A DNA stretch of 32,000 nucleotides from the NCBI GenBank assembly GCA_038889235.1, contig JAWAHN010000001.1, forward strand, positions 995,636 through 1,027,635, given 5' to 3'. A program made the translations under genes and the position numbers. Each line of letters starts with the position of its first letter. Within the stretch, counting starts at the first letter, position 1. Positions 1 through 32,000 of this stretch are shown piece after piece. The notes beneath the pieces were generated by a model. That model saw only the letters and a list, made by a program, of their open reading frames with translations. It searched no databases and was not told the origin of the DNA. The DNA is from Candidatus Jordarchaeales archaeon (lineage in GTDB: Archaea > Asgardarchaeota > Jordiarchaeia > Jordiarchaeales > Freyrarchaeaceae).

Positions 1-287
1 TACCCACCCCGGTTCATCTGTTTGTTTTTCTTCATAATTTGTCGTATGTATTCTCCCAAATGGTTGACTTCAATTACTTTTTTGTTGGGTCCACGCTCAT
101 AGGTTGGGTCATTATTGCACTAGGACACTTTTCAAGCGACATAGCATGGTATACCTCAGTTTCCGTGGTTGCAGCAAAAAGTGTCCGTTTCCTAAGCACC
201 AAGTTATACCAGAAAATTACACTTCTATGCGGTCTAAGTCTCCTCCTTTTTGGATTACTATTCCTCACTTCATCGTTCCTCTTTTAA
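1..287 (+). CDS. C-terminal part of a polytopic membrane protein, possibly a LysE/RhtB-type exporter; 5' end lies off-window
   Basis: The frame of ORF 39-287 has no stop codon back to base 3. The product is hydrophobic with helix-like segments (GWVIIALGHF, LLCGLSLLLFGLLFL). The family assignment is only by general resemblance. Confidence 0.4.
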   Translation, partial: PTPVHLFVFLHNLSYVFSQMVDFNYFFVGSTLIGWVIIALGHFSSDIAWYTSVSVVAAKSVRFLSTKLYQKITLLCGLSLLLFGLLFLTSSFLF

Positions 288-451
288 CACCAAAAGTAGT
301 TTAACACTTTAGAGCTGCCGCCCCTGTTTTCGTCGCTTCCTTTTACTCCAGCTTTATGGGCTTAACATATTTAAAACCTTTCAGTTATTTTCCTTCAGTG
401 AAGTCGCAAATATGAAGATTAATTGAAGAAAGAAAAAGGAGGTTTTAGTAT

Positions 452-1044
452 ATGTCGAAAGAACTTATCTACAAAGTAATTCTCGCAGGGGACGGAGACG
501 GGCTGGTGTATTCCTCTAACTGAGACACCAACCCGCCGGAACTGTAGGAAAGACCAGTCTAATCTCTCAGTACATTAGTGGAAAATTCCAAGTCGAGTAC
601 AAGAAGACTATACATGGGTAGAATTACTACCCGTGGGTTAAAGGCATCGATATATTCTCGAAAATACTTAAGGTAGGTGACTCTGCAGTTAAACTAGTAA
701 TTTGGGACCTTGGAGGGCAACCTCACTTTAAACATGTCCGAAGTAGTTTCTATCAGGGCGCTATGGGCGCCATGCTTGTTTACGACATAACGCGCCGCTC
801 CACGTTCGAAAATTTAGAAAACTGGAGGAAAGAAATGCTGAAAAACACGAAAGAAGAACCAGTCACTATAGTTATAGGGAACAAAGTTGATCTTGCGCAC
901 TTGCGCGAAGTAAGAACAGAGGATGGAAAAAAATATGCCAAAGAGATAAACGCTCCTTTTTTTGAAACATCCGCAAAGGACGGCAAGAACGTTGAGGCCG
1001 CCTTTGAGACGTTAGTCAAAATGATCTTAGAAAGGAAAAAATGA
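452..1044 (+). CDS. Ras/Rab-like small GTPase, split into three exons by two BHB mini-introns (exons 452-497, 542-611, 642-1044; spliced 519 nt, 172 aa)
   Basis: ATG 452 lies 9 nt after GGAGG (438-442). The unspliced frame hits TGA 521-523, and the next frame hits TAG 619-621. The spliced product reads MSKELIYKVILAGDGAVGKTSLISQYISGKFQVEYKKTIGIDIFSKILKVGDSAVKLVIWDLGGQ... It carries G1 GDGAVGKT, G2 KKTIG, G3 WDLGGQ, G4 GNKVD and G5 ETSAK. The ORF track only shows the 3' exon tail (763-1044). Confidence 0.85.
498..541 (+). other. BHB-type intron 1 of the GTPase mRNA (44 nt), inside the P-loop codons
   Basis: Central helix: C493-G495 pairs with C536-G538, plus an A492/G539 mismatch. The 3-nt bulges are A496 G497 A498 and A540 A541 C542. 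Inner helix: C499-G502 pairs with C532-G535, then GGUGU 505-509 pairs with ACACC 525-529. Cutting after the 2nd bulge nucleotide joins GGA G|CU GUA, which reads G-A-V. The outer helix is weak, so this is a relaxed motif. Confidence 0.7.
612..641 (+). other. BHB-type intron 2 of the GTPase mRNA (30 nt), inside the switch I codons
   Basis: Central helix: G606 A607 C608 U609 pairs with G636 G637 U638 U639 (2 Watson-Crick plus 2 GU pairs). The bulges are A610 U611 A612 and A640 A641 A642. The inner 9-bp hairpin is CAUGGGUAG(613-621)/CUACCCGUG(627-635) with loop AAUUA. Cutting after the 2nd bulge nucleotide joins ACU AU|A GGC, which reads T-I-G. The intron contains the in-frame TAG at 619-621. Confidence 0.75.
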
Positions 1045-1183
1045 TATATTTTGTCTTTTTCCTATATCACAGAAGATAGGTTTACACAGTCTTCCTTATC
1101 GTCTTTAGGAGAACGCTTAAAAATTGGTTACCTTACGTATTCTTGTAAACGCCCGCCAGCTAGCGACTCTTGGAGGCTTTTAG

Positions 1184-2128
1184 TTGGGGCGAACTGTTGT
1201 AGTATTGGATCCAATACATGCCAGCGGAATCGAACTGATACAGAAAGCAGGGTTTAACGTTATCGAGGCTTACGACTCTCCACCAAATGCTGTAGAAGAA
1301 TTTATCAAAAACGCTGACGTCGTTATAGTTAGAAGTAGAACTAAGGTTACTCGTTCTCTAATAGAGAAAGCACCACATTTAAAATTAATAGCGCGATGTG
1401 GAGTAGGCCTTGATAACATTGACTTAAAGGCCGCCGAGGAACGCGGAATATGTGTAATTAATTCCCCTGAATCATCCGCCGTTTCTGTCGCAGAGTTGAC
1501 TATAGGCCTCATATTATCTCTTCTCAGAATGATCCCCCTTGCAGATCGTTCCATGAAAGACGGAAAGTGGCTTAAAAAAGAACTTGAGGGCACCCAATTT
1601 TATGGAAAAACATTAGGGATAATAGGGTTTGGAAGAATAGGGCAAGCTGTCGCAGAACGCGCGTTAGCTTTCGGAGCAAAAATTATTGCGTATGATGTCG
1701 ATGAAAGCAAGGCATCCATCGCTAAAAAGATGGGCATTACTTTTGTCTCCGGTCCAGGATCCTTAGAATTTTTACTGAGAAATTCCGACATAGTATCCTT
1801 GCATGTTCCATTGAGTGAAGAAACTCGTAAACTAATAGGTCCGCGGGAGCTGGAATTAATGAAGCCAGGCTCTTATCTGGTTAACACAGCGCGTGGAGGA
1901 CTTATCGACGAAGAAGCACTCTACCAAGCGTTAAAGAGTGGGAAACTTGCAGGAGCAGCGTTAGATGTTTTCAGTGAAGAACCACCGAAAAATAAGGACC
2001 TCATTTCCCTACCTAACGTGATCTGCACTCCCCACATAGGGGCTTCTACCTACGAGTGCCAGCTGGCGAACGCTGTTGAAATAGCCCAAAAAATCGTCGA
2101 TTTTTTCAAAAGTGAGCGGAACGCATAA
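1184..2128 (+). CDS. D-isomer-specific 2-hydroxyacid dehydrogenase, D-3-phosphoglycerate dehydrogenase-like (short form without ACT domain)
   Basis: 314 aa with a TTG start after GGAGG. NAD-binding motif GIIGFGRIGQAV. Catalytic-region motifs NTARGGLID and TPHIGAST. Confidence 0.85.
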   Translation: MGRTVVVLDPIHASGIELIQKAGFNVIEAYDSPPNAVEEFIKNADVVIVRSRTKVTRSLIEKAPHLKLIARCGVGLDNIDLKAAEERGICVINSPESSAVSVAELTIGLILSLLRMIPLADRSMKDGKWLKKELEGTQFYGKTLGIIGFGRIGQAVAERALAFGAKIIAYDVDESKASIAKKMGITFVSGPGSLEFLLRNSDIVSLHVPLSEETRKLIGPRELELMKPGSYLVNTARGGLIDEEALYQALKSGKLAGAALDVFSEEPPKNKDLISLPNVICTPHIGASTYECQLANAVEIAQKIVDFFKSERNA

Positions 2129-2142
2129 ACGCCTTTAGGTTA

Positions 2143-2625
2143 TCAGGAAAGTCTTTCTAGGATTACATGTGCCTCCGTTGACAAAACGCCCTCTATCTGA
2201 GATATTTTCTTCAAGAAACTGTTAAGTTTGTTCCTGTTGACTTCCGCAATTAAATCAATCTCTCCTGTTACTCTGAAAATTCGCGTTGCACCTGCTTCTG
2301 CAATCTTCTTGTAAGCGTTTTCTCTCTCATGCGGGTTAACTTTTATCAGAACAAAGGCTGAGATATCCGCTTCACCCAAAGCACTTAGCCCCTTTTCTGT
2401 CACGTCTATAAATCCTCTCCCCGTCCTTATGTATCCTTTTTCCCTCAATTTCTTTAAATGGGCATTTAATGCCTGTCTGGTAATTCCAAGCTCTCTAGAA
2501 ATTTCAGTTTGAGACTTATATGTAGTACAGACCGAAATTGGTTTTCCATCGAAAACAAGCTTCTTCAGTATCTGAATTTGTTTATCAGTAAGTCCCTCCC
2601 CTTCCTTCATTAGGGGTTCCTCCAA
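2143..2625 (-). CDS. Lrp/AsnC-type transcriptional regulator (wHTH plus RAM/AsnC C-terminal domain)
   Basis: 160 aa. HTH segment ISRELGITRQALNAHLKKLREKGYI. C-terminal AsnC-type pattern FVLIKV...RIFRVTGEIDLIAEV. Confidence 0.8.
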   Translation of the reverse strand: MEEPLMKEGEGLTDKQIQILKKLVFDGKPISVCTTYKSQTEISRELGITRQALNAHLKKLREKGYIRTGRGFIDVTEKGLSALGEADISAFVLIKVNPHERENAYKKIAEAGATRIFRVTGEIDLIAEVNRNKLNSFLKKISQIEGVLSTEAHVILERLS

Positions 2626-2723
2626 GAAACATTTTTTATGACCCGAGTGATTTTAATTTTGTTATGGAGCACAAAATTATTATTTTTCCGTTTTTGAACT
2701 GAGGATAAGGAGAGCGATAAATT

Positions 2724-3371
2724 TTGCATGTAGAGCGTGTTCGCATCCCCTCTGGAACTATTACATTAGAAGGTGAAATAGGAAAACCAGAAAAATTTAA
2801 CGGAAAAATTGCGGCTGTTATATGCCACCCCCACCCGTTGTTTGGGGGGACTATGCATAACAACGTAGTAAGCGCCTTATTCTACACTTTACCCGAAAAT
2901 GGAATAGTAGCCTTGCGTTTTAACTTCAGGGGAGTAGACGGGTCCCAAGGAGAATACGAAAACGGAATAGGTGAAAAAGAAGATGTTAATTCAGCAATAA
3001 ACTACCTCATTAAAGAACTATCTCCACGATTGAAGGAAGTAGCCGTAATAGGATACTCATTTGGAGCATGGGTTGGTTTATCGGCTGCCGTTGAAAATAA
3101 ACTAGCAAAAATCATGATTGCAATAGCTCCACCTGTAAAACTGTTCAATTTTGATTACATTAAAAACGTAAAAAAACCCAAGTTTTTCATACTAGGCGAT
3201 CTGGACGACTTTGCCCCACTAGAAGACTTCCTGACGTTTTACGAAAAAGTATCTCCTCCTAAAAATTACGCAATATTGCAAGGAGCGGATCACTTTTTCT
3301 ACGGTTACGAGTTAGAACTAGCAACTATTGTAACTAACTTATTGAAAACGGGCGTTAATAAAAAGAAATAA
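2724..3371 (+). CDS. alpha/beta-fold hydrolase (COG2945-like)
   Basis: 215 aa with a TTG start. Signature CHPHPLFGGTMHNNVV. Nucleophile elbow GYSFG. C-terminal GADHFF. Confidence 0.75.
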   Translation: MHVERVRIPSGTITLEGEIGKPEKFNGKIAAVICHPHPLFGGTMHNNVVSALFYTLPENGIVALRFNFRGVDGSQGEYENGIGEKEDVNSAINYLIKELSPRLKEVAVIGYSFGAWVGLSAAVENKLAKIMIAIAPPVKLFNFDYIKNVKKPKFFILGDLDDFAPLEDFLTFYEKVSPPKNYAILQGADHFFYGYELELATIVTNLLKTGVNKKK

Positions 3372-3401
3372 AAAGAATTAGAGACAAATCACACCTTTCC
3401 C

Positions 3402-3824
3402 CTACTTTTTAGCCTTCTTTCCCTCTTCCTTTTGCTCCCCTGTCTCTTTCTTCTCTTCTTCAGCTTCAAGCTCTTCTAGAGGAACCGGCGGCGGCGTCGT
3501 CAACATAGTCCAACCTATCCATGCAGCTATACCGAGTATCGCTGTTATTGCCAGCCAAATGGGAACACCCACAGCCAGAAACTTTGGCGGAGTGGGAATC
3601 CACTGAAGTATCGCTGGTGCAGTGAGCGAGTAGATTAAGCTTTCAATGGCGTGCGAACCTAGGTAAATTACTAAGATGTTGTTCGACAAAAGTAGTGGAA
3701 TCACGCTAGACTCTACCTGTGACCCAATCCAACAAGCATAGTATAATGCCCAGTATGTGTACCAGACTATCAGTATCACTGAAACTATTAGAATTATCCC
3801 TCCATAAACCTTGTCCTTTGACAT
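3402..3824 (-). CDS. hypothetical membrane protein with a charged E/K-rich C-terminal tail
   Basis: 140 aa with several hydrophobic helices. The tail reads PPPVPLEELEAEEEKKETGEQKEEGKKAKK. No family was recognised. Confidence 0.55.
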   Translation of the reverse strand: MSKDKVYGGIILIVSVILIVWYTYWALYYACWIGSQVESSVIPLLLSNNILVIYLGSHAIESLIYSLTAPAILQWIPTPPKFLAVGVPIWLAITAILGIAAWIGWTMLTTPPPVPLEELEAEEEKKETGEQKEEGKKAKK

Positions 3825-3909
3825 TTACATCTCTCCTCTTGCTTTTGTCTCTAACTTGTACATCTCTTTTATTAGTTTTTTGGGTTTAAAGCTCCAGCCC
3901 CTCCTTGCT

Positions 3910-4467
3910 TCAAAATAAAAATCTATCATCCCCCACTTTAGGAAGCGGGGGAAGTTCACCCTCCTTAGGAATTATTATTTTTTCACCTTTCGCACCCACC
4001 GCTCTTGCTTTACCCTCAAGCGCCATCGCAGCCGTCAGGGCGCACACTACAGCATCCGTCTCGTGCTTGTTTCGGGGTTTGTTCAAGAAAATAACAAATT
4101 TTTCTAGATCTTCCTCCTTCACCTTCAAAATCTTGTAAAACGCGCCGGGGAAAACTTCTATAACATTTCCTAATCTAGCTTTTAATCGCATAGCTCTAAA
4201 AACAAGCTCTGAGATAAAATTAGGTGGAAAAACACGTATACCCATACGTATTAACTCTTTATCAGCTTCCCTATAACCTTGCCGAAAGGTTAACGGTGCA
4301 TCTATCGCTATTAGCTGAGGACAGACACGTAAACAAGCACTTATTATTTCAAGGTCTGTGTATACACTAAAAACTCTAACAAACCCGTCACTCCATACGG
4401 CAAAACCACTAGGATTCAAAGGTTTAGCAGCAAGATCTATCCCCACGGTCACTACCAAAGTCTTCAC
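3910..4467 (-). CDS. DUF429-like protein (predicted RNase H-fold)
   Basis: 185 aa. N-terminal VGIDLAAKP...GFAVW and LIAIDAPL motifs are typical of DUF429-type proteins. The call is by motif recollection only. Confidence 0.5.
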   Translation of the reverse strand: MKTLVVTVGIDLAAKPLNPSGFAVWSDGFVRVFSVYTDLEIISACLRVCPQLIAIDAPLTFRQGYREADKELIRMGIRVFPPNFISELVFRAMRLKARLGNVIEVFPGAFYKILKVKEEDLEKFVIFLNKPRNKHETDAVVCALTAAMALEGKARAVGAKGEKIIIPKEGELPPLPKVGDDRFLF

Positions 4468-4497
4468 CTATAAGAAAAGAAACGAGTTGCAATCAGT

Positions 4498-4665
4498 TTA
4501 AAGCCGTCCCTGCTGACCAACAGGTTTACCTAAAATAACCCTCCGCACATAGTTCTTTCTATTCCTAACTCTCGGAATAACGGGCGGCCTTTCTTTCCTA
4601 GGAACCTTCGGCGTCTGGTTTCTAACCTTTCCCGCTTTAGTTAAGCTTCCATGTGACCCAGGCAC
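4498..4665 (-). CDS. rps30e: ribosomal protein eS30 (S30e)
   Basis: Not in the ORF track (55 aa). GTG start at 4665 immediately after an in-frame TAG; TAA at 4500-4498. Product: (M)[54 protein letters not shown]. It matches the eS30 core HGSLxxAGKVRxQTPKV. Confidence 0.8.
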
Positions 4666-4804
4666 CTATCTTCCACCCCTTTCCCGTTTTTCATCCTAAT
4701 TTTCCCAGGAAACTAATTAAATATTTTTCTACAATCTTGTTGCATTTTTCTTTCGAGAAATATCGATAAATGCAGATGAAAGAATAAATAAAAACAAATG
4801 AGTG

Positions 4805-6208
4805 CTATTTCTTCTTTATTTTCCTCGCTATAACTTCAGCAACTAATGTTATTTCACTCCATGTTGGGCAGCTTATCGGCGCATAGCACGTCTCAAGCCA
4901 CTCTAACTGTTCTACATTCATGTTTGCTTGCATAGCTGCAGCTATTATGTTTATCTTCTGGTGTATGTCTTCGTATCCGACAATTTGTGCTCCAAGTATT
5001 CTGCCTTTTTCATCCGCCATCATTTTTATCTTTAACGGCTTCCCGCCGGGCATGTATTCTGGCTTGCTCGAATACGTCATTTTGCCTACTATTGGTTTTA
5101 GTCCTGCTTTTTCCAAAGTCTCTGTAAGAGGCCCTACAGCCGCCACTTCTACCCCAAAAACTTTCGTTATCCTTGTAAGCAAGATTCCTTTAGGCATCTC
5201 GGCATCTCCGCCAGCAGCGTTTATTCCGGCGACTTTGCCTTGCCTAACTGCTATGGTGCCCATTCCTACTGCTATCGGTTGACCAGTTACAAAGTCGACA
5301 TACTCTGTACAGTCTCCGGCGGCATATATTCCTTCGACGTTAGTTCGTGCACGTGAGTCGACTTTTATGTATTTCGTGCTTCCCAGCGCCACTCCAGCTT
5401 TAACTGCTAACTCCGTGTTAGGTCTTACTCCTGCAGACACTACGACGAAGTCTGTGGGTATTACTTCCTCCTCTCCGGTCGTCCTATCCTTTAAAACGGC
5501 TTTTTCGGCTTTATCTTCTCCTATTAGTTCTGTTACGGCAGTATTTGTGTATATCTTTACCCCGTGCTCTTTAAGAGCGTTCTCCACCATGTCTGACATA
5601 TCGGCGTCTACCATTAATGGGAGGACACTAGGAAGGAATTCCACGAGAGTTACGTCCACTCCGAGCTCAACTAAGGCCTCTGTTGTTTCTACACCTATAA
5701 GTCCTGCACCTATAACAACACACTTTTTCCCTTTTTTTGCCGCCTCATGGATGGCCATGGCGTCATCTATAGTTCTCAGAGAGTAAACGTTCTTTTTTCC
5801 TTCTATCCCCTTTATAGGCGGAAAAGCAGGCCTCGACCCGGTAGCTATCACCAGAGCATCATACTCTAATTTTTTCTCTTCCTTGCTTCGTAAGTCTTTG
5901 ACTGTTACTGTTCTATTGGAAACGTCTATGTCTGTGGCTTCTGTCTCTAAAAGCAGGTTCATCTTCCCAAAACTTGAATACCATCCTGCGTCATGAGTTA
6001 TTAAGTTCGTGAACTCTGGAATATATTTCGAAATGGTGTATGGAAGACCGCACCGGGAGTATTCTGGGTATTTTTCTTTGGTTACTAATGTTATTTCCGC
6101 CTTCCTGTCAGTTTTTCTCGCCCATATGCCTGCCGTAGTTCCAGCTGCTCCCGCTCCAATAATAACTATTTTCGTCAATCTTCGTTTCCTCCCAATTTTT
6201 AAATTCAA
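4805..6208 (-). CDS. FAD-dependent pyridine nucleotide-disulfide oxidoreductase (NADH oxidase / CoA-disulfide reductase type)
   Basis: 467 aa. FAD fold IVIIGAGAAGTTAG. Single redox cysteine context YSRCGLPY. Second dinucleotide fold VVIGAGLIGVE. Also AAGDC. Confidence 0.85.
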   Translation of the reverse strand: MNLKIGRKRRLTKIVIIGAGAAGTTAGIWARKTDRKAEITLVTKEKYPEYSRCGLPYTISKYIPEFTNLITHDAGWYSSFGKMNLLLETEATDIDVSNRTVTVKDLRSKEEKKLEYDALVIATGSRPAFPPIKGIEGKKNVYSLRTIDDAMAIHEAAKKGKKCVVIGAGLIGVETTEALVELGVDVTLVEFLPSVLPLMVDADMSDMVENALKEHGVKIYTNTAVTELIGEDKAEKAVLKDRTTGEEEVIPTDFVVVSAGVRPNTELAVKAGVALGSTKYIKVDSRARTNVEGIYAAGDCTEYVDFVTGQPIAVGMGTIAVRQGKVAGINAAGGDAEMPKGILLTRITKVFGVEVAAVGPLTETLEKAGLKPIVGKMTYSSKPEYMPGGKPLKIKMMADEKGRILGAQIVGYEDIHQKINIIAAAMQANMNVEQLEWLETCYAPISCPTWSEITLVAEVIARKIKKK

Positions 6209-6406
6209 GGTTTCATCGATAGCATTTAACTAAAAAATGTTATGTTTCTCTTTTCCACTCAAGTAGATGGCGAAAAATAGCTAACTTAAATTATCAACTA
6301 TAACTTGCCGAACTTTGTGCAAGTCTTCATACATCAAGGGAAAAATATAATATTGCTGGCTAGTTTTTCATTCATGTTTCCCTTGAGTGGTTGTCTCCCT
6401 ATCAGT

Positions 6407-7612
6407 TTACTTTAGACCTTTAGCTGAAACTATCTTGATTATGTCTCTGTCTTTTAATTCATAATCCTCTGGAAGGCGCTGTTTGGTTCGTGCATCTATG
6501 GCATAAATGAAGGTTTCTCCTAGTTCTGTGTGGATTTTGTAAGCTAACTCTTTCACAGTAGTCCCTTTTGGAACGAGCAACGCGTCTGGAAGAACGTTCC
6601 CTTTATGGTCTGTAAGCTTGTTTACGTCCTCTATAGGGTAAACTGTTATCATCCTGAGTGTTTCGAAAACTGCTTTGTTTAGTGTTTCTTGGACTCCAGT
6701 TGAACCGTAAACGCGGAGTATCTCTTCCCTTATCTTTTCTAATAATTCTTTCTGTTTTTCAGTTATTCTTTCAGAAAGTAGTCTAAAATCACTGTCTCCA
6801 GGAAGATACTCTATTATTTTCTCTTTTACGAGGCGTTTTAAAAAGTACTCTGCAAGTGCACTAGCAGGAACAAAATCTATATTCTGCTTTCTAAGTCTCT
6901 CTACGTTCTTCCTGGCGGTTTTTTTGTCTATCTTGTTTAGGCAGATAACAATAGGTTTTGCCATAACCCTTAATTGGTGAGCGAAAAGGTACAACTCCTC
7001 ATCACTCCATCTACTCGGCTTCGCCGTGTCAAAACCGCTAACTTTAATCGCTGCTTTTATGTGTGATCGTTTTATAGAAAGACCAGCAAGTTTCTCGGTG
7101 AGTACCTCTTCTAGTGGTTTAGCCCCTGACTCAACCTGTTTAACTATTTTTTGCCAGTCCCTCGCAATCACTTGTTTAGTCCACATGTCTATTTCTCTCT
7201 CAAGGAACTCTATGTCTTTAACAGGATCCCATGCTCCCTCCTCCAAAATTCTACCTTCAGCATCGGTACTGCCTGACGCGTCAACCACATGAATTAACAC
7301 ATCAGCCCTTCTAAGTTCGTCGAGGAATTGGTTTCCAAGTCCTCTGCCTTTCCATGCATCTGGAACTAATCCAGCTACATCCAGCAGCTTTACTGGAATG
7401 AAGCGATTGCCTTTTATACAAATGGAGTTCCGAGGGTTATCCTTCACCCCTAACTCTTCGCAAACGCACTTAACTCTAACATGCCCCGTTCCAGGCTGAG
7501 GCTCTATAGTTGTAAAAGGATAATCCGCAACCTTATACTCCGTGCCACTTGCCGCATTAAGAAACGTAGTTTTTCCAGAGTTAGGCTTTCCCACTATACC
7601 TATTAGCATCAC
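6407..7612 (-). CDS. OBG-family GTPase with C-terminal TGS domain (YchF/MJ1332-like)
   Basis: 401 aa. G1 GKPNSGKTT, G2 YPFTT, G3 DVAGL and NKID. The C-terminal TGS-like segment reads ...IDARTKQRLPEDYELKDRDIIKIV. Confidence 0.85.
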   Translation of the reverse strand: MMLIGIVGKPNSGKTTFLNAASGTEYKVADYPFTTIEPQPGTGHVRVKCVCEELGVKDNPRNSICIKGNRFIPVKLLDVAGLVPDAWKGRGLGNQFLDELRRADVLIHVVDASGSTDAEGRILEEGAWDPVKDIEFLEREIDMWTKQVIARDWQKIVKQVESGAKPLEEVLTEKLAGLSIKRSHIKAAIKVSGFDTAKPSRWSDEELYLFAHQLRVMAKPIVICLNKIDKKTARKNVERLRKQNIDFVPASALAEYFLKRLVKEKIIEYLPGDSDFRLLSERITEKQKELLEKIREEILRVYGSTGVQETLNKAVFETLRMITVYPIEDVNKLTDHKGNVLPDALLVPKGTTVKELAYKIHTELGETFIYAIDARTKQRLPEDYELKDRDIIKIVSAKGLK

Positions 7613-7715
7613 TTAACCTCCCCTTTCTCCCTAAAAATTCTCACCGAAGGGCCCAAGGTCACCAGGTTTCTTGGCTGAAAACTCCTTTCTCAAGCCAAGA
7701 TACAGCACTTTCAAT

Positions 7716-8033
7716 CTAGAAATTGTTTCTATACTCTTTTTCGAAGAACCCCCACGAGATTTTACTTCCAAAAGACCGCAACCCTTTTTCCTTCAACTGC
7801 TTAAGTATCTGCGCAGCATATTCTTCGGTGATTTCCCCCCTTTTCCTCAGGTACTCTATGATCTCTAGTGCCTGCTCTTCATTGTCGCATCTTCGTAGCA
7901 GCCTAACGACGTCTATATCCTTTATTTCACAAGTCCTTATACCCCTTATCGGAATCCTTATCCCTTCTGCTTCTTCGAGTTCTTTTGCAAGATGGGGGAA
8001 CTCCTCCCTAAACCTCTTTCTGTCGTACTCCAT
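7716..8033 (-). CDS. small conserved-looking hypothetical protein
   Basis: 105 aa, charged and helical, with no overlapping better ORF. No family was recognised with confidence. Confidence 0.5.
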   Translation of the reverse strand: MEYDRKRFREEFPHLAKELEEAEGIRIPIRGIRTCEIKDIDVVRLLRRCDNEEQALEIIEYLRKRGEITEEYAAQILKQLKEKGLRSFGSKISWGFFEKEYRNNF

Positions 8034-8159
8034 TAGTCGACGCCTCTATCATTTCTTACTAATATTCTGGTTTTTCGAACTTAAAATAATTAGGTTTTAG
8101 AATACAATTTTTTCAAATATTAGCACAAAACTTAATATTATAATTCAATAATTTATTTT

Positions 8160-9770
8160 TCAGCAATTACAAACCATGCACTCTTTACAGTGACTGTAAG
8201 GTGGTGTCCACACCTCTTCTTTAGCTCTTTCCCACTCTTTCACTAAAAAACTCTTGTTAACTCCTACATCAATTATCTCCCACGGATACTCTTTATCAGG
8301 ATCTTTTAACTCATGTACGTAATCAATTCTAACTCTACTTTCCTTAAGTGCACGTCTCCAGGCCCCAAGCCCTCCACCGTAAATCGCTGCCAATTCTATC
8401 ACCTGCCCGACCTCTTTTCCCCCTAACGATAAGATCGCTTCAATCAAAGCCCTCCTTGGGTCCTCTCCCTCGATAACTACGCCTCCAATCTTTGCTTGCT
8501 TTCTTACTTTCTCTTTCTTGTTTCTGAGCGTTGGAAGCGTATTCATCGGAGCCCAGGAGAAGGGCGTGTGCGGTTTTGGGACAAATGGATTTAAGTCTAT
8601 TTTTAACTTTCCTCTCATACCTTTTCTAACCATTTTACCAGTAATTTTTGCGATAGCTTCTACGTCTTCATCGCTTTCGTAAGGAAGCCCAATCATAAAA
8701 TACGCTTTCAAATTGAAGCCACGTTCTAGTATCCTTTCAGCAGTGGAGATTACTTCATCGTCTGAAAACGGCTTATTTATCCTTCTTCTCATGCTTTCAG
8801 TTCCTGCTTCGGGAGCTATTGTAATCGTACGTTGCCCTCCCTTCATCAAGGCTTCTAGTAGTTCGTCTGTTATCGTGTCTATGCTCAAAGAAGGTAATGA
8901 TATTTCAAAGCCAGCGTTTACTGCTTCCCAGCAAAGATCAACTATATCTAACCCTGCCATTGAAGACGCTATAAAAGTGATTTTTTGCACGCCGCTTTGC
9001 TTCACCCCTTCATCCATAAGCTTCCTAAGAACTTCCTTACTTCTAGTACGCCTAGGCCTCCCTATGAAACCTATTAAACAAAATCTGCACCCTCTTTCAC
9101 ACCCTCTAGCAACTTCTAAGAGGAAGGTTCTCCCGAAAACGGGGGCGAGCCTCTCCCCTCCAGCCGGAACCACCTGCCTAATTGGATAGAAGACGTTTTC
9201 AATAGATTTACACCACACTCTTCTAACTTTCTCCCCATCATTAAAAGCTGGTGTATAGATCCCCTCTATGTTTGACAGTGCTTCTATGCATGCTTCCCTA
9301 TCTCTCTCTTCAATGCATATGTCCGCCAACTTGTCTGCCAGAATTTCTCCGTCACCAACCACAAAAACGTCGACGAAATCCGACAGCGGCATTGGATTTT
9401 CAGTAGCGCAAACCCCTCCGGCAACGATTAATGGATCATCCTCACTTCTTTCACTTCTCCTAACAGGTATTTTTGAATCGATGAGCATTCTTACCATATT
9501 CACGTAGTCCTCTTCGTATTGAAGAGAAAAACCAATTACGTCGAACTCACTTAACCTTAAACCTGACTCGACGCTCCTAGGCTCTCCCTCAAAAGTATAA
9601 AAGAACCTCTCGCATGCAACATCGTCTCTGGAGTTTAGAAGAGCGTAGATTAAGCGGAAACCCAAAGAGGACATGCCAACAGCATAGGTGCTAGGGTAGC
9701 ATAATGCAAATTTTAAATCTACTTTGCGGTGGTCTTTTCTAACTAAATTGTATTCTTTCATTTTGACCAA
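8160..9770 (-). CDS. B12-binding-domain radical SAM protein
   Basis: 536 aa. The N-terminal region is of the B12-binding type. Radical SAM cluster motif CERGCRFC. C-terminal extra cysteines HCKECMVCNC. Confidence 0.85.
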   Translation of the reverse strand: MVKMKEYNLVRKDHRKVDLKFALCYPSTYAVGMSSLGFRLIYALLNSRDDVACERFFYTFEGEPRSVESGLRLSEFDVIGFSLQYEEDYVNMVRMLIDSKIPVRRSERSEDDPLIVAGGVCATENPMPLSDFVDVFVVGDGEILADKLADICIEERDREACIEALSNIEGIYTPAFNDGEKVRRVWCKSIENVFYPIRQVVPAGGERLAPVFGRTFLLEVARGCERGCRFCLIGFIGRPRRTRSKEVLRKLMDEGVKQSGVQKITFIASSMAGLDIVDLCWEAVNAGFEISLPSLSIDTITDELLEALMKGGQRTITIAPEAGTESMRRRINKPFSDDEVISTAERILERGFNLKAYFMIGLPYESDEDVEAIAKITGKMVRKGMRGKLKIDLNPFVPKPHTPFSWAPMNTLPTLRNKKEKVRKQAKIGGVVIEGEDPRRALIEAILSLGGKEVGQVIELAAIYGGGLGAWRRALKESRVRIDYVHELKDPDKEYPWEIIDVGVNKSFLVKEWERAKEEVWTPPYSHCKECMVCNC

Positions 9771-9920
9771 AAACCACCCTTACACTGGCAAAACTTTAGC
9801 AAAGTACTGAGAAATATTCCACAGTTAAGATTACATCGCATCAGTAAGTTTAAGAACTTTCCTTTCAACACATTCTTTTACAAAACAAACGTAAAAAAGT
9901 AGTAAAGAAAAAGAGTTTTT

Positions 9921-11105
9921 CTAGAAGCATCTGTGAATTACTCCTACGCCTCCCTCTTGATACTCTTTCTTTGTAACCCACATCTTCTGGAACGTCCTTA
10001 ACGAAGCTAATATTGATCCTCCGATCCAGACACTATATTGTCTCTCGGGCGGCGCAATTATCTTTATTTCAACATTTTCTGGAACTAGCTCTGATATCTC
10101 TTTGTGCAATCTTTCCTTTAAACCTGGAAACATTGTTGAGCCGCCTGAAAGGACTATGTTAGCGTATAACTCTCTTCTCAAGTCGATGTCGCACTTCTTA
10201 ATAGTCTCGACTATTGCTTCATCTAGCGGCGGTGCATCTAATCCGATAACTCCCGGGTTGAAGAAGACTTCTGGTGCTAGGAATCTCTCGGCACCAATAG
10301 TAATAGTTTCGCCATCAGGTAGTACGTATGTTTTTTCTATGCCTGAAACTTTCTCTGCAAGTTTGAGCTCCTTTTCAGGGTCCAATGCCACATAGCAGAG
10401 CTTTTCCTTAATGTCCCTGACTATTTCTCTTTCAGCTGTTGAAACGAAGCTGTAACCGCGTTGTCTTAGGAGCCTTCGCAAGTACTCAGTTATATCCCTC
10501 CCTGCAAGATCTATCCTGGTAATGGCGTGTGTTAACGCGAAACCTTCATAGATTGGAACTATGTGTGTTACTCCATCTCCCGAGTCTACCACTAGACCCG
10601 TTGTCCTTCCAGACGCATAGAGCGAGAGAACAGCTTGCATTGCAACATATATAGCCGGTGTATTAAATGTTTCAAACATTATTTCAGCCATTTTTTCCCT
10701 GTTTTCACGCGGGTTCAGCGGCGGCTCCGTTAGTAATACAGGGTGCTCTGAAGGGTCGACTCTCAAGTCGTTGAAGAACGTGTAGTGCCAGATTTTTTCC
10801 ATAGCATCCCAATCTGTAACTACACCATGCTCTATTGGGTAAACTAACCTGAGTACTCCTCGCAGGTTAAGTGCCTCCTCTCCAATGTAATATTCTCTCG
10901 TGTAGTGTTCTACGTCCGTCATTATTGACGCATACTTCGGATATCCTATACAAGTTGGCCATACGGAACGAGGCTGATCCTCCCCTGCAAACCCATTCTT
11001 AGTTAACCCTGTTCCATTGTCTATTACTATAGGTTTCGCAGCAATCATTTCTTCTTCGCGTGCCATTTTCTCATATCTCCTAACATTTTTTAAAGGTCTC
11101 TTCAT
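9921..11105 (-). CDS. eukaryote-like (Asgard-type) actin
   Basis: Actin signatures run throughout: [72 protein letters not shown] and a C-terminal IHRCF. A more likely start is the ATG at 11066 (MAREEE...), which is preceded by GGAG and gives 381 aa. Confidence 0.9.
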
Positions 11106-11345
11106 TCTTCCCCATTTTTCGAAAGAAATTATTGCCTTATGTTCTATTTTAATTTTTTGAATGTCATTTTTGTCAACAATATAGTTGATAACTACACAAT
11201 TTTTTCTCTTTTAATGGCGATCTTCTCAAATACGAGATGTTTAGCATGCGTGGTGCTTATATACGCTTCTGGAGCTTCAGCAGTAAAGGATGTACGAGGA
11301 GGTTTTTAAAATTTGGAGTTAGTTAGAGACGAAAAAGGATCTCCC

Positions 11346-11492
11346 ATGGTGGAAGAGGCCATCCTCATCGGTCTGTCAGTTTTGGGGTTAGCTATAATGC
11401 TAAATATAATGTTCGGCGTCTTTAATTGGTCAGGAAATTTACTAACGAACTTAATCAATTATCTAAACCACCTATTTGGCAGCATCTTCTAA
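11346..11492 (+). CDS. possible 48-aa single-pass membrane peptide
   Basis: ATG...TAA ORF encoding MVEEAILIGLSVLGLAIMLNIMFGVFNWSGNLLTNLINYLNHLFGSIF. There is no homology evidence; it lies in a 0.5-kb intergenic gap. Confidence 0.2.
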   Translation: MVEEAILIGLSVLGLAIMLNIMFGVFNWSGNLLTNLINYLNHLFGSIF

Positions 11493-11618
11493 TTCCATAA
11501 ACTTAACTTTTCAGGAAAAGGCAAAGCAAAAATAAAATATTGTCTTTTTCCTTTATTCCATTCTTAGTTTTAGTTTTGCGCATAGGTCATACATCAAAGT
11601 AGTTAAGAAGGTGGGCAT

Positions 11619-12029
11619 TTGGTTGACTCGCTCTGGAAAGGCCGATTTAACAGGTGCTGGCTTGTGGGTATGTTCGTCCAACAAACTTTACTTTCTATCG
11701 AGGGAGTAAAGATCCCGTCTGTCGAGGAAATACTGCATTCCAATCCCGAGATGACGGTGGCAGACGCGATAAACATGCGAAGAGAGTTGTATGGTGTTAA
11801 AGTTGACTGGGAGAAGCGCAGACTTATTGTGCACTTCAAGGGAAAATATTATGATGTCACCGATCTTCTCATAGACATAGTAAACGAAAACAGTTACGGA
11901 GAAAGAGTTGACGAATTAGGGATGGATACCTGCGGCTTCGATTTTTGTAGTGCCGTGAAAGAAGCACAAAAGAAGATAATTCTTAAGATAGTAACCGGCG
12001 AAATGACGCCCACTTATGAAGTAATTTGA
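11619..12029 (+). CDS. hypothetical protein
   Basis: 136-aa ORF. A more plausible start is the ATG at 11670 (MFVQQTLLSIEG...). No recognisable motifs. Confidence 0.45.
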   Translation: MVDSLWKGRFNRCWLVGMFVQQTLLSIEGVKIPSVEEILHSNPEMTVADAINMRRELYGVKVDWEKRRLIVHFKGKYYDVTDLLIDIVNENSYGERVDELGMDTCGFDFCSAVKEAQKKIILKIVTGEMTPTYEVI

Positions 12030-12043
12030 GTACAAGCGAGTAG

Positions 12044-12835
12044 TTAAATTTTCCCATTTTTCTCCTTTCTTTGCCATTCTTCGATGCCTAGAGCTATTCT
12101 CCCCACTATCGTCGGGTCTTTCATGGCTGCTCGTGCAATAGAAACAGCGTCAGCACCTGCCTTTATCATTTCAATAGCACTCTCAACGTCCCTAATCGAA
12201 TTATTACCTATTAAAAAAACATTAACGCTTTTGGAAATCTTTCTAATTAAATCTAGGTCTCCACAATTCACTCCCTCCTTCATCGCGTCTACATGTATCG
12301 CGTCGACCCCTGCTTTTTCAGCAATTCTGGCAACATTCAAGTCGTCCACCACATTCCCTCTCCACTTAAGTATAACTTTTATATCGAAAGAGTCTTTTAG
12401 ACGTGTTATCCACTCAGAAAGCTCATCTAGCCTTTTCAAAAGAGCCTGTCCTGCACCTACTGCCATAATTTCAGGCTGGCGGCAATGTGCATCTATTTCC
12501 AACGCTACCGCGCCACTCTTTGACACCACTTCTCCTGCAAACATAATTCCCTCTAAACTTGTTGCACGTGCATTTACAGCGACAGGCGCCCCTCCCTCCA
12601 GCGCTCTTCTAACCTCCTTTATAAGAAAATCCTCAATCTCTTCTACTTCAACTTCGAACTCTGTTCGCCCCCTAAGCTTCACGGCCTTGCCAGCCATAAC
12701 CGTTTCTCGGTCAAAGTTCAAACCTCCTAGAGTTACCATTCCCGCCCCCGCTTTCGCGGCACGGAAACAAAATTCTCCGTCACATATTCCAGCCATCGCG
12801 GCAAGTATCGCCTTACGTTTCAGGACGTCTCTCAT
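12044..12835 (-). CDS. Dus-like / NifR3-related flavin-dependent TIM-barrel protein (archaeal type)
   Basis: 263 aa. Dus-like features: MAGICDGEF, IDAHCRQPE (Cys in the position of the Dus catalytic Cys context), HVDAM and IGNNSIRD...GADAVSIARAA. The start overlaps the cofD stop by ATGA (12832-12835). Confidence 0.7.
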   Translation of the reverse strand: MRDVLKRKAILAAMAGICDGEFCFRAAKAGAGMVTLGGLNFDRETVMAGKAVKLRGRTEFEVEVEEIEDFLIKEVRRALEGGAPVAVNARATSLEGIMFAGEVVSKSGAVALEIDAHCRQPEIMAVGAGQALLKRLDELSEWITRLKDSFDIKVILKWRGNVVDDLNVARIAEKAGVDAIHVDAMKEGVNCGDLDLIRKISKSVNVFLIGNNSIRDVESAIEMIKAGADAVSIARAAMKDPTIVGRIALGIEEWQRKEKNGKI

Positions 12836-13767
12836 TTTCCCCTCACCAAGCTCATTATTTCAGAGGCTAAACGTTGCATATCTCTTTCATCATTCATTAA
12901 CGTATCCGTGACGTATGGAATAACACCAATAGATCTTACTTTATCCACCAGCGAACTGTCAACTCTGTCGAAGACCAAGATTTCGGCCACATCTTTGTAA
13001 AATTGTGCCACACCAAGTGGGGAAACTTCAACACCTAGGCTTCGCATAAGCTTTGCCGCCGGCCCGCTTACAGCTTTCCCTCCCACTATAGGGCTAACTG
13101 CAATCTTCCTGCAGCGTACTCTCCTGATAGTTTCTCTAATTTCCTTGATAGAAAGTATTGGTGCTATACTTGTAACCGGGTTACTTGGTCCTATGATAAC
13201 TGCTTCCGCTCCTTTTAGTACATCAATAACCTCGCGAGGGGGCCTGGCTTTTTCCGCCCCTCTATATTCTACACCAAAAACCTCAGGTTGTCCCTTATAC
13301 TTAACCCAAAATTCTTGCAAGGAAAGGACGCCAAGGTTAGTGTTTATGTATGTTTGTACCTTGTCATTTGTCATAGGGAGAATTCTTACTCTGACATCAA
13401 GCTTGTCGCACATGATTTTTACTACTTCGGAAAGCTGAAGGCCGCATCTGAGAAGATGTGTCCTCCATATGTGCGTTGCCAAATCGCGATCTCCCAAAGC
13501 GAACCAGGTGGGTAAACCATATCTATGCATCATTTCGAGGCAATTGAAAGTGTCCCCCTTAATCCCCCAAAATTTTTCTTCGTCAAGAATACCCGCAACG
13601 AGGTAGACTGCGCTATCTAAATCCGGACTTATGTATAGACCATGAAGTTCAATATCGTCGCCAGTGTTCACTATGACTGAAATGTCTTCTTGCGGAAGAA
13701 CTTTAAGAAACCCTTTAAGCAGTTTTAGCCCACCAGTGCCTCCTGTTAATAATGCAATCAACGTCAC
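12832..13767 (-). CDS. cofD: 2-phospho-L-lactate transferase (F420 biosynthesis, CofD)
   Basis: 311 aa. Motifs LTGGTGGLKLL, VNTGDDIELHGLYISPDLD, IIGPSNPVTSI. Confidence 0.9.
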   Translation of the reverse strand: MTLIALLTGGTGGLKLLKGFLKVLPQEDISVIVNTGDDIELHGLYISPDLDSAVYLVAGILDEEKFWGIKGDTFNCLEMMHRYGLPTWFALGDRDLATHIWRTHLLRCGLQLSEVVKIMCDKLDVRVRILPMTNDKVQTYINTNLGVLSLQEFWVKYKGQPEVFGVEYRGAEKARPPREVIDVLKGAEAVIIGPSNPVTSIAPILSIKEIRETIRRVRCRKIAVSPIVGGKAVSGPAAKLMRSLGVEVSPLGVAQFYKDVAEILVFDRVDSSLVDKVRSIGVIPYVTDTLMNDERDMQRLASEIMSLVRGK

Positions 13768-13768
13768 G

Positions 13769-14527
13769 TCACCTGAAAAGGTCTCTTTCAGGCGGCATTA
13801 AAAGTTCTTTGTAACTTCCGTCACCTTTAATGTACTTGTATCCTCTTATTATTACTACGGGAATTCCTTCATCGGCTTGCCCCATGATTAGCTCGGCTGC
13901 TGAAGCTAACTCGTCCGCCACGGCGACTATTGTCGAACGCAAGACGTACCCATACAAATCCTTGTCTCCGCGCCTGTCCCAAAGCGGCTTAAGTCCCGCT
14001 ACTCCTATAGCTACGTTTACCACTCCCTCCCTGAAGGGTCTTCCAAACGTATCAGAGATTATAACAGCAACATCTGCCCCCGTGAGGTTGAAAATGCCCT
14101 CTCTAATGCGTCTTGCCGACTCGTCTGGGTCCAAAGGGAGAAGCGTGACTTTCCCCCCTCCGGATACATTTGACTCGTCTACCCCCGAATTCGCGCAAAC
14201 GAATCCGTGAAATGTTTCCGTAATAATTATGTGTCGCATCCTAACAACTTTTTTTGCCTCTCTCAGGATAACTTCAACCATTTGGGGGGACTTGCCGATT
14301 TGTTTGCTTACATTGATAGCGAAAGGTGAGGGTGTAACCTTCGACAAGTCTACAACTCGTCCCTCAGCCTTAGAAACTATCGATTGCGCCACAACGATGA
14401 CATCATTATCGAGTATTTTAACACCTTGCTTTTCCGCTGCTTCAACGATCAGCTTCGCTACGTCATCTCCTTCCTTCACAAGCGGTATACCTTTAATTCC
14501 TATTAATTCTATTTTAATTTGTACCAC
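13769..14527 (-). CDS. cofE: coenzyme F420-0:L-glutamate ligase (CofE)
   Basis: 252 aa. Motifs GIPLVKEGDDVAKLI, VVAQSIVSKAEGR, ANSGVDESN, SDTFGRPFREG. There is a 1-nt gap to the cofD start. Confidence 0.9.
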   Translation of the reverse strand: MVQIKIELIGIKGIPLVKEGDDVAKLIVEAAEKQGVKILDNDVIVVAQSIVSKAEGRVVDLSKVTPSPFAINVSKQIGKSPQMVEVILREAKKVVRMRHIIITETFHGFVCANSGVDESNVSGGGKVTLLPLDPDESARRIREGIFNLTGADVAVIISDTFGRPFREGVVNVAIGVAGLKPLWDRRGDKDLYGYVLRSTIVAVADELASAAELIMGQADEGIPVVIIRGYKYIKGDGSYKELLMPPERDLFR

Positions 14528-14610
14528 CCTCTTAAGCGCCTCTTCTGCTCTTAGATAGCATCACGTTTATCTTAATTCTTTTGAATTAGAGGAAGCGTGG
14601 AGGTCGTGCG

Positions 14611-15285
14611 ATGAACAATACATACTTGGTTATTCCTTTTAAAGGACTGGAAACTGCAAAATCGAGATTATCTCCCTTCCTTCCTCCTGATGCACGACAA
14701 AAACTAAGTCTTGCTATGTTACTTGACGTAATAACTGCCGCAAAGAAGTCTAAAATGTTCAAGAAAATTCTTATTGTGACAACAGACAGAAAATTTAAAG
14801 TTTCCTATAAAGGAGTCACCCTCATATTCGAGTCTCCTCCATATGATCTAAACAAAGCAGTTCAACTCGGAGTCGACTTTTGTTCTAAGCATGGCGCAAA
14901 AGCCGCTCTCATCCTACCCGCAGATTTACCACTTATAACGCCAAGCGATATAAAAAACATAATTAAGATGGGGGAGCCAGATGAGAAAGTTGTTGTTATT
15001 TCTCCGTCAGAGTCAAATGGGACTAACGCACTCTTCATGAAACCTCCCGGGATCATTCCCCCTTACTTTGGGGAGGACAGCTTCAACAAGCATATTTCTG
15101 CATCCAGAGAGCGAGGTGTATCAGTCAAAGTATATACCTCCCCGACAATTAAGACTGACATAGATTACATCAACACACTTTTAATAAACGCCCTTAATTT
15201 AGGTAAGAACACGAAGAAAGTAATTGATGTAATAAAAAACCATCTGAAAGTGGAAGGTAAAACCCTTCAACCATCCGCAATATAA
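14611..15285 (+). CDS. cofC: 2-phospho-L-lactate (or PEP) guanylyltransferase (CofC)
   Basis: 224 aa. Motifs IPFKGLETAKSRL, MLLDV, PADLPLITPSDI, GTNAL. Divergent from cofE. Confidence 0.8.
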   Translation: MNNTYLVIPFKGLETAKSRLSPFLPPDARQKLSLAMLLDVITAAKKSKMFKKILIVTTDRKFKVSYKGVTLIFESPPYDLNKAVQLGVDFCSKHGAKAALILPADLPLITPSDIKNIIKMGEPDEKVVVISPSESNGTNALFMKPPGIIPPYFGEDSFNKHISASRERGVSVKVYTSPTIKTDIDYINTLLINALNLGKNTKKVIDVIKNHLKVEGKTLQPSAI

Positions 15286-15323
15286 AACCCGCTACTCTTC
15301 GCCACAAAGACTATTAATGGTTG

Positions 15324-15749
15324 TTACTCTGCAAAAACCTCTTTGATCTCCTTCACCGCATCTTCTATTATTCGTTCATACCTTCTCTCTTTATGTAGAA
15401 GGACCGATGCTGCATCAGCAATCCTCCGTTTAGCTGAAATCGGTAGTATAGCTGCCAGTATAAACCTTTTATTTGAGACCTCTATACTTTTGAATACAAT
15501 AATCCCATCGCTTGTTTCTATAGTTACTTGTTCTAGGTCTCCAAGTCCTATCTGATCTTTAACTCTAATGGCAGTCGCGTGAGCTAGACCAGCCATCGCG
15601 GCGATTACCTGTTTACTTTCAGGACCGCTCGCCTCAGCAACCACTAGTCCATCCTCCCTAGAAATGACACTCGCTGAAAAACCCCCCTTTTTGTTCATGT
15701 CCTCTAAAATTTTTGTTAATGTCGAAAGCTTATCTTTAGACATCAACAC
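15324..15749 (-). CDS. Roadblock/LC7 (MglB-like) domain protein
   Basis: 141 aa. The pattern GGFSASVISREDGLVVAE...AAMAGLAHATA...IETSDGIIVFK...ILAAIL is typical of the Roadblock/LC7 fold. Confidence 0.75.
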   Translation of the reverse strand: MLMSKDKLSTLTKILEDMNKKGGFSASVISREDGLVVAEASGPESKQVIAAMAGLAHATAIRVKDQIGLGDLEQVTIETSDGIIVFKSIEVSNKRFILAAILPISAKRRIADAASVLLHKERRYERIIEDAVKEIKEVFAE

Positions 15750-15867
15750 CCACCCTTTTTGTAGGAGTCTTCTTTTAGTGCAATAATTTCTGTCCTCCCA
15801 AACATTTAAATCTAGTCTTTTTACCCTCCTTTTTCAAAGAACATTAAGTGCCTAACGGTGAAGAGTT

Positions 15868-16842
15868 TTGAAACTAAACTTTGTTATTCCTAAGGGCTCC
15901 CTTCAGGAAGCCACGCTGGCTTTGCTTAGACAGGCTGGATACGAGATAAAGGGAAGTGATAGGTCCTATAGGCCTTGGATAAACGACCCAGAAATAAACC
16001 TCAAAGTTCTCAGACCGCAAGAAATACCTACCTTCGTGGAATCAGGGGCTCATGACTTAGGAATCACCGGGATGGACTGGGTAGAAGAAACTTCAGCAGA
16101 CGTCGTAATATTGTCAAACCTAGCTTATGGTAAAGTAAAAATAGTTTTAGCTGTTCCAAACTACTGGACTCATATAAATTCCCTTTCAGATTTAATACGT
16201 ACCTTCGCTGAAAATGGAAAGCCTATACGTATAGCAACAGAATATATAAATATCACAGCTCGGTACGTATCATCAAACCCCGAATATAAATCACGTTTCG
16301 GCTCGCTAACCCCTGAGGTCATAACCCCCTGGTACAGATATGGAGAAAACCCTAACGTAAAAATACTGCTTTCCTTTGGCGCTACAGAGGCTAAGCCGCC
16401 TGAGGATGCGGAAGCAATAGTCGATAATACCGAAACCGGGACCACTATTCTCTCTAACAACCTTAAGATAATCGAAGAAATATGTGAATCTCAAGCGGTT
16501 CTCATATCTAACAGAGATGCTTTAAGCCACCCTTGGAAAAGAGAAAAGATAAAAGATGTAATGACTCTTCTCGAGGGTGCGGTTGACGCGAGAGAACGCT
16601 TGCACATATTTATGAATGTGAAGGAAGAAAACTTACAAGCGCTTTTGAAAATACTCCCCGCACTCAAAAAGCCGACAATATCTCCACTTGCTGGGGAAGA
16701 AGGATGGTACGCCATTAATACCGTTATTCGCAAAGATGAGTTTCTGAGAATAATACCGTACCTCAGGCAATTAGCGCAAGGACTAGTGGTTTACGAGCCG
16801 CGGCAAGTCCTCCCACTCGAAAAAATACAGAACAAGTTCTAA
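15868..16842 (+). CDS. hisG: ATP phosphoribosyltransferase
   Basis: 324 aa with a TTG start. Motifs IPKGSLQEATLALL, LRPQEIPTFVESGAHDLGITGMDWV, DNTETGTT. Confidence 0.9.
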   Translation: MKLNFVIPKGSLQEATLALLRQAGYEIKGSDRSYRPWINDPEINLKVLRPQEIPTFVESGAHDLGITGMDWVEETSADVVILSNLAYGKVKIVLAVPNYWTHINSLSDLIRTFAENGKPIRIATEYINITARYVSSNPEYKSRFGSLTPEVITPWYRYGENPNVKILLSFGATEAKPPEDAEAIVDNTETGTTILSNNLKIIEEICESQAVLISNRDALSHPWKREKIKDVMTLLEGAVDARERLHIFMNVKEENLQALLKILPALKKPTISPLAGEEGWYAINTVIRKDEFLRIIPYLRQLAQGLVVYEPRQVLPLEKIQNKF

Positions 16843-16912
16843 ATGTCTTTCAGGAAAAGTTTAAATTCCCTCTATCCAGCTAGTATTAGGGATTTCTTCT
16901 ACTACTTTTGAG

Positions 16913-19585
16913 GTGTCTAGCGTGTCCTTGAGGTTTACCAAAAGAATCCACTCCATACGGTTTAGTGTGCTTTCTCCAGACGAAATAAGGCGTATGTCCG
17001 CTACACGAATAATTACGCCCGACACGTATGATGAGGACGGTACCCCCATAGAGACTGGACTTATGGACGAACGTTTGGGGACTGTAGAACCTGGGCGGCG
17101 TTGTAAGCTTTGCGGTAACCCCATAGGTGAATGTATCGGCCACTTCGGGCATATCGAACTCGTCCGCCCGGTGATACACGTAGGCTTTGTTAAAATTCTT
17201 CATAAAGTTCTAAGAGCTACATGCCGACGTTGTTGCAGACTTCTGCTTCCAGAGGAACAGATAAACGCCTTTTTAATAGAAATGGAAAAGTACGAGGCTG
17301 AAACCGGAGAATTAAGTGACGAAATAGCTGAAGAGGTATTCCGCCGCGCATCCAGAACCACGATATGCCCTCACTGCGGCGAAACCCAACGCAAAGTTAG
17401 GCTTGAAAAACCAACTACGTTTTATGAGGAAACAGAGACTGGATCGATAAGGCTCACGCCGAGTGATGTACGCGAACGGTGCGAACGTGTACCTGACACG
17501 GATTGCAAACTCCTCGGAATAAATCCAAAGTACGCCCGTCCTGAGTGGATGGTACTTACAGTTCTCCCCGTGCCACCGGTCTGTGTCAGACCAAGTATAA
17601 CCCTTGAATCAGGTGTTCGTTCAGAAGATGATTTAACTCATAAGCTCGTCGATATAATCAGGATAAATCAACGTTTAAGGGAGAACATAGAAGCGGGGGC
17701 TCCACAACTTATTGTTGAAGACTTATGGGAGTTGTTGCAATATCACGTAACCACTTACTTTGACAATGAAATCTCCGGCATACCTCCAGCCCGTCATCGT
17801 TCAGGAAGAGTTCTTAGAACTCTTTCCCAGAGATTGAAAGGCAAAGAAGGGCGTTTCAGGAGCAATTTATCCGGAAAACGCGTAGACTTCTCAGCTAGGA
17901 CGGTGATATCTCCTGACCCAAACATCGGGATTAATGAAGTAGGAGTGCCTATCGAGGTAGCTAAAATCCTGACCATACCCGAAAGGGTAACGGAACTCAA
18001 CATCGAAGAAATGAAAGAACTTGTTATGAGAGGACCTGACGAACACCCTGGAGCAAACTACATAATTAGAAGCGACGGGAAACGAATAGACTTGAGGTTT
18101 GTCAAAAACAGGCAAAAAGTCGCTGAAGAACTTACTCCCGGATGTATAGTTGAACGCCACCTTAACGACGGAGATATAGTACTTTTCAATAGACAACCGT
18201 CCCTCCACAGAATGAGTATCATGGCACATGAAGTTAGAGTTATGCCCTACAAGACGTTTAGGTTAAACCTCTGTGTGTGTCCACCTTACAATGCCGACTT
18301 TGATGGGGACGAGATGAACCTCCACGTACCGCAATCAGAGGAAGCTAGAGTAGAAGCATACGTACTTATGAGAGTTCAAGAACATATCCTAAGCCCACGT
18401 TACGGAGGTCCAATCATAGGAGGGCTCCAGGACTTCATTACATCTGCATACCTTTTAACCAGAAAACAGACATTACTCACTAAAGAAGAAGCTTGTGAAC
18501 TCGCTCTAGCTGCTGGAATAACCGAGCTTCCTCCACCAGCAGTAACAGAACCAGTTCCTCTTTGGACTGGAAAACAAATTTTCAGTTTGACCCTACCTAA
18601 GGGGCTTACTGCACGTTTCAAATCAAAGCTGTGCAAACACTGTGATACATGCCGCAAGGATGAGTGTCCTCACGATGCATACGTGGTAGTTATCGACGGA
18701 GTTCTTCAGAAGGGTGTCATAGACAAAGCGGCTTTCGGGGCAGGCGTCCCCGAAAGTCTTCTTCACAAAATAGCAAGAGATTTCGGCACCGATGCTGCAA
18801 GGCAATTCCTAGATTCAGTAACACGAATGTTAATCAGGTACATTACGAACAAGGGCTTCACCTTAGGTCTAGATGACATGGAAATACCTGAAGAAGCGGT
18901 TCAACGCATAAACGAAATACTAGAGGAAGGAGAGCGCAGAGTTAACGAACTAATAGAGACCTACAGGAGAGGCGAGCTTGAAGCTTTACCGGGACGTACC
19001 ATAGAAGAAAGTCTTGAAATGTTAATTATGCAAGAACTCAACAATGTTAGAGACAAAGCTGGTGAAATCGCCAGCGAATATCTAGGTCCAAACAACCATG
19101 CAGTAATAATGGCGTTGACAGGTGCACGCGGCACCATGCTTAACCTTGCAATGATGGCTGCATGTGTAGGGCAACAATCAGTTAGAGGGCAACGTATACA
19201 TAGAGGATATCGAGGAAGAACTTTACCACACTTCAAAAAAGGCGACCTGAGCGCTAAATCAAGAGGCTTTGTAGCTTCCCACTACAGGAAAGGATTAGAC
19301 CCAATAGAGTTCTTCTTCCACGCGATGGGTGGACGAGAGGGCTTGGTAGACACTGCAGTAAAAACGTCGCAATCCGGATACCTACAACGCAGGCTCATTA
19401 ACGCTCTTCAAGATGTAAAGGTCGAATATGACGGCACGGTAAGAGACTCCACAGGTCGTATCATACAATTCAAATACGGAGAAGACTTAGTTGACCCAAC
19501 TAAAAGTTGGTATGGTAAAGCAGTCAACATTGACACAATAATTGATGAATACATATTGCAGCATTCTAAATTATCCAAAAAATGA
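16913..19585 (+). CDS. rpoA1: DNA-directed RNA polymerase subunit A' (Rpo1N)
   Basis: 890 aa. Motifs CKLCGNPIGECIGHFGHIEL, NRQPSLHRMS and the catalytic YNADFDGDEMNLH. The length and end point are typical of the archaeal A'/A'' split. In-frame GTG starts occur at 16913 and 16922. Confidence 0.95.
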   Translation: MSSVSLRFTKRIHSIRFSVLSPDEIRRMSATRIITPDTYDEDGTPIETGLMDERLGTVEPGRRCKLCGNPIGECIGHFGHIELVRPVIHVGFVKILHKVLRATCRRCCRLLLPEEQINAFLIEMEKYEAETGELSDEIAEEVFRRASRTTICPHCGETQRKVRLEKPTTFYEETETGSIRLTPSDVRERCERVPDTDCKLLGINPKYARPEWMVLTVLPVPPVCVRPSITLESGVRSEDDLTHKLVDIIRINQRLRENIEAGAPQLIVEDLWELLQYHVTTYFDNEISGIPPARHRSGRVLRTLSQRLKGKEGRFRSNLSGKRVDFSARTVISPDPNIGINEVGVPIEVAKILTIPERVTELNIEEMKELVMRGPDEHPGANYIIRSDGKRIDLRFVKNRQKVAEELTPGCIVERHLNDGDIVLFNRQPSLHRMSIMAHEVRVMPYKTFRLNLCVCPPYNADFDGDEMNLHVPQSEEARVEAYVLMRVQEHILSPRYGGPIIGGLQDFITSAYLLTRKQTLLTKEEACELALAAGITELPPPAVTEPVPLWTGKQIFSLTLPKGLTARFKSKLCKHCDTCRKDECPHDAYVVVIDGVLQKGVIDKAAFGAGVPESLLHKIARDFGTDAARQFLDSVTRMLIRYITNKGFTLGLDDMEIPEEAVQRINEILEEGERRVNELIETYRRGELEALPGRTIEESLEMLIMQELNNVRDKAGEIASEYLGPNNHAVIMALTGARGTMLNLAMMAACVGQQSVRGQRIHRGYRGRTLPHFKKGDLSAKSRGFVASHYRKGLDPIEFFFHAMGGREGLVDTAVKTSQSGYLQRRLINALQDVKVEYDGTVRDSTGRIIQFKYGEDLVDPTKSWYGKAVNIDTIIDEYILQHSKLSKK

Positions 19586-19657
19586 CAAATAAATAAAAAC
19601 CTCAAAATTATTTTTCAATTAAACTTTTTCTAGTGTTGCAACGTATTTATCCGTTTG

Positions 19658-20554
19658 CTATCTTAGCTCTTTTTCAAGGGCCTGAGCTATTAGGGGGGCT
19701 ACGCTAACCTGACTTACTGGGCTAGGAATAGTATCTGTGGCGATTACGTGTTCTGCTCCCGCTTTGTATATTTTCTTTAACGCGTTATCAACAAGAATAG
19801 CGTGCGTGCAAGCAGCGATTATTGTTTTGGCATGCATATTTTTGAGTAACTGAATTGTTTTTACAAGGGTCCCTCCTGTTGAAATTATGTCATCCACTAT
19901 GATAACATCTCTTCCTTGGACTTGAAGCTGGCGTACGCCTATTTCTACTTCCGTCGAACTTATCCTCTTTTTCTCTAGAACATCGTAATCCGTGCAGAGT
20001 ACTGACGCCACAACTTTTGCCCACTGTTCAGATTCTTCATCGGGCCCTATTACAAGAGGCTCTTCCATTTTGAAGTTCTTCATTATGTATTGTGCCAGCA
20101 GGGGCATAGCGGTAAGGTTCTCAGCGGGTATCTTAAATATCTCACTTACGCTCCCTACTCGGTGCAAGTGCATATCTATCGTTATAACTTTATCTGTTCC
20201 TGTCTTCTCAATAAGAGAAGCTACTGTTTTGAGACTTAATGCCTCCCCCTTGTTAAACCGTTGGTCCTGCCTCGAGTAAGGAAAATATGGTATCACACTC
20301 AATATTCTTTTAGCTCCTAAGTCCCTTAAAGCATCCACTAGGAGGAAGTACTCTATGAGGTGTTCGTCAGGGGTATGGTGCATCGAATGTATTACTGCAA
20401 CATGATACCCTTCGACGTCACCTTCCACCCTAACGTATTTTTCTCCGTCGGGAAATTTCTTGTAGTCGCAATCTATGAATGGCGCCTGAAGCATTTTTGC
20501 GACCTTAAGCGCTAAGACCTGTGATGTAGAGCCTCCCACTATTGCAAGCTTCAT
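19658..20554 (-). CDS. prs: ribose-phosphate pyrophosphokinase
   Basis: 298 aa. Motifs KFPDGEKYVRV and YFPYSRQD, plus the PRPP loop VIIVDDIISTGGTL. Confidence 0.9.
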   Translation of the reverse strand: MKLAIVGGSTSQVLALKVAKMLQAPFIDCDYKKFPDGEKYVRVEGDVEGYHVAVIHSMHHTPDEHLIEYFLLVDALRDLGAKRILSVIPYFPYSRQDQRFNKGEALSLKTVASLIEKTGTDKVITIDMHLHRVGSVSEIFKIPAENLTAMPLLAQYIMKNFKMEEPLVIGPDEESEQWAKVVASVLCTDYDVLEKKRISSTEVEIGVRQLQVQGRDVIIVDDIISTGGTLVKTIQLLKNMHAKTIIAACTHAILVDNALKKIYKAGAEHVIATDTIPSPVSQVSVAPLIAQALEKELR

Positions 20555-20662
20555 TTTTATCTCCTTCCTTTACCTAAGGCTGATGAACGCTTCCTTCTTT
20601 ATAAGTCATCGATATCTTTTTAAAGGTTTAACCTTAGTTAGGGGCTCTGAGGGGAGTTATGT

Positions 20663-21214
20663 TTGGCTTGGACTATTTGGCTCTTCGGTCTACCCGGCTC
20701 TGGTAAAAGCACTATTGCTCACGAGCTGCAGGCTATACTAAAGGAGCGAGGTATTAATGCGCAAATTCTCTCGACAGACATTCTAAGAAAGGTTGTAACT
20801 CCCAAACCAACATATTCGGAAGAAGAACGAGAGATCGTTTATGGCACTCTGGTCTTTATCGCCCGTTTGCTTAACGATAATGGTGTTAACGTCATAATTG
20901 ATGCCACGGCTAATAGGAATGCTTACAGGGAAAGAGGAAAAAAAGAAATCAAAAACATAATTTTCGCTTATGTTAAATGCCCCCTAGAAGTTTGCATACA
21001 ACGCGAAGCAACAAGGCAGGAAACTTACGGTGCACCTAGGAGAATATATGAAAAAGGTTTGACTGGGGAGAGCAAAACCGTTCCGGGTTTAGGTGTTCCA
21101 TTCGAGGAGCCTGAAAACCCGGATGTTGTTGTCGAGTCTGACAAGCTCTCCCCCAGAGAGTGCGCTTTAAAGATTCTCGACACTTTAATGAAAAGATTTT
21201 ATGCATCTAACTAG
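20663..21214 (+). CDS. P-loop kinase, adenylyl-sulfate (APS) kinase-like
   Basis: 183 aa with a TTG start. Walker A GLPGSGKST. CysC-like C-terminal pattern VPGLGVPFEEPENPDVVV. The substrate is not established. Confidence 0.6.
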   Translation: MAWTIWLFGLPGSGKSTIAHELQAILKERGINAQILSTDILRKVVTPKPTYSEEEREIVYGTLVFIARLLNDNGVNVIIDATANRNAYRERGKKEIKNIIFAYVKCPLEVCIQREATRQETYGAPRRIYEKGLTGESKTVPGLGVPFEEPENPDVVVESDKLSPRECALKILDTLMKRFYASN

Positions 21215-22293
21215 TAGCTCTTGAGATAGGAGTTCACTTCCTTTGGATTGAACTCTTCGCACTCAAGCACGTTGTTAATGAAGTTTAAGAGTTTTCTCCG
21301 TGTTTCTGGGGTAAGTGTTGGATACCATTGAGGGTGAGATATCACTGAGCCCCGCCAGGCATAAAATGGCTGAACCACTTTGAGGAGTTCTTCGTCTCCT
21401 GTTTTTTCGAGGTAATTCTCGTAAAATAGGTCGAAAAGTTTTTTAAATGGGTCTGCAAGGTGGCCGAAAGTAAGCACACTGAAGAATATGTAGTTTATAG
21501 TCATAGCGGTCACGTCGTCAGCTGGCTCTCCCCACTCACCTCTGCTTCTGTCTAAAAGCGTGAAATCCGTTCCCTCTCTAAAAAGAACGTTCCAAGGGTG
21601 GTAATCCCCGTGAACCACACTTAACCTGTGAGCACACTTTTTGAGTTTCCACCTCCACTCAACGCACTTTTTCTCGATCCTCAGTAAGTCTTCTTCCGTC
21701 GCATACGCGGGGTTAGGGGTATATGTGTCAAGCAGCCCCATGAGCCCCTCTCCGTGACCAACTAAGTCCCTTATTCTTCTAATGTAGATGTGAGGTGCGT
21801 CCTTTTTCTCTTTATGAATTTCCACCAGGTAGTTGGAGAGGGCTATTGCTCTATCGATATCTAACTGTCTCAATTTCTTCTCCTCAGAAAGCCTATCTAG
21901 GTCGAATTTGTACAAATTTCCCTCAGCGTACTCCATGAGAACGAAAAACTCTTCCACGTTCCCGACAGAAACTATCCCCCCTTCCCTGGTTACCCCTCCA
22001 CAGTCAAAGGAGCGAACATGCCTGGGAAGCTTATTGTACGTTTGGTGAGCCAGTAAAACAACTTGTGCTCTGTCCGGCATAAATTCGTGACCATAAGGTC
22101 CAGGAACAACAAAGCTCATAACCATCTTTTTTACTTCATTCCCCACCTTCGCCTCTATGAGGCGAGGAACACCGTAGCCTACTTCCTTTATGTCCTCTTT
22201 CTCTCCACCAAGTCTCTTAACATTCAACACCTCAACACTTTTTTCAAAGACTCGAGTAAGATATTCTTCAAGTTTCTCTTTTGAAATAGACAA
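21211..22293 (-). CDS. aminoglycoside/choline-kinase-like phosphotransferase (protein-kinase-like fold)
   Basis: 360 aa. Catalytic-loop motif VVHGDYHPWNVLF followed by LLDRSRGEWGEPADD. Confidence 0.7.
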   Translation of the reverse strand: MSISKEKLEEYLTRVFEKSVEVLNVKRLGGEKEDIKEVGYGVPRLIEAKVGNEVKKMVMSFVVPGPYGHEFMPDRAQVVLLAHQTYNKLPRHVRSFDCGGVTREGGIVSVGNVEEFFVLMEYAEGNLYKFDLDRLSEEKKLRQLDIDRAIALSNYLVEIHKEKKDAPHIYIRRIRDLVGHGEGLMGLLDTYTPNPAYATEEDLLRIEKKCVEWRWKLKKCAHRLSVVHGDYHPWNVLFREGTDFTLLDRSRGEWGEPADDVTAMTINYIFFSVLTFGHLADPFKKLFDLFYENYLEKTGDEELLKVVQPFYAWRGSVISHPQWYPTLTPETRRKLLNFINNVLECEEFNPKEVNSYLKSY

Positions 22294-22426
22294 TGAAACT
22301 ACACCCCCTCAAAACCTGTAGTCACTTAACTCGGGTACTTTAATTGAGAAATACCTTTCGTTAAAAGCTTAATCGTTAAACGTGTGGTTTAATTTCTTCA
22401 AGAAAAGAAGAACGGAACACGCAAAG

Positions 22427-22434
22427 TTAAAATA
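22427..22434 (+). promoter_or_regulatory. candidate TATA box for the tRNA-Ser gene
   Basis: TTAAAATA preceded by purine-rich AAAG (BRE-like), about 30 nt upstream of the GGGC leader and tRNA 5' end at 22463-22467. Confidence 0.35.
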
Positions 22435-22482
22435 TTGTTTTCACTCTTCAAACACTCTAGAAGGGCGCCCGGGTCGCCTAGA

Positions 22483-22501
22483 AGAATTTCTACTTTGGGC
22501 A
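22483..22501 (+). other. tRNA-Ser intron 1 (19 nt, D-loop)
   Basis: Central helix: C477 C478 U479 A480 pairs with U496 G497 G498 G499. The bulges are G481 A482 A483 and C500 A501 A502. The inner and outer helices are short and GU-rich. The mature D-loop is AGAAUGGUA. Confidence 0.6.
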
Positions 22502-22516
22502 ATGGTAGGGCGGTGG

Positions 22517-22539
22517 AGCCCCTAAAAAAGGGCGCCGTA
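22517..22539 (+). other. tRNA-Ser intron 2 (23 nt, anticodon stem position 30/31)
   Basis: Canonical hBHBh'. The outer helix pairs G508-G510 with C541-C543. The central helix pairs C511 G512 G513 U514 with G534 C535 C536 G537. The bulges are G515 G516 A517 and U538 A539 G540. The inner helix pairs G518-C521 with G530-C533, with loop CUAAAAAA. Confidence 0.8.
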
Positions 22540-22546
22540 GCTCGAG

Positions 22547-22577
22547 ATCTTTCCCAAAGAAATTTGGGGGAAGATAA
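22547..22577 (+). other. tRNA-Ser intron 3 (31 nt, canonical position 37/38)
   Basis: The geometry is right: bulges A545 G546 A547 and A576 A577 A578, inner helix U548-C553 with G566-A571, and GAAA-capped hairpin CCCAAA GAAA UUUGGG. However, the central helix has only 2 of 4 Watson-Crick pairs. A cut 1-2 nt upstream would give the loop CUCGAAA instead of CUCGAGA. Confidence 0.65.
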
Positions 22578-22590
22578 ACCCACTGGCGGA

Positions 22591-22607
22591 TTCCGTATGG
22601 ACGCAAG
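22591..22607 (+). other. tRNA-Ser putative intron 4 (17 nt, variable-arm loop) - tentative
   Basis: The unspliced variable region would be 34 nt. In the candidate BHB, the central helix pairs G586 C587 G588 with C602 G603 C604 (3 of 4). The bulges are G589 A590 U591 and A606 G607 C608. The inner hairpin is UCC GUAU GGA. Removal leaves U GGCGG ACAC CCGCC GC, a typical tRNA-Ser variable arm. An alternative 14-nt excision (22596-22609) is possible. Confidence 0.45.
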
Positions 22608-22628
22608 CACCCGCCGCGCGCGTTCGAA

Positions 22629-22659
22629 TGGAAAAGGGAGATTCACTCCCTCCCGGGCA
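22629..22659 (+). other. tRNA-Ser intron 5 (31 nt, T-loop position 59/60)
   Basis: Canonical hBHBh'. The outer helix is the T-stem, G618-G622 with C661-C665. The central helix pairs U623 U624 C625 G626 with C654 G655 G656 G657. The bulges are A627 A628 U629 and C658 A659 U660. The inner helix pairs G630 G631 A632 with U651 C652 C653, followed by hairpin GGGAG AUUCA CUCCC. Confidence 0.8.
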
Positions 22660-22688
22660 TCGCGCCCCGGGCGCCACCATCCTTTAAC

Positions 22689-23186
22689 TCAGTCTAGTAC
22701 ATATCCTAGCTTCTTTACTAGTTCTCTCCTCTCCTCTTTCTGTTTCTCGTTTTCTACTGCTGTGACACTAGTCCCATCAACGGCCCCAATAATTGCCCGC
22801 CCAAGATCAGTTTCCGCTACTAGTATTTGGACAGGGTTACCAGTTGCTACTATTATGTTGCATACTGCTGGGATCCTTTTAAGGGTGTTTAGCACATTGA
22901 TTGGATAAGCGTTTCTGACTAAGACAACATATGCATGTGAAGCTCCTATGGCTAAAGCGTTCTTTGCAGCTAGACTCTTCAACCTCTCGTCATTTCCATT
23001 GACTCTTACGAGACGTGGTGCTGCCTCGTTCATTGCTACGCCACATTTAATTCCGGGGACTGACGTTAGCAGCTCTCTAAAAATATTGTCGACAGTGTAT
23101 ATTGTAAAGTTGGCCATCCCGCAGATAAATTGATCATCCTTCTCCTTCTCTATTGGGACGACGTGAATTTTAACACTCATGCCCAA
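22689..23186 (-). CDS. adenosine-specific kinase family protein (PF04008/DUF355-like)
   Basis: 165 aa. Family-typical blocks: VPGIKCGVAMNEAAPRLVRVNGND, AIGASHAYVV, AYPINVLNTLK, VATGNPVQILVAETDLGRAIIGAVDG. Confidence 0.65.
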   Translation of the reverse strand: MGMSVKIHVVPIEKEKDDQFICGMANFTIYTVDNIFRELLTSVPGIKCGVAMNEAAPRLVRVNGNDERLKSLAAKNALAIGASHAYVVLVRNAYPINVLNTLKRIPAVCNIIVATGNPVQILVAETDLGRAIIGAVDGTSVTAVENEKQKEERRELVKKLGYVLD

Positions 23187-23254
23187 TCACCTTAAATCAG
23201 GTTCGCTGGTACCTTTTCTTAATCTTTTTGGTTTTCCGCCTTCACTTTCAAGTT

Positions 23255-24523
23255 TTAGACCGAAATTTTCGCTGAAAACGGTTCTCCAAGCAGTTTTTCT
23301 GAAGCTTTAGCGACAACTTCTCTATACTTTTCGTCCGTGTAAACTCTTATAATATTCAAAAATCCCTTCATTACTGACACTATGTTCGACACATCTTCTA
23401 ACCGTAGTACCCTCTTTCTTCCGTCCTTCCCTCTTTGAACTATCGGCAAGTTTGCAGCGTCCTCATCCATAGTCCTGTGGTAGGGAACCGACGGCAAAGT
23501 CGGCACATCTATATAAACGTTTTCCACGTCAACGCCGGCTTCCTCCGCTATTTCCTCTTCAAGCCGTCTTTTAATCGCTTCTTTGGTCATAATTGCTGAA
23601 AAAACTCCGTTCCTCACGAAAAATATCTTTTCATAGGACACTTTTGGTAAATCTCGCATCTTGAGCCTCTCGATGTAAGGCTTAGATCCTTTACATTGAA
23701 GCATAAGCCCCCACACAGAGTAGTCATCATAGTTTAAGTACTCCTGAGGGCTCACCTTTACTATGTTTATCTCCTCATTAACTTTCTCCAGTCCTTTTTC
23801 CAAAAGAATTTGGGCAGCTCTAGACGCTTTATGAAAGTATATGCTCCTAAAAAGCTCAACCCTGGCCACAAGGAAGGATTCTAAAGTTGGTAGCGCCACT
23901 AAGTCTACCGCTAGATTTCCTTCGTGAAGGTCTATGGTGTGTATTAAGCGAAAGACGTCAATGGAGGCGAACTCTCCCCCAGTGTGGTAGGAGTCTCTCA
24001 GAATATAGTCGAGCTTGTCGCAATCAATCGAGCTAGAAATTATTTGACTTAAAAACTCTTTATGCTTCTTCTGTAGTTTACCTACGGCTAGAAGTGCTAC
24101 GTCTTTAGCGTTTAATCCAATCGACTCTACAGCGTCTTTGAGTGAAGTTTGCGTAATTATTTCCATAGTAATGTCTTCATGTGTCTTTTTAAGGTGCCTA
24201 ATAAGCAGCGCTTCAAACACATGGCTGAATGGACCATGCCCCACATCGTGAAGCAGCCCAGCTATTTTAATCATTTCTACAGCGTCGCTTTCTAAATACC
24301 CCTTACTCACTAAGGACTCGGCCATTAAATTTGAAAGGTGCATTACACCGAGGGAGTGTTCAAACCGTGTATGGACTCCCGCAGGGTAAACAAATTCGCT
24401 TCCAGCTAACTGCCTTATTCTACGCAATCTTTGGACAGCTTCTGTATCTATCACCTTTACTTCTTCGAAATCGCATTGAATGTAACCATAAATGGGATCT
24501 TTGATCAGGATTTTTTTCTTCAC
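23255..24523 (-). CDS. HD-domain phosphohydrolase, SAMHD1/EF1143-like (COG1078; putative dNTP triphosphohydrolase)
   Basis: 422 aa. Motifs RFEHSLGV, LLHDVGHGPFSH, DCDKLDYILRDSYHTG. Confidence 0.85.
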   Translation of the reverse strand: MKKKILIKDPIYGYIQCDFEEVKVIDTEAVQRLRRIRQLAGSEFVYPAGVHTRFEHSLGVMHLSNLMAESLVSKGYLESDAVEMIKIAGLLHDVGHGPFSHVFEALLIRHLKKTHEDITMEIITQTSLKDAVESIGLNAKDVALLAVGKLQKKHKEFLSQIISSSIDCDKLDYILRDSYHTGGEFASIDVFRLIHTIDLHEGNLAVDLVALPTLESFLVARVELFRSIYFHKASRAAQILLEKGLEKVNEEINIVKVSPQEYLNYDDYSVWGLMLQCKGSKPYIERLKMRDLPKVSYEKIFFVRNGVFSAIMTKEAIKRRLEEEIAEEAGVDVENVYIDVPTLPSVPYHRTMDEDAANLPIVQRGKDGRKRVLRLEDVSNIVSVMKGFLNIIRVYTDEKYREVVAKASEKLLGEPFSAKISV

Positions 24524-25827
24524 TCCCCTTTCTCTCCCCTATTCTTTCTAAAAATTTTTTCACATACTTTTTTGACATCTTCTACATATCTTTTTTCCGC
24601 GAAAACATAAACCTGCATCAGACTATTATACCTCGCTTTCAAGGTTTGAACTAAATTAGGGTCGTATTCCTCAAGTCCCCGCCCTCCTGCCCTCACCTCG
24701 CTCACTTCGGTGTAGTAATCTCGTGGTAGGTATATGAAAACATCTATTTCTGATATGTCAACATCGTGCTGAAGCTTCCTTACTTCCATAATTATTTCGT
24801 TTCGCAGCTCATGATAGTCGACCATCCCGAGGGCGGCTCTAGAAACTTTTTCTGGAAATTCGCTTATGTGTGCGGCATATGCTTTTTTGGGAATTCTACG
24901 GTATCTCAATCTGTATGCTAGCTTTCTAGCCTCCTCCACACTGCTATTTGCAAGCATATTTATGAACTGGTTGTCGTCGAGAAAAAATAGGTGATAGAAG
25001 TCATAATCTCCAAGCCCCTTTAGCAAGAGCTCTAATGCTAGACAACTGGCCGCCAGAGTGGTATGATGCAAGTAAACCTTTTTCATCATCCAGAAACGGC
25101 TTTCCAGAACGCTTATCGCTGCCCCTATAGCGTCAGTCCTGTTTTTTAATGCAAGCCTTCCATCCCCGTCTATTTCAAAAGAGGAGAAAATCCGGTCGTC
25201 ATAACTTTGAGGAACCCCTGTGTAGTAAGCATCTCTTTTCAAGTAGTCGAGTCGGTCAGCATCCAGCGGACCATTCACTAATTGGCTCAAGTATCTTGGC
25301 TTTCCCTCTCCCATTATTATTTCTACAATGCGGCTTCTGTCTCTCTTACCATACCCTTCTTCCTCCAAAACCTCTCTTAATGGTATTGCCGCATCCATTA
25401 TCTCTGGGTTCTCCTTCTGAAATTTCTTATAGCAAACTCCCTCAACTATTTCGCTAACAAATTTCTCATGCGGTGGTATTATGTTTGGATAAAACCTGCG
25501 AAAGAAGTCGGACACTACGTGGCTGAAAACAGGTGTTGCCACATCGTGAAGTAGCGCGGCAAGCCTTACAAATCTAACTTCTTCGTCGTCTAGTGGTATT
25601 TTTGACATCGAAATTATCTTATCGACGCACGCTCGTACGCCGAGGCTGTGCTGAAACCTTGAATGTTCTGCCCCTGGGTAAACTAAGAATGCGAAGTCAA
25701 GCTGCTTAATTCCTCTTAATCTTTGCAATTCGAACGTATCTAGGATCTTCTTGTCAGTGGAAGTTAGGAAAATATCACCCCAAACAGAGTCCCTTACTTT
25801 CCATTCTTCTGTGCGCAAAAACTTCAC
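24520..25827 (-). CDS. HD-domain phosphohydrolase paralog (COG1078) with a divergent metal-site neighbourhood
   Basis: 435 aa with a GTG start. Motifs RFQHSLGV, LLHDVATPVFSH (GHGPFSH replaced) and DADRLDYLKRDAYYTG. The stop overlaps the start of the downstream HD gene (ATGA-type, 24520-24523). Confidence 0.85.
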   Translation of the reverse strand: MKFLRTEEWKVRDSVWGDIFLTSTDKKILDTFELQRLRGIKQLDFAFLVYPGAEHSRFQHSLGVRACVDKIISMSKIPLDDEEVRFVRLAALLHDVATPVFSHVVSDFFRRFYPNIIPPHEKFVSEIVEGVCYKKFQKENPEIMDAAIPLREVLEEEGYGKRDRSRIVEIIMGEGKPRYLSQLVNGPLDADRLDYLKRDAYYTGVPQSYDDRIFSSFEIDGDGRLALKNRTDAIGAAISVLESRFWMMKKVYLHHTTLAASCLALELLLKGLGDYDFYHLFFLDDNQFINMLANSSVEEARKLAYRLRYRRIPKKAYAAHISEFPEKVSRAALGMVDYHELRNEIIMEVRKLQHDVDISEIDVFIYLPRDYYTEVSEVRAGGRGLEEYDPNLVQTLKARYNSLMQVYVFAEKRYVEDVKKVCEKIFRKNRGEKGE

Positions 25828-27021
25828 CTAAGATGGCGTCTTTTTATAAAGCAGAAGTGAATTACTTGCGCCCTCAATTGCAATACCATTTAGCGCTTTC
25901 CTGTAAGCTTCAATGTATTCTTTCATCTTAGATAGATAATCGTGGACTTTATTGCAGCTCATAAGCGTGTATGTGTAACCCCCAAACGAGTAAGCTCTTG
26001 CCGTTGGAATGTATACGCTCTCCCCCTCCTCTCTTTCCTCCTTCAAAAGTTCTCTTTCACACAAAATTTCCAAATGTTTACTGCACATGTCTATTATCGC
26101 CTCTTTCATCACCTCATACCTTTTTCTTTCACTCTCGTCAATATGCTCGTTTTCGACCATTTTTTCATAATAACTCAATCTGGAAAACGCGATGTTCGCT
26201 ATATCCTTAAGCGTAGGTTGCCCCCCCGTTATCATTATGAAAAAGTTTGCAGCTTCAAGGTATGGAAGCGCTAAACGCTGCCCATCTTTCATGTCATCTC
26301 CATCTAAACCTCTTTTAGCAAATGAAGGGAGGACTAAATCGTCCACATCCACTCTGATCCTCTCTTTTTCGTAGATCCCAATATTCCTTTTTCTTTTCGC
26401 AACTGGTTGATATTTATAAAAATTATAAGCAAATGAATTATATATGACCTTGTCCTCCATTAAAAATGATTCTAAGGGTATTCTCCTCTCGCCCCACTTC
26501 ACATTGAAAAGTACATGGTATGCCGTGTTAACTAAATTTTCATCAATTTTATGGGCCAAATCCGTTAATTCCTGCACAAAATCAACTAGTGAGTGGACTC
26601 TTACACCCATAACCTTCCTAAAATAATCATAGCCGCGCCAAGTCAGTAAAACATGTTCTCTCGAGTTTATATGTTGAACATATAGAAGCTTTCTCGCAGA
26701 AAGCAGACTGACAGCCCTAGGGAAATTTGCGTCTTCAGGACCAAAATAATCTATCACTATATGGTCTCGCTTTCTAAGCACAAGTGCGTCAAGTATGCAA
26801 AGCGCTTTCGCTAAGAGAGTTTTTCCCTCAAAAACTCCATCATGCCTATGCATCAGTAGGAAAATAATTTTATCGTGCAATTTTTCTAATATAATCTTCC
26901 CTGAAAGCTCTTTTCTAACTTCTTTCGCCATCCGTTGAATGAGGTTTAAGGACGCTTCAATGTTAATCATATCCTTTCTCCGAGTGAGGAAAAATCTCTT
27001 TGTATTTATAATTTTTTCCAA
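25828..27021 (-). CDS. hypothetical protein, first gene of the HD-HD operon; possible wHTH segments
   Basis: 397 aa. Its TAG stop (25830-25828) abuts the GTG start (25827) of the next gene. The segments TLKDIANIA... and ...HLEILCERELLKEEREEGESVYIP resemble winged-helix elements. No family was recognised. Confidence 0.6.
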   Translation of the reverse strand: MEKIINTKRFFLTRRKDMINIEASLNLIQRMAKEVRKELSGKIILEKLHDKIIFLLMHRHDGVFEGKTLLAKALCILDALVLRKRDHIVIDYFGPEDANFPRAVSLLSARKLLYVQHINSREHVLLTWRGYDYFRKVMGVRVHSLVDFVQELTDLAHKIDENLVNTAYHVLFNVKWGERRIPLESFLMEDKVIYNSFAYNFYKYQPVAKRKRNIGIYEKERIRVDVDDLVLPSFAKRGLDGDDMKDGQRLALPYLEAANFFIMITGGQPTLKDIANIAFSRLSYYEKMVENEHIDESERKRYEVMKEAIIDMCSKHLEILCERELLKEEREEGESVYIPTARAYSFGGYTYTLMSCNKVHDYLSKMKEYIEAYRKALNGIAIEGASNSLLLYKKTPS

Positions 27022-27119
27022 AAATTGTATATTCTAGGACTTCCTCCAAAAAATTTGGGATTACACGCCTAAGTACATAGTTAGCGTCAAATATTCTCTC
27101 CGAAGGGAGTGGCGTTCAA

Positions 27120-28247
27120 GTGAGCAAGAGGCTACTTGGTTTCCTTATCAACCCGATTGCTGGAATCGGAGGCCGCTACGGCTTTAAGGGATCGGATGAC
27201 CCCAAGTTGGTAGCTCTAGCTTTAAAGAAGGGGGCAAGGCTTGTTTCCCCTGAACGGGCAGAGAGAACACTAAAAGTCCTTTATCCTGTAAGGCAGAGTC
27301 TGCGTTTGTTATGTCCTCCAGGAATCATGGGTGCCGCCATTGCAAAGAAATACTCCTTTAACGTAGATGAACTACCTCTCGATATTCGCGAGCAAACAAC
27401 TCCTCAAGACACCATAAATGCGGCGAAAATTATGCTTGAAGAAAATGTTTCCCTTATCCTTTACGCTGGCGGTGATGGTACAACAGTAGATTTACTGAGC
27501 GCCGTAGGACAAAATGTACCCATTTTAGGTATACCTGCAGGAGTTAAAATATGGTCTGCAACGTTTGCAGAGAATCCGGAAACAGCTGGCCAAATAGCCA
27601 TACGCTTCCTTTGGGAAGAGTTGCCGTTAAGAGAAGCGGAAGTCTTGGACGTTGACGAGGAGGCTTTCAGAAGAGGCGAGCTAATGGTTAAACTTAAGGG
27701 TTATGCACTAACTCCATACGAGCCCTTCTTACTTCAAGGGGCAAAAATGATGACGCCTCCCTCTTGCTATGAAAGGGACGCCCAATTAGCTATAGCTAAC
27801 TACATTAAAGAGCTAATGGAGCCTGGTGTTCTTTACATTTTGGGACCAGGATCAACTTGCAAAGTCATAGCAGACGTCCTGGGCATCGAAAAAACGCCTC
27901 TAGGAGTGGACCTAGTTAAAGATGGCAAACTTGTCGTTAAGGATGCTAGCGAAGAAGAAATTCTCAAAACCCTTGCGCGTGAGAAAGAAGCAAGAATAAT
28001 AGTTTCTCCCATTGGAAGACAGGGATTCATATTTGGAAGGGGCAACGCGCAGATAAGTAGTGAAGTTATAAGGAAAGTTGGTCTAAACAACGTCATCATT
28101 GTGGCGACTCCGTATAAACTTTCGTCGCTTCCGTTCCTTCGGGTAGACACTGGTGACCCGGAACTAGATGCCAAGTTCAGGAACAATTACGTAAAAATAA
28201 TTATTGGGTATCACGAAGAAACCGTGAAAAAGGTAGGTGGTTTGTGA
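27120..28247 (+). CDS. ATP-NAD kinase-like protein (COG3199 family)
   Basis: 375 aa with a GTG start. NAD-kinase/diacylglycerol-kinase-type motif LILYAGGDGTTVD followed by ILGIPAGVK. Confidence 0.75.
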   Translation: MSKRLLGFLINPIAGIGGRYGFKGSDDPKLVALALKKGARLVSPERAERTLKVLYPVRQSLRLLCPPGIMGAAIAKKYSFNVDELPLDIREQTTPQDTINAAKIMLEENVSLILYAGGDGTTVDLLSAVGQNVPILGIPAGVKIWSATFAENPETAGQIAIRFLWEELPLREAEVLDVDEEAFRRGELMVKLKGYALTPYEPFLLQGAKMMTPPSCYERDAQLAIANYIKELMEPGVLYILGPGSTCKVIADVLGIEKTPLGVDLVKDGKLVVKDASEEEILKTLAREKEARIIVSPIGRQGFIFGRGNAQISSEVIRKVGLNNVIIVATPYKLSSLPFLRVDTGDPELDAKFRNNYVKIIIGYHEETVKKVGGL

Positions 28248-28385
28248 AATTATTCCCACAGTCTTTAGCTTACCTGCTTTATGAATAACCTTTTTAAGCA
28301 CCTGCAACTTACTGTTTCCCGTAACGCCAGGATTGTGAGTTTAATTTTTCAACAAAAATTAATTGGCTAATTAAAGGTGTTAAGA

Positions 28386-28544
28386 ATGCCTAGGTCGAAG
28401 CTCGTTAGTTGTCCTAAATGTGGCTTCTCCTTCGACGTAAGCTACTCTCGCGTCTTTGCATGTAGTGGTTGTTCTTCCTCCGCCCTAGGGGACTGTGGTT
28501 TCATTAGATGTCCAAGATGCAAGCATGAGTTTCCAAGCAGGTAA
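28386..28544 (+). CDS. small Cys-rich zinc-ribbon protein (52 aa)
   Basis: Not in the ORF track. Product: MPRSKLVSCPKCGFSFDVSYSRVFACSGCSSSALGDCGFIRCPRCKHEFPSR. It has CPKC, CSGC and CPRC pairs. The ATG lies about 10 nt after AAAGGTG. Confidence 0.45.
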   Translation: MPRSKLVSCPKCGFSFDVSYSRVFACSGCSSSALGDCGFIRCPRCKHEFPSR

Positions 28545-28550
28545 ATTTTC

Positions 28551-29759
28551 CTACTCGACATGTACTCTTAAGAGATCTACGTCGCCGGGTTCTCCCGGAA
28601 TCCGCCTCTTGAGTATTTCAAGGAACTCTCTAACCGACCTTTTGATATCTTTAGACTGCGTGATGTACCTTCCAACTATGAGTATGTGCGCTCCAGCATC
28701 TAATGCTTCGTCGGCATTTTCTGGAACAATGCCTCCTGCCACGGCAAAAAGCATTTTTTGCCCCTCAAAGGTCTTCTTAATCTCTTTTATCAGCTCCCAC
28801 CTAGATCTCCTTCCGGACGACTCTGTATCGATTGCTCTGTGAATTATTACAACATCAGGGAGTTCTTTCAGCGACTTCAATTTCTCAATAGGGTCTGGGA
28901 CATCCATCATATCTAGGAAAGCATAAATTCCAAGTCGTCTCGCTTCATAGATGAACTTATCAATGGATTCCTTAGATGCGAGCCCAGAAGCAACTACTCC
29001 ATCAGCAGTCTCCTCATATGCTAGGTCGACTTCTACCTGTGCAGTGTCTAAAGTTTTCAGGTCAGCTACTATAAACATGTCTGGAACTACTTCTCTAAGT
29101 TTGCCGATAACGCTTACACCATGCCTCTTTATCAGCGGAGTGCCTGCCTCGAGTATTATCATATCACTCTTCGGTATTTCACTTACTACACGAATAGCCT
29201 GCTCCAATGACGGATTATCGAGTGCTATCTGCAAGTATGGAGGCCGCCATAGTCGAGGAACCTTAAAGCCCATTATTGGGTGCACCGCCCTATCTTTATC
29301 ATACATTATCTTCTCTAGCGGCGGATATCCTTGCAAGGCTCGTCTTAAAGCAAGCTTTGTAGCACTATAATTGTAGTGGTATATCTTCCTGTAATCCTTT
29401 GCTTCCGGGTGAACGAAAACGCTTGCTATTATCACCCATTCATCTGCCTTATCCGCTGGAATAATCCCTTCCTCTACAGCGTCCGCTATAGCTTTAGCCA
29501 CAGCAGACTGCGCTGGACCGAATATCTTGTTCGCCTGTTCCATGTTTTTAATAGTGACTTTCGGGATGATCAATACGTGCGGTTTTGGTGGTAGATTAGG
29601 TCTAATCACCCCTAGAAGCGGCGTGTGTCCCTGGGACATATGGGTTAAACCTTGGGCAAACGCTACTCCAACTGGGCCAAACTTGTCCCCTATGATTAGA
29701 TCAATGTGCGCTACCTCCGCACCTTTGCCAACCAACGCCTCACCTATGTAAAACTCCAT
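28551..29759 (-). CDS. fae-hps: bifunctional formaldehyde-activating enzyme / 3-hexulose-6-phosphate synthase
   Basis: 402 aa. The N-terminal Fae domain reads [19 protein letters not shown]...GHTPLL. The C-terminal Hps/OMPDC-fold domain has [21 protein letters not shown] and IVGRYIT. Confidence 0.9.
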
Positions 29760-29790
29760 TAAAACCCCTCCCGGGGATGTTCTCTTAATA

Positions 29791-30738
29791 TCAATCTACT
29801 GATTTAAACCTTCTGAGCATGAACTTTTCTCCCTTTAGTTGTCGCATCTTTTTACTTACTAATATTCTTGCAACTTTTCCACTCCACTTTTCATGAGCTA
29901 TGTCAACACTTTCTTCAGTTAAAATGAGATCAATATACTCGATCTGTTGCCTTACAGCTTGTTCAAGAACATCGTCTGCTATGTTATTAACTCCCTTAAT
30001 TATACCATAAACTAGCAACTGTTCTAGGGGTGAACGCCAATAGTGGTAAGAATAAGAAACTTTAACTTTCCACCTATTTAGCACTTTTCTTAGAAACCTA
30101 GTATTAATGCTGTGCGTTATCACAACAGGTTCACGGTAATTCGTAAGTAAAGTTAACAGTTTCTCATAGCTTTCCCACACCTTGTTTCCCTCACTAAGAT
30201 AAGCGTTAAGTAGTTGCTTCCACTCGTTTAAAAAGAGCTTACCGGTAGCTTTGCACTTAAATTCGAGAAGCAGCTGTTTTTCTGAAAGAGCAGCGCTTTC
30301 TATATGCTTTGTTACATCGTGATAACAGTACACGTCAAACTTCATTAACTTATATTTTACCTTTAACGCGTTTAAAATTGGTGAAAAAACCTTCCCTAGG
30401 TAACGAGTCGCAGGTTCACTTGCACCCGTAAGTTCCATATATTCTTTCCACAGCTCTCCCTCCTCAACTAATTCTAATAAGACGCACCGTGTGGTTTCAC
30501 TCAACTCCTCTGGTAATGGAATGAAAAGAGCGTCGAACTCTTTACTCAAAATGTACTCTCCCGCACGCCTGCCCGCCTCCACGAATCTCGGGACATGGAG
30601 AAGTATCACACTTCCCATCGTGTCATCTGTTTTAAATGTACTTTTCATATGCTCTCTCCTCTCACTTACCATATGTGCTCTTTTCCGCGCTTGCAAGTGT
30701 CTTTTATCTCTGGAAGGCGTGTCTCTTGGCCGCAACAT
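29791..30738 (-). CDS. hypothetical protein
   Basis: 315-aa ORF with a basic, low-complexity N-terminus, so the true start is more likely M31 (30648) or M41 (30618). No recognisable motifs. Confidence 0.55.
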   Translation of the reverse strand: MLRPRDTPSRDKRHLQARKRAHMVSERREHMKSTFKTDDTMGSVILLHVPRFVEAGRRAGEYILSKEFDALFIPLPEELSETTRCVLLELVEEGELWKEYMELTGASEPATRYLGKVFSPILNALKVKYKLMKFDVYCYHDVTKHIESAALSEKQLLLEFKCKATGKLFLNEWKQLLNAYLSEGNKVWESYEKLLTLLTNYREPVVITHSINTRFLRKVLNRWKVKVSYSYHYWRSPLEQLLVYGIIKGVNNIADDVLEQAVRQQIEYIDLILTEESVDIAHEKWSGKVARILVSKKMRQLKGEKFMLRRFKSVD

Positions 30739-31406
30739 TTACCAAAGGAAAAAGAGGGAAAAAGGAAATAAAAGCGTCATGGCTACATGTGTATGAATAC
30801 ATATTAACTTATGGTGGTGTTCCTGTTTTGGCTCCCGATGTAAAGAAGGTTCACAGGTTTGGCGTCGAAGACGATTTAGACGCATCCTTTCTTCATGAGA
30901 AATTTGACGAACTAGAAGAGATAACAGTTTTAGAGTTAGAAAAACTGGCTGATGTTTTACATCTCCTTTTGGATTTAGAACCTTACACATGTCCAGTAAG
31001 AGGTGTAGATACTCCTTGCATTCTATGCGAAGAGAAATGCAGCGCTGCCAATTACCAAGAGATCGAAACTAAACTCGGAAAGGGGCGGAAAACGATCAAC
31101 AGCTCCACGTTCTTTCTCGCCTTTGAGAAACATGACGAGGTTGAAAAGTTTCTAATTAGAAAGTTAGCACGGGAGTTATCCAAGAAAAAACTTAATGTAA
31201 TTGACCCAGAAGAAGGGTATGATATCGGCTTTCTCTTTACACATGAAGATAGGTGGAGAATGGAAGAAATTGTATCCTTTGTGGTGAAACTGTTTGAAAA
31301 AGTGAGAGTTTTGCTGCCTGAAGCAAAGTCCCTCCTCAACTCCTGGGTGAGAAAGAAAGTAGAAGAGATGGAGCGCGAAGAAATGTTAAAGAAAGGGAAG
31401 CACTGA
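30636..31406 (+). CDS. hypothetical protein with a Cys cluster (CPVRGVDTPCILCEEKC)
   Basis: 256-aa ORF from ATG 30636. Its first ~50 aa are hydrophobic and overlap the divergent ORF. An alternative GTG start at 30789 gives 205 aa. The C-terminal region is charged and helical. Confidence 0.5.
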   Translation: MYFSYALSSHLPYVLFSALASVFYLWKACLLAATFTKGKRGKKEIKASWLHVYEYILTYGGVPVLAPDVKKVHRFGVEDDLDASFLHEKFDELEEITVLELEKLADVLHLLLDLEPYTCPVRGVDTPCILCEEKCSAANYQEIETKLGKGRKTINSSTFFLAFEKHDEVEKFLIRKLARELSKKKLNVIDPEEGYDIGFLFTHEDRWRMEEIVSFVVKLFEKVRVLLPEAKSLLNSWVRKKVEEMEREEMLKKGKH

Positions 31407-31452
31407 CCCAGAATTTTTATTTTCCAAAATCTTTCATTCGCCCGTCTTTATC

Positions 31453-31938
31453 TCACTCTTCTAATTCATATTCCTCGAAGGGGATGCCTGCTCTCTCTTT
31501 TAGTGCCTTTATTCTTTCAATTACTGTACGTATCTCCCCGCGTATTTTCGAGCGCTGGACAGCATATTCTGCTTTCTCTATAGCTCCTGCTTGATACCTC
31601 ATTGTAATATATTCTAATTGTTCCCTAAGCGATTTGAGTCTGCTCTTGAGCTCCTCTATTTCCTCGAGTAAAGTTGGAGATGCTGCCTGCTCTTTTATTA
31701 CCTCGACTGGTAGCTTTGTAACAATTTGTGCTCCTCCTTTCTGAGATAACATTCTCGCAGCAAATACCCTAAACTCGTTTACGAATGCGTCGAAGCGTTT
31801 TCTCAAATTAACAACTTCCACTAGAATTTTATCCAGTTGAGGGACATACATTGTTACATCAGGTACTCCTGACACTGCTGCTCTCTCCGAAGGAAGAATT
31901 ACAGGTGCTTCATGTTGTGAAGTGTCCTCTTCCTCCAA
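31453..31938 (-). CDS. coiled-coil hypothetical protein (possibly longer; the frame stays open to the window end)
   Basis: The 161-aa ORF starts at a TTG. The same frame has no stop between 31939 and 32000, so the N-terminus may lie off-window. The C-terminal half is heptad-like (EEIEELKSRLKSLREQLEYI...). Confidence 0.5.
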   Translation of the reverse strand: MEEEDTSQHEAPVILPSERAAVSGVPDVTMYVPQLDKILVEVVNLRKRFDAFVNEFRVFAARMLSQKGGAQIVTKLPVEVIKEQAASPTLLEEIEELKSRLKSLREQLEYITMRYQAGAIEKAEYAVQRSKIRGEIRTVIERIKALKERAGIPFEEYELEE

Positions 31939-32000
31939 CGCGGGGACTGGAAGCGAAATGCTTTGAGCTTCTTTTCTCTTCTCTTTGAGCCAATTAAAGA

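Follow-up and report, generated by a model that had tools for sequence, protein, structure and literature searches.

A Rab-like GTPase gene of Jordarchaeales whose coding sequence is very probably split by two bulge-helix-bulge introns

The locus at 452-1044 (+) of the window (that is, the whole stretch of 32,000 nucleotides that was analysed) raises the question of how a Ras-like GTPase could be expressed from a coding sequence whose reading frame is broken twice. From the ATG at 452, frame 1 reads MSKELIYKVILAGDG and then meets TGA 521-523; a second frame reads ...VGKTSLISQYISGKFQVEYKKTI and is ended by TAG 619-621; and the remaining Ras-like domain lies in the third frame, which runs to TGA 1042-1044. 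Both of the stops at which the initial annotation had the unspliced gene terminate are therefore seen in the sequence. Once 498-541 (44 nt) and 612-641 (30 nt) are deleted, what remains is an ORF of 519 nt that encodes 172 aa. The analysis described below indicates that 452-1044(+) is, with high probability, one functional Rab-like GTPase gene of Jordarchaeales with two bulge-helix-bulge (BHB) introns in its coding sequence. We infer that the mRNA is spliced in vivo, being cut by EndA and ligated by RtcB. The gene would be built as follows:

438-442 (+), Shine-Dalgarno-like GGAGG, 9 nt 5' of the start codon
452-1044 (+), small GTPase gene, split by two inserts, as read from the sequence
452 (+), start codon ATG, as read from the sequence
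452-497 (+), exon 1, 46 nt, M1-G15 and nucleotide 1 of the Ala16 codon
498-541 (+), predicted intron 1, 44 nt, phase 1, within the P-loop Ala16 codon, from fold and comparison
542-611 (+), exon 2, 70 nt, remainder of Ala16 to nucleotide 2 of the Ile39 codon
612-641 (+), predicted intron 2, 30 nt, phase 2, within the Ile39 codon beside switch-I Thr38, from fold and comparison
642-1044 (+), exon 3, nucleotide 3 of Ile39 to the stop TGA 1042-1044

The spliced 172-aa product matches the Pfam Ras profile (PF00071) with E=2.2e-54 over positions 1-161 of 162, and its G1-G5 motifs are complete (G1 GDGAVGKT, switch-I KKTIG, WDLGGQ, GNKVD and ETSAK). Consistent with what was first proposed, removal of both inserts restores the frame together with GDGAVGKT and KKTIG. 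The P-loop residues GKT and Thr38 of switch I come from exon 2, while G3 WDLGGQ, G4 GNKVD and G5 ETSAK are encoded by exon 3. In an alignment with uninterrupted Asgard paralogs and plant RabA the spliced product is free of gaps at the junctions, and A16, T38 and G40, which lie at or near the junctions, are invariant in the family alignment. The product is also colinear with the Thorarchaeota Rab 7EZB over residues 3-172 (E=3.6e-46) and matches Rab11A with E of about 1e-42. Its C-terminus (...KMILERKK) is without a Cys prenylation motif, where the aligned plant RabA ends in GCCRS, and because this motif is absent we call the protein Rab-like and not Rab proper. The initial annotation took the host to be Asgard-like, and the closest proteins, contigs and assemblies agree in assigning it to Jordarchaeales/Freyarchaeota, an Asgard archaeon. 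The 2-hydroxyacid dehydrogenase encoded next to the locus matches a 'Candidatus Jordarchaeales archaeon' protein at 100% identity. Asgard signature proteins encoded in the window include actin (Pfam E=1e-139), Roadblock/LC7 and an ARPC4-like domain.

The RNA around both inserts is predicted to fold into the elements listed here:

606-609/636-639 (+), central helix of intron 2, GACU/GGUU, 4 pairs, two of them G·U
610-612 (A610 U611 A612) and 640-642 (A640 A641 A642) (+), bulges of intron 2
613-621/627-635 (+), inner hairpin of intron 2, 9 bp with loop 622-626, stacked on the central helix
493-495/536-538 plus A492·G539 (+), central helix of intron 1, from RNAfold
496-498 (A496 G497 A498) and 540-542 (+), bulges of intron 1
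499-502/532-535 and 504-509/525-530 (+), inner helix of intron 1
514-516/522-524 (+), apical stem of intron 1

For intron 2, the geometry originally described (a 4-bp helix, 3-nt bulges and an inner hairpin) is reproduced exactly in RNAfold, where the MFE and centroid structures are the same and z = -3.9; none of 200 shuffled sequences folds equally well. If each strand is cut after its second bulge nucleotide, the breaks would lie between 611 and 612 and between 641 and 642, and the resulting junction AU/A rebuilds Ile39. There is no outer exon-exon helix in intron 2, which is, as judged from its sequence, a clean relaxed HBh' motif. The description of intron 1 held up in part. Its fold has z = -2.6 (RNAfold), and both the 5' bulge and the inner hairpin are as proposed, but the supposed 4-bp helix consists of only 3 Watson-Crick pairs (C493 G494 G495 with C536 C537 G538) and the A·G. 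The exonic strand of this central helix, together with two bulge nucleotides, is the 3' end of exon 1 (492-497). While the inner helix and 5' bulge are clean, the 3' bulge of the MFE structure is one nucleotide off the required cut, and the rule of cutting after the second bulge nucleotide gives a cut between 541 and 542 only if A492·G539 counts as the fourth pair. That cut yields the junction G/CU, which rebuilds the P-loop Ala16. An outer helix at 485-488/542-545 is weak, with three of its four pairs invariant and one broken in three of seven sequences. On its sequence, then, intron 1 is a relaxed, non-canonical motif of the HBh' type.

A BHB-like shape is by itself unremarkable, because shuffled windows give similar counts: 7 strict BHB-like motifs were observed on both strands versus about 9.4 in shuffled windows, and relaxed BHB-like motifs number about 120 in shuffled windows. 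The chance that a BHB motif falls exactly on a frame-restoring boundary is about 2e-6 (strict) or 2.8e-5 (relaxed) per site and length, and chance is excluded as the origin of the boundary-matched motifs. In a generic BHB scan, 612-641 was the only candidate whose removal also opens a long ORF that matches a protein family. A candidate with a 12-bp inner helix at 29475-29509(-) was rejected, as the unspliced ORF there is a continuous Fae-Hps that covers the Fae profile from 1 to 159 of 159. A Pfam scan of the window's other 30 ORFs identified no other split or N-terminally truncated gene, and neither EndA nor RtcB is encoded within the window according to the ORF and Pfam scans. ARAGORN identified no tRNA gene, either in the window or in the 19 loci that it was applied to. 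Two further leads at other loci were also discarded: a 12-nt match to an intron in L035 lies in the stop region of a proteasome alpha gene, and adjacent HEAT-repeat genes in L036, considered as a split gene, represent a normal gene boundary.

To compare the inserts among relatives, we used a DNA alignment of nine distinct variants, drawn from NCBI, JGI, ENA and Logan data, that form one syntenic ortholog group. The gene order LysE - Rab - 2-Hacid_dh - AsnC(-) - hydrolase is common to the window and the orthologs. A DNA-pattern scan of metagenomes gave four true loci and one chance match (L033), and among the matches listed from a protein-pattern scan of GTDB genomes there were only distant paralogs and bacterial GTPases. 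Three uninterrupted homologs with 61-66% identity (P0002, P0014 and P0018) are located in the context Rab-Rab-creatininase-RibD_C and were set aside as paralogs, not intron-less orthologs. The insert lengths in the nine variants are:

window, intron 1 of 44 nt, intron 2 of 30 nt
L005, intron 1 of 44 nt, intron 2 of 30 nt
L001, intron 1 of 54 nt, intron 2 of 31 nt
L031, intron 1 of 54 nt, intron 2 of 31 nt
L042, intron 1 of 53 nt, intron 2 of 31 nt
L007, intron 1 of 52 nt, intron 2 of 30 nt
L010, intron 1 of 55 nt, intron 2 of 30 nt
L041, intron 1 of 55 nt, intron 2 of 31 nt
L003, intron 1 absent, intron 2 of 32 nt

Intron 2 (30-32 nt) is found in all nine variants and intron 1 (44-55 nt) in seven of eight main types. 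The exception is the L003 type (also L004, L006 and L034), which is without intron 1 and reads GGT GAT GGT GCC GTG GGA AAA ACT, or GDGAVGKT. This sequence gives the exact intron-1 junction and equals the product predicted from the window. The expectation that related genomes would carry an uninterrupted GDGAVGKT was borne out by L003. The lengths of the inserts are not conserved modulo 3, and an insert with a length divisible by 3 always has an in-frame stop. We therefore regard the inserts as untranslatable, and the case that was initially named as speaking against introns, namely orthologs that translate the same insertions as protein, is not what the orthologs present. Without the introns, the gene of each lineage encodes a full-length protein of 171-175 aa.

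The pattern of change within the inserts is that of conserved RNA structure: the loops diverge and the lengths shift out of frame while the helices stay paired by compensatory changes, and the homologs L001, L003, L007 and L010 fold individually to the same core. For intron 2, 98.3% of cells are paired, compared with 27-49% for slid partners, and four of the nine inner-helix pairs are altered on both sides. Its central helix is 100% paired in the 9 variants, the changes being G·U to G-C and U·G to C-G, and the Thr38 codon occurs among the variants only as ACU or ACC, either of which pairs with G636. Pairing in the inner helix of intron 1 amounts to 96.6%, and six of its nine pairs are altered on both sides; in the central helix, neither the A·G nor any of the three Watson-Crick pairs varies among carriers. 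Slid-partner controls for both introns gave 23-52% pairing. Exon codons that take part in the central helices are constant: at intron 1, GAC GGA is fixed in 7/7 carriers, the intron-less lineage having GAT GGT.

Could the inserts instead be skipped during translation? Programmed bypassing of the phage T4 gene 60 type, in which a hairpin-aided hop is made between matching codons, finds some of its ingredients at intron 1. GGA 494-496 and GGA 538-540 are matched and exactly 44 nt apart, a stable hairpin lies between them, and landing would keep the frame to give GDG-TVGKT. The match, however, arises because the central helix contains a palindromic CCGG, and the take-off codon is not followed by a stop codon. 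Bypassing also predicts Thr16 in the window and in L010 (A541), whereas residue 16 is Ala throughout the family and also in the intron-less ortholog. At intron 2 no pair of matching codons would allow a hop that restores KKTIGID, the sole GGG...GGG pair landing out of frame, and such a mechanism would have no use for bulges arranged with two-fold symmetry, as they are at both inserts. We consider bypassing very improbable as an explanation of this locus, and splicing remains the reading that we favour.

The next question was whether the small upstream exons are under selection as coding sequence. Across exons 1 and 2 (the first 38 codons) pN is 0-0.12 versus a pS of 0.5-0.96, and with the frames that splicing would give, dN/dS is about 0.02-0.08. 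Between the window and L005, for example, exons 1 and 2 differ at 12 synonymous and 0 nonsynonymous positions. Exon 3 has the same selection pattern, and synonymous sites are near saturation across the nine variants. Such strong purifying selection indicates that the small upstream exons are translated in the predicted frames. It also weighs heavily against a decaying pseudogene, or a truncated gene read from the internal ATG 763, with two hairpin insertions (MITE-like), as does the fact that nine diverged variants carry the inserts at matching sites. The start codon and ribosome-binding site are conserved, GGAGG or GGGGG being kept 5' of an ATG or TTG start in all orthologs, and a truncated product from Met105 would be without G1-G3. 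Furthermore, BLAST detected no second copy of either insert in the window or in the other loci compared, which argues against a mobile hairpin. What a pseudogene or truncated gene would account for is the state of the annotation. Gene callers report only fragments of 93-149 aa and a 41-aa piece at the ortholog loci, the NCBI record has no protein called at the locus, and the closest database proteins are all N-terminally truncated fragments of 94-149 aa labelled Jordarchaeales or Freyarchaeota. None of six spliced proteins was present in an exact look-up among about 15 billion public proteins. Even so, we hold decay or truncation to be highly unlikely, and the preferred reading of an intact, spliced gene stands.

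If the inserts are removed from the RNA, their resemblance to BHB motifs might still be incidental, with removal taking place by another route such as self-splicing or an unknown nuclease. That intron 1 falls short of the canonical motif is in keeping with this suggestion. Against it, group I and II ribozymes need far more sequence than the 30-55 nt of these inserts, and Rfam gave no match in the window. What stays unchanged in both introns is exactly the set of positions that EndA reads in the helix and the bulges; all other positions covary or drift. The host clade is, moreover, rich in EndA-type tRNA introns: in complete genomes of Freyarchaeia and Atabeyarchaeia, 92-95% of tRNA genes contain introns, in many cases more than one and outside the canonical positions (PMC11291895). 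The EndA of Asgard archaea is an (alpha-beta)2 enzyme with an L1 loop and a broad, relaxed-motif specificity (PMC5829648). We give removal by another route very little credence. A sequencing or assembly artefact, which the initial annotation had itself raised and for which nothing speaks but the general fact that the data are MAGs, has a negligible probability and can be excluded because 900 nt over the Rab locus show 0 mismatches against three independent assemblies (GCA_038821275.1, GCA_038834185.1 and Logan SRR27730019), and more than 10 contigs, obtained from different samples and by different pipelines, contain homologous inserts.

Overall, the intron-less ortholog, the untranslatable inserts, the covariation and the purifying selection all fit a model in which the mRNA is spliced. 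According to this model, the pre-mRNA would be transcribed and its translation halted beyond codon 23. The 3' end of each intron would pair with the last nucleotides of the upstream exon, and the resulting central helix of 4 positions, flanked by two 3-nt bulges, would stack on the intron-internal hairpin. EndA would then cut after the second bulge nucleotide, between 497 and 498, 541 and 542, 611 and 612, and 641 and 642; an (alpha-beta)2 enzyme with an L1 loop, as in Asgard archaea, may be expected to tolerate the relaxed motifs. An RtcB-type ligase would join the three exons and would probably circularise the 44-nt and 30-nt introns. The mature mRNA would encode the 172-aa GTPase, with Ala16 and Ile39 rebuilt across the junctions. 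Thus the GTPase protein is probably made only after tRNA-splicing enzymes have repaired the mRNA.

The cbf5 pre-mRNA intron of Crenarchaeota was reportedly described by Watanabe in 2002. Before the Haloferax 5'-UTR case, cbf5 was the only reported mRNA BHB intron (PMC7714728), which backs the statement in the initial annotation that endonuclease-dependent introns of archaeal mRNAs are essentially those of cbf5 in Crenarchaeota. A full-text literature search combining Asgard, Jordarchaeia or Freyarchaeia with BHB or mRNA introns returned no report of such introns in protein-coding genes. The mechanism is already known; the gene family, the phylum and the presence of two introns per coding sequence are new. 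With cbf5 having stood alone for more than 20 years, the Rab-like GTPase gene would be the second, unrelated interrupted coding sequence, suggesting that any host with a broad-specificity EndA can acquire BHB introns in its mRNAs and retain them. The locus would also provide a testable system for the spread of introns from tRNA genes to mRNAs, and it illustrates how such genes are shortened or lost without notice when Asgard genomes are annotated automatically.

Both introns interrupt the most conserved catalytic motifs, much as the cbf5 intron interrupts a catalytic Asp codon, and this parallel hints at a common rule of survival for such introns. A bolder reading, which we put forward as speculative and on balance doubtful, is that the Rab-like gene is the first visible case of a wider BHB colonisation of protein-coding genes in Jordarchaeia/Freyarchaeia, an idea that comes from the occurrence of introns in more than 90% of the tRNA genes of the lineage. 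Alternatively, and within the same tentative reading, the introns might let EndA/RtcB activity act as a switch that controls a GTPase of membrane trafficking, comparable to HAC1/XBP1 splicing. Were wider colonisation to be true, this Asgard clade would routinely need its tRNA-splicing machinery for protein expression; were either to be true, living protein-enzyme-spliced mRNA introns would exist in the archaeal relatives of eukaryotes.

Among known systems, the intron of cbf5, which encodes a pseudouridine synthase, is similar in several respects. It is a relaxed BHB intron in the codon of a catalytic Asp that is cut between bulge nucleotides 2 and 3 (PMC2738675), and it has been gained or lost among lineages (Yokobori 2009, PMC2738675). 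The Rab-like gene likewise has short BHB-type introns in its coding sequence, within the codon of a catalytically critical residue, with a relaxed motif that would require a hetero-oligomeric EndA, a predicted cut between bulge nucleotides 2 and 3, and presence or absence among related lineages. It differs in being a eukaryotic-signature GTPase instead of an RNA-modification enzyme, in belonging to an Asgard archaeon (Jordarchaeales/Freyarchaeota) instead of Thermoproteota, and in having two introns instead of one. Splicing of cbf5 has been shown by cDNA and in vitro cleavage, whereas we infer it for the Rab-like gene. The tRNA introns of Freyarchaeia/Atabeyarchaeia (PMC11291895) and Thermoproteales have similar sizes and relaxed motifs outside the canonical 37/38 context, and those of Freyarchaeia/Atabeyarchaeia share with the Rab-like gene the host clade and presumably the enzymes. 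The host RNA in our case is, in contrast, an mRNA in which the reading frame must be restored, PMC11291895 covering tRNA introns only. An mRNA with a BHB motif for EndA is also found in Haloferax volcanii, in the 5' UTR of HVO_1309 (PMC7714728), as predicted for the Rab-like gene; there, however, the intron is in a UTR and leaves the codons intact, and the Haloferax enzyme is a strict alpha'2.

At the level of the protein, the Rab-like product resembles the Thorarchaeota Rab 7EZB and the eukaryotic Rab11/RabA, with which it aligns over residues 3-172 and shares all G motifs, but unlike these it has no C-terminal Cys motif, and introns of this kind are undescribed in the 7EZB and Rab11/RabA genes. 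A final comparison is with HAC1/XBP1 of eukaryotes. Those mRNAs are cut by a different nuclease, IRE1, at another RNA motif (twin stem-loops) and joined by a tRNA ligase or RtcB, and their splicing is regulated by stress. Like them, the Rab-like gene would combine a small intron in a coding sequence with a structure-specific endonuclease and a tRNA-type ligase, such that a change of frame leads to the active protein.

The introns of the Rab-like GTPase gene appear to constrain the coding sequence beside them. Where the exons contribute to the central helices of the predicted bulge-helix-bulge (BHB) motifs (492-497 and 606-611), synonymous sites were invariant among the window and the ortholog loci L001, L003, L005, L007, L010, L041 and L042. 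All seven intron-1 carriers have GAC GGA, in contrast to GAT GGT in the lineage without intron 1, and the Thr38 codon is only ever ACU or ACC. Because synonymous sites are frozen in these helix-forming stretches and near saturation outside them, the alignment suggests that the exon nucleotides are under selection for intron recognition. BHB shape by itself is no evidence of an intron, since 35 nt at 29475-29509 (- strand), which form a 12-bp hairpin, satisfy the strict geometry within an uninterrupted ORF. We rejected this segment as an intron, as the ORF around it encodes a Fae-Hps fusion and reads through without a break (Fae profile 1-159/159).

The nearest uninterrupted homologs, at 61-66% identity, are Rab paralogs arranged in tandem beside creatininase and RibD_C genes (Freyarchaeum deiterrae CP147778.1, L036, and loci L038 and L040), and the intron-bearing gene is an ortholog group distinct from them. 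The full intron-bearing gene is absent from public gene calls. In the NCBI record of GCA_038821275.1 (L043), the interval from LysE to 2-Hacid_dh is without any called protein, while in other public records (L001, L003 and L044) the calls are limited to fragments 93-149 aa long or to a pair of 41 aa and 144 aa. Inventories of Asgard small GTPases may therefore be too low.

Asgard eukaryotic-signature genes located near the intron-bearing gene, and other genes of the window, are as follows:

9921-11105, - strand, actin homolog (Pfam Actin, E=1e-139)
12044-15285 and 23255-25827, gene cluster for F420 biosynthesis (Dus-like, cofD, cofE/F420 ligase, cofC) and a tandem pair of HD-domain (HD_assoc_2) paralogs
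15324-15749, - strand, Roadblock/LC7 protein
15868-16842, hisG, one flank of the RNA polymerase subunit A' gene
16913-19585, + strand, RNA polymerase subunit A' gene (Rpb1 domains 1-5)
19658-20554, strand opposite to the subunit A' gene, PRPP synthase gene, its other flank
30636-31406, + strand, ARPC4-like 256-aa ORF, C-terminal half matching ARPC4 (profile 66-162/167, E=2.9e-7)

The start of the ARPC4-matching ORF is uncertain because it overlaps the opposite-strand ORF 29791-30738 by ~100 nt. The subunit A' gene adjoins neither rpoB nor rpoA'', an unusual gene order for an archaeon.

Both introns interrupt codons in the most conserved catalytic motifs of the GTPase: 498-541 splits the P-loop Ala16 codon, and 612-641 splits the Ile39 codon beside switch-I Thr38. 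In human RAS genes an exon boundary follows codon 37, near the intron-2 position but not identical to it. The placement of both introns has a parallel in the cbf5 intron, which lies in the catalytic Asp codon.

Follow-up and report, generated by a model that had tools for sequence, protein, structure and literature searches.

The window (the whole 32,000-nt stretch of DNA analyzed here) is part of a contig of a Candidatus Jordarchaeales (Asgard) archaeon, and a 210-nt locus at its positions 22467–22676 on the forward strand is very probably a functional tRNA-Ser(CGA) gene with five introns, which would be removed from one precursor by ordered endonuclease splicing. The window also encodes an Actin (Pfam, 1e-139) and a Roadblock domain, confirming the Asgard lineage, and the HD protein encoded near the locus is 100% identical to a protein from a Jordarchaeales MAG at NCBI. 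The features of the locus are the following.

22423–22434, + strand: putative archaeal promoter, an A-rich BRE-like stretch plus the TATA-like TTAAAATA, with the 3′ end 33 nt ahead of where the mature tRNA starts
22467–22482, + strand: exon 1 (positions 1–16); acceptor 5′ strand, U8 C9, D-stem 5′ strand, start of the D loop
22483–22501, + strand: intron 1, 19 nt, D loop 16/17; BHB; alternative 21-nt register 22482–22502
22502–22516, + strand: exon 2; remaining D loop (G18 G19), D-stem 3′ strand, G26, anticodon stem 27–30
22517–22539, + strand: intron 2, 23 nt, position 30/31; strict hBHBh′ motif
22540–22546, + strand: exon 3, 7 nt (GCUCGAG); G31, C32-U33-C34-G35-A36-G37, with the anticodon CGA
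22547–22577, + strand: intron 3, 31 nt, position 37/38; relaxed, non-canonical structure
22578–22590, + strand: exon 4; A38, anticodon-stem 3′ strand, U44, variable-stem 5′ strand GGCGG plus A
22591–22607, + strand: intron 4, 17 nt, variable-arm loop; alternative 15-nt register 22592–22606
22608–22628, + strand: exon 5; remaining variable loop, variable-stem 3′ strand, G47 C48, T-stem 5′ strand, T loop U54–A59
22629–22659, + strand: intron 5, 31 nt, T loop 59/60; strict hBHBh′ motif
22660–22676, + strand: exon 6; U60, T-stem 3′ strand, acceptor 3′ strand, G73, encoded CCA

The hallmark sequences named in the preliminary description are all present: the acceptor halves GCCCGGG (22467–22473) and CCCGGGC (22666–22672), the latter followed by G73 and CCA (22673–22676); GCGCG-TTCGAAT at 22618–22629; and a D-arm region reading GCCTAG...TGGTAGGGCG. 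The locus, noticed there as a GC-rich island, has the highest G+C content of the whole stretch (0.71 over 70 nt), followed by two peaks of 0.64 and 0.63 that fall within coding ORFs. The unspliced genomic DNA yields nothing, or spurious low-threshold calls, in the default, intron, and relaxed modes of ARAGORN, and has no match in Rfam at the gathering threshold or at E ≤ 10. Excision of the 19, 23, 31, 17, and 31 nt originally proposed does leave 89 nt that form a class II cloverleaf, and ARAGORN, suggested as a check together with that proposal, assigns the joined exons to tRNA-Ser(CGA); every stem is paired, the variable stem has 5 bp, and G73 and the encoded CCA are in place. The universal tRNA nucleotides are found by reading: U8, A14, G18 G19, A21, U33, G53-U54-U55-C56, A58, and C61. 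Typical of class II serine tRNAs are the variable arm U-GGCGG-ACAC-CCGCC-GC, G73, and the anticodon CGA; the variable stem is invariant or compensated among the orthologues (AGCGG/CCGCU in L172).

The exons measure 16, 15, 7, 13, 21, and 17 nt and the introns 19, 23, 31, 17, and 31 nt, intron sequence making up 58% of the gene. The introns interrupt the D loop (16/17), anticodon stem (30/31), anticodon loop (37/38), variable-arm loop, and T loop (59/60); the acceptor stem is the only arm without interruption. If introns 1 and 4 were cut in their alternative registers, the spliced product could measure 87–91 nt. A split or circularly permuted tRNA gene was considered and rejected, as all six exons follow one another in collinear order on a single strand over 210 nt. 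No other hidden tRNA was seen in the window, where no further T-arm-like motif with a G53/C61 stem looks tRNA-like, and reading of the introns for C/D-box RNAs revealed no box motifs.

Nine further distinct syntenic orthologues come from Jordarchaeales/Freyarchaeia, giving ten sequences with that of the window, and in all ten (10/10) ARAGORN calls the spliced sequence tRNA-Ser(CGA). The order HD protein, adenosine kinase, tRNA is constant. Three introns are present in Freyarchaeum deiterrae (CP147778.1; introns 4 and 5 missing), four in GCA_038849455.1 and GCA_052745115.1 (Jordarchaeum, Jordarchaeaceae), and five in the six lineages of the window's clade; both these orthologues and the spliced 89-mer agree with the earlier claim of a tRNA-Ser(CGA) gene split by five short introns. 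An identical 210-nt gene is found in two more independent assemblies, GCA_038821275.1 and the Logan assembly of SRR21619497. In L003 (Helarchaeota), L004 (Archaeoglobus), and L167, the neighboring gene is present and an adjoining tRNA is absent; a metagenome scan with the pattern GCTCGAGATC-N{15,45}-ACTGGCGG gave, among the matches listed, chance matches in unrelated contigs and no orthologue. The distribution suggests that introns 1–3 are ancestral to Jordarchaeia/Freyarchaeia, and that the variable-arm intron predates the T-loop intron, which may have been gained in the window's clade.

Exon 3 is invariant in 10/10 orthologues, exons 2 and 4 are invariant throughout the five-intron clade, and exon 1 is identical in 5/6 five-intron lineages, L168 differing by one D-loop base; exon 5 is conserved, the T-stem changes of L001 (GUGUG/CACAC) being compensated across intron 5. 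In the spliced alignment, the cloverleaf is 99.2% paired, with one unpaired cell in 130, vs. 34–53% when slid, and six pairs show compensatory changes; 0/500 shuffles score as high. Compensatory changes are seen in the acceptor, anticodon, and T stems. Upstream, the promoter-like AAAGTTAAAATA is kept as AAA(R)TTAAAATA at equal distance in L158, L161, L162, and L168, the spacer around it diverging; this conserved TATA-like element is a putative promoter.

These data bear on whether the locus could be a decaying tRNA pseudogene with accumulated insertions, its cloverleaf being an artefact of freely chosen deletions. The silence of the standard tRNA finders and Rfam would fit such decay, and five free deletions could force a tRNA-like product out of a tRNA remnant. 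However, in the four aligned five-intron lineages the identity to the window is 94–100% in exons vs. 54–80% in introns, and the compensatory changes affect not only the three stems but also an exon–intron helix. The junctions occupy identical positions in ten lineages that share 59–100% identity in a neighboring protein, changes in length occurring at these junctions; the promoter-like element is conserved; and the complete-genome table of F. deiterrae lists no second tRNA-Ser(CGA). Loss of constraint, the mark of a pseudogene, is not seen, indels being confined to the inserts at the five junctions. We regard the pseudogene as scarcely credible and retain the functional gene.

The bulge-helix-bulge (BHB) rule, with cuts two bases into 3-nt bulges and a 4-bp helix (H) between them, fits introns 1, 2, and 5, all with H 4/4 and with flanking helices present; these three strict motifs also carry compensatory changes. 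Intron 1, described earlier as weaker, has a complete and conserved central helix (CCUA/UGGG, 4/4); its bulges are GA|A and CA|A, and its outer helix has 4 bp. Both of its boundaries leave an ambiguity of 1 nt: the original placement at 22482–22500 gives the same product as 22483–22501, and the register 22482–22502 leads to a 7-nt D loop. Its orthologues are 12–30 nt long and divergent in sequence. Introns 2 and 5, which were presented as textbook hBHBh′ motifs, are indeed strict. Intron 2 combines H CGGU/GCCG with the inner helix GCCC/GGGC, the outer helix GGG/CUC, and bulges GG|A and UA|G, a geometry kept in 9/9 orthologues at lengths of 18–30 nt. In intron 5 (17–31 nt; absent in L172, L173, and L002), H consists of UUCG/CGGG, with the 5-bp T stem serving as outer helix; here, the exon change G57A is matched by intron C to U (UUCA/UGAG, UUCA/UGAA), preserving the exon–intron helix.

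An unbiased scan for strict BHB motifs finds nine sites, whereas shuffled sequences give 2.65 ± 1.8; among the nine are introns 1, 2, and 5, each with its junctions where predicted. Pooled over introns 1, 2, 4, and 5 of nine lineages at tRNA-defined junctions, the BHB cores are 87% paired and the central helix 91%, vs. 26–40% when slid, in a test that mixes different introns and in which the register of intron 4 was picked partly by pairing. In the minimum-energy fold of the whole 210-nt precursor, the BHB motifs are not seen, and this fold was left out of the evidence.

Intron 4, initially labeled tentative, turns out to be well supported by a strict BHB in two relatives and by its absence in F. 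deiterrae. In the window, its structure is relaxed (H GGCG/CGCA, 3/4; outer helix of 0–1 bp), and either end could shift by 1 nt. This imperfect BHB of the window's clade would also suit a gene with four introns, in which the 17-nt insert stays unspliced and gives the mature tRNA-Ser a branched variable arm of unusual length. The insert is the best conserved of the five in the close clade (16/17 nucleotides identical to L162), which could mean function, and variation in the length of the variable arm is known to be tolerated by tRNA-Ser. Nevertheless, we consider retention quite improbable. The arm of F. deiterrae is normal (GGCGG-GUUU-CCGCC) and has no insert; the 15/16-nt register has H GCGG/CCGC 4/4 in L001, L172, and L173, and in the latter two the BHB is strict (a 3-bp inner helix and two 3-nt bulges; partly hand analysis) and its removal restores 4-nt loops, AUUU/ACUU, comparable to the GUUU of L002. 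The inner hairpin covaries (UCC/GGA in the window, GCG/CGC in L001, CCG/CGG in L172, CUA/UAG in L173), while the exon-pairing segment (CGCA/CCGC) is fixed. Finally, were the insert retained, a 5-bp stem would close a 21-nt loop, an arm that, to our knowledge, has no parallel in any tRNA. Splicing of intron 4 is the preferred reading.

Intron 3 behaves differently. Its position, 37/38, stands as originally assigned, but a canonical BHB is not formed, the central helix being paired at 2/4 in the window's clade. Across lineages, 62.5% of cells are paired in the canonical central helix (positions 32–35 with intron positions −6 to −3), vs. 91% in the other introns, and the fold in the canonical register has −6.4 kcal/mol vs. 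−20.0 kcal/mol for a competing hairpin. That minimum-energy fold is a long hairpin beginning at the first intron base. Conservation is seen in the AA|A bulge on the 3′ side, beside the anticodon stem, and at the two ends of the intron (AUC...GA(U)AA). Shifted cut sites, hand pairing of 32–35 elsewhere, and partially spliced contexts were tried as sources of a canonical BHB; none is conserved. A canonical BHB does not account for recognition of the 5′ site of intron 3.

In eukaryotes, the endonuclease mode combines measurement from the mature domain with an anticodon–intron pair. In another reading, the gene is real but its 37/38 insert would be removed by a non-BHB mode, the five introns lacking one shared mechanism; a candidate is measuring from the mature domain together with a C32–G(−3) pair, in eukaryote style. 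Besides the low pairing of the central helix, this would agree with the minimum-energy fold, which sets the 5′ site at the hairpin base facing a 6×3 internal loop; with the 3′ site, always in or beside the AAA bulge adjoining the anticodon stem; and with the base at −3, which in L001, L002, L172, and L173 is a G that can pair with C32. In the window's clade, however, the base at −3 is U, and the C32 pair is therefore missing; moreover, a slipped register there gives a 6-bp inner helix beside a 3-nt AG|A bulge, and cutting of relaxed hBH and HBh′ motifs by broad-specificity endonucleases is documented in intron-rich archaea (PMC4090602). On balance, a non-BHB mode seems unlikely. The same low standing applies to the most far-reaching version of our results, a doubtful combination of the first five-intron tRNA gene, found in at least six Jordarchaeales lineages, and a 3→4→5 gain series with a 37/38 intron recognized in a eukaryote-like manner and not as a BHB substrate, its 3′ bulge adjoining the anticodon stem, its 5′ site lying in a loop, and the distance being measured from the mature body. 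If true, it would place a step toward eukaryotic tRNA-intron recognition inside the Asgard archaea.

Under the preferred reading, a functional gene with five endonuclease-type introns, a single predicted precursor of approximately 210 nt plus a short leader would be processed. By analogy with archaeal systems, the tRNA splicing endonuclease would cut each intron two bases into both 3-nt BHB bulges, and an RtcB-type ligase would join the exons into the 89-nt class II tRNA. The process would be at least partly ordered, with intron 2 leaving before the anticodon stem forms: the BHB of intron 2 uses C25–U28 and pairs G22–G24 with C32–C34, hence the anticodon stem that adjoins the 3′ site of intron 3 is predicted to form once intron 2 has left, and not before. 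The preliminary description had proposed both an anticodon-loop exon of 7 nt and splicing that depends on order, and both proposals would hold. Neither the splicing endonuclease nor the RtcB ligase was recognized among the window ORFs scanned; the related Asgard genome of Atabeyarchaeia-1 carries at least two K01170 endonuclease genes (PMC11291895 supplement).

This gene would raise the documented limit of tRNA gene fragmentation from four introns to five, for an RNA of 89 nt, a state stable under selection across several species. Orthologues that carry three, four, or five introns in the same syntenic setting amount to a rare natural experiment on when and where endonuclease-type introns arise, and the orthologues can address how much conflict between adjacent splice motifs a precursor tolerates. 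The poorly structured 37/38 intron offers a defined substrate for relating Asgard splicing endonucleases to the eukaryotic enzyme. The locus is also a concrete test case for tRNA finders; since these miss or miscall it, codon-reading inventories of Asgard genomes are affected.

Among known systems, Thermoproteales have tRNA genes with several introns, although we know of none that is interrupted in its D, anticodon-stem, anticodon-loop, variable, and T regions together. Their three-intron genes (Sugahara et al., 2008; summarized in PMC8450103 and PMC4090602) resemble the one described here in having BHB introns at 30/31, 37/38, 59/60, and other positions, neighboring introns of which one must be out before the next motif forms, and relaxed hBH/HBh′ motifs; unlike it, they belong to Thermoproteota, not Asgard archaea, with a documented maximum of three. 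The red alga Cyanidioschyzon merolae (Soma et al., 2013; PMC3728597) shares D-loop, variable-arm, and T-loop introns and relaxed BHB (hBH/BHL) junctions, but in a eukaryotic nuclear genome, with at most three introns per gene and with some genes circularly permuted. Similar to intron 3, the eukaryotic 37/38 intron has a 5′ site in an open loop and a 3′ site within or next to a bulge of 3 nt that borders the anticodon stem, and four of our lineages could form the C32–G(−3) pair; the pair is missing in the window's clade, and the likeness is a resemblance only.

The closest parallels are the genes of Freyarchaeia and Atabeyarchaeia (PMC11291895; Valentin-Alvarado et al., 2024, Nat Commun), where 92–95% of tRNA genes contain introns and exons can be 8–9 nt long. 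These come from the same or a sister lineage, the F. deiterrae orthologue (CP147778.1) being syntenic, and likewise have several short introns per gene at non-canonical positions with short exons between them, and are missed or miscalled by tRNAscan-SE. The three-intron orthologue of F. deiterrae is probably the entry "Ser AGA" (score 25.2, three introns by R2DT), judging by its length, intron count, and the AGA triplet in intron 3. The maximum of three introns given in the preliminary description is outdated, as Supplementary Data 4 of that study lists up to four introns per gene, vs. five here; per-intron structural or comparative analysis is not given there. Four was the highest number found in the literature, with no report of a tRNA gene with five. 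Since four introns are already known in the lineage, five extend the phenomenon and do not break with it: the gene is an extreme case of a kind known in an intron-crowded lineage.

The following gene was analyzed together with its orthologues:

22467–22676, + strand: tRNA-Ser(CGA) gene, starting GCCCGGG and finishing CCCGGGC-G-CCA

The gene region is the G+C peak of the window (0.71, 70 nt), the next two peaks lying within coding ORFs, and it contains the tRNA hallmarks named in the preliminary description, GCGCG-TTCGAAT and GCCTAG...TGGTAGGGCG. Rfam gives zero matches to the unspliced window DNA, even with E ≤ 10. ARAGORN calls no tRNA on the unspliced DNA across the whole window, but the 89 nt left after removal of the five introns proposed there (19, 23, 31, 17, and 31 nt) are called tRNA-Ser(CGA), with a perfect class II cloverleaf, G73, and encoded CCA. 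Two mechanical ORFs cross the gene, 22435–22908 (+, 157 aa) and 22398–22646 (−, 82 aa); both are almost certainly spurious, and gene callers could enter them as hypothetical proteins where the tRNA was missed.

The gene is flanked by an adenosine-kinase-like gene and an APH-like gene, adjoining two HD-domain genes. Syntenic loci fetched via these flanking genes yielded ten distinct gene versions.

Versions of the tRNA-Ser gene in syntenic loci; intron lengths (nt) ordered 1/2/3/4/5, i.e., D loop 16/17, anticodon stem 30/31, anticodon loop 37/38, variable-arm loop, T loop 59/60
Window; Jordarchaeales MAG; 5 introns; 19/23/31/17/31
L158 (L159 identical); Logan assemblies; 5 introns; 19/21/30/18/29
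L160; Logan assembly, single base (intron 2) differs from L158; 5 introns; 19/21/30/18/29
L168; Logan assembly; 5 introns; 24/25/30/17/22
L161; Logan assembly; 5 introns; 13/20/28/17/31
L162–165; JGI, ENA, and Logan assemblies; 5 introns; 12/20/27/17/20
L001/L166/L169–171; JAPDJY010000056.1, GCA_029856875.1; 5 introns; 15/18/26/18/17
L172; Jordarchaeaceae, GCA_038849455.1; 4 introns; 29/30/35/18/none
L173/L174; Jordarchaeum sp., GCA_052745115.1; 4 introns; 30/30/37/18/none
L002; Ca. Freyarchaeum deiterrae, CP147778.1; 3 introns; 27/30/36/none/none

All ten spliced versions are called tRNA-Ser(CGA), and in L002 both the variable arm (GGCGG-GUUU-CCGCC) and the T arm are uninterrupted. In four lineages, identity to the window is 100, 97.8, 96.6, and 94.4% for exons and 80, 65, 67, and 54% for introns, with length differences confined to the inserts. 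When the spliced sequences are aligned, cloverleaf cells are paired in 99.2% of cases and six pairs show compensatory changes; none of 500 shuffles pairs as highly, and slid controls reach 34–53%. The original interpretation is essentially right and the finding real: judging from the sequence, this is a functional-looking tRNA-Ser(CGA) gene that probably carries five endonuclease-type introns and, very probably, at least four. An identical 210-nt gene is found in GCA_038821275.1 (contig JAWBEC010000001.1) and in the Logan assembly of SRR21619497, and is therefore no assembly artefact.

An AAA(R)TTAAAATA element, a putative promoter, is kept about 33–44 nt upstream of the gene in the close clade. 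Between genes on the downstream side of the tRNA-Ser gene, the three- and four-intron lineages share a conserved element, TTTTT(C)GATATYAAAAAAWGATATC (an A run with a GATATC site on either side), which may regulate the adjoining HTH-CBS gene; it was not found in the window even with 3 mismatches allowed. Its positions, given on the minus strand of each locus, are:

L002, 6599–6617
L172, 4291–4309
L173, 4184–4202
L174, 2323–2341

In L172 (Jordarchaeaceae MAG GCA_038849455.1), the tRNA-Ser gene is followed by a stretch of about 1 kb (3984–5172) that has no called genes.

In the canonical archaeal bulge-helix-bulge motif, the 5′ exon and the intron each finish with four helix bases and two bulge bases, and the third bulge base stands just after each cut; each intron was assessed by this rule. 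An unbiased strict-motif scan of the 210 nt found nine motifs vs. 2.65 ± 1.8 in shuffles. Introns 1, 2, and 5 are among them, with the junctions that the tRNA defines; the remaining matches fall within the hairpin of intron 3 or represent these helices in a slipped register. Junction-anchored cores of introns 1, 2, 4, and 5, pooled over nine lineages, have 87% of cells paired (91% in the central helix, H; 26–40% when slid); these rows combine different introns, and pairing partly guided which register was used for intron 4.

Intron 1 has H CCUA/UGGG (strands separated by a slash), an outer helix of 4 bp, and a short or absent inner helix. Its motif is kept in five-intron lineages, and U13·G is replaced by A13–U in L002; an alternative register (22482–22502, 21 nt) fits just as well and would leave a D loop of 7 nt. 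Intron 2 has H CGGU/GCCG and an outer helix of G22–G24 paired with C32–C34; the inner helix is GCCC/GGGC in the window, close relatives have GCUC/GGGC or GCC/GGC, and the helices of L002, L172, and L173 are unrelated. The H of intron 5 is UUCG/CGGG in the window and UUCG/CGAG, UUCA/UGAG, or UUCA/UGAA in relatives, where exon G57A is compensated by intron C to U; its outer helix is the T stem, and inner helices differ in each lineage.

For intron 4, the window shows H GGCG/CGCA (3/4) and the inner hairpin UCC-GUAU-GGA, which is GCG/CGC in L001, CCG/CGG in L172, and CUA/UAG in L173. With both cuts one base inward, H GCGG/CCGC pairs 4/4 in these three and 3/4 in the window clade, and the relatives' mature loops become AUUU and ACUU, resembling GUUU of L002. 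Because the hairpin is replaced across lineages and the inward register is complete in relatives, there is a good probability that intron 4 is real, with ends uncertain by one base.

Every lineage has intron 3 at 37/38; its ends, AUC...GA(U)AA, are conserved, and its AA|A bulge adjoins the anticodon stem. The canonical H (C32–G35 vs. intron positions −6 to −3) pairs 2/4 in the window clade and L173 and 3/4 in L001, L002, and L172 (62.5% of cells overall). At minimum energy, the anticodon arm folds into a long hairpin from the first intron base, facing a 6x3 internal loop (−20.0 kcal/mol); the canonical-register fold has −6.4 kcal/mol. By sequence and predicted fold, this is a non-canonical 37/38 intron. 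Its outer helix, the anticodon stem, has 1–2 bp in the unspliced precursor of five-intron lineages (1–3 bp in all ten) and 7 bp after removal of intron 2, whose motif takes up C25–U28 and C32–C34; therefore intron 2 would have to be spliced out ahead of intron 3, in agreement with the ordered splicing suggested earlier. Ordered removal has precedent in Thermoproteales (PMC8450103).

Other window genes were also noted. Two paralogues with HD-domain plus HD_assoc_2 architecture, in tandem (422 and 435 aa; 23255–25827, −), keep their synteny with the tRNA throughout Jordarchaeia/Freyarchaeia; in F. deiterrae the second copy is far more divergent. The window HD-domain protein is 100% identical to a protein of a MAG that NCBI lists as "Candidatus Jordarchaeales archaeon". 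An actin homologue (9921–11105, −; Pfam Actin, E = 1e-139, 466 bits) and a Roadblock/LC7-domain protein (15324–15749, −) are typical Asgard eukaryotic-signature proteins, and served here for the taxonomic placement of the window. The RNA polymerase subunit A′ gene (890 aa; 16913–19585, +) is isolated: it is neither preceded by rpoB nor followed by rpoA″, but lies between hisG on the upstream side and, downstream, a gene for ribose-phosphate pyrophosphokinase in convergent orientation, an unusual arrangement for archaeal rpo operons. Also present in this Asgard genome are an F420 biosynthesis cluster cofD-cofE-cofC (12832–15285) and a fused formaldehyde-activating enzyme/OMP-decarboxylase-family (Fae-Hps-like) gene (28551–29759).

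Archaeal tRNA genes are stated to hold up to three introns (PMC8450103); known positions include 30/31, 45/46, and 59/60, and relaxed hBH/HBh′ motifs are described (PMC4090602). Introns occur in 92–95% of Atabeyarchaeia and Freyarchaeia tRNA genes, 228 across three genomes (PMC11291895), with up to four per gene, separated by 8–9 nt exons, in Freyarchaeia Arg-TCT, Ile2-CAT, and Leu-GAG and Atabeyarchaeia-2 Trp-CCA (PMC11291895, Supplementary Data 4). For Freyarchaeia, the same data lack Ser-CGA and contain "Ser AGA" (183 nt, score 25.2, three introns by R2DT), probably the L002 gene itself, miscalled, because intron 3 of L002 contains an AGA triplet. In full-text searching of literature outside the subscription journals, no tRNA gene with five introns was found reported. 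Most worth pursuing are the non-canonical intron at 37/38 and the 3-4-5 intron series that this one locus offers. Compared with the multi-intron tRNAs already described in this lineage, the window gene is an extreme member of the class, not a new kind of element.
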